Of a stretch of DNA of 64,000 bases, positions 1 through 64,000 are shown piece after piece; within the stretch, counting starts at the first letter, position 1; every line of letters begins with the position of its first letter. The notes below the pieces were generated by a model, which saw only the letters and a program-made list of their open reading frames with translations, had not been told where the DNA came from and ran no database searches. The translations under genes were made by a program, and so were the position numbers. The stretch is from Escherichia phage PECP20: the sequence record OQ873415.1. The stretch is one strand, 5' to 3'.

Positions 1-266
1 TCAAGCATCCCCTTTAAATCGACTAAACAGCAATTGGTAAACGGAAGAGCAGGAGAATAATCAATATCATGCATGTGGATAATTCCACTTTCATGCGCAT
101 TCATAATAAAAGACGGGACCATATTTTTGGCAATGTGCTTAGACACAATACCAGCCATAAGGTCCCGTTGAGTTGGAAAAACACGAGAATCTTTATTAGC
201 ATTCTCGTTCAAAAGATCTTTATTAGTTTTATAAATTAATCCTTCAATTTCTTTTTCAATTTTCAT
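1..266 (-). CDS. nrdD: anaerobic ribonucleoside-triphosphate reductase NrdD, N-terminal fragment; gene runs off the window start
   Basis: Own minus-strand translation from ATG at 264-266: MKIEKEIEGLIYKTNKDLLNENANKDSRVFPTQRDLMAGIV..., matches T4 NrdD N-terminus as recalled; ATGA overlap with gene 49 stop; not in ORF track because no stop lies inside the window. Confidence 0.8.
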   Translation of the reverse strand, partial: MKIEKEIEGLIYKTNKDLLNENANKDSRVFPTQRDLMAGIVSKHIAKNMVPSFIMNAHESGIIHMHDIDYSPALPFTNCCLVDLKGML

Positions 267-736
267 TTTAAACTCTTTCTAAGCTGCTTTTTGAATGAAG
301 CTATTAATTGTGTTTTAGTATCAGATTCATTATATTCAAATCCTCTTTGAAGCATCTCAGTCATCATTTCCTCTTTACCTAGTCTTGAGAACTCTTTAGT
401 TTTGTCTGGAACAAAATTAGGATGGATATTATTATCAGAATAATCTTGTTTCAAATAAGCAAGAAGAGCTTCAAGCCATTCGAGGTAGTCGACATCACGA
501 CCTTTAAGACCAGAACGGTTGAACTTATGCTTCATTTGGCCTTCTGCTGCGTTGCACAGATTACAGAGTAATCCACGAACTCTACCGGCTTTTGGCCCGT
601 TTAACTCGTGGTCGTGGTCAAGATGGTTACCTTGAACATCAGGGTCTAATTCACGGTGGCAAATAGGACACTTACCGTTCTGTGCATCATAAAATTTTTG
701 TTTTTCTTCTTTATATTTTGCGCCTGATAATAACAT
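263..736 (-). CDS. 49: endonuclease VII, Holliday junction resolvase
   Basis: 157 aa ORF nearly identical to T4 gp49 as recalled; Cys pairs CPIC and CNLCN for the zinc site. Confidence 0.93.
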   Translation of the reverse strand: MLLSGAKYKEEKQKFYDAQNGKCPICHRELDPDVQGNHLDHDHELNGPKAGRVRGLLCNLCNAAEGQMKHKFNRSGLKGRDVDYLEWLEALLAYLKQDYSDNNIHPNFVPDKTKEFSRLGKEEMMTEMLQRGFEYNESDTKTQLIASFKKQLRKSLK

Positions 737-775
737 GATAAACCCTTACCTTAAATAGATAAGGGTATTTATAAT

Positions 776-946
776 TTAGTAAATGTTATAAAAGTTACGA
801 TGAGAACGTTTAGCTTTGCGAAGCTGACGTTTAGTAGGACGAACTGTAAATGGTTGTCCAGAGAAAAAATTCGGATCGGTTTTAATAAGCAAATACCAAT
901 CACGCTTGCCATTTTTTAATAAACGGTACAATAATTTAACTTGCAT
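776..946 (-). CDS. small basic hypothetical protein, about 56 aa
   Basis: Own translation MQVKLLYRLLKNGKRDWYLLIKTDPNFFSGQPFTVRPTKRQLRKAKRSHRNFYNIY; below ORF-track size cutoff; fills the gap after gene 49. Confidence 0.3.
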   Translation of the reverse strand: MQVKLLYRLLKNGKRDWYLLIKTDPNFFSGQPFTVRPTKRQLRKAKRSHRNFYNIY

Positions 947-1074
947 AATAATCTCTTCCCATTTCCATATCGATTAATTCATTTATTGAAGGTTCATCAT
1001 AACATGGTTCTTCGTCGTTGTAAACTGTTTCGACGTCTGGCTCGACAGTCTCCCATCGAGCAGAATACCACGGT

Positions 1075-1431
1075 TTAACCCCGGAGTTTATTGAGCTCTT
1101 CATAATCAATCCAGGATTCTAGCCCTGACGGCAGGTCACATTCAATGTTCCACAGAAGCTCTTCAATGGCTTGCAGGCGATTATATTCTTCAACGGTAAT
1201 GGTAACCATTGGTGCAACCGGTTCTGCCTTTTTAACCATCATGTCATTCATCAGGACATACAAGTCATCACGAACGACGGTGTCGTTCCAACCCCATGAT
1301 TTGGCTTCATACGCTAATGATGAAGGGAGCACATTTAAAACTTCAATAATAGATGGAGATTCAGGACCAAGCTCTGATACACAAACTTCGTATGCATCTT
1401 GGAAATCTTTAAGATTTAATGAATATGTCAT
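1075..1431 (-). CDS. hypothetical protein, 118 aa
   Basis: ORF track; co-oriented and tightly packed with neighbours; start preceded by the 19-nt sequence also found before the next gene. Confidence 0.6.
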   Translation of the reverse strand: MTYSLNLKDFQDAYEVCVSELGPESPSIIEVLNVLPSSLAYEAKSWGWNDTVVRDDLYVLMNDMMVKKAEPVAPMVTITVEEYNRLQAIEELLWNIECDLPSGLESWIDYEELNKLRG

Positions 1432-1450
1432 TTAAAATATTCTCGCAGTT
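1429..1450 (-). repeat. 22-nt direct repeat copy 1 (catttaaaatattctcgcagtt on plus strand) at a gene start
   Basis: Identical to 1744-1765. Confidence 0.8.
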
Positions 1451-1746
1451 TATTGTTCTACCCAGGCATAGGAAACTTCGAAATCAGGACCACCGTATTC
1501 CCAGTGATATTCACCAACAGGAATCCAGTCACCGTGCTCGTTTTCTTCATAGTCCTCAGCCTCAAGGCCAACGAATCGCCATTGGACACCGATGATTCGA
1601 TTACCCATCATTACTCTAAATTCACCCCATGGATTATCGATAGCATATTGGATATCGTTCTTAGCACGAGAACACATTTCTTGATATAACAAAGCTTCTA
1701 ATTTACCCTGGTCATAAGAGCCCGGGAAAGTTAAATCAATACTCAT
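1450..1746 (-). CDS. hypothetical protein, 98 aa
   Basis: ORF track; start codon overlaps nrdC stop. Confidence 0.6.
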   Translation of the reverse strand: MSIDLTFPGSYDQGKLEALLYQEMCSRAKNDIQYAIDNPWGEFRVMMGNRIIGVQWRFVGLEAEDYEENEHGDWIPVGEYHWEYGGPDFEVSYAWVEQ

Positions 1747-2006
1747 TTAAAATATTCTCGCAGTTGGTCAAATCCACCAATATGACTTCCATCAGGAGCA
1801 AACACTTGAGGCATAGTCAATCCGACTTGTGATTCACGTCCAAGCTTAACCAGAAGCTCAGCAATTTTCTCATCATCAAAAACACCTTTTTCTGGCATAA
1901 CATTAATGAATTCGAATGGCTGTTTCTTAACAGTCAGCAATCGTTTCGCATTATCACAATAAATGCATTTATGAATAGTAGAGTCATACCCGTACACTTT
2001 AAACAT
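1743..2006 (-). CDS. nrdC: thioredoxin/glutaredoxin NrdC
   Basis: Start corrected to internal ATG (MFKVYGYDSTIHKCIYCDNAKRLL...), 87 aa, near-identical to T4 NrdC as recalled; CIYC redox motif. Confidence 0.9.
   Translation of the reverse strand: MFKVYGYDSTIHKCIYCDNAKRLLTVKKQPFEFINVMPEKGVFDDEKIAELLVKLGRESQVGLTMPQVFAPDGSHIGGFDQLREYFK
1744..1765 (-). repeat. 22-nt direct repeat copy 2, overlapping nrdC 3' end and next gene start
   Basis: Identical to 1429-1450. Confidence 0.8.
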
Positions 2007-2412
2007 TATTTTTCCTTTCATCGATTAAATATGCAATGCCAAATACAATACATGTAATAAAACCTGTGATACAGATAGAAACCAACAACACTGTACCAAA
2101 GAACCAAATCAAGTTATCTTTAGTAGTTTGTTTGATATCCATCTCACGAATTTCTATAGCTATCGTATCACCTTTATTCAGAAGCGTATAAAACGACGGT
2201 GATACACGCCTGTCAAAAACTCGTCCTTGCTCATCTTTATAGACTGCAATAAATTCTAATTTAGAATATTTTCCTGTAGATTGGCCTGAGATTAATTCCA
2301 CTACCTCCACAGGAATTACTTTAGTTTCCATGTAAGTATTCTGGCTGTTCCAAATGAATGGAATAATGGCAAAAACTAAAGCTGCGATAAAACAACGAAG
2401 GCTATATCTCAT
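1999..2412 (-). CDS. hypothetical membrane protein, 137 aa
   Basis: ORF track; hydrophobic N-terminal and C-terminal segments. Confidence 0.6.
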   Translation of the reverse strand: MRYSLRCFIAALVFAIIPFIWNSQNTYMETKVIPVEVVELISGQSTGKYSKLEFIAVYKDEQGRVFDRRVSPSFYTLLNKGDTIAIEIREMDIKQTTKDNLIWFFGTVLLVSICITGFITCIVFGIAYLIDERKNNV

Positions 2413-2717
2413 TATAATGTTCTCTCAAATTTGTGGAAGCATTTACGGCATTTCAATTTCAAGTTATCAGTGGTCCAGTTAACCAGTTGGACTTGGATAG
2501 TTCCACATTCCGGGCATGGATGTTTTGCTGCTGATTTGGCAGCATTTTCACGTCGTTCAACCATTTTCATTATTTCGTTCCATGCTGGAGGAACGAACTC
2601 TTCTTCACCGTGGATTTTATCTCGCTGAACAAATTCAATCTTTGAACTATCGTCAATAAACTTAACCAAGCCATGATTAGTGCTCATATCAATATCCTCT
2701 AAAAGACGTAGTTTCAT
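2412..2717 (-). CDS. hypothetical zinc-ribbon protein, 101 aa
   Basis: ORF track; CPECG...CRKC four-cysteine arrangement near C-terminus. Confidence 0.6.
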   Translation of the reverse strand: MKLRLLEDIDMSTNHGLVKFIDDSSKIEFVQRDKIHGEEEFVPPAWNEIMKMVERRENAAKSAAKHPCPECGTIQVQLVNWTTDNLKLKCRKCFHKFERTL

Positions 2718-3667
2718 TATAACACCTCAATGGCATTTCGTAAACCGTCCGCTTTCGCATTCAGAGTTTTTAACGATTTAGTCTGTTCTTTAATCTGGGC
2801 TTCGACTTCTTTCAGACGAGATTTGAGATATTCACGTTCTTCGCTCAAGTTGTCAACTTTTTCTACTTTAGGTTCTTTAATAGTCTTAAGTTTATACTCG
2901 TTAGGGTTCTTCAGCTTAATTCGGGTGCGAGAACTGTATAACATTGAACCGTTATCTTCGGATTCGTCGAACGTTTCAACAACATCCATAGTCTCTAACA
3001 ATGTAATAAGTTTATAAGACAATGAACGAACGGTTTTATTATGCTTATTAATTTCTTCAGCTTTCATGGTACCGAGATTACGTGAGTAGTAATAAGGAAC
3101 CTGGATATCAATTGATAATGATGCGTTACCATTACCGGTCGGTTTGAATACTGCAGTAACCCAATCTTTAACATGAACTTTATTTGTACGACAATCACCG
3201 CCCGTGAATAATTTACGAGAATGTTTAAAAAGCATATTCACTTGGTTATTGAATTCACAAGCAAATTTATCAGCGAATTTAGTTTCAGGAATGGTAGATA
3301 ACCAATCAGCCAAATGAGTCTTTTTAACATCATTAACAATAGTGAATTCAACCAAATCAGTTTTAGATGTCACAGATTTAATAAAGCTCGGTTTCATAAA
3401 GTTTTTAATGTTATCGCGAGCTACAGTAGAAGATAATAAACGAGAACGTTTGAACCATTGAAGCAGTGTCCCTAATGAATGAGAATACGCATTCTGAGTA
3501 TCTTTACAGATATGATTTTCTTGACCTGTGTATGTACCAAAATCGCGAAGAATACCACTTACTACATCTCGGTGTGGAACATCAAATCCTAGTGCACCAA
3601 CAGCGCGCTGGGCACGAACGTTAGCGATAAGACCGGCAAAGTATTCAATGTAATGTGAACGTGTCAT
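2717..3667 (-). CDS. hypothetical protein with C-terminal coiled coil, 316 aa
   Basis: ORF track; own early promoter at 3693-3726; C-terminal 60-80 aa heptad-like K/E-rich. Confidence 0.7.
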   Translation of the reverse strand: MTRSHYIEYFAGLIANVRAQRAVGALGFDVPHRDVVSGILRDFGTYTGQENHICKDTQNAYSHSLGTLLQWFKRSRLLSSTVARDNIKNFMKPSFIKSVTSKTDLVEFTIVNDVKKTHLADWLSTIPETKFADKFACEFNNQVNMLFKHSRKLFTGGDCRTNKVHVKDWVTAVFKPTGNGNASLSIDIQVPYYYSRNLGTMKAEEINKHNKTVRSLSYKLITLLETMDVVETFDESEDNGSMLYSSRTRIKLKNPNEYKLKTIKEPKVEKVDNLSEEREYLKSRLKEVEAQIKEQTKSLKTLNAKADGLRNAIEVL

Positions 3668-3692
3668 AATATTTTCCTCTCGTTAAGATAGA

Positions 3693-3726
3693 TTTATTAT
3701 ACTCCAACCATCCTTGGTTGTAAACC
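3693..3726 (-). promoter_or_regulatory. early sigma70-type promoter (GTTTAC -35, TATAAT -10) with imperfect palindrome in spacer
   Basis: Minus strand reads GTTTACAACCAAGGATGGTTGGAGTATAAT; near-identical copy at 4713-4746. Confidence 0.6.
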
Positions 3727-3729
3727 GTT

Positions 3730-4689
3730 TTATGATTTTAATGCATTCATTGCATTAAAAAGTTTAGAGTACTGCAACTGGAGATTCGTTACAACACTTT
3801 GAGCATCACGAAGCTTAGCTTGTGCTTTGTCAAGTTCAACGGACAGTTGGTCTGCAGTAGCCTTGATTTGGTTGTAATGATAATCTTCGGCCGGAAGAAG
3901 GTCATTAGAAACATTTAGTTTTACTGCCGACAGTTTGCACACATTTGGCAAACCTTTAAACATACCGGGTTGTGTCGGAGAATATGCGCTTAGAACCTCT
4001 GCATTACCGACTGGTGTTGCTGTGATATTGCCTTCGAACGTTGCATTTTCCTTTTTAAGATTTTGATAGTATTCAGAGTCTTTGTGCCACCATGGCGCAG
4101 GAACCTTTTTACCAATAGATACACGAGCCTGGATAGCGATATGGCCCTTATTCTTGATAGGGTCGATAATATTAAGCTCACGAGAATAAATTGCTTTAAT
4201 CTGGTGGATATTATCACCTAAAACTTCTAACGCTTGGTGGAATACACGAGCAACGTTATCGTTCTTAGGTTTATACGTGAGAGTGAACTCGTTCTCGCTG
4301 ATAACCATGATTTCCAACTTATCGTAAGTATATTTCAAATGTTTCATGTTAATTGCTTGAGGACGAATACGAGAAGCAATGGCCATCAGATTGTTAAGGT
4401 TATTCCGGAACTGCTTAGCGAAATATTGTCCTTCACCGCCAATACAAAAATTACGAAGTTTCTGTTTGGCTAATAAACGGCTGAACTCACCATTTTTAAT
4501 GAACTCTTTAACGGGCGTGTTAGTAACACATTCAAATTGAGTAAACATACGAGAAGTAATCCCATAATACGAACAGACTTCCTCAATCTCTTCAGGAGTT
4601 TTTACAGGCATACGGATAGGATTAGGTCCTGGAGTATATGCGTTCGAGGTAAATTCTTTGATAAGTTCTCTACGTGTAATAAAAGCCAT
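3730..4689 (-). CDS. hypothetical protein with C-terminal coiled coil, 319 aa
   Basis: ORF track; promoter at 4713-4746 nearly identical to the one at 3693-3726. Confidence 0.7.
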   Translation of the reverse strand: MAFITRRELIKEFTSNAYTPGPNPIRMPVKTPEEIEEVCSYYGITSRMFTQFECVTNTPVKEFIKNGEFSRLLAKQKLRNFCIGGEGQYFAKQFRNNLNNLMAIASRIRPQAINMKHLKYTYDKLEIMVISENEFTLTYKPKNDNVARVFHQALEVLGDNIHQIKAIYSRELNIIDPIKNKGHIAIQARVSIGKKVPAPWWHKDSEYYQNLKKENATFEGNITATPVGNAEVLSAYSPTQPGMFKGLPNVCKLSAVKLNVSNDLLPAEDYHYNQIKATADQLSVELDKAQAKLRDAQSVVTNLQLQYSKLFNAMNALKS

Positions 4690-4712
4690 TTTATATTCCT
4701 CATGTTGAAAAA

Positions 4713-4746
4713 TTTATTATACTCCAACCATCCTTGGTTGTACATC
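4713..4746 (-). promoter_or_regulatory. early promoter, duplicate of 3693-3726
   Basis: Plus strand ttattatactccaaccatccttggttgta repeated at both sites. Confidence 0.6.
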
Positions 4747-5740
4747 ATTCCTTAAGAAGTTTTACTACTTGAATAAGATTAGCTCGTTCTGTTTTATTTT
4801 TACCATTTAAGCCTGCTAATCGTGAGATTTCATCGTCAGTCTGTTGAATAGTTACATTAAGTTCGTTAATCAAAGCTTCAAAGTATTTGATTTGCTCAGC
4901 ATGTTTTGATTCAAATTTCTGAACCGGAATAACGTCTTGGTTCAGTTCATCAATAAGGTCTTTAAGAGCATCTTCTTGGTTGATATCGTATTCAACTTCT
5001 TTTATTTCTTCAACGAACTCGTTTTTATATCTAACATCTTTTAGTCCTGGTGCCGGTCCTGAAATCTCTTCTTTAAGAGTACAAACATACCCAATACGGT
5101 ATTGGATACCGTCTCGCTTGATATCAACTTCGTCGATAAATCCGCAATGTTTAAGACCAGAGCCGATTAGGTCAAAATATCCTTGACGTCGTCCTTCAAA
5201 CGTTACACGAACTACTAAGACAGTTTTGCCAGCGACCTTTTGAAGCTCACATTTATAAAAGTTCGTTGAACCTGAATAACGTGGATGAGTTTTAAAGTTC
5301 ATCTGACGATCTAGGCCCATTTGTAAACGTGCTGTTACGGCCATAAAACGTGTTTGGTTCTCGTTAAGATGAGCAACAATCCATTTCAAAGGCATTTTAC
5401 CCTGTTCACGACCGAACAAATCAGTACATCCTAGATTACGCAGGATGTTGTTAGAGTTAATCATCGACAGAACGTTAAGTTTATTCAGCGCGCTGAAGAT
5501 TCCATCAGCCATTGATTTTCCATAACCTTTACACGCTTTAATAAGTGCTCGCGGCAGATTAGTATAGATTTCAGACGGCATATGAAAATCAAATTTACTA
5601 GTCAGTAATTGATGAACTTGGATAGCAATTTGCTCGTAATTAAGTGCTCTGCGATCATTATGGTCTTTAAACCACACTTTAATCTGTGAAGCACATAAAC
5701 CGTTAATTTCATGTTTTACCGCATCAGATGTAATGCTCAT
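4745..5740 (-). CDS. hypothetical protein with C-terminal coiled coil, 331 aa
   Basis: ORF track; same architecture as the two ORFs downstream of it. Confidence 0.7.
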   Translation of the reverse strand: MSITSDAVKHEINGLCASQIKVWFKDHNDRRALNYEQIAIQVHQLLTSKFDFHMPSEIYTNLPRALIKACKGYGKSMADGIFSALNKLNVLSMINSNNILRNLGCTDLFGREQGKMPLKWIVAHLNENQTRFMAVTARLQMGLDRQMNFKTHPRYSGSTNFYKCELQKVAGKTVLVVRVTFEGRRQGYFDLIGSGLKHCGFIDEVDIKRDGIQYRIGYVCTLKEEISGPAPGLKDVRYKNEFVEEIKEVEYDINQEDALKDLIDELNQDVIPVQKFESKHAEQIKYFEALINELNVTIQQTDDEISRLAGLNGKNKTERANLIQVVKLLKE

Positions 5741-5802
5741 AACTATTTCCTCAGATTGAATTGGAACTCAAAACCATTATAACCCGTCCTTGGGTAAAGC
5801 GT

Positions 5803-6330
5803 TTATGCGTGAACCGTCTTTAAACGTTCTTCAAATTTCCGAAGAGTACTAATACGTTCTGCTTTCTGTTTTGTATAGTTTGCAATACGTTCTGAAGTGA
5901 GAGCGTATCGTTCGTTTACTGTTTCTTTCATGAAGTCAGGGATTTCACGAGAAGCTTTAATTTCATCAAACTTGTCGAGTACTGCCTGGTCTTCAGCGAT
6001 TAAATTTTCATACATCTCGATATCTTTCTTGATAAACTCGATATCTTCCTGGGTTACTTTGGATAAACGAGACGCTTTATCCTTTTTGTACTGCTCGTTA
6101 GTTTCACGAGACCAGAATAATGTACGTTTTTTGTTAGTGTTTTTGTAGACTTCCACAATTCCAACTGAATCGATGATAACAATCCAATTCCAGCGAGATT
6201 TGAAAATCTGACCTCCGTCCACGGTAATCTCGTTATCATAAGCAACGTCATTAAAGAACTTGCTTTGTGCTTCAGATTTAAATTTACCGTCGTTATAATT
6301 TACCAGGTTGAAAATATCTTTAGCGTTCAT
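5803..6330 (-). CDS. hypothetical protein, 175 aa
   Basis: ORF track; RBS GGAGG and early-promoter cassette immediately upstream. Confidence 0.7.
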   Translation of the reverse strand: MNAKDIFNLVNYNDGKFKSEAQSKFFNDVAYDNEITVDGGQIFKSRWNWIVIIDSVGIVEVYKNTNKKRTLFWSRETNEQYKKDKASRLSKVTQEDIEFIKKDIEMYENLIAEDQAVLDKFDEIKASREIPDFMKETVNERYALTSERIANYTKQKAERISTLRKFEERLKTVHA

Positions 6331-6344
6331 GTTTTACCTCCAGT

Positions 6345-6387
6345 AGTTGATAGGTCTATAATAACATAACCATAGACCTTGTAAACA
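6345..6387 (-). promoter_or_regulatory. early promoter cassette
   Basis: Minus strand GTTTAC-N17-TATTAT, with inverted repeat GGTCTAT...ATAGACC. Confidence 0.6.
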
Positions 6388-6388
6388 A

Positions 6389-6676
6389 CTAAAAGAAACT
6401 TTTTTCAGTATTTTTTCCACTGAACCAAACAGACTTCGGGATTTTTTGTAATTTTTCAGACTTAAGTTTCTCTTCCTGTTCTTTCTTATATACTCCCTTG
6501 TCGTACTGGAGCATCTCTAGGGCATTCTTTTGCAAACGATCTAAGGTAATTAAGGCTTTAGTTTTTCCTTTCAAGGAAGAGTCCTGGCGAACTTCCTCGC
6601 TATATTGCATCGTAGAACTAACCATACGATGTGCATACAGTTCGACTGCGGCTTTGATTTTTTGCATAAAATCCAT
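6389..6676 (-). CDS. hypothetical protein, 95 aa
   Basis: ORF track only. Confidence 0.5.
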   Translation of the reverse strand: MDFMQKIKAAVELYAHRMVSSTMQYSEEVRQDSSLKGKTKALITLDRLQKNALEMLQYDKGVYKKEQEEKLKSEKLQKIPKSVWFSGKNTEKSFF

Positions 6677-6814
6677 AACATATCCTCTTTGATTTGTACA
6701 TCATTATTTTTAAATATTTCTATGCCCTCAGTAGGTTCCTGGTGTCCTTCTTTGAGGTAAGCCATATGGTTATTAATCTTTGTGGCTTTTGTTACCTCAG
6801 GACTTCCTGTAAGC

Positions 6815-7816
6815 TTATTTCAGTAAAGTTACTTCAGAGATTTCCTCCCAACCATCTTTATCGGTTGAAATAAAATCTGCTACATAAAGAGCCGTACGTA
6901 ATGATACATTGCGAAGACGAGATACATTAGCCTTCATCCAGGACAATGCTTTATACGTTTCAGCATCAGTCAAGCCACGTTTCTGCATCATATCAGTAGA
7001 TAATATTACATCTTCAACTCGAACCATAATCTCTTCATTAGAGTGTACTCCAAGGTCGAGATACACTGAACGAGATACTAAAGCTTGAAGGTGTGGAGCA
7101 AGTTTCGAACCCCGTTCTAACTCTTTATCGATATCAACGTTTGTAATGAAAACGATAGTACCTTCAAACTCAAATTCTTTATCAATACCCTTATCCTCGA
7201 GATAAGATGACGCAGTGCTCCAACAAACTTTGCGTTTATCTCCGGTATCTAATGCTGCTTTAAGAAGGTTCAGGATGTCCATATCTGAGAATACGTCAAC
7301 GTCATCGATTAAGAGAACGCTGTCTTCATCACGGTTGAGCCAAAGTTGTTCGTAAAGGCCAATACCGGAGATTTTACCATTAATGCTTTTGTATTTGATG
7401 AAACCATTATCATTAGCATTATTAAGTGCTTTATCCAGAGAATACGTCTTACCAATACCAGCTGCACCTGAAATAATGAGTGAACGAATTTTGCCATCAA
7501 TAATGCCATTCGTCATCATGTTCATTACTTTAAAGCGTTTGTTGATACGAGTTTTCATATCTTCAGTGCTTTCAACAACTGCAACTGGTGACGTCTCAAC
7601 TCCTTCCATTACGATGTCTGATTTGAAGACCCATACTCCACGTTCAGAACCATCAATCATAACGAAAATTTTACCATCACCTAAGTGGGAACATTCAGGA
7701 TTAAGCTTTGCCGGGAACCATGTCTTTGTGGCAACATAAGAACCAGAGATTTCGTTATTACGATAGATACCTTTTTTGATTTGAACGTTGAACATTTTAT
7801 TCTCCAATTTACTCAT
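6815..7816 (-). CDS. P-loop NTPase (AAA-like ATPase) with about 110-aa N-terminal extension
   Basis: Walker A GAAGIGKT, Walker B VLLIDDVD, downstream FITN sensor-like segment; promoter cassette upstream. Confidence 0.75.
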   Translation of the reverse strand: MSKLENKMFNVQIKKGIYRNNEISGSYVATKTWFPAKLNPECSHLGDGKIFVMIDGSERGVWVFKSDIVMEGVETSPVAVVESTEDMKTRINKRFKVMNMMTNGIIDGKIRSLIISGAAGIGKTYSLDKALNNANDNGFIKYKSINGKISGIGLYEQLWLNRDEDSVLLIDDVDVFSDMDILNLLKAALDTGDKRKVCWSTASSYLEDKGIDKEFEFEGTIVFITNVDIDKELERGSKLAPHLQALVSRSVYLDLGVHSNEEIMVRVEDVILSTDMMQKRGLTDAETYKALSWMKANVSRLRNVSLRTALYVADFISTDKDGWEEISEVTLLK

Positions 7817-7824
7817 TTCGTTTC

Positions 7825-7863
7825 GATAGGTCTATAGTATCATATCCTAAAAGCATGTACACT
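7825..7863 (-). promoter_or_regulatory. early promoter cassette (variant -35)
   Basis: Minus strand GTGTACA...TACTATAGACCTATC. Confidence 0.5.
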
Positions 7864-7892
7864 ACTTTTTAAAAATATTTTGACCCCCTAAA

Positions 7893-7908
7893 GGGACCCG
7901 AAGGTCCC
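7893..7908 (-). terminator. GC hairpin with UUCG tetraloop (GGGACC-UUCG-GGUCCC)
   Basis: Perfect 6-bp stem; related copy at 25849-25870. Confidence 0.45.
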
Positions 7909-7985
7909 CACATTTACTTATCGCACTTAGCAACATAATTAGGCATATCACAGAATACGGAGCGTGTAACTACTCGACCCTTTGA

Positions 7986-8174
7986 CTATGCTTCAGTTGC
8001 TTGTCCGGCAGTGCTATTAATATAGCTCGATTTGATATTCTCAATACCCTGAGAATGTGATGCATTTACCGAACCGTTGGAAGGCCCAGAAGACTGGTTA
8101 CCACCAGCTCCTGTGGTAGCACCAACAGAGAATGCCATCATTACTGCGAATAAACCAATTGCTAATTTTTTCAT
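7986..8174 (-). CDS. small secreted protein, 62 aa, signal peptide plus G/S/N-rich tail
   Basis: N-terminus MKKLAIGLFAVMMAFSVGA looks like a signal peptide; hairpin downstream. Confidence 0.5.
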   Translation of the reverse strand: MKKLAIGLFAVMMAFSVGATTGAGGNQSSGPSNGSVNASHSQGIENIKSSYINSTAGQATEA

Positions 8175-8205
8175 ATTTACCTCAAGTTAAGGGTTATTTA
8201 TCTAC

Positions 8206-9195
8206 TTATTTATAGTAAGAATTATGATTTTCGAGATAGACTTGCTCAAGGAAATCATCCCAGAAACTCATATCTACTTTTTGTTGCATACCATTCTTGG
8301 CAGCTTGTTCTGACGCATGTTCAACTTGGTCAACGATATCTTCTAGGAATTCTTGTACAGTTTTAAACGTATGTTTACCAAGCTTAACATCGAGAATAAA
8401 TGGAGCATCCTGAAGTGGGTAAACCAGGTCGCCGGTTTTGTAAATTTCCAATAATTGAAGTCCACCACGACATGCATGACTCAATGCTTTCCAGTCAATA
8501 CCTTCGTTAGCTTCTGCTTTACGAGCACGTTCACCATAGTTCTCTTCCAGTTTAACCAGGATAGCATTGAACTCTTTATTGGTTAACGTGTCTTGGAATT
8601 TACGGTCTAACAGACTATAGAATGTTTGCTTACCTGTTTTCTCGTTTTCGGTTTCAACCCATGAAGCAAATTCACCTACAGGTAGAACATTCTTCATATG
8701 TGATAAACGAATTACTGCACCATTATCAAAGTATTGTCCCCATTCATTAGAACGTTTAAGGGCTTGACGAAGAACAGCCAGTCGAGAACCCTTGACACCG
8801 TATTTAGAAGCTTGCTTACGGACGTACCCTAAATAAGATTTCATGTTAGTGGTATAGAAACGAGACCTGTTATCTTGAATATACTTCCATACATCAGGCA
8901 AATCAGATTTAACTACTAGACTTGGTGGAGTATGAAGCATATCTAATGCGACGGTTTCACCATCTGCAGCTAGTTTAAAGAAATATTTGAGACTATATAA
9001 CTCATGGTCTACGTCGTCTTTTGTGTTCTTAGAAGATGTGTTATTCGTGTTCTTGCTCATATGTTCTTTAACGTTACCGGTCAAAATATCACGAGCATGA
9101 GGGACATAAATTTCTTTAAAATCGACGTCAGATTCAGGAGTAGACGTTCCATAAAGGTGGCTACCAAAGTAGCTTTTCATAATTGTTTTCATCAT
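8206..9195 (-). CDS. nucleotidyltransferase-fold protein (minimal-NTase signature) with about 200-aa C-terminal extension
   Basis: N-terminal GSHLYGTSTPESDVD fits the G-S-x3-G-x5-S-D-x-D pattern of Pol-beta-type nucleotidyltransferases; 329 aa. Confidence 0.7.
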   Translation of the reverse strand: MMKTIMKSYFGSHLYGTSTPESDVDFKEIYVPHARDILTGNVKEHMSKNTNNTSSKNTKDDVDHELYSLKYFFKLAADGETVALDMLHTPPSLVVKSDLPDVWKYIQDNRSRFYTTNMKSYLGYVRKQASKYGVKGSRLAVLRQALKRSNEWGQYFDNGAVIRLSHMKNVLPVGEFASWVETENEKTGKQTFYSLLDRKFQDTLTNKEFNAILVKLEENYGERARKAEANEGIDWKALSHACRGGLQLLEIYKTGDLVYPLQDAPFILDVKLGKHTFKTVQEFLEDIVDQVEHASEQAAKNGMQQKVDMSFWDDFLEQVYLENHNSYYK

Positions 9196-9665
9196 TTAGC
9201 CTTATATTCAAGAGTAGGACAGACTTTTTCTTTACGAGCTTTAAGGTATTCACCTATTAATGATTTCTTACGTTCAATAGGCTCAAGTCCATTTTTAATT
9301 CGTTCTTGGTTTTGCGCAATGAGCTCAATTTCTTTATAATATTTTCTGTCGTTATATTTGTCTAACAACCAAGACGGACCAATTACCAACCCGGTAGCAA
9401 TAAAAGCCATGACTGCTACAATTAAAATGCCTACACCAATTGAGGCTGGAACTAATGTCCATAGACTGCTAAAAACAAAGAATTTAGTTAAAATTTCCTG
9501 GCCAATGATTGTGACTGCTGCTAAAATCGCAAATCCAATAATTGAAACAGCCAATACCGGGATTAACGTTTTCCAAAAATAAGCACACAACGTTTTCGGA
9601 CGATTCCATGTACTATTGAACGCGGCATAAATTTTAAAGTGCCAAGAGTTTTCATTGATAATCAT
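9192..9665 (-). CDS. hypothetical membrane protein, 157 aa
   Basis: ORF track; two to three hydrophobic helices. Confidence 0.6.
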   Translation of the reverse strand: MIINENSWHFKIYAAFNSTWNRPKTLCAYFWKTLIPVLAVSIIGFAILAAVTIIGQEILTKFFVFSSLWTLVPASIGVGILIVAVMAFIATGLVIGPSWLLDKYNDRKYYKEIELIAQNQERIKNGLEPIERKKSLIGEYLKARKEKVCPTLEYKAK

Positions 9666-9674
9666 AATAATTCC

Positions 9675-10205
9675 TTATTTCAAAGTTGGGATAATAGAAT
9701 CGAGATAAGCTTTAAGAGCAACTGCTTCATCTTTGTCTAATGTAACGATATGTTGACGAAGGTCATCAATTTGACGAATAACTACAACATCGCCATCTTC
9801 ATAAGAAGGATTAACGCCTAGGACCGTTGTATAGTCAGGGCGGTCCTGATTTGTAATAAAAGCATTACGGCATTTAGCCCATTGAAGTTTGGCCTTTTTG
9901 GCTATTTCAGATTCCATTAATTCTTTCACCTTAGTGACGAATGTTTTCCAATTATTGATAGAAAGGCATTCATCTTCTGTTTCGATATTAACCCCACTAT
10001 AAAGACCGTGATAAAAACGAACTTGAAGGTCTTCATCGATGTTAATTACAGATGCATGGCCCGGCGGATTGAGTTTCAAAATCTTGTCCAGTTCCATAGG
10101 AAGAATAGTAACAGAATCATCTTCTTGTGTCAGAACGTAAGCATAACCACGTTTTTCGATACATAAATCACCAAACAACTCGGTTGTTTCAATTACAATT
10201 TTCAT
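9675..10205 (-). CDS. hypothetical protein, about 176 aa
   Basis: ORF track; start moved to ATG (MKIVIE...) because the track start is a TTG. Confidence 0.6.
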   Translation of the reverse strand: MKIVIETTELFGDLCIEKRGYAYVLTQEDDSVTILPMELDKILKLNPPGHASVINIDEDLQVRFYHGLYSGVNIETEDECLSINNWKTFVTKVKELMESEIAKKAKLQWAKCRNAFITNQDRPDYTTVLGVNPSYEDGDVVVIRQIDDLRQHIVTLDKDEAVALKAYLDSIIPTLK

Positions 10206-10206
10206 A

Positions 10207-10386
10207 TTATTCACCAATTAAAGTTTCAACAAAATTCACCAAAGCATTCTGGCACGCATCAACCTGATTTTCATAAAAGTCTCCGTTATCATTTACCGCG
10301 TGATAAGCTACATCATTCAAATCTGAATCGGCTTCACGTAGGTCACGGATAAGGTCCATCAATTTATTAGCTTGTTCACGGGTCAT
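10207..10386 (-). CDS. small acidic hypothetical protein, 59 aa
   Basis: Own translation MTREQANKLMDLIRDLREADSDLNDVAYHAVNDNGDFYENQVDACQNALVNFVETLIGE; below track cutoff. Confidence 0.4.
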   Translation of the reverse strand: MTREQANKLMDLIRDLREADSDLNDVAYHAVNDNGDFYENQVDACQNALVNFVETLIGE

Positions 10387-10509
10387 TTTACCATACTCGT
10401 TTCAATAAGATTCACTATGCCGTTTACCATGTTATAAGTAAACATCGGATAATTGTATTGTACTACAACATAAGCGATAAGCAAAAGTTTCATTTTGTTC
10501 TCCGTTCGT

Positions 10510-10552
10510 TTTGGTAGGACTACTATAACATAGTCCTACCAAGATGTAAACT
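10510..10552 (-). promoter_or_regulatory. early promoter cassette with 9-bp inverted repeat
   Basis: Plus strand ggtaggactactataacatagtcctacc followed by gtaaac. Confidence 0.55.
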
Positions 10553-10754
10553 ACCGATTGTGTTTTAAATGTTGATAAAGTTCTTCAACTTGTTTAGGGT
10601 CCAAAACAATTAGGTCATTTTCTTGACGAAGATAAATCCATCCCTTATCCCCAGGGCCATTTTTACAAAACATCACCACCATATCATCATCTTCAGCGCT
10701 TTCAGGCAAAAGTTCAAGTACACCGTCTTCAGATTTTCCAGTATAATCGTAAAG
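10551..10754 (-). CDS. hypothetical protein, about 67 aa
   Basis: ORF track, start moved to internal ATG with GAGG RBS. Confidence 0.5.
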   Translation of the reverse strand, partial: LYDYTGKSEDGVLELLPESAEDDDMVVMFCKNGPGDKGWIYLRQENDLIVLDPKQVEELYQHLKHNR

Positions 10755-10764
10755 CATAATGTCC

Positions 10765-10943
10765 TCACATAATCTCGTTAACATACATTTGCAATTCGGT
10801 GTGGGCGTCGGCCATCTTTTTCATAGCTCTGTTAATGTCGATGTCTCCATCTTCGCAACCATGAGCATTTTCCCAATCAGATACCGCATTAGCGTACTCT
10901 TCAATCAAAAACATCAACTTAGAAATCTTTTCTTTACGTGTCA
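10765..10943 (-). CDS. hypothetical protein, about 59 aa
   Basis: ORF track ORF truncated to MTRKEKISKL... because the early promoter at 10962-11001 lies inside the longer ORF; RBS GGAG present. Confidence 0.45.
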
Positions 10944-10961
10944 TAACGTTCTCCTCTAGTA

Positions 10962-11001
10962 AGTAAGGACTACTATAACACATCTCAAGGAGAAGTAAAC
11001 T
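10962..11001 (-). promoter_or_regulatory. early promoter cassette
   Basis: Minus strand GTTTAC-TTCTCCTTGAGATGTGT-TATAGT; TTCTCCT complementary to downstream RBS AGGAGAA. Confidence 0.55.
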
Positions 11002-11011
11002 GTTAAATACC

Positions 11012-11043
11012 AAAAAGCCCCAACCATAAGGAAGGGGCTAGTA
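11012..11043 (-). terminator. rho-independent terminator downstream of rI
   Basis: Minus strand AGCCCC...GGGGCU stem followed by UUUUU. Confidence 0.55.
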
Positions 11044-11045
11044 AA

Positions 11046-11348
11046 TTAGATAGATGTAGGCTCTAATTTTATTTTCATGAACTCAGCAAATTGTCTGGCA
11101 GTTTTTATGCCTTGTTCATGACATTCAAATGCATCATCACAGGGGCTATTTTTGTAATGCTTTGCCATATACTTATAGAATTTTTCAGAATTCTCGACAT
11201 TTTGAATTTCAAACAAAGTATATACGTTTTTAATCCCTGATTCCATAAAGTTATCAAAATATGGGTCAATATGTGCAGTACCAACGATAGGAGTTGTTGC
11301 TGCAAAAAACCCCAGCATCGCCATGACAGCTATCGCTCTTAAGGCCAT
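11046..11348 (-). CDS. rI: lysis inhibition regulator rI (periplasmic antiholin)
   Basis: 100 aa with signal-anchor; MALRAIAVMAMLG...DPYFDNFMESGIKNVY...SPCDDAFEC closely matches T4 RI as recalled. Confidence 0.85.
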   Translation of the reverse strand: MALRAIAVMAMLGFFAATTPIVGTAHIDPYFDNFMESGIKNVYTLFEIQNVENSEKFYKYMAKHYKNSPCDDAFECHEQGIKTARQFAEFMKIKLEPTSI

Positions 11349-11360
11349 ATAGGCCTCCTG

Positions 11361-11573
11361 TTAATTTTGGCCAGTATTTATTTTTCGCCTTTGGACGGCC
11401 TTAACATCTGTGAGGTATTTTTCCAGCTTGCGCTTGCGTGTATAATCAGCTTTAGAACCAGTTTGACGGATATCCTCGTTTAAATGAGAAATAGAATGTC
11501 CTAATTCTCTTCGGATTTCATCCAATTGGGTTACAGTAAGATTACGAAGTTGTCTTTCGTTTAATTGCTGCAT
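11361..11573 (-). CDS. hypothetical protein, 70 aa (rI.1 position)
   Basis: ORF track; lies between tk and rI. Confidence 0.55.
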
Positions 11574-11597
11574 ATATACCTCTTGGTTAGATATTAG

Positions 11598-11620
11598 TAT
11601 TTATAACAACCCTGTCAAAT
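11598..11620 (-). promoter_or_regulatory. combined sigma70-like (TTGACA...TAATAT) and late-type (TATAAATA) promoter upstream of rI.1/rI
   Basis: Minus strand TTGACAGGGTTGTTATAAATACTAATAT. Confidence 0.45.
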
Positions 11621-12182
11621 CATTCCAATGCTTCCGGCATAATGACACATATCTATCGGTATCACCAATTTCAATTTGACTGCCATCTGTAATTGGAAGT
11701 CCGTCTTCCGTGACTCTAGCTACCATTGTGGCCTTTTTACCACAATGACAGACACCTTTAAGTTCAACAAGCTTATCGGCAATAGCCATTAATGCTTGAG
11801 AACCTTCAAATAGATTACCTTTAAAATCTGTTCGTAGTCCATATGCCATTACCGGCACATTGTATACGTCAACAATACGACTAAGTTGATACACCTTTTC
11901 AGTAGTTAAGAACTGAGCTTCGTCAACAAATACGCAGTGAATATCCTTTTGTGCTGCAGCCCATTTATAGAATTCAAAGATATCCATGTCTTTTGTAATT
12001 ATATTGGCATCCTGACGAATACCAATACGAGAGACTATTTCACCTTTTGAATCACGAGTATCAATAGCCGGTTTAAGAACTAATACACCCATGCCACGTT
12101 CTTTATAGTTATGTGCGGCAGTAAGTAATGAAGCAGACTTACCAGCGTTCATAGCGGCATAGGTAAAAATTAAACTAGCCAT
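11601..12182 (-). CDS. tk: thymidine kinase
   Basis: 193 aa; P-loop NAGKSASLL, DEAQF Walker B, C-terminal zinc cysteines; matches T4 Tk as recalled. Confidence 0.93.
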   Translation of the reverse strand: MASLIFTYAAMNAGKSASLLTAAHNYKERGMGVLVLKPAIDTRDSKGEIVSRIGIRQDANIITKDMDIFEFYKWAAAQKDIHCVFVDEAQFLTTEKVYQLSRIVDVYNVPVMAYGLRTDFKGNLFEGSQALMAIADKLVELKGVCHCGKKATMVARVTEDGLPITDGSQIEIGDTDRYVSLCRKHWNDLTGLL

Positions 12183-12191
12183 AAGAGTCCC

Positions 12192-12374
12192 TTATAGTGA
12201 ATTCACGTAGTCAATGAGTTCTTGTTCTTTCCTGTCAAATGATTCCATCAATGCTTGATATTCTTCGTCTGTTAAAGGAGCATATTCATCGTACGCATTA
12301 GTGGCTGCTTGCTCATCCAATAGGTCATGGATAAGTTCGAACAGTTTAGTTTTCTCTTCTTTAGTCAATTTCAT
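12192..12374 (-). CDS. hypothetical protein, 60 aa
   Basis: ORF track only. Confidence 0.5.
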   Translation of the reverse strand: MKLTKEEKTKLFELIHDLLDEQAATNAYDEYAPLTDEEYQALMESFDRKEQELIDYVNSL

Positions 12375-12598
12375 TTAGGTTCACCTTCTTTAACGAAATC
12401 TGGGTAAGGGTAAAATCCTGAGTAAAACCCTTCACCTTTATGATTGCTACAACCTTTGTTCGAACAGTAACACCAATAATCAAAATCACAAGCCATTTCG
12501 TCATTGCATAAAGCAAAAACTACAGGCCATTCGCATTTTTCGCATTTAGCACCTGTAAGAATTTTTGTTTGACTCATAACCATTTGACCTGCATGCAA
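12371..12598 (-). CDS. hypothetical Cys-rich protein, 75 aa
   Basis: ORF track; about 9 cysteines including CEKCEW and CYCSNKGC. Confidence 0.5.
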   Translation of the reverse strand: MHAGQMVMSQTKILTGAKCEKCEWPVVFALCNDEMACDFDYWCYCSNKGCSNHKGEGFYSGFYPYPDFVKEGEPK

Positions 12599-12786
12599 TA
12601 TTCTTCGACATGCTTTTTACGACATTTCTTATCAATAAAGGTATATTCCATAAAGCGTCCATGATAACGACGTTCAACATCGTGAGGGGTGTTAATAGGA
12701 CACTTAGTCTGGCGAATTTCTTCCCATTCACGAATAATAACTGCTTTATTCTTTGGGTCATACGGGTGAGGATAATGCACATTCAT
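12574..12786 (-). CDS. hypothetical protein, about 70 aa
   Basis: ORF track, start moved to ATG (MNVHYPHPYD...) overlapping upstream stop. Confidence 0.5.
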   Translation of the reverse strand: MNVHYPHPYDPKNKAVIIREWEEIRQTKCPINTPHDVERRYHGRFMEYTFIDKKCRKKHVEEYCMQVKWL

Positions 12787-13250
12787 AACAATGGTTCCCA
12801 ATCAACAATCACAATTTCTAGTTTAGTGGAATACGTATCTAAAATCTCTTCGATGACATCCCAGTTTCCACCACCAATACCTGCACCAATTCTTGGCATA
12901 TAAATTACAGGCTTTGTTATCTTATTTTTTCCGAATTCATTTAATTCTATTATACAATTCATTAAAGCAGAGTACTCAAAATTAGGTCCCGGCTCAAACT
13001 GTGTATAAAGATTAAAGCAATAAGCTTTATGGGTCTTAAAATATTTTTCATAAACCGAATAAGTCCCGAGTTTAGACTCGTCTCCGAATTCGGTTTGAAG
13101 TTTATCGGCTTCTAAAATTTTTGGATAAGCCTTTGCCAATTGACCTGCTACACCGGCACCCATTGTATGAAAACAATTGCACCCATGAGCAATATTATTA
13201 CCTTTAGAAAACAGGGCGACAATATCGCCCTTGATATAGTTTTTAATCAC
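12783..13250 (-). CDS. macro-domain (ADP-ribose binding/processing) protein
   Basis: 155 aa; GDIVALFSKGNNIAHGCNCF...MGAGVAG is a typical macro-domain N-terminal core. Confidence 0.7.
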   Translation of the reverse strand: MIKNYIKGDIVALFSKGNNIAHGCNCFHTMGAGVAGQLAKAYPKILEADKLQTEFGDESKLGTYSVYEKYFKTHKAYCFNLYTQFEPGPNFEYSALMNCIIELNEFGKNKITKPVIYMPRIGAGIGGGNWDVIEEILDTYSTKLEIVIVDWEPLL

Positions 13251-13590
13251 TTGCTACAAGTCCTCTAGTATAAGAGTCAACTAGACGGTCCACCATAGAA
13301 TTGCATGCTGCCTTATCTTTAGGTTCCGCCACCGAGCATTCTAATATTTGCCATTTTTTATAGTATCTTTTAATTAAGGTAGACGCCTTGAACCTACTAG
13401 ACGCCCCATCTTTTTCTCCGTCTTTATACGCATATAACAATTTTTGTGAAAAATCTACTTTACACTCTTGACTTTTACCACAATAATCAGACGCCGTTCT
13501 GTTTGTATACTCCGTTACATCAGTATATGTAGTATTAGCAAGAGCGTTAAATGAAACCAAGCCAACTATTAAAGCTAACATTTTGGTCAT
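13243..13590 (-). CDS. hypothetical secreted protein, 115 aa
   Basis: Signal-peptide-like N-terminus MTKMLALIVGLVSFNALA; several cysteines. Confidence 0.6.
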   Translation of the reverse strand: MTKMLALIVGLVSFNALANTTYTDVTEYTNRTASDYCGKSQECKVDFSQKLLYAYKDGEKDGASSRFKASTLIKRYYKKWQILECSVAEPKDKAACNSMVDRLVDSYTRGLVASD

Positions 13591-14129
13591 TCTTTTATTT
13601 CCAGTAGTTTATTTGATTTAAGGTAATTAGCCTTTTCTAGGACTTCAGAAGCATATTTACTTCCAGCACTTGTCTTCCACCCCGCATTATATGAGGATAT
13701 AGCTTTTCTTATATCCCCGTTATGTATATTTAACCAATAAGAAAATTCGATATAAGCCCATCTGGCCGAATTAGACCGCTTAGATAGCATTTTCTTAATT
13801 TGGGCATCAGACATATTATAACCAAGCTGGTTAATTCTTGCCCTCATTGTTGGTAGATAGTTTTGGAACATTCCATACGCATGGTGACCTTTCTTATCTT
13901 TAAGATTAATACCGGCAGATGATTCTTGCCATAGTATTGCGGCCATTATGTATCCAAGTCCTTTCTTATGCATATTTTCATGCGTTTTAAATTTTCCGTC
14001 CTTAGAAAACTGTTCCCCAAACTGATAAGCATAATTCAAGTTATCGAGTTGGACATTACTAAAAGTATGCTCGGAGCTATGTGCTGATAACGAAAGAGCA
14101 AATAGACCAGCGAGTAGTGCTTTTCTCAT
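13587..14129 (-). CDS. secreted lytic-transglycosylase-like protein
   Basis: Signal peptide MRKALLAGLFALSLSAHS; ESSAG and AYGMFQ segments resemble the soluble lytic transglycosylase catalytic core. Confidence 0.6.
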   Translation of the reverse strand: MRKALLAGLFALSLSAHSSEHTFSNVQLDNLNYAYQFGEQFSKDGKFKTHENMHKKGLGYIMAAILWQESSAGINLKDKKGHHAYGMFQNYLPTMRARINQLGYNMSDAQIKKMLSKRSNSARWAYIEFSYWLNIHNGDIRKAISSYNAGWKTSAGSKYASEVLEKANYLKSNKLLEIKE

Positions 14130-14137
14130 GTTTACCT

Positions 14138-14596
14138 CTAGATTTTAATCACTGCTTTAGAAGCTTTTCCTGGTAGTCGTTTACTGTTAATAATAGCCAT
14201 TCTACATTGAAGAGTCTTCATTTTGAATGTTGGATTTTCGCGACAGACTGTAAGTCCTAACCAAAGATTTCCATCAGTTATTTCTAAACGGCCTGGGCGA
14301 TATTCGACACCTTCGACAAAATCTTCATCAACATCTGGACGTGCCGGCATTGATAAAAATTCTGCAACTTCTTTAACATGATTTTTTACTTTATGAAATA
14401 ATTCAAAAACGTAATTCTCATCTATTTCTCTCTGGATGGCGCGATCTAAGAGATGTTGAGAATACTTGATATGAAAGCCTGGTAGTCCAAAAGACTTTGC
14501 AGCATCTTTTATACCGGCATTTATTTTGCGGAACTCCGTTTCAAAGATTCGACGGAGTTTATTACGGCGGATAAAAACTTCCGAATTGATAGTCAT
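14138..14596 (-). CDS. regB: site-specific RNA endonuclease RegB
   Basis: 152 aa closely matching T4 RegB as recalled (MTINSEVFIRRNKLRR...RMAIINSKRLPGKASKAVIK). Confidence 0.9.
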   Translation of the reverse strand: MTINSEVFIRRNKLRRIFETEFRKINAGIKDAAKSFGLPGFHIKYSQHLLDRAIQREIDENYVFELFHKVKNHVKEVAEFLSMPARPDVDEDFVEGVEYRPGRLEITDGNLWLGLTVCRENPTFKMKTLQCRMAIINSKRLPGKASKAVIKI

Positions 14597-14611
14597 TTTG
14601 ATTTCTCCTCT

Positions 14612-14655
14612 AGTTGACAGGTCTATAGTAACACAACTAGAGGAGAAGTAAACTA
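14612..14655 (-). promoter_or_regulatory. early promoter cassette upstream of regB with 12-bp inverted repeat spanning the -10 and RBS
   Basis: Plus strand ctcctctagttg (14605-14616) and caactagaggag (14634-14645) are exact reverse complements; gtaaac at 14649-14654. Confidence 0.6.
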
Positions 14656-14952
14656 CTCTTTGAAAGGAATTAACTTTTTAACTGCTTTAGATACTTCGTC
14701 ACGAACCTGATGGAAGTTCTTGAGCTGTTCAAGGCGTTGTTCGTAATACGCAATCTCATCTTCTTCAAGACAATCGTCAGCGTCTTCTTTCAGATATGCC
14801 TTGTACTCATTAAAGAGGGCCCATAGGCGGTTCTCAAAGTCATCAAGGCTTTGAATTTTCTTGTGCTTCGGAACAAGGCCAAAAGGATTGCTTTCAGTTA
14901 TGCGTCTAGATGCTTCATAATGAGTTCCAAAGCCTGATAGGATTTGAGCCAT
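14653..14952 (-). CDS. hypothetical protein, 99 aa
   Basis: ORF track. Confidence 0.6.
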
Positions 14953-15218
14953 TAGTATTTTTCCTCAGGTCGAAATACTGCACGACAGGCCCACATGCTG
15001 GCTTCTTTTAGATGTTGCTTAGCATACTTAAGAGCCTGTACTGCATCCATATCTTCTTTGGTTTGTTGCTCTGTTTCATTTTCTTTCAAGATATATGCTT
15101 CTTCAATCAGAGCATCAAACAACAATCCAAGACGGACTTCTGCATCTTTAATAGCGTTCACTTTACCGATTTTATCGTCGGTATGTGGCTTGTAGCCTTT
15201 AATATCTTCAATCGACAT
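14952..15218 (-). CDS. hypothetical protein, about 88 aa
   Basis: Track ORF trimmed to ATG ([12 protein letters not shown]...) so it no longer overlaps the upstream gene. Confidence 0.55.
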
Positions 15219-15432
15219 AAGGAATTTCCTCATCGGTGGCAAGGTCATATTCGACCAATTGGATAGGCTCATTAATACCATATCCACGTACAGTGATATC
15301 AGTTGCCGGATAGTTTCCAGTAATATCACCCATTCTAAATGCTTCAATGAATGATTGCTCGCCTGAGCAACTAAACCAGGCGGCAAAACATTTTAAAACA
15401 TCTTCAGACCCTTCTATAATCAATTTAGCCAT
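15208..15432 (-). CDS. hypothetical protein, 74 aa
   Basis: ORF track; stop overlaps next start. Confidence 0.55.
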   Translation of the reverse strand: MAKLIIEGSEDVLKCFAAWFSCSGEQSFIEAFRMGDITGNYPATDITVRGYGINEPIQLVEYDLATDEEIPYVD

Positions 15433-15794
15433 TATAGACTCTCAGTAAAGGTACGAGCGATAACGTCACGCTGCTGTTCCGGAGTCAGAGAGTTAAAGCG
15501 AACTGCATAACCGGATACACGGATGGTCAGCTGCGGATATTTTTCCGGATGCTTAACTGCATCTTCCAGAGTTTCACGACGCAGAACATTAACGTTCAGG
15601 TGTTGACCACCTTCAATTTTAACTTTAGGTTGATGTTCAATTTCAATTTCGCGGGCATGTAAACCGTAGAAAATTTCCGGGTCTACAATAGCGTCTTCTT
15701 TAAAAGTCTTAGAGACAATAATCCGGGCTTGAGTACCGTCTTCAAAATAAATAGTGCCTTTGTGTGTGCCTTCAAGAATTTGATATGCTTTCAT
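15432..15794 (-). CDS. autonomous glycyl radical cofactor (GrcA/YfiD-like)
   Basis: 120 aa; C-terminal [29 protein letters not shown] carries the glycyl-radical motif RVSGY and matches E. coli GrcA as recalled; 3' half noticeably more GC-rich. Confidence 0.85.
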
Positions 15795-15800
15795 ATAACC

Positions 15801-16109
15801 TCAATTAGAAAATAAATTTATCCAAGTTTTTTCTTTAATCAAAAATGGGTCGGAATTAAACGCCATTAAACTTTGAGTGATTAATCCCTTAAATGGCCCA
15901 TCAATAAATTCCATTTTGAAATGCGGAATACTAGTCATCAACCGTGCATTAGGAGCAGTACAAAGAACCTGCTGCCCTGCGAACGGACCTTTAGTCAAAC
16001 GGTATCGTTTAGGTTTAAAATGGTAAATCTCGTAATTTTCTACAAGAGCCCTTTTATTGCATACTGGGCTGTTATAACAATACTCAAAAACTTCAATAGT
16101 GGTCATCAT
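15801..16109 (-). CDS. hypothetical protein, 102 aa
   Basis: ORF track. Confidence 0.6.
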   Translation of the reverse strand: MMTTIEVFEYCYNSPVCNKRALVENYEIYHFKPKRYRLTKGPFAGQQVLCTAPNARLMTSIPHFKMEFIDGPFKGLITQSLMAFNSDPFLIKEKTWINLFSN

Positions 16110-16645
16110 TGCATTCCAATCACAAAAAATTGAGGACGAGCATTACCGCCGATGCAATATTTGCTTTTGCAACAGTGTTGGACTGTTTTAATATGTACAT
16201 TGTAAATCTTATCCATATCAGGAGCTTTAATAGGCTCGTCAATTATATACAGAATACGAGAAAGCGTTAATCCACGGAATTTAGAACCTTCATTGCCAAT
16301 AAAACTACGAACAGAATCAGTAAATAAACGGAATCGAATATCGTCGCTAGAATAACGAGAAAATTCTTTTTTAATGTTGCCAGCAGAAATTTTAGAATAA
16401 GCTGAAGTATTAGAAAGAACAATAACTGTTCCACCATCATACAGCCAATTAACAGCAAAATTAGTTACTGCGGTCGATTTACCTGATTGTCGGCCGCCGT
16501 CTAAACGAAGTGTACAGTACTGCTTGAGTACGTCTTCAAACGGTGGGATATAACCGTTCTTACAAATTTCTTCTACTCTAGCATCAGAATGGTGTGTAAA
16601 AGCATTCATCAGGGATAGATAAGGTCCAGTTAAAAATGTTCTCAT
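16106..16645 (-). CDS. hypothetical P-loop protein, 179 aa
   Basis: GGRQSGKST Walker A-like motif. Confidence 0.6.
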   Translation of the reverse strand: MRTFLTGPYLSLMNAFTHHSDARVEEICKNGYIPPFEDVLKQYCTLRLDGGRQSGKSTAVTNFAVNWLYDGGTVIVLSNTSAYSKISAGNIKKEFSRYSSDDIRFRLFTDSVRSFIGNEGSKFRGLTLSRILYIIDEPIKAPDMDKIYNVHIKTVQHCCKSKYCIGGNARPQFFVIGMQ

Positions 16646-16817
16646 TTAGTTTCTCTTAAGGTTGGGGCCATTCCATGGCACATGTTAGGTCCTTCGACTC
16701 GCTATGTAAACCCATTACCGCATTGCGCTCGACCTTATTACAGGTTGGAAAAGGTACATCACTCAGAGGACTCGACGTTCATGAGGAGAGGTTGCGTTTC
16801 CCTTTATTAGGCAAGAA

Positions 16818-17147
16818 TTATACTCTAGGCTTTTGAGCTTGTTTGGTATTGGATTCCCATGTGGCTTTGGTAATTTTGTTAGCGGCATAACCAAAGGCAT
16901 TAGATAGAACACCTTTAGAGTTGAATACATCCAATCCAATAAGTACACCGGCTGTGTTAAATTTAGGAGCAAAGTACGCATTAGTTTTAGAAAGAGCTTT
17001 TTTCAATTCAGGGTCTTGAACCAAGTCATCAAAAACGCCTTTACTATTTACTTTATATGTTACTTTGGGATTTTTACTTTCTTCGATAGCAGCTTTCTGT
17101 TCCGCAGATAATGTAACTTCAGTGATAAACTCTTGATATGTTTTCAT
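16818..17147 (-). CDS. internal-protein-like (capsid-targeted) protein, about 110 aa
   Basis: Start set at MKTYQEFITE, the N-terminal capsid targeting leader typical of T4 internal proteins cleaved by prohead protease. Confidence 0.6.
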   Translation of the reverse strand: MKTYQEFITEVTLSAEQKAAIEESKNPKVTYKVNSKGVFDDLVQDPELKKALSKTNAYFAPKFNTAGVLIGLDVFNSKGVLSNAFGYAANKITKATWESNTKQAQKPRV

Positions 17148-17154
17148 TTTTTCC

Positions 17155-17568
17155 TTAGTAAATTGATTTACCATAGTATTTGTACCAAGTCGGACGTTGA
17201 GCAATTTTTTCATCTAAGCGTGCTTGACTTATCGCAATGGACACTTCGGACGGGACATAATTATTACGAAATTCGGCAGGAATGTCGGAAATATCCTGGA
17301 CTGTCGTGTCCTTGATTTTGAAACCACGTTTCAAACATTCAGCGATTAGCTCGATTTGTCGTAAACGTAAAAATTCAAGTTTGTCGTAAAAGAATGTTAC
17401 GTGACCTGTGCCTAAGATAAATGTTGGAGAGATTTTAAAATCCTTTACACGTTTACCGTTTTGAACATGTTTACGGACTGCACCAAATACGCGTGGTAAT
17501 TCACGATACTCAGCCATAAGATGTTGGTCGGACAGTTCAGAAACAAGTGTTAAATTGATACGAGTCAT
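17155..17568 (-). CDS. denV: endonuclease V, pyrimidine dimer DNA glycosylase
   Basis: Start at [12 protein letters not shown]...; about 138 aa, near-identical to T4 DenV as recalled. Confidence 0.92.
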
Positions 17569-17589
17569 AATTTCCTCCAAGTAGTTGAT

Positions 17590-17626
17590 GAATGTATAGT
17601 ATCAAAACCCTTGGAGGAAGTAAACA
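17590..17626 (-). promoter_or_regulatory. early promoter cassette upstream of denV with 10-bp inverted repeat
   Basis: Plus strand ttcctccaag (17572-17581) and cttggaggaa (17610-17619) flank TATAGT; gtaaac at 17620-17625. Confidence 0.6.
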
Positions 17627-17908
17627 CTATTTTTCTGAAGCGCCTGAAATATATTTTTCAAGACGTTGTTTCATCAGCGAGCCGTTCTTAGCGATTTCTT
17701 CTGGTTTATCGCACATACGCAACAAGGCTTCAAGCTTAGCGATATCGCTGGTACGTTCAAATTTGCGAGTATCTATCTTACTAGCAAGTTCAGAAATACG
17801 TGCTAATAGACTTTCAGCTTCAACCAAAGCTGCACCTAGCTTAGTTGCAAATGTGTCAGTAGCTTCGTTAAGAATAGATTCTGATAAAAATTCACTATAT
17901 GTTTTCAT
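17627..17908 (-). CDS. internal-protein-like (capsid-targeted) protein, about 93 aa
   Basis: Start set at [10 protein letters not shown] leader; lies between denV and e as ipII/ipIII do in T4. Confidence 0.6.
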
Positions 17909-18393
17909 ATATACGCTTTCCAAGTTCCTGTTTTAAATGTTGAGATTACGCGTTTCGCGCGATTAGGTGTCTGACGATACCATTTAGATTGAGCTAGATT
18001 TACTGCCGCTTCATCCCAACGTTTCTGTTTAAGCATACGAAGAGAATTAGTAAAACCGGCGACTCCTGCTACACCCATTTGGAAGACCATATTGACCAAT
18101 GCACACCGACGAACTGCATCTAAAGAATCATATACCGGTTTAAGTTTAGCATTACCCAAGATTCCGCGAACGGCTTTATCGACGTCTTCATTAAATAGCT
18201 TTTCAGCCTCATCAAGGGTAATTGTACCGTTGCATTTACGACCGATCATTCTGTCAAGTTCAGCTTTAGCTACGGCTAAAGACTGGTTCTTTGTTACCAA
18301 GTGGCCTATGCCAATCGTCCAAAAGCCTTCAGTGTCTTTGTATAAAGTCAGTCTAAGACCTTCGTCATTACGAAGCATTTCAAATATATTCAT
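17905..18393 (-). CDS. e: lysozyme (endolysin), T4 e type
   Basis: [32 protein letters not shown]... near-identical to T4 lysozyme as recalled; catalytic E11 and D20 conserved. Confidence 0.95.
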
Positions 18394-18428
18394 AATACCT
18401 CCCACGTTTATAGGAGGTATTTATTACT
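18394..18428 (-). promoter_or_regulatory. RBS-sequestering hairpin with embedded late-promoter-like sequence upstream of lysozyme gene e
   Basis: mRNA sense AUACCUCC-UAUAAACGUG-GGAGGUAU then AUG; arms pair the Shine-Dalgarno; AATAAATA just upstream. Confidence 0.6.
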
Positions 18429-18886
18429 TATAGGATGGTAGTGAGCACCTTATATAATGATTTGCCCATTACATATTCCCATTGAGAAGGTTTAATTAAA
18501 GCGAATGCATCAAATTCAGGAATCTGTCGTCCGTCTGGGAATGTATGATAGGAATTACAAACACTGTTTCTGAATTGCTCGTGCTCTACAGGGATGGTAT
18601 ATAGGAACAGATGAATATTCTTATTATCTGAGTAATGATGTTCACCTAGGTCTTTCAGGAAGACAGGGTCATATTGTGTAAACCCAGTTTCTTCTTCGCA
18701 TTCACGAATAGCGGCTTCAATAGGAGATTCGCCAGGTTCGACATGGTCTTTAGGAATATCCCACCGATGAGCTAAAGAACCTTTAGGACGAGAACCAGTT
18801 ACACGACCCATGAATAACTCTTTATCTTTTGTCATGAAGATAATACCGGCTGATAGTTCTTTCACTTTATTTTTCTTACTCATCAT
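18428..18886 (-). CDS. nudE: Nudix hydrolase NudE
   Basis: 152 aa with Nudix box GHVEPGESPIEAAIRECEEETG. Confidence 0.85.
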   Translation of the reverse strand: MMSKKNKVKELSAGIIFMTKDKELFMGRVTGSRPKGSLAHRWDIPKDHVEPGESPIEAAIRECEEETGFTQYDPVFLKDLGEHHYSDNKNIHLFLYTIPVEHEQFRNSVCNSYHTFPDGRQIPEFDAFALIKPSQWEYVMGKSLYKVLTTIL

Positions 18887-19127
18887 ATCGGTCCCATGAT
18901 TTGGCCATCAATTCGGACATAAATTCTTCAATGCGCGTTTCTTTAGATGGACTTTCACTATTAGAGACCGCAAGTTTGTAATCTGCAATAGGACAGAACA
19001 TATCAAGGTCCATATTAAGATCGTCTTTGATTTTTTCTTCTGACACATCTTTATCATACGTGTACAGATAACTATCGCATGATTCTGATTTAATGTAAAT
19101 TGCTATACTCATCTCAAATTCCTGCAT
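18876..19127 (-). CDS. hypothetical protein, 83 aa
   Basis: ORF track. Confidence 0.5.
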   Translation of the reverse strand: MQEFEMSIAIYIKSESCDSYLYTYDKDVSEEKIKDDLNMDLDMFCPIADYKLAVSNSESPSKETRIEEFMSELMAKSWDRYDE

Positions 19128-19600
19128 TCGGTAATAAAACGTTCAACTTCGTTATTCTTGGCCTTTATCTTGTCTTTACGTTCCTGTAAACTACTTTTAA
19201 CAAGATTAATAATGATGGCGGCGGTACCGCCGCCAATGATGCCACCAACAACACTTACGATACTAGATGCTAATAAGATAGCAATAATATCAACAAAACC
19301 GAAAGAACTCACCTTAGTACTGAAAAACCATACCGACGGTACAAATATAATCCATCCTGTTATCCATTGGCACTTATTGAAAAACTTTTCAAGCTCAGCT
19401 TGAGTTGTTCGTATTACTTCATCGATAGGTTGATATCCATTAATGTATCTGTTCACGATAATACCTGCTGGCTGGTCGATTTTAAATTCTTGGCAAATAC
19501 GTTTCACTAAGTAGGATGGACATCCTGTCCAATCCACTGAATAGTACGAAATACCTTCGTTGCCATCGTCTATATTAGACCAATATGTTTTGTTAATCAT
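19109..19600 (-). CDS. hypothetical membrane protein, 163 aa
   Basis: ORF track; central hydrophobic helices; C-terminal ERFITECR. Confidence 0.55.
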   Translation of the reverse strand: MINKTYWSNIDDGNEGISYYSVDWTGCPSYLVKRICQEFKIDQPAGIIVNRYINGYQPIDEVIRTTQAELEKFFNKCQWITGWIIFVPSVWFFSTKVSSFGFVDIIAILLASSIVSVVGGIIGGGTAAIIINLVKSSLQERKDKIKAKNNEVERFITECRNLR

Positions 19601-20286
19601 TACCAGCCTTCCATAGGGAATTCCAGATAAACTTGAGCATTGACACGAATTTCATTGGTAATCTTTTTAACTCGGTCTGTATTACGAGATACACGTCCGA
19701 ACCAACGCCATCCATTACTAATTGCACGAGAACCAGTGTGCCATGTTTGCCAATCAAACTGAAGAAGAGTACGGTCCGGAGCTTCCCATTTCTCTAGTTC
19801 ACCTTTTTCAATTTTTTCGAGGACTTCTTTGTGCCACTGGCGATAGATAAGTTCGCCATCAGGAATCTGACTGAACTCTGCAGTTCCTGTTGCAAAATGA
19901 GTAGGACACACATCAGCGTTAACAAGACCAAGAATATGTTCAGACAAATAGCGAGGATTGTCATAGTCAGGTTGTCCTGCAGTAATAAAATGTTGACCAA
20001 CCGGAATATCCGGGCGTGGTACGTCATCATGGTGATAACCAGGAATAGCAGGATACCAACCAGGCATCAGCATATGGACTCGTGAATCAAATACTACATC
20101 TGAGTCTTTCCAATCGTCAGGGAGATTTTGGATAAAGCTACGAGTAATTGGACCGCCGTTATCAAAAGCAAAATTCAAATCGCAATTAAAGAACATAGGC
20201 TCGTTTTTAATCTGGTCATTTTTAATCGCATGAGCAAAACCACCTACTGCACGAGCTTGACTATTAAACACTTTAGAACTATTCAT
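19600..20286 (-). CDS. hypothetical protein, 228 aa, His/Asp-rich
   Basis: ORF track; segments GYHHDDVP and CPTHFATG suggest a metal site, unverified. Confidence 0.6.
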   Translation of the reverse strand: MNSSKVFNSQARAVGGFAHAIKNDQIKNEPMFFNCDLNFAFDNGGPITRSFIQNLPDDWKDSDVVFDSRVHMLMPGWYPAIPGYHHDDVPRPDIPVGQHFITAGQPDYDNPRYLSEHILGLVNADVCPTHFATGTAEFSQIPDGELIYRQWHKEVLEKIEKGELEKWEAPDRTLLQFDWQTWHTGSRAISNGWRWFGRVSRNTDRVKKITNEIRVNAQVYLEFPMEGW

Positions 20287-20287
20287 A

Positions 20288-20593
20288 TTATTTTCCTCGA
20301 CATTCTTTAATGAAATTTTCTAGATTGGTAGATTCAATAGCTTTTTTACGAGCTTCTGCGTGTTCTTCTTCAGACAATTTACATTTATAATTGACCCAGA
20401 CGTTATGGTCGAAACTAGTCGTGGCATATAATAACAATGCTCCAACGAATAGCAAAAACGGCGATAAGAATACAAAACCAGGAACACCATCCATACTGTA
20501 AGCCTTTTGTAATACTGCAACAGAAAGAGCTGCGTAAAAAAGTGATACAAATATTGTTAAAAGACCAATTCGGTTGGTTTCGCCTAATTTCAT
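20288..20593 (-). CDS. hypothetical membrane protein, 101 aa
   Basis: ORF track; two hydrophobic helices; C-terminal ENFIKECR. Confidence 0.55.
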   Translation of the reverse strand: MKLGETNRIGLLTIFVSLFYAALSVAVLQKAYSMDGVPGFVFLSPFLLFVGALLLYATTSFDHNVWVNYKCKLSEEEHAEARKKAIESTNLENFIKECRGK

Positions 20594-20614
20594 AATATTC
20601 TCCTCATGTTTTAA

Positions 20615-20652
20615 TAGGACTACTATAACATAGTCCTATCAGTTTGTACACT
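20615..20652 (-). promoter_or_regulatory. early promoter cassette with inverted repeat
   Basis: Plus strand ataggactactataacatagtcctat then gtacac. Confidence 0.55.
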
Positions 20653-20870
20653 TATTTTGACATTTCTTCGATGTCACGACGATACCCATCACGAACTTCA
20701 CGAAGAGCTTCAAGGCCACACATAGGCTCGATACCAGTAATGTGAACTTGATTAATCTGATACTCTACATCTTCTAACTGAGCGAAAACATAACGACGTT
20801 CTGCTGCACAACCAGGTTTAGCTTTACCGAAACGTTTATTCAAAGTAGTCATTTTTATATCTCCATTCAC
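20652..20870 (-). CDS. hypothetical protein, 72 aa
   Basis: ORF track. Confidence 0.5.
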   Translation of the reverse strand: MNGDIKMTTLNKRFGKAKPGCAAERRYVFAQLEDVEYQINQVHITGIEPMCGLEALREVRDGYRRDIEEMSK

Positions 20871-20879
20871 TCATTTGTT

Positions 20880-20921
20880 TTGATAGGTCTATAGTATCAA
20901 CAACTACAGACCTTGTAAACT
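20880..20921 (-). promoter_or_regulatory. early promoter cassette
   Basis: Plus strand tgataggtctatagtatcaacaactacagaccttgtaaac. Confidence 0.55.
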
Positions 20922-20932
20922 GTTTTGTGAAA

Positions 20933-21889
20933 TTATTTGAAAGGTTTTACCATATGAAAGTTTTGTTTGAAACGCTTGACGTAATCGTCGTGTCCTAAGC
21001 TTTGGTACATACTTACTACTTTGTTATAATTTTCCCAAGCGAACTCACGGAACCATCCTGATGTGATTGATGTACAGACCTTTTCAAGGGCCATCATAAA
21101 ACTATCACGTGGATGGATTTCAAAGTTATTAGGAATCTGAGAACGTTCTAACGCTAGTACACATGATTCTTCGTATACGCCGGCCAATTTGACCATTTCT
21201 GGTAATGATTCGAACTTCTCGCGTGAGGTCATGACTTCAGAACCATCTTTCATATAAAATGTATACGCTGGACGGTCTGTTAGTGCAATGGCTTCATGAA
21301 TAGTATCATGGTCATATGTATAGATGTCATCTTTAAAGAACGCACTTTTAGAAGTGTCAAGAACTGGGTGAGCATAATTCAAGGTTTCTTTCTGGCGTTT
21401 CAGCATAATTTCAGTAAGTTCATCGTTCAGTGTAACACCTTTACCACGAAGATACTGAATATGGTTCATAGTCTTTAAAAAGAATGGATTATTTTTCTTG
21501 AAACGATGAGACATCTTAATTGCAAGACATATCTCAGGAGTTGCCCAGTAAAACCCGTTCAAACGGTCTTTAGTCAAATTTTTCTTGGCGTATTTTAAAA
21601 GGTCATAAGAAGACGTGAAATCTTCAGGAGTGAGTTCACCGACTAGTTCGCGAACGTTAGTGATAGCCGGAACGATGTATGCTTCAAAATGAGTTTCGCG
21701 TCCATTATGGAAGCATTTGAAAACTTGGACATCAGGGTTATCTTGGTGAACATATACACCCATCATTTGATTTTTGAATGCATTCCAAGAACCTTGGTCC
21801 GCAATAAAGTCCCAATCACTATTTTTAATAGCGCTAGAATCAATAAGACCGTGATAGTGAAGTGCACGAGAACCAATAACTAACATCAT
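20933..21889 (-). CDS. hypothetical protein, 318 aa, possible degenerate nucleotidyltransferase-like N-terminus
   Basis: ORF track; N-terminal LVIGSRALHYHG...SDWDF loosely resembles an NTase GS...DxD motif. Confidence 0.65.
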   Translation of the reverse strand: MMLVIGSRALHYHGLIDSSAIKNSDWDFIADQGSWNAFKNQMMGVYVHQDNPDVQVFKCFHNGRETHFEAYIVPAITNVRELVGELTPEDFTSSYDLLKYAKKNLTKDRLNGFYWATPEICLAIKMSHRFKKNNPFFLKTMNHIQYLRGKGVTLNDELTEIMLKRQKETLNYAHPVLDTSKSAFFKDDIYTYDHDTIHEAIALTDRPAYTFYMKDGSEVMTSREKFESLPEMVKLAGVYEESCVLALERSQIPNNFEIHPRDSFMMALEKVCTSITSGWFREFAWENYNKVVSMYQSLGHDDYVKRFKQNFHMVKPFK

Positions 21890-21917
21890 AATATTTTCCT
21901 CGGATTAATTCATTAAC

Positions 21918-22169
21918 TTAAATTTCACGACATGCGATATTATATTCATCCCAGAGGTCATCATGTGAAGCCTCTACCAATGGAACGATTGTACCGTTTA
22001 TGTCTTCATTATAAGGGCAAATTGTACAGTGCGCATCTTCGAATCGGATGCCTTTGTGTTCAGATTTTTTATAACGCATATCGAATATCTTTGCAAACTT
22101 TTCACGAGTAATGGTTTTACCAACCACTTTGGTTCCGATACTTTCGTAATAAATCATTGTGGACTCCAT
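21918..22169 (-). CDS. hypothetical protein, 83 aa
   Basis: ORF track; promoter cassette upstream. Confidence 0.55.
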   Translation of the reverse strand: MESTMIYYESIGTKVVGKTITREKFAKIFDMRYKKSEHKGIRFEDAHCTICPYNEDINGTIVPLVEASHDDLWDEYNIACREI

Positions 22170-22175
22170 TTGTTT

Positions 22176-22216
22176 TGATAGGACTACTATAACATAGCCC
22201 TATCTTGTTGTAAACT
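22176..22216 (-). promoter_or_regulatory. early promoter cassette
   Basis: Plus strand gataggactactataacatagccctatcttgttgtaaac. Confidence 0.55.
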
Positions 22217-22219
22217 GTT

Positions 22220-22417
22220 TTAGCAAGAATAACTAGATGATACCCAGCCTTGAACAGTGATACTATTGTGGGATAATGAGATCGCGTCCTGGAGATTCAG
22301 ACCTGCGTTATCTTCAATCCATAATGTAACTTCTTCGCGTTCTTCTGCTGCAATTTGGAACAGGTTTTCCAGAGCAGCTACTGCCGTACGTACAGCACAA
22401 TCTAATTCACGAGACAT
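22220..22417 (-). CDS. small protein, 65 aa, WxSSSxxC C-terminal family
   Basis: Ends GWVSSSYSC; tandem with two paralogs. Confidence 0.55.
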   Translation of the reverse strand: MSRELDCAVRTAVAALENLFQIAAEEREEVTLWIEDNAGLNLQDAISLSHNSITVQGWVSSSYSC

Positions 22418-22426
22418 ATTGTTTCC

Positions 22427-22654
22427 TTAGCAAGACATAGAGGAAGAGAACCAGAAACCTTTGCCTTCCGGAATTCCATAATCGTTACGGATCCAGCCAT
22501 ATTCATCATATTCTGAACTGGTCGCCGGAATATATCGGTTAAGTCCTTCAGCATACACATGAAAATACTCGCCGGTTTTATCAGCTAATTGTTGGCCTTC
22601 ACAGATTAGTGCTCGAATTTGGTCTTCAATTTCTTTAACGGTTTTAGTGGTCAT
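22427..22654 (-). CDS. small protein, 75 aa, WxSSSxxC C-terminal family
   Basis: Ends GFWFSSSMSC. Confidence 0.55.
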   Translation of the reverse strand: MTTKTVKEIEDQIRALICEGQQLADKTGEYFHVYAEGLNRYIPATSSEYDEYGWIRNDYGIPEGKGFWFSSSMSC

Positions 22655-22663
22655 TTTATTTCC

Positions 22664-22957
22664 TTAACATATTTGAGAAGAGGAGATCCATACACCGGAA
22701 GTAACGATACCATTTTCGTCAACTTCACCGCCATAGTTTTCAATTTCATCGCGCATCCAGCGACTACATTCATAACCAACAGGATAGTAAGTACGACCTG
22801 AACCATATTCACCTACATCAAATGAAACACCATACTTATCTGCGATAATAGTAGCTTCATTCTCGATATGGTCTTGAGCACGAAGAAGTTTGCTGATTGC
22901 TTCTTCTGCAGATTTAGCGTCATTGTATTCAGGGATTACGATTTCAATTTTACTCAT
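22664..22957 (-). CDS. small protein, 97 aa, WxSSSxxC C-terminal family
   Basis: Ends GVWISSSQIC. Confidence 0.55.
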   Translation of the reverse strand: MSKIEIVIPEYNDAKSAEEAISKLLRAQDHIENEATIIADKYGVSFDVGEYGSGRTYYPVGYECSRWMRDEIENYGGEVDENGIVTSGVWISSSQIC

Positions 22958-23313
22958 TTTCTACATTCCTTAATAAAGTTTTCGATTGTTTCATTTTCAC
23001 GTTTAGCTAGGAGTTCATTATAACTAATCATTTGAGAAGCGTAAACCTTTTTATTTTTCTTGTTGTGGTTTATAAAATCGTAGTAAAAATAGACTACAGT
23101 ACAAAATGATGCGATGGATGCAAAGGCTTGGGTATACCGTAAGTCCTGCCATTGGTCTGTGAATCCACCAGTGTTCCCTATAAATCCTAACACAACGCCG
23201 TCAATAAGAAATCCAACTAATCCAAAGGCAAATCCCATGCCAATACTCATAATAAAAATTAGAATGTTCTCACCAAGAGAAGGCCATACGGTTAAGAGTT
23301 GAGGCTTTTGCAT
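22954..23313 (-). CDS. hypothetical membrane protein, 119 aa
   Basis: ORF track; hydrophobic helices; C-terminal ENFIKECRK. Confidence 0.55.
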   Translation of the reverse strand: MQKPQLLTVWPSLGENILIFIMSIGMGFAFGLVGFLIDGVVLGFIGNTGGFTDQWQDLRYTQAFASIASFCTVVYFYYDFINHNKKNKKVYASQMISYNELLAKRENETIENFIKECRK

Positions 23314-23687
23314 CTTATTTCCTTAACGAATTCCATAGCTTCTTCATATTCATACTTTTTAACAGCTTCATCATACTGAGCTTGGGCTTTTGCGCACTGA
23401 ACTTTCCATTCTCTTAATCGGGCTCTGTGATGACGGCCTTGGTGCCAATATCCTACCCAATTAATAGGCATTAATAAAAACGGTACAATAAGTGGTGCGA
23501 CGAACATTAATGAAAATGCTGCATCAGACGATATAACTTCACTAGAATCTAAAACAGCTCCTATAATCATAAAGATTAAAAATGCTAAAGCTAAAATAGG
23601 ACCAAATAATACTTCATACGGGATTAATTTACGTTTGTATTCGTAGGCCCAGGGCTTACTTGGCATGTATAGGGTTGGCTTTGACAT
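23292..23687 (-). CDS. hypothetical membrane protein, about 131 aa
   Basis: Track ORF trimmed to ATG (MSKPTLYM...); hydrophobic helices. Confidence 0.55.
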   Translation of the reverse strand: MSKPTLYMPSKPWAYEYKRKLIPYEVLFGPILALAFLIFMIIGAVLDSSEVISSDAAFSLMFVAPLIVPFLLMPINWVGYWHQGRHHRARLREWKVQCAKAQAQYDEAVKKYEYEEAMEFVKEIRCKSLNS

Positions 23688-24279
23688 ATTCTCTACATTC
23701 CATAATAAATTGCTCAAGGATTAAATTGTTAGTGAAATTAGGACTAACAACCATAGTTTCATAAAGCGCATCAATAGCACTTAAAGCATCAACTCTTTTA
23801 AGCAAAGGCTTGCCTTCATACATAGTTTCAGAATCGATGATTAACGTAAAGTAATATTTTTTATTATCGACTAGAACTTCTGTATCGATATAAAACATAT
23901 TAGACCTCAGAAGCTTATCTCTAAAACCATAATAATCTTCAGAGCGTTCGCTGATATATTCCCATTCAGTGTTTAAACAACAAACAGACCACGTAGGAGC
24001 AACGAAATCAGTGAATCTAATATCATGGTCTGCAACTAGTTTAGCAATAGCTCCGATATCATGAATCATAATACCTGGGGCTAATAAAGATTTTCTGCTA
24101 TGGCTAGCCGTTTTCTCGGTGGTCTCATAAGAAGACGACCAGTACCATTTACGTCCGGTTGCAACATATCGTAATGAATCAACTAAAGACGTAGGTGGAT
24201 TTACCTTATCTCGGAACTCTTCGAACATTGAGTCAATATCATTATTTTGGTTTCGCATGTTAGCTCCTTTATTATCCAA
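23656..24279 (-). CDS. hypothetical protein, 207 aa
   Basis: ORF track; C-terminal EQFIMECRE. Confidence 0.6.
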   Translation of the reverse strand: MDNKGANMRNQNNDIDSMFEEFRDKVNPPTSLVDSLRYVATGRKWYWSSSYETTEKTASHSRKSLLAPGIMIHDIGAIAKLVADHDIRFTDFVAPTWSVCCLNTEWEYISERSEDYYGFRDKLLRSNMFYIDTEVLVDNKKYYFTLIIDSETMYEGKPLLKRVDALSAIDALYETMVVSPNFTNNLILEQFIMECREYVKANPIHAK

Positions 24280-24305
24280 AAGGAGGACCGGAGTCCTCCG
24301 TATTA
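24276..24305 (-). terminator. hairpin GGAGGAC-UCCG-GUCCUCC followed by U-rich tract
   Basis: Perfect 7-bp stem between two genes. Confidence 0.5.
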
Positions 24306-24307
24306 TT

Positions 24308-24901
24308 TTATTTCAAAGAGTTAATATATTCTTGTACATCAGCAGAAGTGGTTTCGACACCAGCTGGAGTGCCATTGAACGTTTCAACACGAGTCAGAGT
24401 GTCTTCGATATCAACCTTAGTCAGTGCAGCGATTTCAATTACATCGTCAGCGGTAGAGATACCAAGGGCATTGGCTGCTCGAGTTTCACGAATGTATTCG
24501 AGTTTGATTGCCAGGTTCTGACGAGCATCGTCAAGTTCAACCACCTTACGAGCAATTTCAATTCGCATAGCGGCATACCCGTCAGCTTTTGTATTAAGTT
24601 GTTCGGCAGTTCGACGATACAGAAGACCAAGCTTAGCATGCATGGTAACATCTTGTCCTTCAGCCAGGAGTTTACGAATTTCACGTTCCTTAGAAGCGGC
24701 TTGCTTGTTCTTTTCATTAACAAGTTCGCGAATACGTTTTTCTTCATTAATAGATTTAACAGAAGCCGTTTTTAGTTCTTTGATTTGGGTAATCAACTTA
24801 TCTGCAGCTGCGTTATACTGTTCTTCGACAGTCAGATTTTTAGCCATGGCAGTACCCAGTTTAGTGCGAATGAATTCAACAAGTTTCTTCAGAGTGTTCA
24901 T
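24308..24901 (-). CDS. coiled-coil protein, 197 aa, possibly PspA/IM30-like
   Basis: Long heptad-rich helical sequence; resemblance to PspA is by eye only. Confidence 0.6.
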
Positions 24902-24972
24902 ATTATTACCTTTTCAATTAGTGGGTTTATTATCCATGAGAGCATTATACTCTGCTCTCAAGAGTTTGTAAA

Positions 24973-25200
24973 TTATTTTTTAATCAAATTGACATAAAAC
25001 TTGGCGTCTTCGGGGTGCATGCCTTCGCAGTATTCTTCAACCATGAACTTCTTAACAGCTTCATAAGGACCACTCAGATTAAGCTCGGTTGTCCAGAACT
25101 TGGAATCTTGTACTGAATCGATACGAACTTCAGGGTGACGGTTGCGAATAACTTCTTCTGTGTATTCATAATCAACGACATCAATACTAACTTTAGCCAT
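24973..25200 (-). CDS. hypothetical protein, 75 aa
   Basis: ORF track; RBS and promoter cassette upstream. Confidence 0.5.
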   Translation of the reverse strand: MAKVSIDVVDYEYTEEVIRNRHPEVRIDSVQDSKFWTTELNLSGPYEAVKKFMVEEYCEGMHPEDAKFYVNLIKK

Positions 25201-25219
25201 TTTGTTTCTCCTCTTGATT

Positions 25220-25260
25220 TGATAGGTCTATAGTAACACCATCCTTGGCGTTTGTACATC
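25220..25260 (-). promoter_or_regulatory. early promoter cassette
   Basis: Plus strand gataggtctatagtaacaccatccttggcgtttgtacat. Confidence 0.5.
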
Positions 25261-25762
25261 ATTTATTTTTAATTTTACAAATTTTTCCAGCTTCGATACA
25301 CGCGGCATAGATGATGCTCTGGGCAATTTTATTGCTAGTAGACCTTGCAATCACACTAAGAACAATTTCTTTTTCTTCACCACCCCATCCCCAGCTATTT
25401 TGTCCATAGGTACCTTTAACTACGGCCGAAACTTCAACAGAACGTCCACCATCAGAAGTTTTAACATCTACAACCCAATCGCCATCTTTCTCTTCAACTC
25501 GTGGTTTATCCCAAGAAATACTAATATATGATTCACTGCCGATAGAAGTTGCCGGGTTTTTCTCTATCGTAAGCCCTTCACTTTCCAGCCATTCAATAGT
25601 ATTTGCACATAAATCCGAAGAACACCTCATCGGAAAGCGGCAAGATTTTTCACCTTTAGAGGCGGCTTCATACGTCTTTTCTAAAATACGCTTTTGCACG
25701 TTTTTAAAAATAGTTTCAGCAGATTCTTCAGATTTTTTATTCAGTTCAGTATAAAGACTCAT
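25259..25762 (-). CDS. hypothetical protein, 167 aa
   Basis: ORF track; promoter cassette upstream. Confidence 0.6.
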   Translation of the reverse strand: MSLYTELNKKSEESAETIFKNVQKRILEKTYEAASKGEKSCRFPMRCSSDLCANTIEWLESEGLTIEKNPATSIGSESYISISWDKPRVEEKDGDWVVDVKTSDGGRSVEVSAVVKGTYGQNSWGWGGEEKEIVLSVIARSTSNKIAQSIIYAACIEAGKICKIKNK

Positions 25763-25784
25763 AACATTTTCCTTTGTGGTTGAT

Positions 25785-25821
25785 ATGTCTTATAGTATCA
25801 TGTCCTTAGAAGAAGTAAACA
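25785..25821 (-). promoter_or_regulatory. early promoter cassette
   Basis: Plus strand tcttatagtatcatgtccttagaagaagtaaac. Confidence 0.5.
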
Positions 25822-25848
25822 ACTTTTTCAGTAAGTTGTAGACCCCCT

Positions 25849-25870
25849 AATGGGGACCGAAGTCCCCATT
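25849..25870 (-). terminator. hairpin AAUGGGGAC-UUCG-GUCCCCAUU
   Basis: Perfect 9-bp stem with UUCG loop downstream of IP-like gene. Confidence 0.5.
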
Positions 25871-25872
25871 CT

Positions 25873-26499
25873 TTACTTACGAGTTTTTGCATACTGAGCA
25901 GCGTCAGCAGCCAAACGACCTGCTTGTCGAAGTTTTTCTTTAATCTCATCATGAAGTGGTTGAGTATACTTCAAACCTTCGATAGTCAAATAAAGACGAT
26001 AAAGGTCTGGGGTATCAAGGTTGTTGATATGTTGGCCATTACGAAGACTATTGAATTCACGAACGAGTGAAGATGTATCAGATTCAATATCACGAACAAG
26101 CGAAGATAGTTGTTTATATTTTTTTTCCAGGCTAGAAGTATCAAACTTAAGAGCAGGAGCTTTAGGAGTTGCTTTTACTTCCGGCTTAGGCTCAGGTTTT
26201 GCTACTGCTTTAGGGGTCGCAGGTTTAGGAGTGGTAGGAGCAGGTTTTACTTTAGGCGAACCAGATTTAGCAGAAACACCACCACTAACAATATCTTTGA
26301 ATGCTTTAGAAGCTCTGTAATATTCTTTTTGGCTGGAAGTGTCGATACCGTACATGGCTTGAACGTTTTTGAAAAACTCTGTACTAGTTTTTGTACCAGA
26401 AATAGCATCGTAAGCAGCTTGCCATTTCTCTTTTGTCATACGTACACCGGCTTCGGTGATTACTTCCGTTTCGGCTAAAAATTCATTAAAAGTATACAT
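25873..26499 (-). CDS. internal-protein-like capsid-targeted protein, 208 aa, with Pro/Lys/Ala-rich linker
   Basis: N-terminal MYTFNEFLAETE resembles the T4 capsid targeting leader; central KPAPTTPKPATPKAVAKPEPKPEVKATPKAP low-complexity tract. Confidence 0.6.
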   Translation of the reverse strand: MYTFNEFLAETEVITEAGVRMTKEKWQAAYDAISGTKTSTEFFKNVQAMYGIDTSSQKEYYRASKAFKDIVSGGVSAKSGSPKVKPAPTTPKPATPKAVAKPEPKPEVKATPKAPALKFDTSSLEKKYKQLSSLVRDIESDTSSLVREFNSLRNGQHINNLDTPDLYRLYLTIEGLKYTQPLHDEIKEKLRQAGRLAADAAQYAKTRK

Positions 26500-26542
26500 T
26501 GATGGTCCTTAGAAAGTAGGTTTATTGTTTACTATATTTATA

Positions 26543-26575
26543 CAAAAAAGCCCCAACCTTTCGGAAGGGGCTATA
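26543..26575 (-). terminator. rho-independent terminator downstream of the tRNA-like RNA
   Basis: Minus strand AGCCCC-UUCCGAAAGGUU-GGGGCU then UUUUUU; same stem as the 11012-11043 terminator. Confidence 0.55.
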
Positions 26576-26611
26576 TACCTTGTCGGGGTTTCCACCTACT
26601 AGGTAAGTGTT

Positions 26612-26772
26612 TGTACGAAACGCCGGGATTCGAACCCGGTTATTAAGCAGTTGACGCTACTCAATATTTTTAAAAGGCCATATCTCTACCATATCCGAAC
26701 GTCCCGTCAAAAACGCTACTCGGCTTACGGCAAAGATATTTCCTCGAATCGATAATTCTGTGCGCCGTTTCT
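26612..26772 (-). ncRNA. tRNA-like stable RNA, about 158 nt, with canonical T-arm and acceptor-like stem
   Basis: Minus-strand T-arm CCGGG-TTCGAAT-CCCGG (plus coords 26623-26639); 3' CGTTTCG can pair with GAAACG near 26766-26772; no standard anticodon or D arm found by eye; terminator hairpin follows. Confidence 0.35.
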
Positions 26773-26874
26773 GCTGTGATGTAAGGGGATATTAACGAAT
26801 CATAAAGATTTATTAAGACCAGTCCCTACTCAGGGAACATCAGTCCGACGACTTGCCGGTAGCGACCCGGCTTC

Positions 26875-27219
26875 TTATTTTGGCATATCATCAATTTGCT
26901 CTCGACGCCGACGCCATAGATTAATCGCTTCATAGGCACATTCTGCGTTTGGTATATGACGGCAATAATATAATGATTCGCGTTTCTGGAACCGATGTTG
27001 TAATGGAATTTCGTTTAAAAGGTCTTTACGGTCAAAGTATTCAAAACTAGTTAACCCAGAACGGTTTTTAAGAAACTTCCAATGTCCGAATTCATTTTGA
27101 ACATAGATGTAATCGGCATGCTGATACAGCGAATTAATCAATCGATGAGAAATAACTGTATCATATTCGTTAAAATAAAACGTTAAATCATGAACTACCA
27201 GATAAATATTGCCTTTCAT
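26875..27219 (-). CDS. hypothetical protein, about 114 aa, between tRNA genes
   Basis: Track ORF trimmed to ATG (MKGNIYLVVHDL...) because the longer ORF would overlap tRNA-Arg; GAGG RBS. Confidence 0.5.
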   Translation of the reverse strand: MKGNIYLVVHDLTFYFNEYDTVISHRLINSLYQHADYIYVQNEFGHWKFLKNRSGLTSFEYFDRKDLLNEIPLQHRFQKRESLYYCRHIPNAECAYEAINLWRRRREQIDDMPK

Positions 27220-27237
27220 ATTTTCCTCACTTAAAGT

Positions 27238-27314
27238 TGGTCGAGACAGAAGGATTCTAACCTTCAACCTACGGATTAGAAGTCCGTTGCTCCATACAAT
27301 TGAGCTATGCCTCG
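27238..27314 (-). tRNA. tRNA-Arg (anticodon UCU)
   Basis: Hand-folded cloverleaf: acceptor CGAGGCA/TGTCTCG, D-stem GCTC/GAGC, anticodon stem ACGGA/TCCGT with loop CTTCTAA, T-arm GAAGG-TTAGAAT-CCTTC, encoded CCA. Confidence 0.75.
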
Positions 27315-27320
27315 AATATA

Positions 27321-27394
27321 TGGCCCAGACCAGATTCGAACTGGTAACCTTTCCCTTATGAGGGGACTGCTGCTAACCATTGAGCTACAGGGCC
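27321..27394 (-). tRNA. tRNA with CAU anticodon (Ile or Met type)
   Basis: Hand-folded: acceptor GGCCCTG/CTGGGCC (one mismatch), anticodon loop CTCATAA, T-arm ACCAG-TTCGAAT-CTGGT, CCA encoded; D-arm irregular. Confidence 0.55.
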
Positions 27395-27454
27395 TAAATA
27401 ACTTTCTATTATGAAAGGCACTTTAGAGCACCTTTGGTAATAGAGAGTATGAAT

Positions 27455-27482
27455 TAATAATAACACATAATTCTTAAAGCAA
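27455..27482 (-). promoter_or_regulatory. possible MotA-dependent middle promoter upstream of the tRNA cluster
   Basis: Minus strand TTTGCTTTA (MotA-box-like) then 12 nt then TATTAT. Confidence 0.4.
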
Positions 27483-27989
27483 ATCAATCATTTTAACGGT
27501 TGGCAAAACGATTTCTTCTTCAATATAAGCAAATTCGACACGTTCAACTACACGCAAGAAATCGTAATCATAGTATTCAGAAGCATAGCCAAGAATATCA
27601 ATAAGTCCTTGAGATATCTCATCGCCTTTCACAAAGAACAGGTCGAATACGCGGGCTTCGTCTTCTTCAGATTTATCACCAAGGTCTACTTCGATGCCAA
27701 AGACCTTTTTAATAAATTCCGGTTGGAGTTGGTCTGAGAACAGTCCTTCAACCAGATATTCGTAGATAATAAGCGAGCAACGACCGAATGGTGTATTACC
27801 GCAATAACGTTCGGCTTTGGTGCTAGAATGACGGCTCTTAAATTTCTTCAAGAGATATTTAAACTGTTGGAGCTCATGCTCTTCCACTTCAAACAATGTT
27901 TTGGTTTTATAGTTGTCACCATCACTTTCATAGGTAGTGACATCAATTACGTAGCCCTTAGGAATTGTACTGCCTAATCGAATATTCAT
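27474..27989 (-). CDS. hypothetical protein, 171 aa
   Basis: ORF track. Confidence 0.6.
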   Translation of the reverse strand: MNIRLGSTIPKGYVIDVTTYESDGDNYKTKTLFEVEEHELQQFKYLLKKFKSRHSSTKAERYCGNTPFGRCSLIIYEYLVEGLFSDQLQPEFIKKVFGIEVDLGDKSEEDEARVFDLFFVKGDEISQGLIDILGYASEYYDYDFLRVVERVEFAYIEEEIVLPTVKMIDLL

Positions 27990-27993
27990 TTAA

Positions 27994-28284
27994 TCACCGT
28001 ACCATATTAATGTAATTATATTCAATGCAACGTAATTTCAAAGGATTCTTGAAAATATCATATTCAAGAGGGCCTTTTTCTGTTTCAATAAAGAAATCAA
28101 AGTTAACTGTGTTAAATTTATCATCTTCACAGAGTAATTTAACCTGTGAAGACGAACGGTCAATGTAAACCTTTTCAACTTCAAAATATGTTAAAATGCC
28201 ATAATCATCGATCAATGCTTTAGCTGCACGTTGATCGCTTTCGTATCCATTCTCGACAGATTTTACTTTAGCATAAAGAATCAT
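27994..28284 (-). CDS. hypothetical protein, 96 aa
   Basis: ORF track. Confidence 0.55.
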   Translation of the reverse strand: MILYAKVKSVENGYESDQRAAKALIDDYGILTYFEVEKVYIDRSSSQVKLLCEDDKFNTVNFDFFIETEKGPLEYDIFKNPLKLRCIEYNYINMVR

Positions 28285-28643
28285 GAGTGTTCCACCACTT
28301 CAAAAGTATGTGCATTTACAATCTGGTACCAGTCAAAATTTTCTTCAGCATTTTTGTAGATTTCACGAAGAGCTTCAGCAGTTTTTCCTGTAGCAACAAG
28401 ATCGTCAATACCGCCAAGAGGATAACAGTCGTAACCAGCAAACAGAAGGAAATTAATAGTTTCTGTAGGTTCTGGATGCAGTGTACCATTGTCATCGACT
28501 ACTTCAAAGAACATATAACCAGGCGATTTAGATTTAATCCAAGCCCATGCTTGAGCTGCTGAATCAAATGGTCTGCGTATCAAACGACAATCAGGGTCTT
28601 TAGAAGGATTTGCTTCAAAATCTGCATATACATGATATTTCAT
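28281..28643 (-). CDS. hypothetical protein, 120 aa
   Basis: ORF track. Confidence 0.55.
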   Translation of the reverse strand: MKYHVYADFEANPSKDPDCRLIRRPFDSAAQAWAWIKSKSPGYMFFEVVDDNGTLHPEPTETINFLLFAGYDCYPLGGIDDLVATGKTAEALREIYKNAEENFDWYQIVNAHTFEVVEHS

Positions 28644-28850
28644 TTACTCACCTTTTGCAATTTTATCCATAACGATAGCGATTAAGCCGATTAGAAATGC
28701 TACTACCAATGAGATAGAGTTTTCAGTTGTTGTCAGTAGTCCACAAATGAATCCTACAAACATCGAAAAGCTAAAAGCCATTGAAGCAATTACTACAGCA
28801 ACATTACGAATCAGTTCAGCGCGTTTCATTTTATTTCTCCATTTACTCAT
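28644..28850 (-). CDS. small membrane protein, 68 aa
   Basis: ORF track; two hydrophobic helices. Confidence 0.5.
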   Translation of the reverse strand: MSKWRNKMKRAELIRNVAVVIASMAFSFSMFVGFICGLLTTTENSISLVVAFLIGLIAIVMDKIAKGE

Positions 28851-28856
28851 TTTGTT

Positions 28857-28898
28857 TTGATAGGACTATTATAACATAGTCCTATCGGCATGTAAACT
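28857..28898 (-). promoter_or_regulatory. early promoter cassette with inverted repeat
   Basis: Plus strand gataggactattataacatagtcctatc then gtaaac. Confidence 0.55.
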
Positions 28899-28900
28899 AC

Positions 28901-29188
28901 TTACAGAAGAGTTTTTGCAATAATTTTAAGCTGAGCTACAGAAATGTGCTTAGCTTTAAACAGTGCAGTCTCTTCAGCCGGAGAGATAACAATAGTAGCG
29001 CCATCTTTCTTAGCAGACCATCCGTCCCCTAAGTAAACAGTACCTTTTACTTCTTCACCGTCAACCAGACTAATCATTGGTTTACCCTCACGTCCTTTAT
29101 TTGTTTTAATAACTTCAGAAGTAAGGGATGCTTCGGTCAGAGTAGAAACGTTAGCAACAGGTGATATAAATTCTTTATAGGTTTTCAT
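28901..29188 (-). CDS. ipI: internal protein I-like capsid-targeted protein, 95 aa
   Basis: MKTYKEFIS... leader; located just upstream of 57B as ipI is in T4; body diverged. Confidence 0.6.
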   Translation of the reverse strand: MKTYKEFISPVANVSTLTEASLTSEVIKTNKGREGKPMISLVDGEEVKGTVYLGDGWSAKKDGATIVISPAEETALFKAKHISVAQLKIIAKTLL

Positions 29189-29211
29189 TTTATTTCCTTG
29201 GGGCTGTTTAT

Positions 29212-29254
29212 TTGATAGGATGATAGTAACACACCATCATCTTTATGTAAACTG
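29212..29254 (-). promoter_or_regulatory. early promoter cassette upstream of ipI-like gene
   Basis: Plus strand gataggatgatagtaacacaccatcatctttatgtaaac. Confidence 0.55.
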
Positions 29255-29265
29255 TTTTGTGAAAA

Positions 29266-29951
<686 letters not shown>

Positions 29952-29955
29952 TTTA

Positions 29956-30690
29956 TTACCTTAAGATTTTTTCAATTTTAGAATAAAGCTCTTCTAACGA
30001 GCCGTCGTTTGTAATAACTAAGTCGCCTTCTTCAATAGGCAACCCAGCTTCTGTAATATGTTTATCAGTGGATTCCGTACCAGAGCGAACCACATGAATA
30101 ACTGTAGCACCCATCGCTCTAGCGGTTTCCATTTCATGGACTTGGCGTGTATCGGTCACAACGTAGTAATCGAAATCACTTCCAATATAATCCATATAGT
30201 TTAATGCAAAAAGCTTAACCCAATACATACGGTCAAATAAATTAACGACAACATCCGTACCGAGGGCTTGCATAAGACGGCGGATCGACCATGTGTCGTT
30301 GATATTATTTATAGCTTCACGCAGGGCTTCATATGGTTTAATATCTAGATATGAATATCCACCTTCTAACGATGATAATACTTTAACATTATTAATTGGT
30401 AAATATTGACTTTGTAAATAAATTAGCGCTTCTTCCAATAATTCAATAACATCCAACTTATTGAGATTTAATGGTGTTTCACGGTCGTATCCAATGCCTT
30501 CAAAGTATTCGTATTTCAACTCTGTGAATACATCAGGATTTTCAGCATGTCTACGTCCCCAGGCTATTGCTAGAGCGTCTTTAATTGGATATGCTAATTG
30601 GTATTTTACGGATTTAAAGTTTGAATTGATGTAATCAGCAGTAGTGTCTTTACCACTACGTTTGATGCCACTTAAAAAGATTAGCTCCAT
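29956..30690 (-). CDS. 1: deoxynucleoside monophosphate kinase
   Basis: 244 aa; MELIFLSGIKRSGKDTTADYI P-loop start, as T4 gp1. Confidence 0.9.
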   Translation of the reverse strand: MELIFLSGIKRSGKDTTADYINSNFKSVKYQLAYPIKDALAIAWGRRHAENPDVFTELKYEYFEGIGYDRETPLNLNKLDVIELLEEALIYLQSQYLPINNVKVLSSLEGGYSYLDIKPYEALREAINNINDTWSIRRLMQALGTDVVVNLFDRMYWVKLFALNYMDYIGSDFDYYVVTDTRQVHEMETARAMGATVIHVVRSGTESTDKHITEAGLPIEEGDLVITNDGSLEELYSKIEKILR

Positions 30691-30743
30691 AGGTTTTCCT
30701 CATATAATTTATAAGTGATTATAACATACGGAGCTAGAAGCGA

Positions 30744-31334
30744 TTAACGCAAGGAAGGGTGTCTAGAAATGGATTTAGATTCGGCTGCTTGACGAGGCTG
30801 TTGAGATACAATGACTTCGCCGTCTTTTTCTATCGTCATATACGCGTAGTGAATAGTTGCTACGCACGTAACGGCAGGATCAGAATCTTCAGTGTAACTA
30901 AATTCAATTTCGCTCAAATCGGAAATCCATGGTTTATAGAAATTTGCCGTCAAAACGACTTCAGTCTTATTGTTGTTTAAAATGTGCAAAGTAACAAACT
31001 CAGGACCATCGGCATGGGCTGTATTATGACCGGTTATATAGTTATTAGTGCTGAGCATCCATTTATACATGTTCATCCAGGACGTCATGTCTTCATCAAC
31101 TATAAATCGTACAATAAAAGGGTCATATTCAAATGTAGTGCCTGCGCGCATTGCACGTCCTAACCCCATTGTGCCTGTCACAGTTTCAACAACAGGAATT
31201 CTCACACCTGGCAATGGTGCCGTTTGGGCATTGAGCACAAAACCTGAAGTTCGTGTACTATCTGGGATATCCACAACAAAGTTTGTTATATTTGTTTGGT
31301 TAAAAATCTGTCTCGTTGGACGAGTCATAAGCAC
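30744..31334 (-). CDS. 3: tail completion / sheath stabiliser protein gp3
   Basis: Called by position between genes 1 and 2 as in T4; exact start uncertain (track ORF 196 aa). Confidence 0.6.
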   Translation of the reverse strand: MLMTRPTRQIFNQTNITNFVVDIPDSTRTSGFVLNAQTAPLPGVRIPVVETVTGTMGLGRAMRAGTTFEYDPFIVRFIVDEDMTSWMNMYKWMLSTNNYITGHNTAHADGPEFVTLHILNNNKTEVVLTANFYKPWISDLSEIEFSYTEDSDPAVTCVATIHYAYMTIEKDGEVIVSQQPRQAAESKSISRHPSLR

Positions 31335-31430
31335 CTCAAAAACGCTTTAATAAAAATACAGTATAATGGTTTTAGGTCTCTTCCATTAATCCGGTTCAAC
31401 AGAATATCAGAAGAACGGAAGAGAATAGAA

Positions 31431-32252
31431 TTAAGATTTCCAAACAGTATTCGCAGAGAAACGTTTTCCTTTTGACATAAATTGCTGAGTAGGTAACATG
31501 ATTATGTTAGCCCAGTCTTTAGGAGCGATTTCTGTTATTGTTCCTCTAATGTGGCCTGGCAGGTATGCTTTAATCATTTTGTCAGCACCTTGAAATCCTT
31601 TCACCTTGCTCCAGTCTATCTTCAACTTTGTGTTATTAGTAATAGTAGTTGTGCTAGCATATTGCTTCAGCAATTCTTCAAGAAACTGTTGACGTGCTTT
31701 AGGTGGGATATAGTGCAAGTTTAACCCGTACATCAAATTATGTTTACCTAATCCTAAATAAATAATCAAAGGATATCGGTCCCAGTATGGCAGAGTATCT
31801 TTATGTTTAGCATCATACACGTAAGTATAAATTTTGCCTGGCGTAGGCTTGACTACTTTATGACCTTTTACACTTTTCTTAATTGTTTCAACAAACCACT
31901 TAGATGATTTGTTGTTTACTGCTGCGCCTTCATTTCTAATCTTTTCTCGTATTGAACTGCGAAACGAGTTTATCATCAGAAGTTGACGTTCTTGCTTATT
32001 GAGTTTATTTTTAGGTTTAGATTCAAGCGTTTCAATTTTCTGTGCAGTCTTAATAGATGATGCATATCTAGACATTGCAGATGTAAACGACGAGTATTTT
32101 ATTCCTTTTGATTCTGCAAATGCTTTTGCAGTGATTCCTTTCTCTTTAGCTTTCTTGTATTCTAATCCTATCTCAATCCATTTTCTTTCATTCATAGACT
32201 GAGCAATCTTAGGGGCTTGTACGCCTTCAGATATAATTTGGAATATACTCAT
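31431..32252 (-). CDS. 2: DNA end protector protein gp2
   Basis: 273 aa basic protein at the T4 gene 2 position. Confidence 0.8.
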
Positions 32253-32254
32253 AA

Positions 32255-32704
32255 TTACCCCTTGTATCCGAGTTTCCTAAGTCCGTCTTCGGTTAGAACT
32301 CGAAATTTTATATTTCTCTTTTCTGCGACAGCAGAAGCAGCTTTCCATTTGTCGCAGTTCACAGACCAGGTGTATATTTCATTCATATAACGTTTCTTTG
32401 CTGCGGTCGTAAGATTTGCAGGCTTAATAGGTGGTTGAGTTTCTTTCTTTGGTTTTATTTCTACAAAGAACTCTTGACCTGATGCATCTTTCATCCATAT
32501 GTCCATATAGTATCGACGTTTCTTACCTTCAGCATTACAAAAATATGGAATTACGGCTGTTTCACTACCCCATGCAATAATTTCCGGATTTTTATCCAAC
32601 CATTCGAAAAAGAATTTTTCCCAGTTTGAACGATACGTTATTTTGGTATGGTCTCCACGGTATTTTTTTAAATTTTTTGGGACCCATTTACCAGAGTAGG
32701 CCAT
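32255..32704 (-). CDS. 4: head completion protein gp4
   Basis: 149 aa; divergent to gene 53 as in T4. Confidence 0.85.
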
Positions 32705-32715
32705 GTTGTCCTCCT

Positions 32716-32723
32716 TATAAATA
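32716..32723 (+). promoter_or_regulatory. late promoter TATAAATA upstream of gene 53
   Basis: Exact TATAAATA about 40 nt upstream of start. Confidence 0.6.
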
Positions 32724-32765
32724 GTATTATTATTTATACCAATTTAATATTGGAAGGAGACTATT

Positions 32766-33341
32766 TTGTTATTTACATTCTTCGACCCAATAGGATATAG
32801 TGCTAAAACAGTTGATAAGAATGCACCTACTATTCCTATGACAGACATATTTCGTAACTATAAAGAGTACTTTAAACGTGTTGCTGCCAATTATAGATTA
32901 CGTTCTTATTACATTAAAGGCTCTCCACGTCCTGAAGAACTAGCAAACATAATTTATGGCAACCCTCAATTATACTGGGTCCTTTTGATGTGTAATGATA
33001 ACTATGATCCGTATTATGGTTGGATTACATCTCAGGAAGCAGCGTATCAAGCGTCTATTCAGAAATATGCAAATGCTGGCGGAGACCAAATTCTTTACCA
33101 TATTAACGAGAACCGTGAGAAATTTTACAATTTAGTTTCATATCCAGACGAGCCTTTAGTGTGGTACGATAAAGGTGATGAAGCTCGTAAGTATCCGCAA
33201 TATAAAGGACCTTTAGCTGCAGTAGATACTTATGAAGCGGCAATATTAGATAATGAAAAACTTCGTAAAATAAAAATTGTTGCAAAAGAAGATATAAACT
33301 CGTTTATTACTGATTTGATTCGTGAGATGGAGATTGCATAA
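32766..33341 (+). CDS. 53: baseplate wedge protein gp53
   Basis: 191 aa MLFTFFDPIGYSAKTV... matches T4 gp53 as recalled; apparent TTG start after GGAGG RBS. Confidence 0.85.
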   Translation: MLFTFFDPIGYSAKTVDKNAPTIPMTDIFRNYKEYFKRVAANYRLRSYYIKGSPRPEELANIIYGNPQLYWVLLMCNDNYDPYYGWITSQEAAYQASIQKYANAGGDQILYHINENREKFYNLVSYPDEPLVWYDKGDEARKYPQYKGPLAAVDTYEAAILDNEKLRKIKIVAKEDINSFITDLIREMEIA

Positions 33342-35074
33342 TGGAAATGATTAGCAGTAGCCTTAATTGGTTCGTGGGTGTTGTTGAGGACAGAATGGAC
33401 CCATTAAAACAAGGGCGAGTTCGAGTTCGAGTCGTTGGTCTTCATCCAGCACAGAGAGCACAAGGTGATGTACAAGGTATTCCTACAGAAAAACTTCCGT
33501 GGATGACTGTTATTCAACCTATTACGTCTGCATCAATTTCAGGTATTGGTGGTTCTGTTACAGGTCCTGTTGAAGGAACTCGAGTATACGGTCATTTCTT
33601 AGACAAATGGAAAACAAACGGGATTGTACTTGGTACATACGGCGGAATCGTACGTGAAAAGCCTAATAGACTTGAAGGTTTTTCAGACCCGACTGGCCAA
33701 TATCCGCGACGTTTAGGTAATGATACGAACGTATTAAACCAAGGTGGTGAAGCTGGTTATTATTCAAACTCTAACGTAATTCAAGATAACAACTTGGATT
33801 ATGGTATAAACCCAGATGATACAGATTTGGCAAATATTCCAGAAGATGATGACCCTAATTTTACAATAACAGAAATGTTACGTCGTGACGAAGGACTTCG
33901 TGATAAAGTGTATTGGGACCATCTAGGGTATCCTACAGTAGGTATTGGACACCTTATCGTAATGGAAAAGACCCGAGATATGTCTCGAATTAATAAATTG
34001 TTATCTGATCAAGTAGGGCGTGAAGTAACAGGAAATCCAGGGACTATTACATTAGAAGAAGCAACAGCGTTATTTGAGAAAGACCTTGCTAAGATGCAGA
34101 AAGATATTCGTTCTAATTCTAAAGTAGGTCCTGTTTATGCCAAAATGAATAGGTCTCGCCAAATGGCATTAGAAAACATGTGCTTCCAAATGGGTGTTGG
34201 CGGTGTAGCAAAATTCAATACTATGCTTAAAGCAATGGCCACAGGTGATTGGAAAACTGCATACAAATCTGGGCGTGATTCGTTATGGTTCCAACAGACT
34301 AAAGGACGTGCTTCACGCGTAACAACAATTATTTTAACTGGTAACATGGAATCATACGGTGTTCCTGTTAAAACACCACCTTCGCCTGGTGTTGGTGCCG
34401 ATTTAGTTACTAGAAATACAGATCCAGAAGACCCGGCTGGTCCTCCTGTTCCATTAGATTCGCGTATCCTTTTTAAAGAACCTGAATCAAGTTATCGCGG
34501 TGAATACCCGTATGTTCATGCTATGGAAACAGAAAGCGGTCATATCCAAGAATTTGATGACACTCCAGGTAACGAACGTTATCGCTTAGTTCATCCAACA
34601 GGGTCATATGAGGAAGTTTCTCCATCCGGGCGTCGTACTCGTAAAACTGTAGAAGACCTTTTTGACATCACTAATGGTGATGGGAATTTCCTGGTTTCTG
34701 GTGATAAACTTGTTAACGTTGGTGCTAATGAAATATATTATAACATGGCAGACCGCCTCCATCAAATAGATGGCAACGACACAATCTTTATTCGTGGCAA
34801 CCAAGTTAAAACTGTTGAAGGCGATGGAACTCTTTACGTTAAGGGCAATATCAAAATAGTCGTTGACGGGAATGCAGATATTCTTGTTAAAGGCGATGCT
34901 AAAACTCAAGTTGAAGGGAATCATGACTATACTGTCAATGGTAATGTTAAATGGACTGTCAATGGTAATGTTGATATGACTGTTGCTGGTGATTGGTCGG
35001 AGACAATGACTACAATGAGCTCAATAGCTTCAGGACAATATACTGTTGACGGATCTCGTATTGATATTGGGTAA
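33341..35074 (+). CDS. 5: baseplate central hub and tail lysozyme gp5
   Basis: 577 aa; OB-fold N-terminus, lysozyme domain DEGLRDKVYWDHLGYPTVGIGHL, C-terminal VxGxxxxxx beta-helix repeats. Confidence 0.95.
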   Translation: MEMISSSLNWFVGVVEDRMDPLKQGRVRVRVVGLHPAQRAQGDVQGIPTEKLPWMTVIQPITSASISGIGGSVTGPVEGTRVYGHFLDKWKTNGIVLGTYGGIVREKPNRLEGFSDPTGQYPRRLGNDTNVLNQGGEAGYYSNSNVIQDNNLDYGINPDDTDLANIPEDDDPNFTITEMLRRDEGLRDKVYWDHLGYPTVGIGHLIVMEKTRDMSRINKLLSDQVGREVTGNPGTITLEEATALFEKDLAKMQKDIRSNSKVGPVYAKMNRSRQMALENMCFQMGVGGVAKFNTMLKAMATGDWKTAYKSGRDSLWFQQTKGRASRVTTIILTGNMESYGVPVKTPPSPGVGADLVTRNTDPEDPAGPPVPLDSRILFKEPESSYRGEYPYVHAMETESGHIQEFDDTPGNERYRLVHPTGSYEEVSPSGRRTRKTVEDLFDITNGDGNFLVSGDKLVNVGANEIYYNMADRLHQIDGNDTIFIRGNQVKTVEGDGTLYVKGNIKIVVDGNADILVKGDAKTQVEGNHDYTVNGNVKWTVNGNVDMTVAGDWSETMTTMSSIASGQYTVDGSRIDIG

Positions 35075-35077
35075 TAT

Positions 35078-35593
35078 ATGGCACAAATACTTCCTTTAAA
35101 TACCGACTTAGGAGAAGACATGGAAGGGGCGTCTATTGACGTCCTTTTTACTCCGCAGCTAGAAACGTCCGAAACTTTAGTGTCAATAAATATAACAGAT
35201 TATGAACCGACACAAGGCATTACGGTAGATGGTAATCGTTTATATGGAACATATGAAAGTGTGTTTAGCTTTTCTTCGGATGCATTGAAATATCGATTAA
35301 ATGATGATTTTAAAACTGCATCTTCATGGGATGATTTACCGAAAGATGAATCCGCACAGTTATATTTGTGGAGAGCTCCTCAGAATCTTCGTAAAGTGTT
35401 TAGTTATACGGTTGAAATGATTTATAACTACCAAGAAGAAAGTTCATCAGGCGGCTCAAGAAGTGACTCTAGTACAGAACCTCCGCCAGCTCCGGTACAA
35501 AAAACTCTTACTAAGGTTTATACAAAAACTATAGTAGGAAATTGGAGCAAATGGGCCCAACAATTACGAAACTATGTTTATGCGAGGTCATAA
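35078..35593 (+). CDS. 5.1: gp5.1 hypothetical protein
   Basis: 171 aa at the T4 5.1 position. Confidence 0.7.
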
Positions 35594-35595
35594 AA

Positions 35596-35889
35596 ATGTC
35601 TGGATTAAGTTACGACCAGTGCGTTACAACAGGTCATGAAGCATGGCCTCCTACAGTAATTAATGCTTCTCAATCTAAAGTATTCACAGGCGGTATTCCT
35701 GTTCTTGTAGCAGGAGACCAAATAACACCTCATACAGAAATTAAAAAACCGTACGAGACTCATGGTGGTGTTACTGAACCTCGTACATCTAAAGTATATG
35801 TCACCGGTAAAAAGGCCGTTCAAATGGCTGACCCAATTTCATGCGGGGACACTGTTTCTCAGGCCTCGTCAAAAGTCTTTATAAAATAG
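35596..35889 (+). CDS. 5.4: gp5.4 PAAR-repeat spike tip protein
   Basis: Start at ATG 35596 ([20 protein letters not shown]...), 97 aa. Confidence 0.85.
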
Positions 35890-35897
35890 GAATTAAA

Positions 35898-37868
35898 ATG
35901 GCAAACACTCCTGTAAATTATCAGTTAGTCAGAACGGCGAATGCTATTCCCGAAATTTTTATCGGGGGCACATTTGCCGAAATTAAAACAAATATAATCG
36001 AATGGCTCAATGGACAGAACGAATTTCTTGATTATGATTTTGAAGGTTCGCGTTTAAACGTATTGTGCGACCTTTTAGCATATAATACTCTTTATATCCA
36101 ACAGTTCAGTAATAGTGCGGTGTATGAAAGCTTTATGCGCACTGCAAACTTGCGTAGCTCTGTTGTACAAGCGGCTCAAGATAACGGATACCTGCCTTCA
36201 TCTAAATCGGCAGCACAAACAGAAATTATGCTCACATGTACGGATGCATTAAATAGAAACTATATCACTATTCCACGTGGTACTCGTTTCCTGGCGTATG
36301 CTAAAGGTACTTCTGTAAATCCATATAACTTTGTTTCCACAGAAGACGTCATTGTAGTTAAAGACAAAAATAATCAATATTTCCCACGTCTTAGGTTAGC
36401 TCAGGGACGTATTGTTCGTACTGAATTAACATTTGATAAATTAAAACCTATCATTATTCGTGATAAGAACATTGACCGTAATTTGGTTAAATTGTATGTT
36501 GACGGAGCAGAATGGATTAACTGGACTCGCAAATCGATGGTTCATGCTGGTTCTACTTCAACCATTTATTATATGCGAGAAACTGTTGACGGGAACACTG
36601 AATTTTATTTTGGTGAAGGTGAAATCTCTATTAACACGTCAGAAGGTGCTTTAACATCTAACTACATTGGCGGCCTTAAACCTGTCCAGGGTTCTAAAAT
36701 CGTAATTGAATATATTTCTACTAATGGTGCTGAAGCAAATGGTGCAGTAGGATTCTCTTATGCTGATACATTAGCTAATATCACAGTTATTGGAATTAAT
36801 GAAAACCCAAGTAATAACCCTGACTTCGTTGGTGCGGATGGCGGTGGCGACCCTGAAGATATTGAACGTATCCGTGAATTAGGTACAATTAAACGCGAAA
36901 CTCAACAACGATGTGTGACTGCGACCGATTACGACACATTCGTCTCTGAACGATTTGGTTCTATTATTCAAGCGGTTCAGACATTTACGGATTCATCTAA
37001 GCCTGGGTACGCATTTATTGCTGCTAAACCTAAGTCTGGGCTATATTTGACTTCCGTCCAACGAGACGATATTAAAAATTATCTTAATGAGTATAACTTA
37101 GGGACGATAACTCCTGTTGTTATTTCTCCTGATTATTTGTTTATTAAAATGAATATTCGCGTTACGTATGCATTGAACAAATTACAAGAATCTGAACAAT
37201 GGTTAGAAGGCCAAATTATTAATAAAATCGACCGGTATTATATTGAAGACGTGGAAATTTTTAACTCGTCATTCGCAAAATCTAAAATGCTAACGTATGT
37301 CGATGACGCAGATATTTCTATCATTGGTTCGTCTGCGACTATTCAAATGGTTCGCGAGGTACAGAACTTCTACAAAACACCTGAAACAGGTATTAAATAC
37401 AATAACCAGATTAAAGATAGAACATTAGAATCTAACGTGTTTTCATTTGATAGTTTACGCGTTGACCCTGAAACGGAAGATACTATTAAATATGACGTTC
37501 GCATTGTAGGTTCAGATAGAAATGACCGTGGCATTGGACAAGTTATTATTGGCCCGTTTGCAGATGGTGACGTTATAGAAAATGCTTATATTCAACCATA
37601 TACTGGTGACGATTTTAATAAACTTCATGTTACGGACGGAAGAAACAAATATTACTCTATAGGTGAAGTAAATTATCCGGCTGATTCAATTTATTGGAAT
37701 ATAGCTAAAATTGATTTAACTTCCGATAGATTTGAAGTTCAAACTATTGAACTCTATTCAGACCCAGCTGATGATGTTATCTTTACTAAAGACGGGTCAT
37801 TAATTGTATTTGAAAATGACTTACGTCCACAATATTTAACCATAGATTTGGAGCCTATTTCACAATGA
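35898..37868 (+). CDS. 6: baseplate wedge protein gp6
   Basis: Start at ATG 35898 (MANTPVNYQLV...); about 656 aa. Confidence 0.9.
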   Translation: MANTPVNYQLVRTANAIPEIFIGGTFAEIKTNIIEWLNGQNEFLDYDFEGSRLNVLCDLLAYNTLYIQQFSNSAVYESFMRTANLRSSVVQAAQDNGYLPSSKSAAQTEIMLTCTDALNRNYITIPRGTRFLAYAKGTSVNPYNFVSTEDVIVVKDKNNQYFPRLRLAQGRIVRTELTFDKLKPIIIRDKNIDRNLVKLYVDGAEWINWTRKSMVHAGSTSTIYYMRETVDGNTEFYFGEGEISINTSEGALTSNYIGGLKPVQGSKIVIEYISTNGAEANGAVGFSYADTLANITVIGINENPSNNPDFVGADGGGDPEDIERIRELGTIKRETQQRCVTATDYDTFVSERFGSIIQAVQTFTDSSKPGYAFIAAKPKSGLYLTSVQRDDIKNYLNEYNLGTITPVVISPDYLFIKMNIRVTYALNKLQESEQWLEGQIINKIDRYYIEDVEIFNSSFAKSKMLTYVDDADISIIGSSATIQMVREVQNFYKTPETGIKYNNQIKDRTLESNVFSFDSLRVDPETEDTIKYDVRIVGSDRNDRGIGQVIIGPFADGDVIENAYIQPYTGDDFNKLHVTDGRNKYYSIGEVNYPADSIYWNIAKIDLTSDRFEVQTIELYSDPADDVIFTKDGSLIVFENDLRPQYLTIDLEPISQ

Positions 37869-40800
37869 CAGTAAAAGCGCCAGCAGTCACGAGTCTCAGA
37901 TTATCTAAATTGTCCGCAAACCAAGTTCAAATTCGCTGGGATGAGGTTGGCGCTAATTTCTACTATTTTGTGGAAATAGCTGAGACCAAAACAGCTAACG
38001 GGGAAGAAATTCCCCGTAATAGCTATAGATGGACTAATTTAGGATATACCGCTGATAACAATTTCTTTGAGTCTGGTTTAAATTCATTAACAACATATAT
38101 GATGCGTGTGGCTACAGCAGCGGAGGGATTTGAGCAGTCTGATTGGAGATACACTGAAGAGTTTGAAACATTTGAAATAAACGCTTACACATTCCAACAT
38201 ATGATTGAAATGCAATTAGCTAACGAGTTTATTTCTGAAAAATTTACAAAAAATAATACAAACTACGTTGATTTTAATAATGACACGATCATGGCAGCAC
38301 TGATGAGCGAGTCGTTCCAATTTAGTCCTGCATACACCGATGTGTCGTCGATTAGAAATTTTATAATTGGTGAAAATCAGTATCATGAAATCCAGGGGCA
38401 TATCCAGGATGTATGTAAAGATATAAATCGAGTATATCTAATGGAATCTGAAGGAATTCTTTACCTTTTTGAAAGATTCCAACCTATTGTAAAAGTATCT
38501 AATGATAAAGGCCAAACATGGAAAGCGGTTAAATTGCTTAATGACCGTGTAGGATATCCACTTTCACGAACCGTATATTACCAATCAGAATATACGACGT
38601 ATTTGCTCGGCTATGATAAGATTTTTTACGGGCGTAAATCATCGGATATTCGTTGGTCTGCTGATGATGTTCGTTTCAGTTCACAAGACGTAACATTTGC
38701 TAAAATCGGGGACCAATTAAATTTAGGTTTTGATGTAGAGATTTTCGGTACATACGCGTCATTACCAGGAAACGTATCACGTATTGCAGAAGCTATTACT
38801 TGTAATGATGACTATGTTTATATTGCGGCCAGAGATAAAGTTCGCTTCGTTAAAACCAGTAACGCTCCTATTGATTCAGATCCATTATCTCCGACCTATT
38901 CCGAACGGTTGTTTGAACCTGAGACGTTTACAATAACAGGCAACCCTAAAGCAGTTTGTTATAAAATGGATTCTGTTGGTGGAAGAATATTCGCTCTTAT
39001 TATTGGTGAAGTTGAAAACGTTAATGACGACCCAAGAACAAAGCCTATTTTGGATTCCGTTGATAAAGGTGTATACGTTTTAGACCATGACGCTGGAACA
39101 TTTAAAAGGATATTTGGTAATACCGAAGAAGAACGCCGTCGTATAGAACCGGCTTTCACCAATATGTCTACTGATGGTGTTGAGCTTTATATCTCTTCTA
39201 GTAATTTTAAATTTTTAGAATCTGATATTGTTGACGACCCAGAAACGCAATCTAAGTACGGACTTTTTGGAGCAGTTAAGTATGAATATCCTAGAGAATG
39301 GCTCGCAGATAAACATTACCATATGATGATTTTCGCATCAAACGAAGAAAGTAATTGGGAAACTTTTTCACCAACTCCTATGCAGTATTATGCAGAACCT
39401 TTCTTTAGTTATTCTAGAAAATCAGGCACACGTTCTTGGATTAATAACTCTGATAGAGCGGTAGTGATTTATTCTGATTTGCTTTACACAAAGGTAGTGG
39501 AAAGCTACCCTAGCACTTCACCTGATCGTAAAGTTCACGAATACTGGAATGATGGCGATTGTAAGATTGTTATGCCGAATATAGAATTCACTGGATTTAA
39601 AAAATACGCATCTGGTATGTTGTTTTATAAATCATCAGGTGAAATAATTTCATATTATGATTTTAGTTATCGTGTTAGAGATAACGTTTCTATAATTTGG
39701 AAGCCCACTAACGTATTTTTGACCGCCTCATTACAAAACCAAGAAAAAGAAACTTCTTGGGTTCCTGTTGAAGAGACAGGTCTAGCTGACCCGGATTTAC
39801 GCCCATTACTCACTACAATGATGCCAGAGTCTTATCTGTTGGATAGTACAAACTTTGAAGCATTTTGTGAAGCGTATATTCAATATCTTTCTGATGGATA
39901 CGGGACTCATTATAATAACTTATTGAATTTGATTAAAAATAAATACCCACGAGAAGAACACGCATGGGAATATCTTTGGTCTGAAATTTATAAACGGAAC
40001 ATTTATTTGAATGCTGAGAAACGTGATTTAGTTTCTAGGTTCTTTGAGTCCAGAAGTTATGATTTTTATTCTACTAAAGGAACTGAAGCGTCGTATAAGT
40101 TTTTGTTTAAAGTTCTTTATAACGAAGACGTTGAAGTGGAAATTGAGTCATCTGCTGGAACAGAGTACGATATCATAATTCAATCTGATTCTATAAGTGA
40201 AGATTTGGTTGGACAAACTATATACACCGCTACAGGTAGATGTAATGTTACATATTTAGAAAGAAGCTATTCTAAAGGTAAATTACAATGGACTGTGACT
40301 ATTCATAACCTTTTAGGTAGGCTTTTAGTCGGTCAAGAAGTAAAAGCCGAAAGACTAGCAGATTTTGAAGGTGAAATAGTTCGCGGTATTAAAGGTAAAG
40401 AACTTGCCCAAAACACTATCGATTATTTTAATCGTGGTAGAGCTTATTACGTCATGAAAATAAAGTCAAATCTTCCATCCTCTCGTTGGAAATCTGACGT
40501 ACTACGTTTTGTACATCCGGTAGGATTTGGATTTATTGCAATAACCTTATTAACAATGTTTATTAATACAGGATTAACGCTTAAACATGTTGAAACTATT
40601 ATTAATAAATATAAAAATTATAAGTGGGATTCCGGACTGCCTACGGAATATGCAGACCGCGTCGCTCGTTTAGACCCTCAAGGTAATGTAGAATTCAATC
40701 CTGTTACAGGTGAAGTAATTTATGATGCTGGTCCTTATGCCGGTATCGAATACCCTTTACCTGCAAATTATAATGAAGAAAATGATAACTCTATTTTCCA

Positions 40801-40963
40801 AGGACAATTACCGTCCGAACGACGCAAGCCAATGAGCCCATTATTTGATGCATCAGGTACAACGTTCTCTAGATTTAGAGAGCTTGTTAATGAAAGATTG
40901 TTAGATAACGTGGGAAATCCTAGAGACCCGATTAATCCACCACAGGTTAAATTAGATGAATGA
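37865..40963 (+). CDS. 7: baseplate wedge protein gp7
   Basis: 1032 aa, same length as T4 gp7; synteny. Confidence 0.9.
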   Translation: MTVKAPAVTSLRLSKLSANQVQIRWDEVGANFYYFVEIAETKTANGEEIPRNSYRWTNLGYTADNNFFESGLNSLTTYMMRVATAAEGFEQSDWRYTEEFETFEINAYTFQHMIEMQLANEFISEKFTKNNTNYVDFNNDTIMAALMSESFQFSPAYTDVSSIRNFIIGENQYHEIQGHIQDVCKDINRVYLMESEGILYLFERFQPIVKVSNDKGQTWKAVKLLNDRVGYPLSRTVYYQSEYTTYLLGYDKIFYGRKSSDIRWSADDVRFSSQDVTFAKIGDQLNLGFDVEIFGTYASLPGNVSRIAEAITCNDDYVYIAARDKVRFVKTSNAPIDSDPLSPTYSERLFEPETFTITGNPKAVCYKMDSVGGRIFALIIGEVENVNDDPRTKPILDSVDKGVYVLDHDAGTFKRIFGNTEEERRRIEPAFTNMSTDGVELYISSSNFKFLESDIVDDPETQSKYGLFGAVKYEYPREWLADKHYHMMIFASNEESNWETFSPTPMQYYAEPFFSYSRKSGTRSWINNSDRAVVIYSDLLYTKVVESYPSTSPDRKVHEYWNDGDCKIVMPNIEFTGFKKYASGMLFYKSSGEIISYYDFSYRVRDNVSIIWKPTNVFLTASLQNQEKETSWVPVEETGLADPDLRPLLTTMMPESYLLDSTNFEAFCEAYIQYLSDGYGTHYNNLLNLIKNKYPREEHAWEYLWSEIYKRNIYLNAEKRDLVSRFFESRSYDFYSTKGTEASYKFLFKVLYNEDVEVEIESSAGTEYDIIIQSDSISEDLVGQTIYTATGRCNVTYLERSYSKGKLQWTVTIHNLLGRLLVGQEVKAERLADFEGEIVRGIKGKELAQNTIDYFNRGRAYYVMKIKSNLPSSRWKSDVLRFVHPVGFGFIAITLLTMFINTGLTLKHVETIINKYKNYKWDSGLPTEYADRVARLDPQGNVEFNPVTGEVIYDAGPYAGIEYPLPANYNEENDNSIFQGQLPSERRKPMSPLFDASGTTFSRFRELVNERLLDNVGNPRDPINPPQVKLDE

Positions 40964-41960
40964 TTCAAGTGTTGTCTATCGTGCGATAGTTACTTCAAAA
41001 TTTAGAACTGAAAAAATGTTGAATTTTTACAATTCAATAGGTGATGGCGATAATAAAAACACCATCTTTATAACGTTTGGTCGGTCTGAACCATGGGCTG
41101 CTAATGAAAATGAGGTGGGCTTCGCCCCACCGTATCCAACAGACTCGGTTTTAGGTGTAACAGATATGTGGACTAACATGATGGGTTTAGTTAAAGTTAT
41201 CCCATCTATGTTAGACTCGGTTATTCCTAGACGTGACTGGGGAGATATTCGTTATCCGGACCCTTATACATTCAAAATAAATGATATAGTCGTATGTAAT
41301 ACAGCCCCATATAATGCCACTGAAGTCGGAGCTGGATGGTTAGTATACCGTTGCGTAGATGTTCCTGATGTTGGGATGTGTTCTATTGAGTCTCTCGACA
41401 ACAAAGAAGAATGTCTTAAATTAGGCGGTAAATGGACTCCATCTGTTAGGTCTTTAACCCCTCCTGAAGGCCGTGGAGACGCTGAAGGGATTATCGAAGT
41501 TGGTGATGGATATATATGGGAGTATCTTTATGAGATTCCACCCGATGTGTCTATAAACCGATGTACTAATGAATATATAGTCGTTCCATGGCCGGAAGAA
41601 GTTAAAGAAGACCCTGCTCGGTGGGGATATGAAAACAATCTAACCTGGCAACAAGATGATTTTGGCCTTGTGTATAGAGTTAAAGCAAACATAATTCGTT
41701 TTAAAGCCTATTTAGACTCAGTTTATTTCCCTAATGCAGCACTGCCTGGTAATAAAGGATTTAGACAAATTTCTATTATCACAAACCCCTTGGAAGCTAA
41801 ACTCCGTCCTAATGACCCTAATATAAAAGCTGAAAAGGATTATTATGACCCCAGAGATTTACAGCGTCATTCGGGTGAAATGATTTATATGGAAAACCGT
41901 CCACCTATTATTATGGCAATGGACCAAACCGAAGAGATCAATATTTTGTTTATGTTCTAA
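40956..41960 (+). CDS. 8: baseplate wedge protein gp8
   Basis: 334 aa; synteny. Confidence 0.9.
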   Translation: MNDSSVVYRAIVTSKFRTEKMLNFYNSIGDGDNKNTIFITFGRSEPWAANENEVGFAPPYPTDSVLGVTDMWTNMMGLVKVIPSMLDSVIPRRDWGDIRYPDPYTFKINDIVVCNTAPYNATEVGAGWLVYRCVDVPDVGMCSIESLDNKEECLKLGGKWTPSVRSLTPPEGRGDAEGIIEVGDGYIWEYLYEIPPDVSINRCTNEYIVVPWPEEVKEDPARWGYENNLTWQQDDFGLVYRVKANIIRFKAYLDSVYFPNAALPGNKGFRQISIITNPLEAKLRPNDPNIKAEKDYYDPRDLQRHSGEMIYMENRPPIIMAMDQTEEINILFMF

Positions 41961-41964
41961 TTTA

Positions 41965-41988
41965 GGGAGACTTCGGTCTCCCTTTCGT
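41965..41988 (+). terminator. hairpin GGGAGAC-UUCG-GUCUCCC after gene 8
   Basis: Perfect 7-bp stem then UUUCGUG; identical stem recurs at 61315-61332. Confidence 0.55.
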
Positions 41989-41989
41989 G

Positions 41990-41997
41990 TATAAATA
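41990..41997 (+). promoter_or_regulatory. late promoter TATAAATA upstream of gene 9
   Basis: Exact TATAAATA after gene 8 terminator hairpin. Confidence 0.65.
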
Positions 41998-42022
41998 GTA
42001 TAAACTATTAAGGATTAGCCAC

Positions 42023-42886
42023 ATGTATATTCAAACTCCAAAACAATTGATTGACGTTGGCGAAATTGGTAACGCTTCTACAGGCGATATCCTTTTTGAC
42101 GGCGGTGTTAAAATAAACAATGATATAAATGCTATTTACAATGCGTTTGGCGACCAACGAAAAATGGCAACTGCTAATGGGACAGGACCAAATGGACAAA
42201 TAATCCATGCTACTGGATACTACCAAAAAGGAGGTCCTACTGATTATTTCACCCCTGTTCCAGTAGGAAGTAGACACGACATAGATGCTTCCACCGGTGG
42301 TGTTATTGTTACTGTTGCTAGAGGTGAACTCGGTGATTCCGTGGAATTTATAAATTCAAACGGGTCAATTTCGGTAAACAACCCATTAAGTATCCAAGCA
42401 TTAGATTCTATTAAAGGTGTTGCAGGTAATTTAGTTATAACCACACCTTATACTAAAGTTACTCTTCGTTGTATTTCTTCTGGTACAGGCGGCTCAATAT
42501 GGGATTATTCTACAGAAAGTATGTTTAGTCATACCGAAATTCCTGTAGACGGGACATGGAATATTATTTCAGACTATGTCAATATTCCTCTATTTTATAA
42601 AACTGAATATAATGCTGCTAAACTTTTGGTTACATGCCAATCTGCCAACGGCAGAAAAATTAAATCATGCGAAATAAATATTCTAATAGATACAATTAAT
42701 TCAAGAGTTATTTCAACCGAATACGCAGTGATGCGCGTTGGTAATGATAACGAAGAAGATGAAATTGCGAATATTAGTTTTTCGATAATTAACAATTTTG
42801 CCACTATGACAGTTTCTTCACATATAAATGGTCTTCGAGTGGCAGCTAAAGTTATTTCAACTCAGAAAATTAGGGTCGCTCAATAA
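42023..42886 (+). CDS. 9: baseplate wedge / long tail fiber connector gp9
   Basis: 287 aa; late promoter upstream; synteny. Confidence 0.9.
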   Translation: MYIQTPKQLIDVGEIGNASTGDILFDGGVKINNDINAIYNAFGDQRKMATANGTGPNGQIIHATGYYQKGGPTDYFTPVPVGSRHDIDASTGGVIVTVARGELGDSVEFINSNGSISVNNPLSIQALDSIKGVAGNLVITTPYTKVTLRCISSGTGGSIWDYSTESMFSHTEIPVDGTWNIISDYVNIPLFYKTEYNAAKLLVTCQSANGRKIKSCEINILIDTINSRVISTEYAVMRVGNDNEEDEIANISFSIINNFATMTVSSHINGLRVAAKVISTQKIRVAQ

Positions 42887-44700
42887 TGAAACAAAATATT
42901 AAAATTGGGAACGTCGTTGATGACGGACAAGGCGATTACCTTCGTCGTGGTGGTGCAAAAATTAATGAAAACTTTGATGAGTTGTATTATGAATTAGGCG
43001 ATGGCGAAGTTCCATATTCCGCTGGTGCCTGGAAAACATACCATTCTTCAGATGGACTTAATTTAGCTGCTGAATGGGGTAAATCATACGCAATTGATAC
43101 TTCAACAGGGCGTGTTTCTATAAATTTACCTAAAGGAACAGTGGAAGATTATAATAAAGTAATTAGAGCCCGTGATGTATTCGCCACGTGGAATATTAAC
43201 CCTGTAACATTAATTGCTGCCAGCGGTGATACTATTAAAGGTTCTTCCAGCCCAGTAGAAATCAATGTGCAGTTTTCAGACTTAGAATTAGTTTACTGTT
43301 CTCCTGGGCGCTGGGAATACGTTAAAAATAAACAAATAGACAAAATTACTAGTTCTGATATTAGTAGTGTAGCTCGTAAAGAATTTTTAGTCGAAGTTCA
43401 AGGTCAAACTGATTTTCTTGATGTATTTGGGTCTGTTTCTTATAATGTGAATAATATCCGTGTAAAACATCGTGGTAACGAATTATACTACGGTGATGCG
43501 TTCAGTGACAATAGCGACTTTGGTTCTCCAGGAGCTAATCCTGGAGAAATCGTTGCATTAGATGGTAAAAACATCCGTTTAAGACAACCATGTAATATTG
43601 GCGACACCGTACAAATTGAAACCTTTTTGGATGGGATTACACAATTACGCAGTTCTTATTCTCGCCGCCAAATACGTATTTTAGATTCGAAATTAACAAC
43701 CCGTCCTTCCTTAGAAGGAAGTGTATATGTCGCTGATTTGTCAACTTTGAAATCTATTCCTTTTTCCGCATTTGGAGTTAATCCTTCAGAACCGGTCAAT
43801 ACCAATTCTTTAGAAGTTCGTTTTAACGGTATTCTTCAAGAATTAGCTGGTACTGTTGGTTTACCTATGTTCAGGTGCGAAGGTGCTGATGCAGAAACTT
43901 CTACCGAGTGTTCAGCTTTAGGTGGGACTTGGGTTACATCTAATACCGATTATTCTATTGAATATGATGATAATGATGCAACTATTGCACGTGCTTTAGT
44001 CTTTGACCGTAAGTTTGAAGACCAAGACATTATTGATATTACATGGTTTAATAACGATTTAGGCACTTTATTAAGTATCGATGACATTTTAGATACAACT
44101 GATGAAAGGTATGTCGCACAAGGCGCAACCGTAAATGTGACAGGCGATGTGGCTTTGACCGATTTCAATAATATCGGATGGCCTAATGTAGAACCTGTTC
44201 CGACATATAGCAGGGAATTCTCGTCTATTGCAAATATTTTTAACACCATTTACCCTGTCGGTACTATTTACGAAAATGCAGTGAACCCTAATAACCCAGC
44301 CACATATTTAGGATTTGGCTCTTGGAAATTATGGGGACAAGGAAAAGTATTAGTTGGATGGAACGACGATATTAGCGATCCTAATTTTGCATTAAATAAT
44401 AACGACCTTGATTCTAGCGGGAATCCTACACATACCGCCGGTGGAACAGTCGGAACAACGTCTAACACACTAACTAATTCTGATTTACCTCCTACTCAAA
44501 CTGACGAGAAAGTTCTTATTTCCGATGAGAACGGTACAATTATTATTGGTGGTTGTCAATACGACCCTGATGCGGAAGGTCCTATATACACCAAATACCG
44601 TGAAGGCCACGCCACAACGAATAGTACACACGTACCGCCTCAAGCTGTAAATAATATTCAACCGTCAATTACCGTATACCGTTGGGTAAGGATTGCATAA
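42886..44700 (+). CDS. 10: baseplate wedge / short tail fiber attachment gp10
   Basis: 604 aa; synteny. Confidence 0.9.
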
Positions 44701-45359
44701 TGACCATACTTAATACTAAAGCGGGAGTAATATCCCGCGAAGCAGATTTTTTAGGATTTAGAAAAAATCCTACTCAAATTGATATTTTAAACAACCAAGG
44801 CGTAGGTTCTGTAACTATTTCTCAATTGGCAAAAGGATTCTACGATGATAACGTGGAATCTGCAATAAACGATGTTCATAATATTGCTAGAGCAGATGTA
44901 GGAACAGTTACAATTAACACCTCAGGTGTATCTCCTGAAGGAACTTCACAGGTAGATTATTGGTCATTTAGTGGAAGTGTAACTGACCCTAGTTTGCCCG
45001 ATGGAAGCCCTGTTATTGTAAAAGTTTACGGGCTTCCTGTTAACGCTACTGTAGGTATGACAGCCGACGAATTTGTTGTACAATTACGTACTACTCTCCG
45101 GAATGCGATTTCCGACCAATTGGCTATTGCAGAGTATAAAGATGACCCTACTGTTGGGACTAAATTACAAATAACATATTTAGATAACCAAAGACACATA
45201 CTCCCAACGTATTCCGCTTATGGTATCACGGTTTCTCAAGAAATAGTGTCTCAGGCTAAGTCCGGATACGGCACTTGGAATTTACTAGGTGCGCAAACCA
45301 TTACTCTTGACAACCATACTTCACCTACAACCTTTTATTATTTTGTGAGAAGCGCATGA
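44700..45359 (+). CDS. 11: baseplate wedge / short tail fiber connector gp11
   Basis: Start at ATG 44700 ([20 protein letters not shown]...), 219 aa, close to T4 gp11 as recalled. Confidence 0.9.
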
Positions 45360-46906
45360 GTAACAATACATATCAACACGTTTCGAATGAATCGGTATAT
45401 GTTGAATTTGACCCTGCAGGGTCAAATTTTGATAGTTCAATAACCAATGTCCAGGCAGCCTTAGCCTCAATTAGCGCATATGGTGTTAAAGGTGTTCCGG
45501 ACGCAAGCGAAGCAGAAAAAGGTGTAATTCAATTAGCGACAGAACAAGAAGTTCTTGATGGATTTAATAGTACTAAAGCCGTTACACCCGCCACATTAAA
45601 TGCAAGACTTCAGTATCCGAACGCGTCAGAAACACAATACGGTGTAACTAAATATGCAACACAAGAGGAAGCCATTGCCGGCACTTTAGACACTGTTTCT
45701 ATTACTCCACTTAAATTAAACCAAACTATTGATAACACGTTCTCTACTCGTTATTCCACCGAAACAACTAATGGTGTTATTAAAATTGCAACTCAAACCG
45801 CTGCACTTGCCGGGTCTGATGATACCACGGCAATGACACCGCTTAAAACTCAGCAATTAGCAATAAAATTAATTTCTCAAATAGCTCCTAATAACGACCC
45901 GGCTTCAGAATCTATTACCGGTGTTGTGCGTTTAGCTACGGTGGCTCAAACACGTCAAGGAACTCTTCGCGAAGGATATGCAATTTCCCCATACACCTTT
46001 ATGAATTCTGTTGCAACACAAGAATATAAAGGTGTTATACGTCTAGGAACACAAGCGGAAATTAATAGTAATTTAGGAGATGTTGCTGTAACAGGTGAAA
46101 CGCTAAATGGTAGAGGAGCTACCGGTTCTATGCGTGGAGTCGTAAAATTAACGACGCAGGCCGGTGTTGCACCCGAAGGCGATAACTCTGGAGCATTAGC
46201 ATGGAACGCGGATGTAATTAATACACGCGGTGGGCAAACTATTAATGGTTCTTTAAATTTAGCCCATCTCACAGCAAATGGAATTTGGTCACGTGGCGGA
46301 ATGTGGAAAAACGGTGACCAGCCGGTTGCAACAGAGCGATATGCATCTGAACGTGTTCCTGTTGGAACAATTCAAATGTTCGCAGGTGATAGCGCTCCTC
46401 CAGGTTGGGTTTTATGTCATGGCGGGACCGTTTCTGGGAACCAATTTCCGGACTATCGAAATGTGGTTGGAACGAGATTTGGTGGTGATTGGAATAATCC
46501 TGGAATTCCAGACATGCGCGGTCTTTTTGTTAGAGGAGCTGGTACAGGCAGCCATATTTTAAATAATCGCGGTCAAGACGGCTATGGAAAGGATAGATTA
46601 GGTGTAGGATGTGACGGTATGCATGTTGGTGGTGTCCAAGCACAGCAAATGTCATATCATAAACACGCTGGTGGATGGGGCGAATATCAACGTCATGAGG
46701 CACCATTCGGAGCATCCGTATATCAAGGTTATTTGGGTACTAGAAAATACGCTGATTGGGATAACGCATCATATTTCACAAATGACGGCTTCGAATTAGG
46801 TGGTCACCGCGACGCAACAGGCACTCTTAACCGTGAAGGACTTATCGGATATGAGACTCGTCCATGGAATATATCTTTAAATTATATTATTAAAGTCCAT
46901 TACTAA
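45356..46906 (+). CDS. 12: short tail fiber protein gp12
   Basis: 516 aa; repeated tail-fiber type N-terminal segments; synteny. Confidence 0.9.
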
Positions 46907-46915
46907 GGGTAAAAA

Positions 46916-48358
46916 ATGATCGAATTAAAAAGTCTACCATACGTTGATGGCCCTCCTGATGAGGGTCAAAAACGTTTAAACTGGATTAAAAATTCAGAAG
47001 AAATAACTGGCGCTGATACGTTATACGGTTCTGAAGGAGTAATGAACCGTCCAATAACAGAAGTTCAACGAAATGTAGAAACAATTAACGATAACGTTAA
47101 GACTATCGCAGAATCTTTAGATACCGCTAATGCTGATATTGTCACAATTAAAAGTATCTTGGATGTTTCTGGTGACGTAGATGCTTTAGCACAAATTGGA
47201 CATAACACTGATGATATTGAAGTATTAAAACACACTGTAAATTCACACGGTGTTGATATTTTAAACACTGAAGAAAAACTAGATGATACTATTGCTAATA
47301 TCGGAGTAGTTAATCCAGAAACAGATTCAGTGTATCGTACGGTGCGTAACGACCTTCTTTGGATTAAAACCGAATTAGGGCAATATACTGGACAAGATAT
47401 TAATGGTGTTCCGACCGAAGGTAATGAAAGCACCGGGATGAAACGACGTATTATTACTAACAGCTCAGTGTTGGTTGACCAAGGCGTTCGTTTAACCGAG
47501 TTAGAAAATAAATTTGCCGATTCTGATGTTGGGGCTCTGACAACCGAAGTTGAAAACCTCCGTCAAGAAATAGGTCCTAGACCATCGTTAACAGTACCGG
47601 TTTACACTCGTTTATCCGGTATTGATTCATCCATTTCTATCCAAACCAGAGATATTGCGGCATTAAAAGATTTTGTTGGATATCCTAATTCAACCGCTAT
47701 TAAAACTCAAGACGAGGCCAATCGTCTTTCTATATCAACAATAAATTCAGACATTAACTCGCCTGGTGGTATTAAACCACGTTTGACAACGTTAGAAACT
47801 ACTATAGGCTCTCCAGATTTACCAACTACTCTTCAGGGTAAGATCAAATTAAATACCGATTCCATTTCAGGTATTAACACAGTTTTAGGTGTTGATTCTT
47901 CTAGTGGTTTACGTTTTAATGTAGCATGGCTTAATCAGGTGGTTGGAGTTGATTCAAACGGTGGACAACCTGAACCGGTTGGTTCACTTTTATATAGGAC
48001 TCGTATTCTTGAAACCGGTGTTACCGACCTAGGCAATAACATTCAAAACGTTCAAACTGAATTGGGAACTAATTCGTCTGGTATTAAAGGACAAGTAACT
48101 AGTTTAAATAAACTTATAAGCGGCACTAACCCAAACGGTCAAACCATAGAAGAACGTGGTATATTGCCAACAGTTAAAAACCACGACACGACAATTACGG
48201 ATTTAACTACGCGTGTTACCACTTTAGAAACAGACCTTGCTGCAGCAGAAGCAGAAATTCAAGCCCTTAAAGAGGCTGGATATATCGAAGATGCTCCTTC
48301 AGACGGTAAATTCTATGTTCGTAAAGATGGTGCTTGGGTTGAACTTCCTACAGCTTAA
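46916..48358 (+). CDS. wac: fibritin (whisker) Wac
   Basis: 480 aa; long coiled-coil segments and C-terminal foldon-like GYIEDAPSDGKFYVRKDGAWVELPTA. Confidence 0.9.
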   Translation: MIELKSLPYVDGPPDEGQKRLNWIKNSEEITGADTLYGSEGVMNRPITEVQRNVETINDNVKTIAESLDTANADIVTIKSILDVSGDVDALAQIGHNTDDIEVLKHTVNSHGVDILNTEEKLDDTIANIGVVNPETDSVYRTVRNDLLWIKTELGQYTGQDINGVPTEGNESTGMKRRIITNSSVLVDQGVRLTELENKFADSDVGALTTEVENLRQEIGPRPSLTVPVYTRLSGIDSSISIQTRDIAALKDFVGYPNSTAIKTQDEANRLSISTINSDINSPGGIKPRLTTLETTIGSPDLPTTLQGKIKLNTDSISGINTVLGVDSSSGLRFNVAWLNQVVGVDSNGGQPEPVGSLLYRTRILETGVTDLGNNIQNVQTELGTNSSGIKGQVTSLNKLISGTNPNGQTIEERGILPTVKNHDTTITDLTTRVTTLETDLAAAEAEIQALKEAGYIEDAPSDGKFYVRKDGAWVELPTA

Positions 48359-48364
48359 TGAAAA

Positions 48365-48378
48365 GGGCCTTCGGGCCC
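48365..48378 (+). terminator. hairpin GGGCC-UUCG-GGCCC after wac
   Basis: 5-bp stem, no clear U-run. Confidence 0.4.
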
Positions 48379-48390
48379 TAAAGGATTTAT

Positions 48391-49317
48391 ATGTCAGGTT
48401 ATAATGCACAAAACCCTAAAGAATTAAAGGATGTAATATTACGTCGTTTAGGCGCTCCTATTGTAAATGTTGAATTAACTGCAGACCAAATTTATGATTG
48501 TATTTCACGGGCGTTAGAACTTTATGGCGAATATCATTTTGATGGATTGAATAAAGGTTTCCACGTATTTTTTGTTGACGACGAAGAAAAATATCGTCAT
48601 GGCGTATTTGATATGCGTGGTTCTAATGTATTTGCTGTAACAAGAATTATAAGAACAAACGTTGGCTCTATTACTTCAATGGACGGTAATGCAACTTATC
48701 CTTGGTTCACTGATTTCCTTTTAGGAATGGCCGGTGTTTCTGGTGGTATGGGTAGTAATTGTGGTAAATTCTACGGTCCGAACGCTTTTGGTGCCGACCT
48801 CGGGTATTATTCTCAATTAGTATCTTATATGGGTATGCTTCAAGATATGATTGCTCCTCTTCCGGATTTTTGGTTTAACTCTGCAAACGAGCAATTAAAA
48901 GTAATGGGTAATTTTAGACAGAAAGATGTCATTATCGTTGAATCGTATGTTCGCTCTTATATCGAGACCCATAAGATGGTAGGAAATACAGTAGGGTACG
49001 GACAGGTCGGTCCTCGTGATTCATGGTCTCTTTCTGAACGTTATGACAACCCAGACCATAATTTGGACGGACGACGAGTCGGTGAAGATCCTGCAACCAA
49101 ACAAGGCGCATATAACAACCGCTGGGTTAAAGATTATGCGACTGCATTAGCTAAAGAGCTTAATGGACAAATTCTTGCTAAACATCAAGGTATGATGTTA
49201 CCTGGTGGTGTCACTGTTGATGGTGTTCGATTAATTGAAGAAGCTCGTTTAGAGAAAGAAGCTTTACGAGAAGAGTTATATTTACTAGACCCTCCTGCAG
49301 GTATTTTGGTAGGTTAA
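48391..49317 (+). CDS. 13: neck protein gp13
   Basis: 308 aa; synteny. Confidence 0.9.
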
Positions 49318-49318
49318 T

Positions 49319-50083
49319 ATGGCGACTTATGATAAAAATCTTTTCGCCAAACTAGAAAATCGTGGCGGGTATTCTCAGACAAATGAGACCGAAATCCTCA
49401 ATCCATTTGTCAATTTTAATAACTATGAGAATAGTCAGACATTAGCTGATGTTCTAGTGGCAGAAAGCATACAAATGCGCGGTATTGAATGTTTTTATGT
49501 TCCACGTGAATATGTTGCTGTGGATCTTATCTTTGGTGAGGACCTTAAAAATAAATTTACTAAAGCATGGAAATTTGCTGCGTATCTGAACTCTTTTGAA
49601 GGTTATGAAGGAGCGAAATCGTTCTTCAGCAACTTCGGAATGCAAGTTCAAGATGAAGTTACATTATCTATTAACCCGGGTCTTTTCAAACACCAGGTCA
49701 ACAATCAGGAGCCTAAGGAAGGTGATTTAATATACTTCCCAATGGACAACAGTTTGTTTGAGATTAACTGGGTTGAACCATATGACCCGTTCTATCAAGT
49801 AGGTAAAAATGCGATTCGTAAAATTACTGCAGGCAAGTTTATTTACTCTGGCGAAGAAATCAATCCGGTGCTTCAGAAAAATGAAGGTATCAATATACCT
49901 GAATTTAGTGACTTGGAACTTAACCCTGTTAGAAATCTTGACGGTATCCATGACATTAATATCGATGAATATTCTGAAGTTGAGCAAATCAATTCAGAGG
50001 CAAGTGAATACGTTGAACCATATGTAGTAGTTAACAACCGTGGTAGACAAAATTCACCATTTGACGATGGGTTTATGAATTAA
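49319..50083 (+). CDS. 14: neck protein gp14
   Basis: 254 aa; synteny. Confidence 0.9.
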
Positions 50084-50132
50084 TAAATAGATAAGATAAA
50101 GCAAACACCGGTCGAAAGGCCGGTTAGGAGAA

Positions 50133-50957
50133 ATGATGTTTGGTTATTTTTACAACTCGTCGTTCAGGCGATATATCACAATGATGGGCGATTTGTTTTC
50201 AAATATCCAAGTTAACCGTCAATTGACTACAGGCAATAAATTAATTAGAGTTCCTATTACGTATGCATCTAAAGAGCACTTTATGATGAAACTTAATAAA
50301 TGGACCTCTATAAACTCACAAGAAGATGTGGCTAAAGTCGAAACTATTCTACCACGTATAAATCTCCAAATGGTAGATTTCGTTTATAACCCGACTTTTA
50401 AAACGAATATATTGAATAACTCTCTTTTGAGTAAATCGACTAAGGATATTGTAGACCAATACAACCCATCACCAATTAAAATGATTTTTGAACTGAGCAT
50501 CTTTACTCGTTACGAAGATGATATGTTCCAAATCGTTGAGCAAATTATTCCATATTTTCAGCCGCATTTTAATACGACTATGATTGAGCAATATGGGCAG
50601 GATATTCCATTTGAAAGGGATATTAAAGTCGTATGGATGGCGGCAGCAATGGATGAACAAATAGACGGTGATAATTTATCCCGTCGACGTTTAGAGTGGT
50701 CATTAACATTTGAAGTAAATGGATGGATGTATCCTCCGGTAGGCGCAGCTGAAGGCCTTATTAAAACGACTTATCTTGATTTTCATGCTAATGAACGAGA
50801 CCTTCAAACAGCCGCCAGCGTTTTTGAATCAGTTGATACAGAAATTAAACCGAGAGACGTTGAAGCACAAGATTGGAATGGTGAAGTTGAACAAACTTAT
50901 ACTCATGATATTCCAATCCCGACTCCACCAACCCCTCCTGGTCCTAGAAAACAATAA
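50133..50957 (+). CDS. 15: tail sheath stabiliser / tail terminator gp15
   Basis: 274 aa; synteny. Confidence 0.9.
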   Translation: MMFGYFYNSSFRRYITMMGDLFSNIQVNRQLTTGNKLIRVPITYASKEHFMMKLNKWTSINSQEDVAKVETILPRINLQMVDFVYNPTFKTNILNNSLLSKSTKDIVDQYNPSPIKMIFELSIFTRYEDDMFQIVEQIIPYFQPHFNTTMIEQYGQDIPFERDIKVVWMAAAMDEQIDGDNLSRRRLEWSLTFEVNGWMYPPVGAAEGLIKTTYLDFHANERDLQTAASVFESVDTEIKPRDVEAQDWNGEVEQTYTHDIPIPTPPTPPGPRKQ

Positions 50958-50966
50958 GAGGTAAAT

Positions 50967-53283
<2,317 letters not shown>

Positions 53284-53310
53284 AAATAAAGCAAATTAAG
53301 AGGAATTAAA

Positions 53311-55293
53311 ATGTCACTTCTCTCTCCGGGCGTTGAGCTCAAAGAAACTACCGTACAGAGTACTGTAGTTAATAACTCCACTGGTACTGCTGCTCTGGCT
53401 GGAAAATTCCAATGGGGCCCTGCATTCCAGATTAAACAAATCACCGATGAAGTTGCATTGGTTGATATGTTTGGTACTCCTAATACGGATACAGCAGATT
53501 ATTTCATGTCTGCTATGAACTTCCTTCAATACGGTAATGACCTTCGTGTTGTACGCGCAGTTGATCGTGATACTGCTAAGAACTCATCTCCTGTAGCAGG
53601 CAATATCGAATTCACAATCTCAGCTGCAGGTAGTAACTATGCGGTTGGTGATAAAATTATCGTTAAGTATTTGTCCGAAACTGTTGAAGCAGATGGTTAT
53701 GTCACTTCAGTTGATGTCGATGGTAAAATCCTTAACATTTATATCCCAACCGGTAAAATTATTGCTCGTGCAAAAGAAATTAATGAATATCCGGCATTAG
53801 GTTCTAACTGGACCGCCGAAGTTGCCGGTTCTTCTTCTGGACTCTCTGGCGTTATTACAATTGGTTCTATCGTAACCGATTCAGGTATTCTGTTGACTGA
53901 AGTTGAAACTTCAGAAGAAGCTATTACTTCTCTAACTTTCCAAGAATCTATTAAAAAATATGGTGTCCCAGGCGTAGTTGCTCTTTATCCTGGTGAACTT
54001 GGCGACCGGCTCGAAATTGAAATCGTATCTAAAGCAGACTATGACAAAGGTGCTTCAGCCCAGTTAAAAATTTATCCTGATGGTGGTACTCGCGCATCTA
54101 CTGCTAAAGCAATCTTTGGGTATGGCCCACAAACTGATGACCAATATGCGATTATCGTTCGTCGTAACGATGCTGTAGTCCAGAGTGTAGTTCTTTCTAC
54201 TAAACGCGGTGAACGCGATATTTATGGTAGTAATATCTTTATTGATGATTTCTTTGCTAAAGGCGCAAGCAATTATATTTTCGCTACTGCACAAGGTTGG
54301 CCAAAAGGTTTCTCTGGTGTAATCAAACTGAGTGGTGGCTTATCATCTAATGAAACGGTTGACGCTGGTGATTTAATGGAAGCTTGGGATTTGTTTGCGG
54401 ACCGCGAATCTGTTAATGCGCAGTTGTTTATTGCCGGTTCTTGTGCAGGTGAATCTTTAGAAGTTGCTTCTACAGTTCAGAAACATGTTGTAGCAATTGG
54501 TGATTCTCGTCAAGATTGCTTGGTTCTTTGCTCACCACCACGTGCAACTATAGTCGGTATTCCTGTTAATCGTGCAGTTGATAATCTGGTTGATTGGCGT
54601 ACTGCATCAGGATCTTACACTGATAATAACTTTAATGTAAGTTCTACTTATGCTGCTATTGACGGTAACTATAAATATCAATACGACAAATATAACGATG
54701 TGAATCGTTGGGTTCCGTTAGCTGCTGATATTGCCGGTCTTTGTGCTCGCACAGACAATATTTCTCAGCCTTGGATGTCTCCGGCCGGTTATAACCGTGG
54801 ACAAATTCTTAACGTTATTAAGCTTGCAATTGAAACTCGTCAACCACAACGTGATCGTTTGTATCAGGAAGCTATTAACCCTGTTACTGGTACCGGTGGT
54901 GACGGATATGTTCTGTACGGCGATAAAACTGCCACTTCCGTTCCTTCACCATTTGACCGTATTAACGTTCGTCGTTTGTTCAATATGGTTAAAACGAACA
55001 TTGGTTCAGCATCTAAATATCGCCTGTTTGAATTGAACAACGCATTTACCCGTTCTTCTTTCCGTACAGAGACTTCTCAATATCTACAGGGTATTAAAGC
55101 TCTCGGTGGTGTATATAACTTTAAAGTTGTTTGTGATACTACCAATAACACCCCAGCAGTTATCGACCGTAATGAATTTGTAGCTACTTTCTACTTACAA
55201 CCTGCCCGCTCGATAAATTATATTACGTTGAACTTTGTAGCAACAGCAACTGGTGCCGATTTCGACGAACTGATTGGTGCTGTAGGTGGTTAA
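53311..55293 (+). CDS. 18: tail sheath protein gp18
   Basis: 660 aa; late promoter TATAAATA upstream. Confidence 0.95.
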   Translation: MSLLSPGVELKETTVQSTVVNNSTGTAALAGKFQWGPAFQIKQITDEVALVDMFGTPNTDTADYFMSAMNFLQYGNDLRVVRAVDRDTAKNSSPVAGNIEFTISAAGSNYAVGDKIIVKYLSETVEADGYVTSVDVDGKILNIYIPTGKIIARAKEINEYPALGSNWTAEVAGSSSGLSGVITIGSIVTDSGILLTEVETSEEAITSLTFQESIKKYGVPGVVALYPGELGDRLEIEIVSKADYDKGASAQLKIYPDGGTRASTAKAIFGYGPQTDDQYAIIVRRNDAVVQSVVLSTKRGERDIYGSNIFIDDFFAKGASNYIFATAQGWPKGFSGVIKLSGGLSSNETVDAGDLMEAWDLFADRESVNAQLFIAGSCAGESLEVASTVQKHVVAIGDSRQDCLVLCSPPRATIVGIPVNRAVDNLVDWRTASGSYTDNNFNVSSTYAAIDGNYKYQYDKYNDVNRWVPLAADIAGLCARTDNISQPWMSPAGYNRGQILNVIKLAIETRQPQRDRLYQEAINPVTGTGGDGYVLYGDKTATSVPSPFDRINVRRLFNMVKTNIGSASKYRLFELNNAFTRSSFRTETSQYLQGIKALGGVYNFKVVCDTTNNTPAVIDRNEFVATFYLQPARSINYITLNFVATATGADFDELIGAVGG

Positions 55294-55325
55294 TAAGACG
55301 CCTGATGGGCTATTTCGGTAGCCCA

Positions 55326-55333
55326 TATAAATA
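55326..55333 (+). promoter_or_regulatory. late promoter TATAAATA upstream of gene 19
   Basis: Exact TATAAATA. Confidence 0.65.
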
Positions 55334-55405
55334 TACTATATCGTTTAAAAATTAATTCTATGGGCATCTGGTTAATCCTAAGCCCATATTACTACAGAGG
55401 CTAAT

Positions 55406-55897
55406 ATGTTTGTAGATGATGTAACTCGCGCCTTCGAATCTGGTGATTTCGCTCGCCCTAACCTGTTCGAAGTAGAAATCTCTTATCTTGGGCAAAACTT
55501 TAGCTTCCAGTGTCGTGCTACGGCTCTTCCTGCTGCAATTGTTGAAAAGGTTCCTGTTTCTTATATGAACCGTAAAATTAACGTGGCCGGTGATCGTACA
55601 TTCGATGATTGGACTATTACAGTAATGAACGACGATGCTCATAGTATTCGTCAGAAATTTGTTGATTGGCAAGGTATTGCAGCAGGCCAAGGTAATGAAA
55701 TTACCGGTGGTAAACCTGCTGAATATAAAAAGACTGCTATCGTTCGTCAATTTGCTCGTGATGCTAAAACGGTCACTAAAGAAGTTGAAATTGTTGGCTT
55801 GTGGCCTACTAACGTTGGTGAAGTATCTCTTGACTGGGATTCGAATAACGAGATTGAAACGTTCGAAGTAACTCTTGCTCTTGATTGGTGGGAATAA
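55406..55897 (+). CDS. 19: tail tube protein gp19
   Basis: 163 aa; late promoter upstream. Confidence 0.95.
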   Translation: MFVDDVTRAFESGDFARPNLFEVEISYLGQNFSFQCRATALPAAIVEKVPVSYMNRKINVAGDRTFDDWTITVMNDDAHSIRQKFVDWQGIAAGQGNEITGGKPAEYKKTAIVRQFARDAKTVTKEVEIVGLWPTNVGEVSLDWDSNNEIETFEVTLALDWWE

Positions 55898-55945
55898 TCT
55901 GGTTGGGGAGAAATCCCCAGCTTCCCGTGATGACGGAGAAGTCCA

Positions 55946-55953
55946 TATAAATA
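55946..55953 (+). promoter_or_regulatory. late promoter TATAAATA upstream of gene 20
   Basis: Exact TATAAATA. Confidence 0.65.
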
Positions 55954-55981
55954 TAACTATAATTCCCATTCGGAGAATACA

Positions 55982-57553
55982 ATGAAATTTAATATCTTAA
56001 GTTTGTTTGCTCCATGGGCAAAAATGGACGAACGTGATTACAAAGACCAAGAAAAAGAAAATTTAGAATCGATCACCACACCAAAATTGGACGACGGTGC
56101 GAAAGAATACGAAGTATCTGAAAATGAAGCACAGCAAACATATAATGCTATGTTTCAGAGAATGTTCGGTAGTCAAGAACCAGGGCTCAAATCAACCCGT
56201 GAATTAATCGATACGTATCGAAATTTGATGACGAACTATGAAGTGGATAATGCAGTCTCCGAAATAGTTTCCGATGCTATCGTATATGAAGATGATACAG
56301 AAGTCGTTTCTATAAATTTAGACAACACAAAATTTAGTCCAAATATCAAATCAATGATGTTGGATGAATTTAACGAAGTGTTAAATCATTTATCTTTCCA
56401 ACGTAAAGGTTCAGATCATTTTAGACGTTGGTATGTGGATTCTCGAATTTTCTTCCATAAAATTATTGACCCTAAACGCCCTAAAGAAGGTATTAAAGAG
56501 CTTCGTCGTTTAGACCCACGTCAAGTTCAATATGTCCGTGAAGTTATTACAACCACTGAAGCCGGTGTTAAAATAGTCAAGGGTTATAAAGAATATTTCA
56601 TTTATGACACATCACACGAATCTTATGCTTGTGATGGTCGCATATATGAAGCTGGCACAAAAATAAAAATCCCTAAAGCCGCGATTGTTTATGCCCATTC
56701 TGGTTTAGTTGATTGCTGTGGTAAAAATATCATTGGTTATTTGCATCGGGCTATTAAGCCGGCGAACCAATTAAAACTTCTTGAAGATGCTGTTGTAATT
56801 TATCGTATTACTCGTGCTCCCGATCGTCGTGTATGGTACGTTGATACAGGTAATATGCCTTCAAGAAAAGCAGCAGAACATATGCAACATGTTATGAATA
56901 CGATGAAAAACCGTATTGCATATGATGCTACTACAGGCAAGATTAAAAACCAGCAGCATATTATGTCGATGACCGAAGATTATTGGTTACAACGACGTGA
57001 TGGTAAAGCAGTAACAGAAGTTGATACATTACCGGGTGCAGATAATACCGGAAATATGGAAGATGTACGTTGGTTCCGTAATGCGCTTTATATGGCTTTA
57101 CGTATTCCTATTACCCGTATTCCAAGCGACCAAGGTGGTATACAGTTTGATGCTGGTACTTCTATTACACGAGATGAATTGACATTTGGTAAATTTATTC
57201 GTGAGCTGCAACATAAATTTGAAGAGATATTCCTAGACCCGCTTAAAACTAATTTAATTCTTAAAGGAATTATTACAGAAGATGAGTGGAATGATGAAAT
57301 AAATAATATTAAGATAAAATTTCATCGGGATAGTTATTTCTCGGAATTAAAGGATGCTGAGATTCTGGAGCGTCGCATTAATATGCTTCAGATGGCCGAA
57401 CCATTTATTGGTAAATATATTTCTCACAGAACAGCTATGAAAGATATTCTTCAGATGTCTGACGAGGAAATTGAACAAGAGGCTAAGCAAATTGAAGAAG
57501 AGTCGAAAGAGGCTCGTTTCCAAGACCCCGACCAAGAACAAGAGGATTTTTAA
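55982..57553 (+). CDS. 20: portal vertex protein gp20
   Basis: 523 aa; late promoter upstream. Confidence 0.95.
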
Positions 57554-57792
57554 TGGACGATTTAATTCAAGCTATTAAATCAAACGACCTCGTTGCTACT
57601 CGAAAGTTTTTTGAAAGTGCAATGGCAGAAAAAACGGTTCGTTTGATTGAAGCACGCAAAGCAGAAATCGCTTCTCAATTTTTGATTGAAGGCGAAGAAC
57701 CTGAAGAAGAAGAAAAGAAAGCTAAAGCTTCGGAAGACGACGCTGATGAAGGCGATGACGACGAAGACGAAGATGATGAGGACGATGAATAA
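57553..57792 (+). CDS. 67: prohead core protein gp67
   Basis: 79 aa with acidic E/D-rich C-terminus. Confidence 0.85.
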
Positions 57793-58217
57793 TGTATCTT
57801 ATCCCTGAATCTTATGAATTGGTACTCGAAAATGTCGAAGCACTTATTCCTGAAGCACAGGGCCGAATCGATGCATTGTCTTCTGCTCTCGATATTGACG
57901 ATATAAATACTATTATCGAGAACATGCTTGAAACTGAAACGGATTTAGCTGTTGCAATGGCTTCCATTATTAATGAAGAGCAGTTAAATGAGTTTATCGT
58001 TAAACATGTTTCTTCTCGTGGTGAAGTCACCCGCACTAAAGACCGTAAAACTCGTGAACGTAACGCGTTCCAAACAACCGGTCTTTCTAAAGCAAAACGT
58101 AGACAAATCGCTCGTAAGGTCGTTAAAGCTAAAAAAGCTAACCCTTCAGGCCAAGTTAAAGGCATGCGTAAGCGTAAAAAAGCTCTTAAACGTCGTAAAG
58201 CATTAGGATTAAGCTAA
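57792..58217 (+). CDS. 68: prohead core protein gp68
   Basis: 141 aa; basic C-terminus. Confidence 0.85.
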
Positions 58218-58858
58218 TGAATAAACCCGAGTTACTTATTGAAACTTGGGGTCAACCCGGTGAGATTATTGATGGCGTTCCAATGTTGGAATCTCATGAT
58301 GGAAAAGATTCCGGCTTAAAACCAGGGCTTTATATAGAAGGTATTTTTCTTCAGGCAGAGGTTGTTAACCGAAATAAACGTTTATATCCTAAACGTGTTT
58401 TGGAAAAAGCCGTAAGCGACTATATTAAAGAACAAGTCGCAACCAAACAAGCCCTTGGAGAATTAAATCATCCACCTCGTGCAAATGTTGACCCTATGCA
58501 AGCCGCTATCATTATTGAAGATATGTGGTGGAAAGGAAACGATGTATATGGACGTGCTAGAATTATTGAAGGTGACCATGGTCCCGGCGATAAATTAGCT
58601 GCTAATATACGAGCTGGTTGGATTCCAGGTGTTTCCTCTCGTGGTCTTGGTTCTTTAACCGACACCAATAAAGGGTACCATATCGTGAACGAAGGATTTA
58701 AATTAACCGTCGGTGTAGATGCCGTATGGGGTCCTTCTGCTCCAGATGCTTGGGTTACTCCTAAACAAATATCAGAATCAGAAAATTCGGTGGAAATCAC
58801 CAAAAACAGTGCTGATGAAGCATTTAAAGCTCTCGCAGAGAGTTTAAAAGCATTATAA
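58217..58858 (+). CDS. 21: prohead core protease gp21
   Basis: 213 aa; synteny. Confidence 0.9.
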   Translation: MNKPELLIETWGQPGEIIDGVPMLESHDGKDSGLKPGLYIEGIFLQAEVVNRNKRLYPKRVLEKAVSDYIKEQVATKQALGELNHPPRANVDPMQAAIIIEDMWWKGNDVYGRARIIEGDHGPGDKLAANIRAGWIPGVSSRGLGSLTDTNKGYHIVNEGFKLTVGVDAVWGPSAPDAWVTPKQISESENSVEITKNSADEAFKALAESLKAL

Positions 58859-58861
58859 ATA
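58854..58861 (+). promoter_or_regulatory. late promoter TATAAATA upstream of gene 22
   Basis: Exact TATAAATA. Confidence 0.65.
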
Positions 58862-58891
58862 ATAATGTAATCTAAACCACAGGACACTAAA

Positions 58892-59704
58892 ATGATCAAA
58901 GAACAACTTTTGAAAGAAGCTCAGAATATCGAGACTTCAGTTGCTCTTAATAGTGTTTTCGAATCAGTAGAACTGTCTCCGGACGTTAAAGCTAATTTCA
59001 GCACTGTATTCGAAGCCACCGTTAAGCAGGAAGCAGTCAAACTAGCTGAATCTCATATCAAAGCTATCGCCGAAAAAGCCGAAGAAGAAGTTGAAAAGGC
59101 TAAAGAAGATGCTGAAGAGAAAGCTGATAAAAAATTGGCTGAACAAGCTTCTAAATTCCTGGACCATCTTGCAAAAGAATGGCTCGCAGAAAACCAAATC
59201 GCAGTTGATAAAGGCATTAAAGCTGATTTGTTCGAATCCATGCTTGGTGGTCTGAAAGAACTGTTTGTTGAACATAACGTTGTTGTTCCAGAAGAATCTG
59301 TAGATGTTGTAGCAGAAATGGAAGAAGAGCTGGCCGAACATAAAGAAGAAACCGCTCGTTTGTTCGAAGAAGTTACCAAACGTGATGCATATATCAATTA
59401 CGTTCAGCGTGAAACCGCTATTAATGAAAGCGTAAAAGACCTGACTGAATCTCAGAAAGAAAAAGTTATTGGCCTGGTTGAAGGTATGGATTATTCTGAC
59501 GCATTTGGTACTAAGTTAACTGCTATTGTAGAAATGGTTAAAGGTTCTACTAAAGAAGAAGCCGCTATTACCGAAAGTATAAATACAGTTGACAATGACG
59601 CTGCCGGTCTTAATTTTGTTGCCGAAGCAGTTGACACTACCACAACTCAGGTAGAACAGAATTCTAATGTAAGTTTATATGCGAAAGTCGCATCTCGTTT
59701 CTAA
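58892..59704 (+). CDS. 22: prohead core scaffold protein gp22
   Basis: 270 aa acidic helical protein; late promoter upstream. Confidence 0.9.
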   Translation: MIKEQLLKEAQNIETSVALNSVFESVELSPDVKANFSTVFEATVKQEAVKLAESHIKAIAEKAEEEVEKAKEDAEEKADKKLAEQASKFLDHLAKEWLAENQIAVDKGIKADLFESMLGGLKELFVEHNVVVPEESVDVVAEMEEELAEHKEETARLFEEVTKRDAYINYVQRETAINESVKDLTESQKEKVIGLVEGMDYSDAFGTKLTAIVEMVKGSTKEEAAITESINTVDNDAAGLNFVAEAVDTTTTQVEQNSNVSLYAKVASRF

Positions 59705-59721
59705 TTTAAAGGTTAACACAA

Positions 59722-61290
59722 ATGACTACTATCAAAACTAAAGCTCAGCTCGTAGACAAATGGAAAGAACTGCTGGAAGGTGAAGGCCTGCCGGAAATCG
59801 CTAATAGCAAGCAGGCTATTATCGCTAAAATCTTCGAAAACCAGGAAAAAGATTTCGAAGTATCCCCTGAATATAAAGACGAGAAAATCGCTCAGGCATT
59901 TGGTTCTTTCTTGACCGAAGCTGAAATTGGTGGTGACCATGGTTATAATGCTCAGAACATCGCAGCAGGTCAAACCTCTGGTGCAGTAACCCAAATTGGG
60001 CCGGCCGTTATGGGTATGGTTCGTCGTGCTATTCCTAATCTGATCGCTTTTGATATTTGTGGTGTTCAGCCTATGAACAGCCCGACCGGTCAGGTATTTG
60101 CTCTCCGTGCAGTATATGGTAAAGACCCTATCGCTGCTGGCGCTAAAGAAGCTTTCCATCCGATGTATGCCCCAGACGCGATGTTCTCTGGTCAGGGTGC
60201 TGCTAAGAAATTCCCAGCTCTGGCTGCTGACACTACTACTGTTGTAGGTGATATCTATACTCACTTCTTCCAAGAAACTGGTACTGTATATCTGCAAGCT
60301 TCTGCTGTCGTAACACTTGATTCTGGTGCAACTGATGCAGCTAAATTAGATGCAGAAGTTAAGAAACAAATGGAAGCTGGTGCACTGGTAGAAATCGCTG
60401 AAGGTATGGCTACTTCTATCGCTGAACTCCAGGAAGGTTTCAACGGTTCTACCGATAACCCATGGAATGAAATGGGCTTCCGTATCGATAAACAAGTTAT
60501 CGAAGCTAAATCTCGCCAGCTGAAAGCTGCTTACTCTATCGAATTAGCACAAGACCTCCGTGCAGTACACGGTATGGATGCTGATGCTGAACTGAGCGGT
60601 ATTCTGGCTACAGAAATTATGCTAGAAATCAACCGTGAAGTTGTTGATTGGATTAACTACTCAGCACAGGTCGGTAAATCTGGTATGACCCTGACTCCTG
60701 GTTCTAAAGCTGGTGTATTTGACTTCCAGGACCCGATTGATATCCGTGGTGCTCGTTGGGCCGGTGAAAGCTTTAAATCTCTGTTGTTCCAGATTGATAA
60801 AGAAGCAGTTGAAATTGCTCGTCAAACCGGTCGTGGTGAAGGTAACTTCATTATCGCTTCCCGTAACGTAGTTAACGTACTGGCTTCAGTTGATACTGGT
60901 ATTTCTTACGCTGCACAGGGTCTGGCTTCCGGTTTTAATACCGACACTACTAAGTCTGTATTTGCCGGTGTACTTGGTGGTAAATACCGCGTATACATCG
61001 ACCAGTATGCTAAACAGGATTACTTCACCGTTGGTTACAAAGGCGCTAACGAAATGGATGCAGGTATCTACTATGCTCCTTACGTTGCACTTACCCCACT
61101 GCGTGGTTCCGATCCTAAGAACTTCCAGCCGGTAATGGGCTTTAAAACTCGTTACGGTATCGGTGTTAACCCGTTTGCTGAAAGTTCCCTGCAGGCTCCA
61201 GGTGCTCGCATCCAGTCCGGTATGCCGTCTATCCTGAACAGCCTTGGTAAGAACGCTTACTTCCGCCGTGTATATGTAAAAGGCATCTAA
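59722..61290 (+). CDS. 23: major capsid protein gp23
   Basis: 522 aa, very close to T4 gp23 as recalled (MTTIKTKAQLVDKWKELLEGEGLPEIANSKQAIIAKIFENQ...). Confidence 0.97.
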   Translation: MTTIKTKAQLVDKWKELLEGEGLPEIANSKQAIIAKIFENQEKDFEVSPEYKDEKIAQAFGSFLTEAEIGGDHGYNAQNIAAGQTSGAVTQIGPAVMGMVRRAIPNLIAFDICGVQPMNSPTGQVFALRAVYGKDPIAAGAKEAFHPMYAPDAMFSGQGAAKKFPALAADTTTVVGDIYTHFFQETGTVYLQASAVVTLDSGATDAAKLDAEVKKQMEAGALVEIAEGMATSIAELQEGFNGSTDNPWNEMGFRIDKQVIEAKSRQLKAAYSIELAQDLRAVHGMDADAELSGILATEIMLEINREVVDWINYSAQVGKSGMTLTPGSKAGVFDFQDPIDIRGARWAGESFKSLLFQIDKEAVEIARQTGRGEGNFIIASRNVVNVLASVDTGISYAAQGLASGFNTDTTKSVFAGVLGGKYRVYIDQYAKQDYFTVGYKGANEMDAGIYYAPYVALTPLRGSDPKNFQPVMGFKTRYGIGVNPFAESSLQAPGARIQSGMPSILNSLGKNAYFRRVYVKGI

Positions 61291-61314
61291 TCTTAATTGA
61301 TTAAATCTTATTTT

Positions 61315-61344
61315 GGGAGACTTCGGTCTCCCATTTTTGGTTTT
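61315..61344 (+). terminator. rho-independent terminator after gene 23
   Basis: GGGAGAC-UUCG-GUCUCCC then AUUUUUGGUUUU. Confidence 0.65.
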
Positions 61345-61612
61345 ATTTCTGTGCAATTTCGATGTAAGTTTTCAAAATATTTTGCCAATTAGGCATACCT
61401 TCTTGGACATATGCTGGAGAACCATCTTTGTTTTTGAATGATGCAAGTTTATCAGTGGCCCAATAGCCTTTAGCTCGAGCTTCAGAATCAACTTTCATCC
61501 ATACTTTGTTGAAGGCATTACCATTAACTTTTGCACCGTATTTTTCTACTAACTTAACTGCTTCAGCTTCCAGAACTTTTAAAGTATCTCGTAAGAAACG
61601 TGCTTTAGTCAT
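61343..61612 (-). CDS. hypothetical protein, 89 aa, opposite strand between genes 23 and 24
   Basis: ORF track; GAGGAG RBS; early-promoter cassette upstream on minus strand. Confidence 0.6.
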   Translation of the reverse strand: MTKARFLRDTLKVLEAEAVKLVEKYGAKVNGNAFNKVWMKVDSEARAKGYWATDKLASFKNKDGSPAYVQEGMPNWQNILKTYIEIAQK

Positions 61613-61631
61613 TTTGTTTACTCCTCTGTAG

Positions 61632-61673
61632 TTGATAAGTCTATAGTATCACATACCAAATACGTTGTAAACA
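61632..61673 (-). promoter_or_regulatory. early promoter cassette driving the antisense ORF between genes 23 and 24
   Basis: Plus strand gttgataagtctatagtatcacataccaaatacgttgtaaac. Confidence 0.55.
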
Positions 61674-61678
61674 ATCTT

Positions 61679-61686
61679 TATAAATA
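61679..61686 (+). promoter_or_regulatory. late promoter TATAAATA upstream of gene 24
   Basis: Exact TATAAATA about 25 nt before start. Confidence 0.65.
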
Positions 61687-61713
61687 ATCTATATCACATA
61701 AGGAAAAAATGCA

Positions 61714-62997
61714 ATGAGTAAAATCCAAAAATTATTGCGTGAATCTACAACGTCTACTAGCAACTCAATCGGTCGCCCAAATCTCGTTGCTTTGACTCGC
61801 GCTACGACTAAATTAATATATTCTGACATTGTAGCAACACAAAGAACTAATCAACCTGTTGCTGCTTTTTATGGTATTAAATATCTTAACCCAGACAACG
61901 AATTAACGTTTAAAACTGGTGCTACTTATGCAGGTGAAGCTGGATATGTAGACCGAGAAAAAATTACCGAGCTCACAGAAGAATCAAAAGTCACACTAAA
62001 TAAAGGCGATTTTTTCAAATATAATAATATCGTCTATAAAGTGCTAGAAGATACACCATTTGCAGATATTCAAGAAAGTGATCTAGAATTAGCTCTTCAG
62101 ATTGCAGTTGTTCATTTAAAGGTACGGTTATTTTCAGATGCAGCGGTGACAAGCAAATTTGAAAGCTCCGGTAGCGAAATTTCCGATGCAAGATTCCAAA
62201 TTAATAAATGGCAAACTTCAGTCAAATCTCGTAAACTTAAAACCGGTCTCACGGTTGAATTAGCGCAAGATTTGGAAGCGAATGGATTTGATGCCCCTAA
62301 CTTCTTAGAAGATTTGCTTGCTACTGAAATGGCTGATGAAATTAATAAAGATATTCTTCAGTCTTTAATTACGGTATCGAAACGTTATAAAGTTACTGGA
62401 ATTACTGACACCGGATTTATTGACTTGAGCTATGCATCCGCTCCAGAAGCAGGTCGTTCGTTATATCGAATGGTGTGTGAAATGGTATCACACATTCAAA
62501 AAGAGTCAACTTATACTGCGACGTTTTGTGTAGCTTCAGCTCGTGCAGCTGCTATTCTTGCTGCTTCAGGTTGGTTAAAACATAAACCAGAAGATGATAA
62601 GTATCTTTCACAAAATGCTTACGGGTTCTTAGCTAATGGTTTACCGCTTTATTGCGATACTAACAGTCCATTAGATTATGTGATCGTTGGCGTAGTAGAA
62701 AATATCGGTGAAAAAGAAATTGTTGGATCAATTTTCTATGCCCCGTATACAGAAGGTCTCGACTTAGATGACCCTGAACATGTTGGTGCATTTAAAGTTG
62801 TAGTTGATCCAGAAAGCTTGCAACCGTCTATTGGTTTATTGGTTAGATACGCTTTATCAGCAAATCCTTACACAGTAGCAAAAGACGAAAAAGAAGCGAG
62901 AATAATTGATGGCGGGGACATGGATAAAATGGCAGGACGTTCAGACTTGTCTGTTTTACTTGGTGTTAAATTGCCTAAAATTATTATAGATGAATGA
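61714..62997 (+). CDS. 24: capsid vertex protein gp24
   Basis: 427 aa; gp23-like fold segments; late promoter TATAAATA upstream. Confidence 0.93.
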   Translation: MSKIQKLLRESTTSTSNSIGRPNLVALTRATTKLIYSDIVATQRTNQPVAAFYGIKYLNPDNELTFKTGATYAGEAGYVDREKITELTEESKVTLNKGDFFKYNNIVYKVLEDTPFADIQESDLELALQIAVVHLKVRLFSDAAVTSKFESSGSEISDARFQINKWQTSVKSRKLKTGLTVELAQDLEANGFDAPNFLEDLLATEMADEINKDILQSLITVSKRYKVTGITDTGFIDLSYASAPEAGRSLYRMVCEMVSHIQKESTYTATFCVASARAAAILAASGWLKHKPEDDKYLSQNAYGFLANGLPLYCDTNSPLDYVIVGVVENIGEKEIVGSIFYAPYTEGLDLDDPEHVGAFKVVVDPESLQPSIGLLVRYALSANPYTVAKDEKEARIIDGGDMDKMAGRSDLSVLLGVKLPKIIIDE

Positions 62998-63029
62998 AAA
63001 AAGGGGACCTTTACGGTCCCCTTTTTTCA
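62996..63029. terminator. bidirectional rho-independent terminator between gene 24 and rnlB
   Basis: AAAAAAGGGGACC-UUUAC-GGUCCCCUUUUUU; A-run and U-run flank a 7-bp stem. Confidence 0.7.
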
Positions 63030-64000
63030 TTATGATACTAATTCAATCCATGCAGGACGCAGAACATCTTGCACCATTCGGACTAATTCTTTCTTAACAA
63101 GATTCGGATTATCAGATGATGTTAATACAATGCCTTCACGAGAAGTTTCTTCCAGAATATCTTGAACAGTCAATCCCATCACTTTGCCAAAATCTTTCGG
63201 AGTTACTGTCCCAATCTTAGAAATCACATTGTTAACACGATTTAATGTAACATAACAAGCTAGAACATCAAGCAAGTTTTTGTCAATTTCGGTTAATGGA
63301 ACCTGAGTTTTAATAGGCTTATCAGACTTTTTCTTTTCACTGAATTTAGAGTTCTTGCACTTAATCGCTACACGAGTACCGTTTGGCAGCCATTTAGGGA
63401 AACAAGGCTTCAGAACATAACCTTCTGCGGTATTATCACCAATAACATTAGCATCAAATACGCAATTATTTGCTTCTACAAGGTCTTCCGATGCCGTAGC
63501 GTTATAAGCGGCTAAGACGGAATCAAGGTCGTTTTGAATCGTGATAAGAGCATCAAATGTTCCACGTCCAAGCATTGGTGCCATTTTAAAACCAAACGTA
63601 TTACAGAAATCTTGCATTTCGTAATCACTCATGTAATAAGTATCACCGCTTTCCGTGTTTATGATGATATCGAATACATAGAAATCTTTTTCACCGTAGT
63701 CAACACCTTTCTGAATTCCACCACCAGCGAATTCACCAAAGACTTGATATGTCACCGGCACTGAAGTTGAAATACTGTCCATGACTTCTTGAACACCTTT
63801 AATAGCCTTATCATACTTCTTGAGTACGATTTCATAACCATAAAAATCTTCTGCTGGAAGAATAGGGCCTGTGCGCTTGGCGCATGTGACGTTGTCACGT
63901 TCAATTATTAACGAGAAGTTGGTCCCATGGATTTTCTCACGTGCTACCCAAACACCAGTAGTCAAACCATTAGTGTAGAGTTTTTCAATAAACTTAGAGT
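63030..64000 (-). CDS. rnlB: RNA ligase 2, C-terminal part; gene start lies beyond the window end
   Basis: Translation continues in frame to the window edge (...[35 protein letters not shown]...), matching T4 Rnl2 as recalled, including the KIHG ligase motif. Confidence 0.85.

Follow-up and report, generated by a model that had tools for sequence, protein, structure and literature searches.

Putative T4-type internal-protein genes on either side of denV in a Mosigvirus, and the exchange of leader-bearing cassettes around them

The DNA analysed here (the window) is a stretch of 64,000 nucleotides of Escherichia phage PECP20 (sequence record OQ873415.1), which is a Mosigvirus (RB69-like T-even phage). 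The region of interest is 99.2% identical to that of Escherichia phage LF82-41 and more than 97% identical to that of many further Mosigviruses (RB69 group). It contains two small open reading frames (ORFs), IP93 and IP109, that flank the endonuclease gene denV. As the first-pass annotation had proposed, both are present and both have the determinants of the T4 capsid-targeting leader in place. Both lie on the minus strand. The gene order on the minus strand is nudE, e, IP93, denV, IP109, a 172-nt spacer, a vs.8-like gene, vs.7 and vs.6. The features discussed below are located in the window as follows:

18428-18886, minus strand: nudE
17905..18393, minus strand: e (lysozyme), from the annotation of the 99.2%-identical phage LF82-41 and from sequence reading
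17627..17908, minus strand: IP93, an ORF of 93 aa, putative internal-protein gene of the Ip5 family (PHROG 3499)
17864..17908, minus strand: probable propeptide of IP93, ending in SILNE before A, from the family alignment and the list of candidate sites
17569..17626, minus strand: T4-early-type promoter in an inverted repeat, from sequence
17155..17568, minus strand: denV (endonuclease V), 90.5% identical to T4 denV (tblastn)
16818..17147, minus strand: IP109, a leader-bearing ORF of 109 aa (PHROG 3966)
17118..17147, minus strand: leader of IP109, MKTYQEFITE, followed by V
16646..16817, minus strand: non-coding spacer of 172 nt, 3' of IP109
16106-16645, minus strand: vs.8-like gene
25873..26499, minus strand: leader-bearing gene of 208 aa (phrog_2280)
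26535..26542, minus strand: exact T4 late promoter core TATAAATA, 5' of the 208-aa gene
28901..29188, minus strand: IPI ortholog, from Pfam IPI_T4 and identity to T4 IPI
58217..58858, plus strand: gp21 prohead protease (Pfam Peptidase_S77, E 1e-106)
58892..59704, plus strand: gp22 scaffolding core protein (Pfam T4_CASP, E 1.5e-89)

The ATG of IP93 overlaps the TGA stop codon of e (ATGA), which suggests translational coupling, and an e stop overlapping the first leader gene is found in most of the loci surveyed below. IP109 starts 7 nt past the denV stop, with an AAGGA ribosome-binding site ahead of its ATG. These ribosome-binding and coupling signals support both ORFs as real genes. Between them, denV is the conserved gene that splits the array of small genes into two parts. 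The spacer that follows IP109 contains an early-promoter-like site for vs.8 (16710-16682) together with a stretch conserved in T4. A reading of the spacer as an RNA was rejected (no Rfam match, no tRNA and a fold less stable than that of shuffled copies, z = +2), as was a reading as a gene remnant, the spacer being homologous to the T4 sequence 5' of the conserved vs.8 start.

The leader on these genes is no chance match, since the strict leader pattern occurs in 2 of the 530 Met-initiated open frames of at least 50 aa in the window and in none of 100 shuffled windows. A looser N-terminal pattern (M-x-x-[YF]-x-x-[FY]) is found in exactly four window ORFs of at least 60 aa, namely IP109, IP93, the 208-aa gene and the IPI ortholog, and these are the four leader-bearing genes that had been counted at first reading. 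Their leader DNA is 63-77% identical over 30 nt, and identity is at chance level right after the leader. According to mutational work on T4 IPIII, residues 4 and 7 direct targeting, and cleavage depends on residues 8 and 10 (PMC9026906). The targeting residues are Y4 and F7 in IP109, IP93 and the IPI ortholog, and F4 and F7 in the 208-aa protein, while Ile or Leu at position 8 together with Glu10 is present in IP109, IP93 and the 208-aa protein. Candidate gp21 sites, listed purely as matches to the [LI]-x-E motif, are ITE10 followed by V in IP109; LSE10 followed by S and LNE15 followed by A in IP93; LAE10 followed by T and ITE16 followed by A in the 208-aa protein; and LTE19 followed by A in the IPI ortholog. 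Furthermore, the cognate protease (gp21) and the scaffold (gp22) are both encoded within the window. The former is the enzyme expected to take off the leaders, and the latter is the expected docking partner of the leader.

IP93 shows full-length profile similarity to phrog_3499, 'internal head protein' (E 2e-46). It is 98-100% identical to its counterparts in Mosigviruses and 47-48% identical to 'Ip5' of phage RB9. In the family alignment, M1, K2, T3, F7 and E15 are invariant and E10 varies. The functional propeptide of IP93 is probably 15 residues long and of the IPI type, because E15, and not E10, is the invariant residue. The corresponding propeptides within the family are MKTYMNFYQNLSLNE before A in RB69, MKTYNEFLTVTTLNE before A in P0006 and MKTFKEFATKTTITE before S in Ip5. 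Mature IP93 is a protein of about 9 kDa with a pI of about 6.3 and is not basic, unlike the classical IPII and IPIII; T4 IPI is likewise near neutral (pI 7.9). The AF2 model of IP93 is all-helix (pLDDT 72.6, pTM 0.36), with helix packing of low confidence. Downstream of the gene lies a promoter of the T4-early type (GTTTAC..N17..TACTAT) within the inverted repeat CTTCCTCCAAG / CTTGGAGGAA, the 3' arm of which contains the Shine-Dalgarno sequence of denV. This element (17569-17626) is kept in all Mosigvirus arrays; by its sequence it looks like a PeSL, and it marks the 3' boundary of the IP93 cassette. RefSeq records already annotate the IP93-type gene as 'internal head protein'.

IP109 belongs to PHROG 3966 ('unknown function') and is 'hypothetical' in all inspected records, including RB69 ORF123c, to which it is 97% identical. 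Within the genus, IP109 and IP93 are 95-100% conserved, in families of 90 and 496 phage records, respectively. Farther away, ORF115 of Dhakavirus WG01 is 37% identical to IP109, retains the leader (MKTYQQFITE) and is also located 3' of denV. An HMMER search of 1.84 billion representative proteins gave no relatives of IP109 beyond its own cluster and this Dhakavirus branch, and word-based protein searches returned near-identical proteins only. Weak multi-repeat HMMER matches to two adhesin repeat proteins (P0008 and P0011) were rejected as relatives, since their scores add up across 5 and 12 repeats and Pfam detects no domain. Mature IP109 has a mass of 10.8 kDa and a pI of 9.6. Its AF2 model (pLDDT 78.5, pTM 0.65) shows a compact domain of the alpha/beta type, the leader being disordered, and such a predicted single domain fits what would be expected of a small head-packaged protein. 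A structural-neighbour search with this model gave no informative neighbour.

One explanation of the two genes would be that they are orthologs of IPII and IPIII that have diverged in place past recognition. They occupy the same locus, and mature IP109 compares with IPII (9.8 kDa, pI 9.6) in mass and charge. However, a BLASTP comparison of the leader-trimmed IP109 and IP93 bodies with T4 IPII and IPIII returned nothing (E > 0.5). In an all-against-all profile-profile comparison (HHalign) of 16 leader-trimmed families, made after extra members had been added to the survey described below, the best probability was 11.6%, so that all values stay below 12%. The PHROG assignments of IP93 and IP109 also differ from those of IPII and IPIII. 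The claim that the two bodies are unlike IPII and IPIII thereby stands: the alignments revealed no high full-length identity to either protein, and IP93 and IP109 are therefore not their orthologs. In addition, a 192-aa IPIII-like gene adjoins IP109 in the Mosigvirus-type loci of L007 and ESh15, and Tequatroviruses carry Ip5 in the ipI locus alongside ipII- and ipIII-type loci. Homologs of IPII and IPIII can thus still be recognised in other surveyed phages, and these families occur side by side with the IP93 and IP109 types, which makes divergence in place scarcely plausible.

The 208-aa protein begins with MYTFNEFLAE, continues with TEVITE and then AG, and has Y instead of K as its second residue. 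It consists of two domains separated by a Pro/Ala/Lys-rich linker. The gene belongs to phrog_2280 (unknown function) and is unlabelled or 'hypothetical' in all inspected records. Its family comprises 143 phage records from Mosigvirus, Dhakavirus, Kanagawavirus and Karamvirus. The leader is kept in 4 of 4 aligned homologs (MKTYNEFLNE, MLNFNEFITE, MLNFKEFIAE), and the second [IL]TE site before AG is conserved in the alignment, as is the linker. The gene is located directly 3' of rnaC, behind a terminator hairpin and an exact TATAAATA late promoter, and this promoter is also found in IME08 and AS6. The first-pass annotation had placed the gene in a hypervariable set, a placement that has to be withdrawn: to judge from its sequence and context, the family is conserved and syntenic, being late-promoter-driven and maintained across at least four genera. 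Directly 5' of IP93 or IP109, an exact TATAAATA core is absent. Sites with one mismatch are found at chance frequency (170 against 168 expected), so no late promoter is claimed for these two genes.

The product of 28901-29188 is 86% identical to T4 IPI and matches Pfam IPI_T4 (PF11634) with an E value of 2.6e-49 and a score of 165.5 bits, against a cut-off of 25. What had been called an ipI-like gene is, by this sequence comparison, a true IPI ortholog. Its leader is of the long, 19-aa IPI type, ending in LTE before A. IP93 and IP109 gave no match to the same Pfam family.

Leader-bearing ORFs were collected from 38 T4-like loci around denV. By body-only BLASTP, those in the e-vs.8 interval of the 38 loci fall into 13 unrelated body families. 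When the count is restricted to the 35 T4-like loci with e-denV-vs.8 synteny, the layouts are distributed as follows:

leader genes on both sides of denV: 22 of 35 loci
leader genes on the e side only (the state of T4): 9 of 35 loci
leader genes on the vs.8 side only: 3 of 35 loci
leader genes on neither side: 1 of 35 loci

The position of leader genes on either side of denV had at first been taken as a departure. The survey reverses this view, as the both-sides layout is the common state, seen also in RB69, the type Mosigvirus, and T4 belongs to the minority. In the two intervals that flank denV (e-denV and denV-vs.8), the leader is present on nearly all ORFs of 60 aa or more across the 35 loci. 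The IPIII family is located 5' of denV in some phages and 3' of it in others.

Mosigvirus arrays were then compared among phages with more than 97% identical flanking DNA. They contain one to four cassettes 3' of denV, named here by the length of their products in amino acids and given in their order after denV:

109: the window and LF82-41
86, 109: WFL6982
86, 104, 109: APCEc01
86, 90, 109: RB69
86, 192 (IPIII-like), 109: L007
86, 104, 192, 109: ESh15
86, 192: L006

The 60 nt 5' of the IP109 start codon in the window are identical to the 5' flank of the first (86-aa) gene of APCEc01, and RB69 has this same flank ahead of its own first gene after denV. From codon 3 on, IP109 of the window equals the third gene of APCEc01 and RB69. 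Four upstream contexts in total are found joined to the IP109 body, and the same contexts precede the 104-aa or 192-aa bodies elsewhere. The switch of context always falls in the ribosome-binding site, the start codon or the leader. These junctions point to the ribosome-binding site and leader DNA as the joining point of the cassettes and give direct comparative support for recombination there. Recombination at the leader DNA is said to have been first proposed by Repoila et al. in 1994. This idea is cited from that work in a later study (PMC4122927). The hypervariable repertoire that had been suggested at first therefore holds for the presence, absence and identity of cassettes, but not for their sequences, given the 95-100% conservation of IP93 and IP109 within the genus.

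The reading preferred here, at a probability of about 0.7, is that IP93 and IP109 are real T4-type internal-protein genes, the products of which are packaged in the head, cut by gp21, injected and likely directed against host defence. The capsid-targeting sequence M-K-T-Y-x-E-F-[IL]-x-E would bind the newly made protein to the gp22 core during prohead assembly. Subsequently, gp21 would cleave after the Glu of [LI]-x-E, at E10 in IP109 and probably at E15 in IP93, which is favoured as the only site conserved across the family. The mature protein of 9-11 kDa would remain with the DNA in the head and enter the host together with it, where it would most likely disable a host defence ahead of phage gene expression. 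The two-part array split by denV would arise by the gain, loss and movement of cassettes through recombination in the 5' ribosome-binding-site and leader DNA, and the conserved early-promoter elements at the 3' side may serve recombination likewise. Literature searches returned no virion proteomics, N-terminal sequencing or genetic data on IP93 or IP109.

The anti-defence part of the preferred reading is drawn by analogy with characterised relatives. T4 Ip1, Ip2 and Ip3 have only the leader in common, and each inhibits one specific type IV restriction enzyme of the GmrSD type (PMC12373910). RB69 IPI guards against GmrSD (PMC6024577), and the arabinosylated-cytosine DNA of Mosigviruses is a substrate of GmrSD and BrxU (PMC13390438). 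Taken together, these observations suggest that IP93 and IP109 are most likely injected inhibitors of particular host defences, with a putative anti-restriction role.

Packaged proteins could also serve head assembly or DNA packing, as core accessories or charge neutralisers, instead of counter-defence. T4 IPIII mutants display slower head assembly, a reduced burst size and polyheads (PMC9026906), mature IP109 is basic, and the lysine-rich Pro/Ala linker, cross-genus conservation and late promoter of the 208-aa gene suit a structural role better. However, the presence of IP109 and of its neighbours varies freely between Mosigviruses with more than 97% identical flanking DNA, which argues against a needed role in assembly. 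Moreover, IP93 is acidic to neutral, and all three T4 internal proteins have anti-GmrSD targets (PMC12373910). A role confined to assembly or packing is therefore judged unlikely.

Expression bears on a different explanation, namely that the leader persists as a relic, or serves as a shared module for translation initiation, and that the proteins stay unpackaged, as cytoplasmic early accessories. In its favour, an early-type promoter drives the joint transcription of denV and IP109, an exact late promoter is absent from IP109, so that its late expression is an assumption, and the cleavage residues are damaged in the reference copies of RB69. Against it, the T4 internal proteins are made from early times on. 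The aromatic residue at position 4, F7, Ile or Leu at position 8 and E10 or E15, moreover, persist at 37-48% body identity, as in WG01 ORF115 and RB9 Ip5, the leaders of which are kept, and across 13-16 families. Combined with synonymous changes in the leader DNA, this persistence indicates selection on the peptide and not on the DNA alone, and makes the relic explanation very unlikely.

A bolder extension of the preferred reading, advanced tentatively and with considerable doubt, is that IP109, IP93 and the 208-aa protein are injected inhibitors of defences lacking a known phage counter-measure, and that the leader acts as an integron-like plug-in site. One candidate target of such inhibitors would be type IV nucleases with a specificity for the arabinosylated cytosines in Mosigvirus DNA. 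Any ORF joined to the leader DNA by recombination may then gain both expression and capsid delivery, in the manner of an integron for injected effectors. The 208-aa protein, the Pro/Ala/Lys linker of which is histone-H1-like, could on this view be a new type of conserved internal protein that associates with DNA.

Swappable genes for capsid-targeted proteins have been known as a general phenomenon for decades, and the present case extends this known picture. The 109-aa and 208-aa families are recognised here, from their N-termini, as leader-bearing proteins that had carried no label, the 93-aa gene is newly identified as an Ip5 homolog at another locus, and the cassette junctions are mapped, by comparison of the arrays, to the leader. 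Injected internal proteins act ahead of any phage gene expression, and the 109-aa and 208-aa families are concrete anti-defence candidates against hosts of arabinosyl-cytosine phages. The junctions at the leader back the long-standing view of leader DNA as a recombination handle for shuffling the repertoire. Such shuffling matters for predicting host range and for engineering T-even phages for therapy.

IPI, IPII and IPIII of T4 are the model of proteins with a capsid-targeting sequence (Mullaney and Black 1996; reviewed in PMC9026906). IP93 and IP109 share with them the 10-residue leader layout MKTYxEF[IL]xE, a similarly small size and the same gp21 and gp22 machinery, and the loci that hold such genes in the window are those of T4 (e-denV and 57B-trna.4). 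The order e, ipIII, ipII, denV, vs.8 in T4 compares with e, IP93, denV, IP109, vs.8 in the window. Unlike T4 IPII and IPIII, the proteins of the window have dissimilar bodies, one of the cassettes lies 3' of denV and IP93 is not basic. For IP93 and IP109, packaging and function are predicted from sequence and by analogy.

The Ip5 nomenclature reportedly goes back to Repoila et al. in 1994. Ip5 of Tequatroviruses (RB9 gene RB9_139) is 48% identical to IP93 over the full length and shares with it the cleavage-site Glu15 and the C-terminal motif EIAKNGS.MK.RLE. Ip5 is encoded in the other internal-protein locus, flanked by 57B and ipI, and its leader is IPI-like (MKTFKEFATKTTITE), whereas the IP93 gene is found in the e-denV interval, shows translational coupling to e and encodes LSE10 as an additional site. 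One family thus occupies different internal-protein loci in different genera.

RB69 (NC_004928), with e, ORF127c, denV, ORF125c, ORF124c, ORF123c and vs.8, has the same order around denV. Its ORF127c and IP93 share 91% identity across their full length and 98.8% across the mature body. The window is without the ORF125c and ORF124c cassettes (664 bp), and the junction lies in the leader. The leaders of the window are intact, whereas those of the RB69 reference are altered, by a change of E10 to A in ORF123c and by a compensated frameshift in ORF127c, so that intact processing may not be strictly required.

Finally, in the shuffling associated with PeSLs, short conserved regulatory repeats flank variable ORFs and are found at indel junctions (Arbiol 2010; Comeau 2014, PMC4122927). 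The early promoter with a stem-loop 3' of IP93 resembles this arrangement. Unlike in the PeSL system, the 5' junctions in the window are located at the ribosome-binding site and the leader-coding repeat instead of at a promoter stem-loop.

The 208-aa gene that carries the N-terminal capsid-targeting leader is a candidate for a conserved head-internal protein. It is preceded by an exact match to the late promoter, and its product contains two candidate sites for gp21, the prohead protease expected to remove the leader, together with a linker rich in Pro, Ala and Lys. Synteny and conservation extend over at least four Tevenvirinae genera, and the gene is labelled 'hypothetical' across all records inspected. 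The features considered here are:

16646-16817, spacer ahead of vs.8, non-coding in the window
17569-17626, T4-early-type promoter (GTTTAC-N17-TACTAT) inside an 11-bp inverted repeat
25873-26542, 208-aa leader-bearing gene with its late promoter
26614-26752, homolog of the T4 stable RNA rnaC (97.8% identity)
26760-26878, homolog of the T4 stable RNA rnaD (84% identity)

For the two leader-bearing genes flanking denV, the leaders of the RB69 homologs (NC_004928, reference locus L005) are changed. ORF127c (1046-1327), the homolog of the 93-aa gene, carries a compensated -1/+1 frameshift within the leader, which reads MKTYMNFYQNLSLNE, unlike the 15-residue leader of the 93-aa protein, while ORF123c (2471-2800), the homolog of the 109-aa gene, has Glu10 replaced by Ala. 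These changes, which would alter cleavage at position 10, could have arisen by mutation in a laboratory strain or through errors in sequencing. Residues 11-100 of the 109-aa protein (16848-17117) show a weak motif likeness (VT.SAE.K...NP..TYKV) to the YGDANPALTY-type repeats found in tandem in the large bacterial adhesin-like proteins P0008 and P0011. Because its score adds up matches to many repeats, and Pfam detects no domain, this likeness is probably not meaningful.

The inverted repeat before denV (arms CTTCCTCCAAG and CTTGGAGGAA) contains the denV Shine-Dalgarno sequence within its 3' arm. Together with the promoter it resembles a PeSL (promoter plus stem-loop) element, and in read-through transcripts it might also block access to the ribosome-binding site of denV.

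In the spacer ahead of vs.8, approximately 90 nt (CCAACCTGTAATAAGGTCGAGCGCAA..GCGGTAATGGGT...CATGTGCCAYGGAATGGCCC) are strongly conserved with T4, where the counterpart lies within a 40-aa extension annotated at the N-terminus of vs.8. Either T4 vs.8 has been assigned a start too far upstream, or the conserved stretch is a regulatory element; an Rfam search of the spacer gave no match and folding gave no stable structure.

Neither rnaC nor rnaD is covered by Rfam. In the window, tRNA-Arg and rnaD are separated by approximately 360 nt, within which lies a 130-aa ORF without assigned function (26875-27267), whereas T4 lacks this separation. Furthermore, the window encodes two tRNAs (Arg-tct and Met-cat), compared to eight in T4.

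Follow-up and report, generated by a model that had tools for sequence, protein, structure and literature searches.

The C-terminal sequence F-I-x-E-C-R, which recurs in five neighbouring genes of a T4-like phage, is very probably a peptide motif maintained by selection. Judging from sequence comparison, it spans proteins that have no other detectable similarity to one another. The explanation that best accounts for the data, and that we consider likely, is a selected peptide motif that often holds a Shine-Dalgarno (SD) sequence in its free positions and may serve as a common docking or assembly helix. We found no published description of this F-I-x-E-C-R tail motif.

Five genes with a shared tail

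The window, by which we mean the whole 64-kb stretch of DNA that was analysed and numbered here, belongs to a Mosigvirus, a T4-like phage. All five open reading frames (ORFs) are real genes on the minus strand and correspond to T4 e.5, e.4, e.3 and full-length e.2, together with one extra gene, referred to here as P2. Genes e.2 to e.8 of T4 are conserved early genes of T-even phages. An earlier note on this DNA, made from the sequence alone, had described the five ORFs as ending in the motif; it is present in all of them, but it lies 1-11 residues ahead of the stop codon and not at the terminus itself. The same note counted three membrane proteins among them, whereas transmembrane (TM) segments are predicted in four of the five.

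The e.5-like gene (23656-24258) encodes a soluble protein of 200 aa that is 47% identical to T4 e.5 and matches phrog_2607, and ATG 24258 is a likelier start than TTG 24279. Its motif, FIMECR (23692-23709; C-terminus QFIMECREYVKANPIHAK), stands before an 11-aa tail, and this tail overlaps the start of e.4. A terminator-like hairpin (GGAGGACTCCGGTCCTCC, then TTTT; 24282-24299, minus strand) lies between e.6 and e.5. The e.4-like protein (23292-23687; 131 aa, two TM segments) carries the variant FVKEIR (23313-23330) and ends in EFVKEIRCKSLNS, with the e.3 ATG spanning its R-C codons (AGA TGC). In the e.3-like gene (22954-23313; 119 aa), the motif FIKECR (22960-22977) is coded by TTTATTAAGGAATGTAGA, the C-terminus is ENFIKECRK, and AAGGA is the SD for an ATG at 22957; the TM scan finds one segment in this protein, compared with two in T4 e.3. 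P2 (20288-20593; 101 aa, two TM segments) was restricted to Mosigviruses in the phage sample compared, and it matches phrog_9798 and, weakly, phrog_2203. It has FIKECR at 20297-20314 (TTCATTAAAGAATGTCGA) and the C-terminus ENFIKECRGK, and an SD (GAGGA) within the R-G codons after the motif serves an ATG at 20286. Finally, full-length e.2 (e.2L; 19109-19600; 163 aa) consists of a soluble N-terminal domain followed by a TM hairpin and a charged helix; its RB69 counterpart is annotated "e.2 conserved hypothetical, predicted membrane protein". The motif FITECR (19121-19138) stands near the C-terminus ERFITECRNLR, and AGGAA within the C-R-N codons is the SD for an ATG at 19112. This ATG begins a 78-aa gene on the minus strand (18876-19112; MSIAIYIKSESCD...) whose ATGA start overlaps the e.2L stop, and which is also the junction partner in JS98-like phages, where the SD register differs.

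Four strict FI.ECR occurrences were found in the six-frame translation of the 64 kb, every one in this gene cluster, and the looser pattern [FYW][IVLM].E[CI]R added only the F-V-K-E-I-R of e.4. No other C-terminal occurrence was present among the 216 ORFs of the window or the 233 ORFs of T4 positions 1-64 kb. The sole outside match to a looser pattern was a thymidine kinase, which is unrelated. At the DNA level, the degenerate pattern TTYRTNNNNGAWTGYMG gave four matches against 0.06 expected from shuffles, and TTTATTAAGGAATGTAGA at up to three mismatches gave three against 0.14. The conserved nucleotide block that had been said to encode the motif holds exactly for e.3, while the other four genes depart from this 18-mer by one (e.5), three (P2), four (e.2L) and five (e.4) mismatches.

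Form and spread across T4-like phages

Across phages, the motif takes the general form [D/E]-Φ-x-x-[F/W]-[I/V]-x-x-C-[R/K], with a strong preference for Cys (81%) and I, V, M or A occasionally in its place. It occurs in 3-6 genes per genome, clustered between e.6 and nudE/e, in at least 10 T4-like lineages: Mosig-, Tequatro-, Dhaka/JS98-like, Marfa-, Moon-, Winkler-, Karam-, Biquarta- and Pseudotevenvirus, as well as the unclassified Klebsiella phage Roth21 and metagenomic contigs. Aeromonas phage avDM5 and RB43 have a single carrier each. In a set of 48 non-redundant tails, the distance from motif to C-terminus is 0-25 residues (median about 4). Position -3, which the search did not specify, is hydrophobic in 90% of them, as opposed to 12-29% at the nearest flanks (-6 to -4, -2 and -1). 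A collection of 1.84 billion proteins yielded nine full-length e.5 representatives less than 50% identical to one another, and F-[IV]-x-x-C-[RK] is kept in all nine.

These families also bear on whether the tail might be no more than an ancestral structural remnant, spread by tandem duplication and without a shared partner: a helix end or self-association element that each protein needs in order to fold or to form homo-oligomers. The carriers do sit in tandem clusters, most have a common architecture of two TM segments and a charged helix, and in hhalign comparisons, which used shallow alignments, e.3 and e.4 matched over their full length (E=2e-5) and e.2L and P2 matched over 62 columns covering TM2 and the tail (E=5e-5). 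However, other family pairs matched only in the tail, over 9-24 residues and for most families over 16-20, and three pairs involving e.4 gave no significant match, again with shallow alignments. The motif is also found in soluble proteins that lack the TM hairpin altogether (e.5, the 95-131-aa family of Marfa, Merlin and RZH, and a 102-aa protein of Roth21), and in the e.5 family alignment, at roughly 15% identity, it is the best-conserved block. We therefore consider a remnant of this kind unlikely, though it fares better than the other alternatives.

Selection on the peptide

Conservation acts on amino acids and not on nucleotides, as the codons show, and it does not depend on where the next gene lies. 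Among 54 distinct versions of the 18-nt block, Arg appears in all six of its codons, Cys as both TGT and TGC, and Phe as both TTT and TTC or replaced by Trp (TGG); codon positions 1 and 2 are fixed while the third varies, giving a conservation with a period of three. ENFIKECR in P2 and e.3 differs by four synonymous and zero non-synonymous changes. The earlier note had held that the conservation probably reflects a junction or coupling element and proposed examining orthologs without an overlapping downstream gene; these keep the motif, with the next start +14 to +88 nt away, for example at +22 nt (JS98-type e.5, CHI14), at +38 nt ahead of lysozyme in Roth21, at +65 nt across a 29-nt intergenic gap in RZH, at +77 nt in RB43 and at +88 nt in Aeromonas phage avDM5.

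Selection at the amino-acid level could also arise if the motif acted in cis as a nascent peptide, modulating pausing or termination and thereby aiding re-initiation on the coupled downstream gene. The motif does track the downstream start: in 41 curated junctions across phages, the next start was at a median of +8 nt and within 10 nt in 28, which leaves room for a translational role. Aromatic-Ile pairs like that of the motif are also a feature of two arrest peptides, SecM and MifM. However, the motif is kept where the closest start is 65-88 nt away, Pro and Gly residues of the arrest type are absent after it, and a ribosome stalled there would mask the downstream SD and start, not expose them. 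The carriers are proteins of 95-306 aa that possess conserved domains or TM hairpins, and they do not resemble the dedicated short leader ORFs of the SecM, MifM and TnaC type, in which the arrest motif alone is conserved. A cis-acting role of this kind appears improbable.

A Shine-Dalgarno sequence fitted into the motif

In all five window genes, the motif adjoins the next gene as had been reported, with the start codon -1 to +10 nt away. For four of the five downstream starts, purine-rich codons within or just past the motif (AAGGAA, TGCAGGAA, CGAGGAAAA) supply AAGGAA, AGGAA or GAGGA at 6-9 nt upstream, and the e.5 junction has a weaker GGAA at 11 nt. Tight gene packing puts the next start directly past the last constrained codon, and the SD sits either in the two free positions (K-E, K-G, E-E), as it does when the start follows the motif by 1-2 nt, or in synonymous Arg codons (TGC AGG A, CGA GGA). 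The demand for an SD is visible in the free positions themselves, as the fourth motif residue was E or G (GAR/GGN) in 12 of 14 junctions with the next start within +3 nt, compared with 3 of 13 with the start at +14 nt or beyond (Fisher p=0.0018).

The claim that the block is the ribosome binding site of the next gene thus survives for the variable codons, which act as the SD, but the junction offers no explanation for the conserved residues. An account in which the whole block is a conserved translation-initiation element (SD plus spacer) and the peptide its passive read-out draws on the proximity of the starts, on the SD-like x-x codons where the start is at +2, and on the closeness of the e.4 sequence GTTAAGGAAATAAGATG to an intergenic translation-initiation region, TGTTAAGGAAATAAAATG, at 22654-22671. 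Against it stand the synonymous codon usage and the F/W exchange described above, the hydrophobic residue at -3 that is kept through unrelated codons, the retention of the motif far from any start, and the SD register, which shifts between the x-x, C-R and R-G codons while the peptide stays constant. Nor is the 18-mer a general consensus for translation initiation in the window, where the other initiation regions lack it. For the core residues this account is largely refuted, and as a whole we regard it as very improbable.

Stop/start overlaps of the ATGA type with an SD inside the upstream ORF are common in T4 and other phages. The junctions described here resemble such translationally coupled genes: stop and start overlap or stand at most 10 nt apart, the SD is embedded in the final codons of the preceding gene, and its demand visibly shapes the two variable motif residues. 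They differ in that synonymous or chemically equivalent codons preserve F/W, I/V, C, R/K and the hydrophobic residue at -3, even where there is no adjacent start. The locus is a clean example of dual coding, in which selection on the peptide and on the SD is reconciled within the same six codons, and because of this, recurrent junction sequences should not be read as purely regulatory.

The same hyperplastic regions of T4-type phages also hold the PeSL cassettes, short sequences found repeatedly at gene boundaries. These are intergenic, non-coding units of a promoter (TTTACW-N17-TAYWAT) and a hairpin (PMC2839356, PMC4122927). The motif blocks, by contrast, encode protein and differ from one another at synonymous sites, and neither the PeSL promoter nor the hairpin is present at the five motif junctions. 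That the block is a PeSL-like recombination linker, providing micro-homology for modular gene shuffling, is scarcely credible: the region is plastic (between e.3 and e.2, Mosigviruses hold about 3.4 kb that is absent from T4) and e.5 bodies diverge greatly between genera while their tails persist, but nucleotide identity ends with the motif codons and is interrupted within them at synonymous positions, and the true PeSL-like promoter and stem-loop cassettes of the window sit elsewhere, in intergenic positions (20603-20657, 20872-20926 and 22167-22221).

A putative docking helix

With a selected peptide as the preferred reading, we tentatively suggest that the tail forms a helix that acts as a shared docking or assembly element. 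The motif would make up the final two turns of a C-terminal helix, with the hydrophobic residues -3, 0, +1 and +4 on one face and a basic residue closing it; in the AlphaFold2 (AF2) model of e.5 (pLDDT 51.7), the motif falls within a C-terminal helix (residues 178-194) predicted at low confidence. The K/R-rich tails of the small two-TM carriers (e.4/e.3, e.2L/P2 and others) should face the cytoplasm, where the amphipathic helix may link the carrier proteins among themselves or with a single common partner. The single carriers in avDM5 and RB43 argue against an obligatory hetero-assembly among the carriers. Simple helix packing leaves the strong preference for Cys unexplained.

The tail shows the amino-acid conservation, the unrelated bodies and the fixed near-end position of C-terminal short linear motifs. 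C-terminal docking motifs of this kind include the FtsZ peptide D-I-P-x-F-L-R-K, SSB tails and ClpX C-motifs. The phage tail is like them in its length of about nine residues, its hydrophobic i, i+3, i+4 spacing, its basic closure and its location at the extreme C-terminus of unrelated bodies after a charged linker. It is unlike them in lacking the Pro of the FtsZ peptide, and the phage Cys has no counterpart; we do not claim membership in any of these classes. A tag common to 3-6 adjacent genes in at least 10 lineages suggests that the proteins act together or on one target. It is possible, though doubtful at present, that the motif is a new C-terminal "address tag" through which soluble e.5, together with as many as five small inner-membrane proteins, is brought to one common target. 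That target could be e.6, or else a host factor involved in the envelope or in cell division. If so, these genes would constitute a new multi-component, membrane-associated early module, and the conserved Cys might serve in metal or redox chemistry rather than in packing. The nine-residue motif is a concrete handle for finding the target.

Apart from a host protein, the candidate partner of the tails is the adjacent e.6-like protein (24308-24901, minus strand; 197 aa), which is predicted to be a long helical hairpin and is the upstream neighbour of the e.5 family. The e.6 gene adjoins the e.5 family in every lineage sampled, a co-occurrence biased by sampling because the loci were anchored on e.6. 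Its single-sequence AF2 model has helices at residues 2-80 and 86-161 (core pLDDT >90), and the top Foldseek matches were weak ones to Vipp1/PspA, proteins with the ESCRT-III-type helical-hairpin fold (E=4e-3 to 0.1, TM 0.5-0.59). Searches for a relationship to PspA_IM30 gave zero Pfam matches and zero PDB matches by phmmer or profile, and hhalign against E. coli PspA returned a probability of 0.6%. The candidacy of e.6 comes from this synteny and weak fold match. By analogy, PspA, Vipp1 and LiaH work with small membrane partners (PspB/C, LiaI), and the e.6 hairpin is likewise found beside small TM proteins with cytoplasmic helices, but its resemblance to PspA/Vipp1 finds no Pfam, PDB-sequence or hhalign support.

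The E-F-I-x-E string also recalls the T4 capsid targeting sequence (CTS), MKTYQEFIAE, and the gp21 protease site, (L/I)-x-E. Unlike the tail motif, the CTS is N-terminal and is found on head proteins, and the E at motif position 4 is kept only in T4, Mosig and JS98-like phages, with G, Y, S, N or M elsewhere. The internal-protein-like genes of the window include one whose product starts with MYTFNEFLAE.

The C-terminal motif is confined to a cluster of genes upstream of the lysozyme gene

The window comes from a T4-like myovirus of the genus Mosigvirus, with 98.7% identity over 5.4 kb to Escherichia phage LH01. The genes whose products carry the C-terminal F-I-x-E-C-R motif lie on the minus strand and precede nudE and the lysozyme gene e (17905-18405); comparison with T4 identified four of them as e.5 (23656-24258), e.4 (23292-23687), e.3 (22954-23313), and e.2L (19109-19600), the full-length form of e.2. 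P2 (20288-20593, minus strand) lies inside a Mosigvirus-specific block of ~3.4 kb between e.3 and e.2 that is absent from T4, while the upstream neighbor of e.5 is e.6 (24308-24901, minus strand). The description of the five ORFs and their tails in an earlier note holds with minor corrections, and the motif is confirmed and far exceeds chance expectation. It lies 1-11 residues before the stop codon rather than at the very end, however, and four carriers, rather than three, have predicted transmembrane (TM) segments.

In a six-frame translation of the 64 kb, the strict pattern FI.ECR occurs four times, always within this cluster; loosening the pattern brings in e.4 and nothing else. In the DNA itself, 4 matches to a degenerate back-translation were found where 0.06 were expected, and the 18-mer proposed in the earlier note, allowing up to 3 mismatches, gave 3 where 0.14 were expected. 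The T4 versions are FVKECR (e.5), FVKESR-C (e.4), and FVIDCR (e.3). No other C-terminal occurrence was found among the 216 ORFs of the window or the 233 ORFs of T4 1-64 kb, and the motif is specific to this gene cluster. Thymidine kinase (YVSLCRK, ~11.6 kb) fits a loosened pattern with an aromatic first residue and was set aside as an unrelated protein. An 83-aa protein (21918-22169, minus strand) with the terminus EYNIACREI might have been a sixth, degenerate carrier, but we excluded it because it has no blastp-detectable homology to the motif-bearing family that Merlin, RZH, and Marfa have at this position. Its gene sits upstream of a DUF7275 gene, the slot of a motif carrier in Merlin, RZH, and one further sampled locus, L030.

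Pfam and NCBIfam returned no informative family for any carrier, and PHROGs matches were solely to families of unknown function or "membrane protein"; precomputed labels place e.2 (PF26896) and e.5 (PF26876, Phage_T4_Y06P) in Pfam DUF-type families. We found no description of the motif or of the function of e.2-e.6 in the literature, and the shared peptide tag, which can be likened to the known class of C-terminal short linear motifs, appears to be undescribed.

The motif recurs on different protein bodies in related phages

Homologous regions were gathered from IMG/VR using e.6 as anchor (16 loci), from the GenBank phage collection (1101 records contain e.6), from annotated regions (Marfa, Roth21, Merlin, CHI14, RZH, Aeromonas avDM5, Serratia WSPA, and RB43), and from metagenomic contigs; e.6 was the more productive anchor, as e.5 alone recovered 2 loci. 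Between e.6 and nudE/e, nearly all lineages have 3-6 genes whose products terminate in [F/W]-[I/V]-x-x-C-[R/K], with examples such as FIKHCR, FIKYCR, WIKGCRK, WVKGCRK, WIRSCRK, FINSCR, FIMQCR, FVKMCR, FIKGCRK, FINNCR, FISKCR, FIRMCR, FINYCR, FVDYCRR, and FIHSCKK. In an e.4-type variant, a hydrophobic residue replaces the Cys (FVKEIR, FLKEIR, FIKEVR, FVMEMR). A profile of the 45-50-residue tails run against an index of 5.8 billion proteins yielded no new carriers, just fragments of the same families (one 83-aa match, P0032, looks like a chimeric assembly), and homolog searches with e.2L and with the e.5 alignment gave nothing beyond close relatives. Two conserved proteins of unknown function, both lacking the motif, are encoded among the carriers in most lineages sampled (19600-20286 and 20933-21889, minus strand): one is a 228-aa protein (phrog_1843) ending in VYLEFPMEGW, the other a 318-aa DUF7277/DUF7275 protein.

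The e.5 family is soluble, 178-306 aa long, and always encoded directly downstream of e.6; HMMER, run in full against 1.84 billion representative proteins, retrieved just 13 relatives. When twelve members are aligned (~15% identity), no block is better conserved than the motif, and only one column, its Arg, comes close to being invariant. F-[IV]-x-x-C-[RK] is kept in all nine full-length e.5 representatives retrieved, and Serratia WSPA has degenerate versions (IIHQAR, AIHEAR). A second type of carrier (e.4, e.3, e.2L, P2, and several others) consists of a TM hairpin, a charged helix of ~40 residues, and then the motif, and by the positive-inside rule these tails would be cytoplasmic. Small soluble carriers comprise a 95-131-aa family in Marfa, Merlin, and RZH and a 102-aa protein in Roth21. 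T4 e.2 (3480-3961 in the sampled T4 locus, L002; ~67.48-67.96 kb in T4) is annotated as 102 aa, whereas other Tequatroviruses have a 162-aa gene; the truncation results from a -1 deletion in an A-run and a +1 insertion ~75 nt later. The restored frame still ends in NNFITECRKLK and overlaps the nudE start; either T4 e.2 is a genuine pseudogene or the frameshift pair is a sequencing error of long standing in the reference.

By hhalign, e.3 and e.4 are full-length paralogs (E=2e-5), and e.2L and P2 have TM2 and the tail in common (E=5e-5). In the other family pairs the match is confined to 9-24 tail residues, save for three pairs with e.4 as one member, where no match was significant. That the motif is simply an inherited structural helix end, with no shared partner, would suit the first two relationships and strikes us as possible but unlikely.

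Selection acts on the peptide, and the motif helix may be a docking element

Among 54 distinct 18-nt versions of the motif, all six Arg codons are used (AGA 14, CGT 15, AGG 9, CGC 5, CGA 3, CGG 3), as are both Cys codons (TGT 26, TGC 18) and both Phe codons (TTT 35, TTC 15, with TGG for Trp in place of Phe four times). Nucleotide conservation is 3-periodic: third codon positions are free, and so is the initial base of the Arg codon. These patterns contradict the proposal that conserved junction DNA gives rise to the peptide. Within the window, P2 and e.3, both ENFIKECR, differ by four synonymous changes and zero replacements. Counting the F/W as position 0, position -3, which lay outside the search pattern, is hydrophobic in 90% of 48 non-redundant tails compared with 12-29% at the six nearest flanking positions, and positions -4, -2, and -1 are acidic or Asn. 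Together, codon variety, periodicity, the synonymous differences, and the hydrophobic -3 indicate that selection acts on the peptide, which is predicted to form an amphipathic helix with -3, 0, +1, and +4 as its hydrophobic face. This face does not account for the strong preference for Cys at +4 (81%). An AF2 model of e.5 places the motif in a terminal helix (residues 178-194), although the model is poor (pLDDT 51.7), too poor for a fold search.

Because the motif combines unrelated protein bodies, a strict terminal position, and an amphipathic pattern, we infer that its helix could serve as a common docking or assembly element. We reason against a membrane-targeting amphipathic helix, as the hydrophobic face spans just ~9 residues with acidic flanks, and the lineage-specific nature of the E at position 4 (as in F-I-x-E-C-R) led us to reject a gp21 cleavage site or a CTS-like signal. 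A candidate partner would be e.6, which is highly conserved and syntenic in every lineage sampled, the sampling itself being anchored on e.6. AF2, run on the single sequence, models e.6 as a long helical hairpin (pLDDT 75.7, core >90), and its best Foldseek PDB matches are Vipp1/PspA of the ESCRT-III superfamily (E=4e-3 to 0.1, TM 0.5-0.59). Neither Pfam, PDB hmmsearch, nor hhalign against E. coli PspA supports this relationship, and we rejected e.6 as a sequence homolog of PspA, leaving a weak resemblance in fold. Given this and the e.6-anchored sampling, e.6 as a partner is only a lead. Judging from the model, it may be a phage PspA-like protein beside small membrane proteins.

The same codons also accommodate the ribosome binding site of the next gene

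Measured over 41 curated junctions, the median distance between the final codon of the motif and the following start is +8 nt, with 28 junctions at ≤10 nt, nine at 11-25 nt, and four at >25 nt. Such proximity might suggest a nascent peptide acting in cis, which we consider quite improbable, or a pure junction element, as the earlier note had held. For the latter speaks position 4, which is E or G in 12 of 14 junctions with a start within +3 nt compared with 3 of 13 at ≥+14 nt (Fisher p=0.0018), so that the two variable residues are explained by the ribosome binding site (RBS). The conserved core is not, as the motif is kept where the next start is distant: +22 nt in JS98-type e.5 (followed by an e.4-like gene starting MRTLYLP with its own Shine-Dalgarno sequence (SD), AAAGAGG), +38 nt in Roth21 (terminal FIAKCRAK, before lysozyme), +65 nt in RZH (FIRMCR...SSVL, then a 29-nt gap to the DUF7275 gene), +77 nt in RB43, and +88 nt in Aeromonas avDM5. 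Conserved N-termini of the downstream proteins back these long distances, and retention of this kind is the observation that the earlier note had named as refuting its own reading.

The SD also shifts in register relative to the peptide. It falls in the x-x codons (AAG GAA) in e.3, e.4, and T4 e.5, in the C-R codons (TGC AGG A) in e.2L and T4 e.3, and in the R-G codons (CGA GGA) in P2; at the orthologous junction of e.2L with the gene starting MSIAIY, JS98-like phages have GAG GAA TGC CGT AAA TGA and the window ACC GAA TGC AGG AAT TTG AGA TGA. A pure junction element is thus very improbable, and to a recombination linker we give almost no credence. Our analysis shows instead that a C-terminal peptide is under selection and that the RBS of the gene downstream is embedded in its codons. 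This arrangement is most simply explained by gene compaction, in which the next start would have been shifted until it reached the last constrained codon, residues past the motif would be unselected overlap, and the SD would have been fitted into free positions or synonymous Arg codons. Stop/start coupling with embedded SDs is ordinary.

Other elements in the region

The interval between e.6 and e.5 contains a G+C-rich hairpin with a T-run after it (24282-24299), and no promoter-like site is listed before e.5; e.5 to e.3 and the small paralogs downstream may therefore depend on read-through or upstream promoters. These three tandem paralogs (22220-22957, minus strand; 65, 75, and 97 aa) have a recurrent C-terminal motif of their own, W-SSS-C, ending in GWVSSSYSC, FWFSSSMSC, and VWISSSQIC. 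The 97-aa copy matches phrog_899, and two of the copies (97 and 75 aa) have a TAA stop that forms part of the SD of the following gene (TGTTAAGGAAAT..ATG). Related phages have 2-5 tandem copies (with tails such as WVSSSEMC and WYPSSC), found at the sampled loci L012 (9522-10778), L020, L022, L023, L024, L026, and L030.

An intergenic cassette occurs in three copies (20603-20657, 20872-20926, and 22167-22221, minus strand) among the Mosigvirus-specific genes of the insertion between e.3 and e.2. Each copy has an early-promoter-like sequence, TTTACA/TGTACA-N17-TATAGT/TACTAT, as well as a palindrome in its interior (TAGGACTA...TAGTCCTA), matching the published PeSL promoter and stem-loop elements of T4-type hyperplastic regions. 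Internal-protein-like genes (16818-17213, 17627-17923, and 25873-26499, minus strand) have starts including MYTFNEFLAE, the T4 capsid-targeting sequence, whose E-F-I-x-E string is similar to the C-terminal motif, probably by coincidence.

Follow-up and report, generated by a model that had tools for sequence, protein, structure and literature searches.

A putative nucleotidyltransferase of large phages and the small Cys-ended proteins encoded upstream of it

The Pol-beta superfamily of nucleotidyltransferases (NTases) includes many enzymes that form small molecules or nucleotides, as well as NTase-fold enzymes that nucleotidylylate partner proteins, such as GlnD, which acts on PII, and GlnE; in NTases, the textbook spacing between the GS and DxD motifs is 9-13 residues. 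MntA, an NTase-fold enzyme that likewise acts on a partner protein, nucleotidylylates HepT (PMC7641770, PMC11586414). Another partnership is that of the tRNA-modifying toxin MenT1 with its antitoxin MenA1. MenT1 consists of two lobes, the helical one carrying a catalytic Lys and a catalytic Asp, and a protein of only 68 aa neutralises it (PMC10435456). RlaP, a further NTase, has RNA ligases as its genetic partners (PMC7824862).

In the window, that is, the whole 64,000-nucleotide stretch of Escherichia phage PECP20 that was analysed (OQ873415.1), a 318-aa open reading frame (ORF) on the minus strand starts with ATG and encodes a protein that begins MMLVIGSRALHYHGLIDSSAIKNSDWDF (Table 1). This ORF is a real gene. 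It lies in a Mosigvirus (RB69-like) genome and, according to the annotation of RB69 and LH01, is orthologous to RB69ORF134c; its product is a full-length family member that matches PHROG 2141 (E 1.7e-150) in addition to Pfam DUF7277 and DUF7275. Both Pfam entries are uncharacterised and carry no function; a search of the literature for the NTase family and for the family of small partner proteins described below found nothing on either and, as far as seen, neither the NTase assignment nor the partner family is part of the DUF7277, DUF7275 or PHROG 2141 entries. The gene lies, as originally predicted, in the accessory stretch between gene e (T4-lysozyme-like, 17905-18393) and the two tRNAs, which are located at 27238-27394. 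The RB69 record gives no ‘similar to T4’ note for the ORFs that lie between e.2 and e.3 (ORF132c-139c), and positions 1-50,000 of T4 contain neither a relative of the NTase nor an ORF with the C-terminal motif of the partner proteins; T4 nrdC.3 (308 aa, with small genes beside it), considered as a T4 counterpart of the NTase, is unrelated. Two other matches of the NTase were dismissed as chance, one to Cas8b in PADLOC (E 0.0094) and one to PsaB in the PDB (E 0.5-1.8), the latter reflecting a common ‘GWFReyaWeN’ stretch.

Table 1. Features of the NTase gene and of the genes upstream of it (positions in the window).
Feature	Position	Strand	Basis or remark
NTase gene, 318 aa + stop	20933..21889	minus	listed ORF; Pfam DUF7277 + DUF7275, PHROG 2141
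N-terminal domain, aa 1-105, predicted minimal Pol-beta-type NTase core	21575..21889	minus	DUF7277 aa 2-101, E 9e-28
Catalytic-motif codons	G6-S7 21869-21874; D25 21815-21817; D27 21809-21811; E69 21683-21685	minus	
C-terminal helical domain, aa 106-318, DUF7275	20936..21574	minus	DUF7275 aa 120-305, E 3e-79
Tail protein 1, 97 aa, end GVWISSSQIC	22664..22957	minus	motif 22667-22690; phrog_899; motif scan
Tail protein 2, 75 aa, end GFWFSSSMSC	22427..22654	minus	motif 22430-22453; phrog_899; motif scan
Tail protein 3, 65 aa, end GWVSSSYSC	22220..22417	minus	motif 22223-22246; phrog_4882; motif scan
Intervening 83-aa ORF, phrog_3723, between tail genes and NTase	21918..22169	minus	without tail motif
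Sigma-70-like promoter match, TTTACG, 17 nt, TATAAT	23017..23045	minus	just upstream of tail gene 1; consensus only
Sigma-70-like promoter match, TTTACA, 17 nt, TATAGT	22186..22214	minus	upstream of 83-aa ORF and NTase; consensus only

An early GS...DxD segment with a longer spacing had been noted in this ORF and read as a possibly degenerate NTase N-terminus. The segment is present, as G6-S7 and D25-W-D27, and the gap from S7 to D25 is indeed long, at 17 residues compared with the textbook 9-13; among 78 homologs it ranges from 10 to 26 residues, with a mode of 15. In an alignment of these 78 representatives, which are 36-55% identical to the query NTase, G6 and D27 are found in all sequences, S7 in 75 and D25 in 77 (with E in the remaining one), and position 69, that of the third carboxylate, is E or D in 75/78; as the pattern is near-universal in the 78 homologs, its occurrence is not a matter of chance. 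An AlphaFold model of the NTase (pLDDT 91.5, pTM 0.86) predicts for the N-terminal domain a strand (2-5), the GS turn, a helix (7-12), a strand with the DxD motif (26-31) and a helix (32-41), followed by strands 45-47, 54-61 and 64-73, the order of strands and helices expected for a minimal Pol-beta NTase core. In the model, the hG[GS] turn corresponds to I-G6-S7 between strand 2-5 and helix 7-12, the [DE]h[DE]h motif to D25-W-D27-F at the start of strand 26-31, and the h[DE]h motif of the third carboxylate to F-E69-A within strand 64-73.

The top PDB matches of the model in a Foldseek search are NTases, with 5uvd (E 3.7e-3) and MenT1 (8an4, E 5.3e-3) followed by Cid1 and a CCA-adding enzyme. 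These fold matches are weak (E 4e-3 to 0.1; query-normalised TM 0.17-0.33, with 0.30-0.33 for the best of them), that to MenT1 having the highest target-normalised TM among the NTases (0.50 over 185 columns). A search of the 78 members against the curated NTase families of Pfam returned no significant match, DUF7277 and DUF7275 being the only families recognised, and faint matches in three members (DUF6036 in two, E 0.008; DUF4269 in one); minimal NTases often fail to match a curated family, and the NTase claim is only slightly weakened by this. With NTases as the best PDB fold matches, no confident non-NTase fold has emerged. Of the original prediction, the NTase-like character stands and the degeneracy does not, since the whole family keeps the G-S turn as well as the three catalytic carboxylates. 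Residue conservation and the predicted fold together give good support to an apparently active, non-degenerate NTase of the Pol-beta superfamily.

The C-terminal domain is the most conserved part of the NTase and is all-helical in the AlphaFold model. Residues K125, H128, K139, T140, H194, D195, H198, E240, E241, E248 and R249 are invariant, as are S274, S277, G278 and R281, and the assignment as a family-specific helical domain with many invariant Lys, Arg, His, Asp and Glu residues is well supported. In the PDB, no sequence matches this domain, and none of the 50 top-ranking fold matches is specific to it. An HD-domain phosphohydrolase was considered because H128, H194-D195 and H198 are invariant, and was rejected: a spacing of 66 residues from H to HD is atypical for HD domains, none of the 78 members has an HD match in Pfam at E <= 1, and the 50 top-ranking fold matches in the PDB include no HD protein.

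Proteins that combine DUF7277 and DUF7275 form a large and, on good support, essentially virus-restricted family. At 50% identity it falls into 1,583 clusters, and 733 phage records contain it, while a search of 185,579 species genomes gives only nine matches, all on MAG contigs; the DUF7275 domain is also present in giant viruses. With a median pI of 6.2, the NTases are not basic.

The gene neighbourhood was sampled at 90 loci in 27 NTase lineages, with clustering of the ORFs on the same strand. One family, whose members are called tail proteins here after their common C-terminal end, is common to 19 of the 27 lineages and 76 of the 90 loci; no other neighbour family occurs in more than five lineages. 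A motif scan of 17,894 open frames, using a regular expression written after the tails had been seen, gives 204 matches, 200 of them on the NTase strand; 178 tail ORFs end within 2 kb upstream of the NTase, which covers 24 of the 27 lineages, and the remaining three have variant tails directly upstream. Once the motif had been defined, tail genes were also found upstream of the NTase in Acinetobacter DP45, phAPEC8 and Pseudomonas REC and, reciprocally, when four tail proteins were picked by searching the whole database, each (4/4) proved to have a DUF7277+DUF7275 gene about 1.1 kb or less downstream. Each NTase is accompanied by one to four tail-gene copies, and at least one unrelated gene often lies between these and the NTase. 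The four most distant relatives of the NTase, 26-34% identical over the aligned part (in three of the four the C-terminal domain only), are without tail genes, and three of these four have a different small gene downstream instead; the downstream proteins of the Gordonia, Streptomyces and Vibrio relatives carry the sequence ‘...PREKxITVYE’. The pairing is kept in unrelated backbones (Straboviridae, Phapecoctavirus, Otagovirus, contigs of jumbo size and MAG-binned phages of other phyla), and the position of the module in the genome differs from phage to phage; the lineages are not fully independent, as many are T4-like phages. RNA-repair genes (PNKP in L102 and Wakanda, RNA ligase 2 in DSS3_VP1), tRNA clusters (near the locus in Aphelion and in the window) and a Macro-domain gene (directly downstream of the NTase in one lineage) are each found in single lineages only and are not conserved neighbours. 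The NTase and its upstream tail genes form a well-supported, conserved module of two gene families, and this pairing points to an undescribed two-part phage system.

Tail proteins are small and acidic (41-207 aa, median pI 4.4), with variable bodies that are only 20-40% identical and a common C-terminal end, G-x-W-x-S-S-S-x-x-Cys-stop. When the family is delimited only by similarity, Cys is the last residue in 157 of its 175 members, compared with 4.9% of other ORFs, and W(-7), S(-4) and S(-3) are found in 85%, 90% and 89% of the 175, respectively; the invariant tail residues, Ser, Ser and Cys, are nucleophiles. In the window, 3 of 953 frames have the tail motif, and all three lie directly upstream of the NTase (22220-22957). 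The 83-aa ORF that separates them from it is not kept with the module beyond close relatives. The region contains 15 sigma-70-like matches, compared with 9.8 ± 2.5 in shuffles, so that the one just upstream of tail gene 1 is weak evidence for a promoter. The 97-aa tail protein 1 is predicted by AlphaFold (pLDDT 91.6) to be a folded alpha/beta domain, in which the tail motif occupies the final strand and the short helix that ends the chain (pLDDT about 80-96); a fold search with this protein gives no match below E 0.5. As the tail is placed within a compact predicted fold and is not a flexible peptide, it is not evident how it would reach an active site, and on this model the W and the two Ser could have a role that is in part structural. 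This compactness, with the motif included, also weakens the idea of a floppy core peptide of RiPP type: multi-copy upstream genes are found, but some members reach 207 aa and neighbour clustering in the 27 lineages shows no conserved protease or transporter gene near the module. An apparent natural fusion, P0230, was rejected, as the gene caller most likely translated a TGA stop codon as Trp.

By analogy with MntA, GlnD and GlnE, our best guess is that the NTase modifies an invariant Ser or Cys of the tail proteins. The NTase would recognise their conserved end, use an NTP or an NDP-linked donor at a metal site formed by D25, D27 and E69, and move a nucleotidyl or other phospho-linked group onto one of the invariant Ser hydroxyls or the terminal Cys thiol; in this way a set of paralogous effectors of the phage would be marked or activated. 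The presence of invariant nucleophilic residues on otherwise divergent bodies, and of several possible substrates per enzyme, is counted for such a role. MntA, GlnD and GlnE resemble the phage enzyme in having minimal Pol-beta NTase cores, and the NMP that they transfer goes to a hydroxyl on a particular small protein whose gene is linked to theirs. They use as acceptor a Tyr in a HEPN RNase or in PII/GS, whereas the candidate acceptor here is a Ser or Cys on an unrelated small acidic domain; homology between these enzymes and the phage NTase is not detectable beyond the superfamily, and the activity of the latter is only inferred. The whole three-part explanation, consisting of a competent NTase, a module of two families and a modification of the tail end by the NTase, is held tentatively, at somewhat less than an even chance. 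Its more specific form, a virus-specific protein-modification system in which the NTase puts a nucleotide or phospho-linked group on the Ser-Ser...Cys end of diversifying acidic effectors, is possible but rather doubtful; elimination of the installed group could instead give a dehydro residue or a thioether crosslink, and the purpose of such a system may be the arming or regulation of host-takeover or anti-defence factors.

The tail proteins could instead be partners and not substrates, acting as antitoxin-like inhibitors or as interchangeable specificity or regulatory subunits of an NTase directed, like MenT, CCA-adding enzymes and RlaP, at RNA or tRNA 3'-ends, a reading that is somewhat unlikely but has several observations on its side. 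The best interpretable PDB fold match is MenT1, and the phage NTase shares with the MenT/AbiEii (DUF1814) enzymes an N-terminal Pol-beta NTase sheet with metal-binding Asp residues followed by a helical lobe. Early in that lobe stands an invariant Lys, K125, a candidate counterpart of K137 in MenT1, and position 143, which may correspond to D152 of MenT1, is D in 72 of 78 homologs and H in the query (PMC10435456). A small partner is encoded beside the enzyme in MenT systems and in the phage module alike; the tail proteins are small and acidic, are predicted to be folded domains and are encoded upstream, which is the usual position of an antitoxin, and RNA-repair genes or tRNAs lie near some loci. 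The likeness has its limits in the enzyme: the phage helical domain, at about 210 aa, is much larger than the four-helix bundle of MenT1. No DUF1814/AbiEii match is found in Pfam at E <= 1 for the query or the 78 members, the enzyme is not basic, and no RNA-repair gene is a conserved neighbour. As for the partners, they have the W-SS-C end and are unrelated to MenA or AbiEi, and their one to four divergent copies, often apart from the enzyme, in a virus-restricted family that is no cellular toxin-antitoxin family, do not correspond to the operon with a single cognate antitoxin that is typical of MenT/AbiEii; the invariance of the Ser-Ser pair and the terminal Cys is also left unexplained. It is improbable that the product of the NTase is a new or altered small molecule or nucleotide, such as a signalling nucleotide or a cofactor, that the tail proteins bind, carry or sequester through their Ser/Cys end. 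Phage sponge proteins and acyl-carrier proteins offer an analogy for small, acidic, multi-copy proteins, and the Macro-domain gene downstream of the NTase would fit, but this neighbour is limited to one lineage, the enzyme has no similarity to the CD-NTase, SMODS or aminoglycoside NTase families, and there is no indication of a ligand pocket in the tail protein, whose fold search is without a match.

That the pairing is inherited synteny, or a hitch-hiking of unrelated accessory genes with no functional coupling, is in keeping with the many T4-like loci in the sample, which have a conserved gene order, and with the unrelated genes in between; it is nevertheless very improbable, given that the pairing survives in unrelated genome backbones and at varying genomic positions while all other neighbour families change. 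Hardly credible is the reading as a degenerate, possibly inactive NTase-like protein that diverged from a paralog encoded at 8206-9195, an idea raised in the original prediction for two proteins of about 320 aa with an N-terminal GS...DxD segment in the same genome. The product of 8206-9195, a 329-aa ORF on the minus strand, belongs to Pfam RlaP (PF10127) and phrog_388, and PF10127 is not matched by the product of 20933-21889 in a Pfam search. A BLASTP comparison of the two proteins gives nothing (best E 6.4), and a comparison of the NTase-family profile with the 8206-9195 sequence by hhalign aligns only 8 residues around the DxD at 0.1% probability; a homolog search for the 8206-9195 product gave only sequences at least 98% identical. 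This RlaP protein resembles the NTase of 20933-21889 in its GS...DxD superfamily signature, its length and its phage origin, and differs from it in its Pfam and PHROG families (RlaP/phrog_388 versus DUF7277+DUF7275/phrog_2141), in an unrelated C-terminal half and in its genetic linkage, with RNA ligases in the one case and with tail proteins in the other. As the families differ and similarity is not detectable, the two proteins share a superfamily at most; the proposed paralogy is not borne out, and the full conservation of the catalytic residues also speaks against a degenerate enzyme.

The assignment of an intact NTase turns two Pfam domains of uncharacterised function into a specific, testable enzyme assignment and links it to a second, unnamed family, in a block between e.2 and e.3 that is annotated in RB69 and its relatives, which serve as model phages and are considered for phage therapy, with hypothetical proteins only. 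If the tail proteins regulate an RNA-directed NTase, the module would be a phage counterpart of MenT-type systems. If instead the NTase modifies the tail proteins, it would represent a new post-translational modification pathway in viruses, one used by many large virulent phages, and would give a way into an entire family of small phage proteins that are annotated without a function.

The 318-aa open reading frame is real, and its product (the NTase, or nucleotidyltransferase) consists of two Pfam domains of unknown function, DUF7277 and DUF7275. Over its full length it belongs to PHROG 2141, a family without known function, and no meaningful match to it was found in NCBIfam, PADLOC or the PDB sequences. 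The genome is that of an RB69-like Mosigvirus: over the 4 kb surrounding the NTase ORF it shares 99.2% identity with Escherichia phage LH01. In RB69 the ortholog is RB69ORF134c, and the gene is located in the RB69ORF132c-139c block from e.2 to e.3, for none of whose members the RB69 record notes a T4 counterpart. The placement between e and the tRNAs in the original prediction is correct, given the positions of gene e and the two tRNAs. ORF calling was mechanical throughout, and a scan of the first 50 kb of T4 found neither an NTase relative nor a tail-motif ORF.

Coordinates of the NTase, its domains and features near it or at related loci (L-numbers)
Feature	Position	Strand	Description
RlaP-family NTase	8206-9195	minus	
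Gene e	17905-18393		
Five ORFs	19109-19600, 20288-20593, 22954-23313, 23292-23717, 23656-24279	minus	shared end ...(N/E)FI(K/T/M)ECR(K/GK/NLR...)
228-aa ORF	19600-20286	minus	RB69ORF132c ortholog; phrog_1843, no Pfam match
NTase ORF	20933-21889	minus	318 aa, N-terminus MMLVIGSRALHYHGLIDSSAIKNSDWDF
DUF7277	aa 2-101 of NTase		Pfam, E 9e-28
DUF7275	aa 120-305 of NTase		Pfam, E 3e-79
Tail protein 3	22220-22417	minus	65 aa, ...GWVSSSYSC
Tail protein 2	22427-22654	minus	75 aa, ...FWFSSSMSC
Tail protein 1	22664-22957	minus	97 aa, ...VWISSSQIC
Two tRNAs	27238-27394		
Downstream small gene	L096:4100-4390, L097:4094-4393, L099:4111-4476		Aphelion, Wakanda, R16F
Phosphoesterase + RNA ligase 2	L098:765-2310 (DSS3_VP1)		1.2 kb upstream of NTase
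PNKP-like gene	L102:1-640		upstream of NTase
Macro-domain gene	L104:4388-4861		directly downstream of NTase

In an alignment of 78 representatives, 36-55% identical to the query, G6 and D27 are present in all, D25 in 77 and S7 in 75, while 75 have E or D at position 69. The AlphaFold model (pLDDT 91.5, pTM 0.86) sets G-S at the turn from strand 2-5 to helix 7-12, DxD at the opening of strand 26-31 and E69 within strand 64-73, predicted positions that are those of a minimal Pol-beta NTase. Foldseek matches in the PDB are weak: the top one is the NTase-like protein 5uvd (E 3.7e-3), followed by the tRNA-modifying toxin MenT1 (E 5.3e-3, 185 columns, target-normalised TM 0.50), after which rank Cid1 and a CCA-adding enzyme. 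As these scores are weak and the curated NTase Pfam models give no significant match, the assignment leans mainly on the motif pattern and the predicted topology, by which an NTase, and the NTase-like N-terminus originally proposed, is well supported. The suggestion that this N-terminus is degenerate does not hold: because all catalytic positions are conserved, the enzyme appears from its sequence to be intact. The longer motif spacing is confirmed: 17 residues separate GS from DxD in the query, and 10-26, with a mode of 15, across the family.

DUF7275, modelled as all-helical, is the most conserved part of the NTase, with K125, H128, K139, T140, H194, D195, H198, E240, E241, E248, R249, S274, S277, G278 and R281 invariant. 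No sequence relative of it was found in the PDB, and there is no domain-specific match among the best 50 PDB fold matches. The early part of this domain is probably the counterpart of the helical lobe in two-lobe NTases, for example MenT1, where that lobe carries a catalytic Lys (PMC10435456). Reading the H...HD...H pattern as an HD-phosphohydrolase is unsupported, with no backing from Pfam or the fold search.

The second NTase of the window, the 329-aa 8206-9195 product, is of the RlaP family (PF10127, phrog_388); many GenBank phage records name it 'thioredoxin', probably a propagated misannotation. BLASTP found no similarity between the two, and the NTase family profile aligns with only 8 residues around DxD of the RlaP-family sequence, at 0.1% probability. 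Judged by sequence, they would have at most a superfamily in common, and the idea of a diverged paralog is therefore not supported.

The NTase family comprises 2,246 clusters at 90% identity (E <= 1e-5) and 1,583 representatives at 50% identity (E <= 1e-3); almost every one of the latter has both domains and a length of about 300 aa. It is present in 733 phage records, which include T4-like phages infecting enterobacteria, Aeromonas and Acinetobacter, as well as Pseudomonas Otagovirus, Phapecoctavirus, Stenotrophomonas phages and others. Since one genome each from 185,579 bacterial and archaeal species yielded only 9 loci, all on MAG contigs that are most likely binned phage, and giant-virus proteins with DUF7275 are found in BFVD, the family is essentially viral. 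Two of these carriers, A0A3G5AJ90 (Sylvanvirus, 508 aa) and A0A3G5AE53 (Satyrvirus, 571 aa), cover the whole NTase model (query-normalised TM 0.64-0.72) and have extra length besides. Several MAG genome matches bear a Saccharibacteria label.

The genomic company of the NTase was surveyed by fetching 89 related loci with 6 kb of flank per side where the contig allowed, adding the window (90 in all), and calling and clustering same-strand ORFs. Besides the NTase a single family is widely shared, in 76 of the 90 loci and 19 of 27 NTase lineages (groups at under 60% identity, which overlap phylogenetically); every other neighbour family is confined to at most 5 lineages. Its 175 members, which start at a median of 1.1 kb upstream of the NTase, are small proteins ending in ...G-x-W-x-S-S-S-x-x-C-stop, here called tail proteins. 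A scan of 17,894 open frames on both strands of the loci gave 204 motif matches, 200 on the NTase strand and 178 ending at most 2 kb upstream, covering 79/90 loci and 24/27 lineages; the other three lineages have the variant tails WESSESSEC, NWDGSSC and WQSSYSWSDSGC directly upstream. The whole 64-kb window, with its 953 frames, has just 3 matches, and these are the three tail ORFs that directly precede the NTase. Because the regular expression was devised with the tails already in view, the statistics were redone on the similarity-defined cluster, where Cys is terminal in 157 of 175 members (against 4.9% of other ORFs) and W(-7), S(-4) and S(-3) occur in 85%, 90% and 89%.

In checks that followed the definition of the motif, three phage groups outside the clustering set were examined, and tail genes lie just upstream of the NTase in Acinetobacter Lazarusvirus DP45, phAPEC8 (two genes) and Pseudomonas Otagovirus REC. 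Reciprocally, when four tail proteins were picked from the results of a profile search across the database, each proved to be followed, on its own strand and at a distance of up to about 1.1 kb, by a DUF7277+DUF7275 gene. The pairing is valid for the core family and not for the outermost branch, as tail genes are absent in the four most distant relatives (Gordonia Aphelion, Streptomyces Wakanda, Vibrio R16F and DSS3_VP1; 26-34% identity, 248-301 aa). In three of these the next gene downstream is another small one, homologous between them and ending ...PREKxITVYE; it may represent an alternative partner family, and its products in Aphelion, Wakanda and R16F are acidic and end in ...V.P(R)EK.IT(V/K)YE.

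Tail proteins are 41-207 aa long (median 86), occur in 1-4 gene copies per locus and are strongly acidic (median pI 4.4; NTase 6.2). Their bodies share only 20-40% identity, and they have no Pfam domain or functional name in any source searched. The 97-aa copy is predicted as a compact alpha/beta domain (pLDDT 91.6) of a long helix and a small sheet, without a fold relative in the PDB. In this model the motif supplies both the last strand (VWIS) and the short helix (SSQI) at the terminus. Some members have a second, internal W-x-S-S-x-C unit, so that the unit does not strictly depend on a free C-terminus. Two W-x-S-S-(x)-C units, with about 20 residues between the internal and the terminal one, are seen at L020, L055, L039, L074 and L004:3413-3631; phAPEC8 gp0079 (...DWQSSSCYGEGDDGFVVNSQGVWHSSSC) is an example. 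The 377-aa protein P0230 looks like a fusion of a tail protein (...QWNSSGGPAC) to the NTase with 'W' at the junction, most likely because the gene caller read a TGA stop as Trp; if so, its host or phage would use an alternative genetic code.

The five ORFs whose ends share FI(K/T/M)ECR appear to be a second set of paralogs, interspersed with the genes of the NTase module, and two of them (19109-19600 and 20288-20593) match phrog_2203, a 'membrane protein' family that is T4 e.2-like. The 228-aa ORF, 650 bp downstream, is probably outside the module, as it accompanies the NTase in only 2/27 lineages. The Macro, PNKP-like, phosphoesterase and RNA ligase 2 neighbours, all with nucleotide or RNA chemistry, occur in single lineages each and are not conserved between them.

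The NTase has its catalytic set intact and a genetic link, obligate in appearance, to a family in which only a Trp, two Ser and the terminal Cys are invariant. GlnD and GlnE are NTase-fold enzymes that act on proteins; in the HEPN/MNT system, likewise, an NTase-fold enzyme modifies a linked protein (PMC7641770, PMC11586414). The NTase would recognise the conserved W/Ser/Cys end and transfer a nucleotidyl or other phospho-linked group onto a Ser hydroxyl or the Cys thiol. That the tail proteins are modified in this way is our favoured but tentative, inferred reading, to which we give somewhat less than an even chance. Against it, the motif is predicted to be buried in the fold rather than flexible, and the outermost branch has a different partner. 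The main rival, which we rate only a little lower, is that the tail proteins inhibit an RNA-directed, MenT-like NTase or serve as its specificity subunits. With several differing tail proteins to each enzyme, 'one enzyme, many substrates' is a better fit than 'one toxin, one antitoxin'. The remaining probability lies with other readings.

No account of the NTase or the tail family was found in the open-access literature, and the protein family is already in Pfam, as DUFs only. The NTase itself is a new family-level variant inside a known superfamily, and its pairing with Cys-tailed proteins seems not to have been described before.

Follow-up and report, generated by a model that had tools for sequence, protein, structure and literature searches.

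Three consecutive small genes lie on the minus strand of the Escherichia phage PECP20 genome (sequence record OQ873415.1), within the 64,000-nucleotide stretch of DNA that we analyzed as a whole and refer to here as the window. Their products, designated tail proteins A, B, and C, all end in W-x-SSS-x-x-C (Table 1). The preliminary description had reported three neighboring ORFs of 97, 75, and 65 aa with this ending, and all three are indeed present; among the 377 ORFs of at least 50 aa in the window, they are the only ones that end in this way. The phage is an RB69-like member of the T4 type (Mosigvirus), 98.7% identical to Escherichia phage LH01, and the tail genes occupy a variable block with lysozyme (e)/nudE on one side and e.5/e.6 and tRNA genes on the other. 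They are tightly packed, the start codon of the 97-aa gene overlapping the stop of the gene upstream (ATGA), and the stops of the 97-aa and 75-aa genes being followed directly by the GGAAA-N5-ATG of the next gene, so that they appear to be arranged as in an operon. Since a scan for promoters and terminators gave 19 signals, not above the 17.9 expected from shuffled sequence, we make no claim on transcription units.

Table 1. Genes and other features of the window, in order of position.
Feature	Position	Strand	Description
E-x-F-[IV]-x-E-C-R gene	19109..19651	-	ends ...ERFITECRNLR
E-x-F-[IV]-x-E-C-R gene	20288..20593	-	ends ...ENFIKECRGK
DUF7277+DUF7275 enzyme	20933..21889	-	318 aa; predicted Pol-beta-fold nucleotidyltransferase; proposed partner of the tail proteins
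Intervening small ORF; E-x-F-[IV]-x-E-C-R gene	21918..22169	-	79-83 aa; HCTICPYNED..., ends ...EYNIACREI; phrog_3723, E 1.7e-36
Tail protein C	22220..22417	-	65 aa, "65-type"; MSRELDCAVRTA...GWVSSSYSC; tail and stop at 22220-22246
Tail protein B	22427..22654	-	75 aa, "75-type"; ends ...GFWFSSSMSC; tail and stop at 22427-22453
Tail protein A	22664..22957	-	97 aa, "97-type"; ends ...GVWISSSQIC; tail and stop at 22664-22690
E-x-F-[IV]-x-E-C-R gene	22954..23313	-	ends ...ENFIKECRK
E-x-F-[IV]-x-E-C-R gene	23292..23717	-	ends ...EFVKEIRCKSLNS
E-x-F-[IV]-x-E-C-R gene	23656..24279	-	ends ...EQFIMECREYVKANPIHAK
tRNA-Arg(tct) and tRNA-Met(cat)	27238..27394	-	~4.3 kb from the tail genes; context only

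The three paralogs share approximately 25-35% pairwise identity or less. The 97-aa and 75-aa proteins are full-length homologs (BLASTP E value, 3e-4) and both match phrog_899 (E values of 1.4e-22 and 5.8e-15, respectively); the likeness of the 65-aa protein to the other two is detectable only over its last ~19 residues, and this protein belongs to phrog_4882 (E value, 1.3e-36) and is present in 251 phage records. By their tail, the members form one group, although PHROGs splits them into these two families, for which it gives no function, motif, or link to a nucleotidyltransferase. Tail protein A consists of an N-terminal helix, the segments IADKYGVSF and GEYGSGRTYYP, and then the tail, and its orthologs in loci L001 to L005 end in the same tail. 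Against Pfam, NCBIfam, and PADLOC, the three proteins gave only subthreshold noise. The paralogs are too diverged for a meaningful dN/dS, and selection on the motif was judged from codon usage and conservation across genera.

The family was defined as small acidic proteins with a C-terminal G-x-W-x-[S/A/T/N]-S-S-x-x-C-stop, a definition that covers tail proteins A, B, and C. From 44 further viral loci, we gathered 118 distinct members of 61 to 188 aa, which are very acidic (mean net charge, -8.6). While the tail G-x-W-x-S-S-S-x-x-C-stop is essentially fixed, identity among the bodies has fallen to about 20%, and in an alignment of 24 sequences (mean column identity, 18%), no residues other than the Trp, a single Ser, and the Cys at the end are invariant. 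Counting back from the stop in the 86 proteins with Trp at -8, G is the commonest residue at -10 (49/86), G, V, or A at -9, and V at -7; W (-8), S (-5), and C (-1) are found in 100%, S in 97% at -4 and 79% at -6, and positions -3 and -2 accept any residue. A shorter variant, W-x-x-S-S-C, was also seen. Runs of three to five tandem genes with the same ending occur in VR25, Edwardsiella phage PEi20, Klebsiella phage Marfa, JK45, and the unrelated Pseudomonas Otagovirus PHB09.

The codons of the Ser triplet differ among the three genes of the window (TCC TCT TCT in the 97-aa gene, TCT TCC TCT in the 75-aa gene, and TCA TCT AGT in the 65-aa gene), an observation from which it had been proposed at the outset that the motif is held at the protein level. 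The wider comparison strongly supports this proposal. Among 63 distinct tail DNAs, not one departs from the W, the S at -5, or the terminal C (100% conservation), and codons of both the TCN and the AGY type are used for Ser at -5 and -4, which indicates selection on the protein. The motif might also have been missing from related phages; instead, it is kept in orthologs and paralogs of at least 10 phage genera while the bodies diverge.

Database searches with such short proteins recovered few relatives. Against 5.8 billion sequences, a word-indexed search with the 97-aa protein gave 5 close relatives and a profile of 24 sequences gave 18, a low yield due to E values that are too strict for proteins of 65 to 100 aa in a collection of this size. 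An exhaustive search of 1.84 billion cluster representatives with the "97-type" profile found 38 clusters at 50% identity, and every full-length one of them keeps W-x-SSS-x-x-C. A profile of 24 proteins compared with all PDB chains produced only spurious matches to coiled-coil and designed proteins (E values of 0.036 or above). The terminal Cys is the sole Cys in 41 of the 118 members, so that a conserved role of this residue in an internal disulfide or a zinc site is ruled out.

Two relatives carry the motif in other positions. A "74-type" paralog (L003 4238-4462, L004 3762-3992, L005 3743-3967, and L033 5700-5954; also in L103, L104, and L109) has it twice, as an internal DW[LN]NSSCYGEE and a terminal [IV]W-x-[PS]-SSC. 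In an Otagovirus-type relative (L006 3540-3953; L037/L038), only an internal ...LW-x-x-SG-x-C-x-WEES... is found and the protein ends in YDYGWDL.

The middle gene of the three has a history of its own. In tblastn searches, the 75-aa protein is matched at 100% only in phage LH01, the next best match being 84% in Gaprivervirus VR25; apart from LH01, the gene itself is closest to that of another genus, whereas its flanks are ~96% identical to those of Mosigviruses. Most of the other Mosigviruses among the matches listed have a different, 90-aa paralog in the middle slot (...GGWVASSHTC; for example, L001 6528-6800). The 88% coverage gap in the other Mosigviruses, together with the different middle gene of L001, identifies this as a swap of the middle gene, and we therefore conclude that the paralogs are exchanged as cassettes. 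The small ORF between the tail genes and the gene of the 318-aa protein is syntenic in this position across T4-like phages (orthologs at L001 6019-6258, L003 5098-5334, and L004 4776-5006).

In all the loci that we first examined, the tail cluster lies just upstream of a gene that is on its own strand and codes for a DUF7277+DUF7275 protein of ~320 aa; in the window, the distance is 331 nt, with one ORF between. When viral loci were retrieved by the enzyme alone, using the enzyme alignment, one to five tail genes accompanied it on its strand in 42 of the 44 loci obtained, nearly all of them immediately upstream (in L047, two additional tail genes overlap the enzyme region or follow closely behind it). 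The motif is present in 126 of the 591 same-strand ORFs that end within 3 kb upstream of the enzyme in these 44 loci, compared with 3 of the 4329 ORFs elsewhere in them and none of the 2751 ORFs on the opposite strand, and chance is therefore excluded. Among prokaryotes, 185,579 species genomes yielded five loci, all on contigs of metagenome-assembled genomes (MAGs), and all five have tail genes upstream of the enzyme.

The reverse search led to the same genes. Searched with a degenerate DNA pattern that encodes G-x-W-[VI]-S-S-S-x-x-C-TAA, 2.9 million viral contigs gave 23 matching stretches, every one of them in a contig that carries the enzyme; two of these contigs were new, and in both, the enzyme gene follows at once. 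With a profile of the tail proteins built from a subfamily alignment, we recovered a 371-kb jumbo-phage contig and one other, each with the enzyme directly downstream. The linkage is found in phage groups that are unrelated to one another, namely, Straboviridae, Otagovirus, Phapecoctavirus, Menderavirus, and Shandongvirus, as well as in environmental contigs. Tail genes adjoin the enzyme gene in Phapecoctavirus ESCO5 (three), Aeromonas phage 31.2 and Acinetobacter phage Apostate (two each), Shewanella phage Thanatos-2 (one), and Pseudoalteromonas phage H101 (one, degenerate, with WYESRC), and in L046, L049, L054, and L100 a tail gene abuts or overlaps it. T4-like phages have one to three small, unrelated genes between the two, and Stenotrophomonas phage Mendera has its two or three tail genes downstream. 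The enzyme was found in 733 of 50,697 GenBank phage records and in 2417 protein clusters. It occurs without tail genes in L027, L050, and the actinophages Muntaha and Aphelion, which code for distant homologs; among all loci where this could be checked, no tail gene was found without the enzyme. In L027 (4615-5567; IMGVR_UViG_650627040_000001, T4-like), seven tRNA genes and no tail gene lie just upstream of the enzyme.

The 318-aa protein matches only DUF7277 and DUF7275 in Pfam and is 44% identical between the window phage and Otagovirus PHB09. A profile search of its sequence against the PDB gave no match. An AlphaFold model from a single sequence reached a pLDDT of only 35.8, and we used instead a model based on an alignment of 63 sequences (pLDDT, 90.7; pTM, 0.85). 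In fold comparisons, this model scored 10.0 with the toxin MenT1, 8.3 with both ANT(2'') and TglT/MenT3, 7.5 with MenT4, 7.3 with each of the putative nucleotidyltransferases TM1012 and 4ok0 (Helicobacter pylori), and 6.7 with LnuA, and the predicted fold is bi-lobed as in MenT. Residues G6-S7, D25-x-D27, and E69 are invariant in the 63 sequences; G-S...D-x-D...E is the signature of Pol-beta nucleotidyltransferases (motifs I/II and the third carboxylate). As for MenT motifs III/IV (K189/D211 in MenT3), by our reading of the alignment, K125 is invariant in the phage enzyme, but there is no invariant Asp at the MenT spacing. Since the fold is MenT-like and Pfam gave no match to DUF1814 at an E value of 1 or lower, we call the enzyme MenT-like in fold rather than a MenT. 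Enzymes of the MenT, AbiEii, and ANT types transfer nucleotides to hydroxyls, such as the tRNA 3'-OH or an aminoglycoside OH.

Genes for tRNAs are located within ~6 kb of the enzyme in 24 of 61 loci, and in Thanatos-2 (L109 4004-5109), the same pair as in the window, tRNA-Arg(tct) and tRNA-Met(cat), lies immediately downstream of it. This proximity hints, weakly, at an activity related to tRNA. A tRNA cluster also starts ~1.2 kb downstream of the distant enzyme homolog in Gordonia phage Aphelion. Matches in BFVD include DUF7275 proteins of 508 to 571 aa with the same fold in Sylvanvirus and Satyrvirus (Foldseek E values of 6e-12 to 4e-9); judged by these predicted structures, the enzyme family reaches beyond phages, into giant eukaryotic viruses.

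The preliminary description had suggested that the tail is a shared modification, targeting, or binding site. This was the right kind of idea, although it overlooked the likely partner, the enzyme whose gene near-always accompanies the tail genes. We propose that the tail is a shared handle by which the tail proteins engage the nucleotidyltransferase directly, a reading to which we give about even chances. The module would consist of the enzyme and of small acidic partners that begin with an amphipathic helix, continue in a variable acidic middle part, and end in the tail; all paralogs would engage the one enzyme through the common tail, and the variable bodies would give each of them its own target or specificity. 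The contact might take one of two forms. The tail could sit in the active site as a pseudosubstrate, making the protein an antitoxin-like inhibitor or regulator, possibly as an acidic mimic of the tRNA acceptor end. Alternatively, the tail could be an acceptor that is nucleotidylylated or phosphorylated on its Ser triplet, the thiol or carboxylate of the terminal Cys helping to position it.

This asymmetry, with the enzyme by itself in some phages and the tail genes never by themselves in the loci checked, is the pattern that accessory proteins of the enzyme would leave. Some features fit the handle less well: up to five diverged partners per enzyme are unusual for an antitoxin, T4-like phages have genes between the tail genes and the enzyme, in Mendera the tail genes lie downstream, and part of the motif may belong to a beta-hairpin (see below). 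A bolder extension, in which the Ser triplet serves as acceptor or primer and acidic proteins with an O-linked nucleotide or oligonucleotide tail mimic the tRNA acceptor end and jam or decoy host enzymes or defenses that target tRNA, strikes us as improbable. Other Pol-beta-fold enzymes are established as transferring an NMP to a side-chain hydroxyl of a protein partner, namely, MntA/HepT (in which the partner is encoded beside the enzyme), GlnE, GlnD, and DrrA; however, the acceptors familiar to us in these systems are Tyr, whereas the candidate acceptor of the phage module is a Ser in a C-terminal tail. We know of no Pol-beta-fold enzyme described as nucleotidylylating the Ser hydroxyls of a C-terminal peptide tag.

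The closest known parallel is found in bacterial toxin-antitoxin systems, where a small upstream partner next to a nucleotidyltransferase is a known architecture (MenAT/AbiE). MenT toxins add nucleotides to tRNA 3' ends (PMC7450476, PMC10435456, PMC11375011), and in MenAT1 of Mycobacterium tuberculosis, the 68-aa MenA1, encoded upstream, binds MenT1, blocks its active site, and causes a Thr in that site to become phosphorylated (PMC10435456, PMC11375011). MenA1/MenT1 is a precedent in this enzyme class both for a small partner encoded upstream and for a Ser/Thr hydroxyl as the acceptor of a transfer. The tail proteins resemble MenA1 in being small and encoded upstream of a nucleotidyltransferase, separated from it by one ORF in the window and abutting it in the four loci named above. 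The differences are also clear. The phage module is carried by lytic phages and is essentially absent from cellular genomes (the five MAG contigs among 185,579 species), one to five diverged partners accompany each enzyme, MenA1 lacks the invariant W-x-SSS-x-x-C end, and the phage enzyme has 318 aa with DUF7277/DUF7275, compared with 195 aa in MenT1. Nor did the profile search of PDB chains, a set presumed to include MenA1, reveal any sequence similarity between MenA1 and the tail proteins. The antitoxins of AbiE/DUF1814 systems (AbiEi and MenA3/4) are large COG5340 proteins with DNA-binding domains, unlike the tiny, acidic phage partners.

The alternative that survives best, though we regard it as unlikely, is that the tail proteins are independent effectors of host takeover or antidefense, with a tail that binds a conserved host component or acts as a degradation or localization signal, and that the enzyme merely cotravels in a mobile block of early genes. 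Small, very acidic proteins, tandemly diversified in a hypervariable early-gene block and with one paralog swapped between genera, form a pattern typical of phage inhibitors of host proteins, and the unrelated small genes interspersed among the tail genes would fit as well; the preliminary description had likewise linked such tandem diversification to counterdefense families. However, hitchhiking alone hardly accounts for the lack of any enzyme-less tail gene among the loci checked, order and strand stay the same between phage families that are not related, and also in contigs of jumbo phages and from the environment whose other neighbors differ, and the proteins match no known defense or antidefense family.

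We consider it quite improbable that the tail is mainly structural. In this reading, it would be the last strand of a small fold, with the Trp in the core and the small Ser residues packed, and the terminal Cys would join the subunits of a dimer through a disulfide or a metal; tail proteins and enzyme would function jointly but not touch each other through the tail. A strand-turn pattern (...IVTSG-VWISS and ...ITVQG-WVSS) that leads into the invariant Gly/Trp and a hydrophobic residue resembles a beta-hairpin, and the internal copy of the motif in the "74-type" paralog shows that it can sit within a fold. Part of the motif may be a structural element instead of a free docking peptide, since, as we read the sequence, the W-V-S segment of ...ITVQG-WVSS... 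looks like the second strand of such a hairpin. Against a purely structural role, packing rarely fixes three Ser residues and an exactly C-terminal Cys over bodies of 61 to 188 aa with ~20% identity, the cytoplasm is reducing, and the single-Cys members described above have no second Cys.

A very doubtful proposal is that the proteins are RiPP-like precursors, in which S-x-x-C-COOH is converted to a lanthionine- or aminovinyl-cysteine-type ring, a conversion known in the epidermin family, or receives some other C-terminal modification made by the host. The third Ser stands three residues before a C-terminal Cys of nearly invariant position, which is the spacing of an AviCys ring. Nevertheless, Pfam scans of the neighbors in the window and in L003 to L006 found no dehydratase, cyclase, or HFCD-type decarboxylase, and for want of a tailoring enzyme among these neighbors we rejected the idea; moreover, the "leader" would be a conserved, folded-looking domain of 60 to 180 aa, and the W-x-x-S-S-C variants clash with a fixed ring size. 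Finally, that the motif reflects chance or the copying of a nucleotide block, in ORFs that are not genes, for which only the small ORF size speaks, is refuted to near certainty by the differing Ser codons (TCN versus AGY included), by ORFs intact in 251 and 116 phage records, by ribosome-binding sites and overlapping start and stop codons, and by the absence of the motif from the opposite strand and its near absence from control ORFs.

All components of the module are annotated as hypothetical in the databases, and the literature library that we searched held no paper on DUF7275/DUF7277 or on these tails. What appears to be new is that the module is found in phages, that the partners are multiple, and that they share an invariant W-x-SSS-x-x-C end. 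If the link between tail proteins and enzyme is functional, the number of records with the enzyme would make this a widespread phage module, and lytic phages would carry, together with tagged partners, a toxin-type nucleotidyltransferase so far known from bacterial toxin-antitoxin and abortive-infection systems. It would also provide roles for "hypothetical" genes in hundreds of T4-like, rV5-like, Otagovirus, and jumbo phages, therapeutic candidates included, and one short C-terminal tag would couple many diverged proteins to one enzyme.

A second C-terminal motif, E-x-F-[IV]-x-E-C-R, was observed on minus-strand genes interleaved with the tail genes (Table 1). For at least two of these genes, the annotation in related phages is that of a membrane protein (T4 e.3/e.4-like). 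The same ending flanks the enzyme elsewhere, as ...ENFIRMCRKN and ...FESFIDNCRKARK in L028, ...DAFIQMCRRN in L004, and ...NSFIKYCRGK in L005. The e.4-like membrane protein of JK45 (L001 7450-7845; counterpart in the window at 23292..23717) is labeled "sulfurtransferase" in GenBank, a label that our profile scan does not support. In the e.5-like protein of 207 aa encoded at 23656..24279, an internal GRKWYWSSSYETT at residues ~50 to 62, away from the C terminus, resembles the tail motif (G-x-x-W-x-W-SSS-Y).
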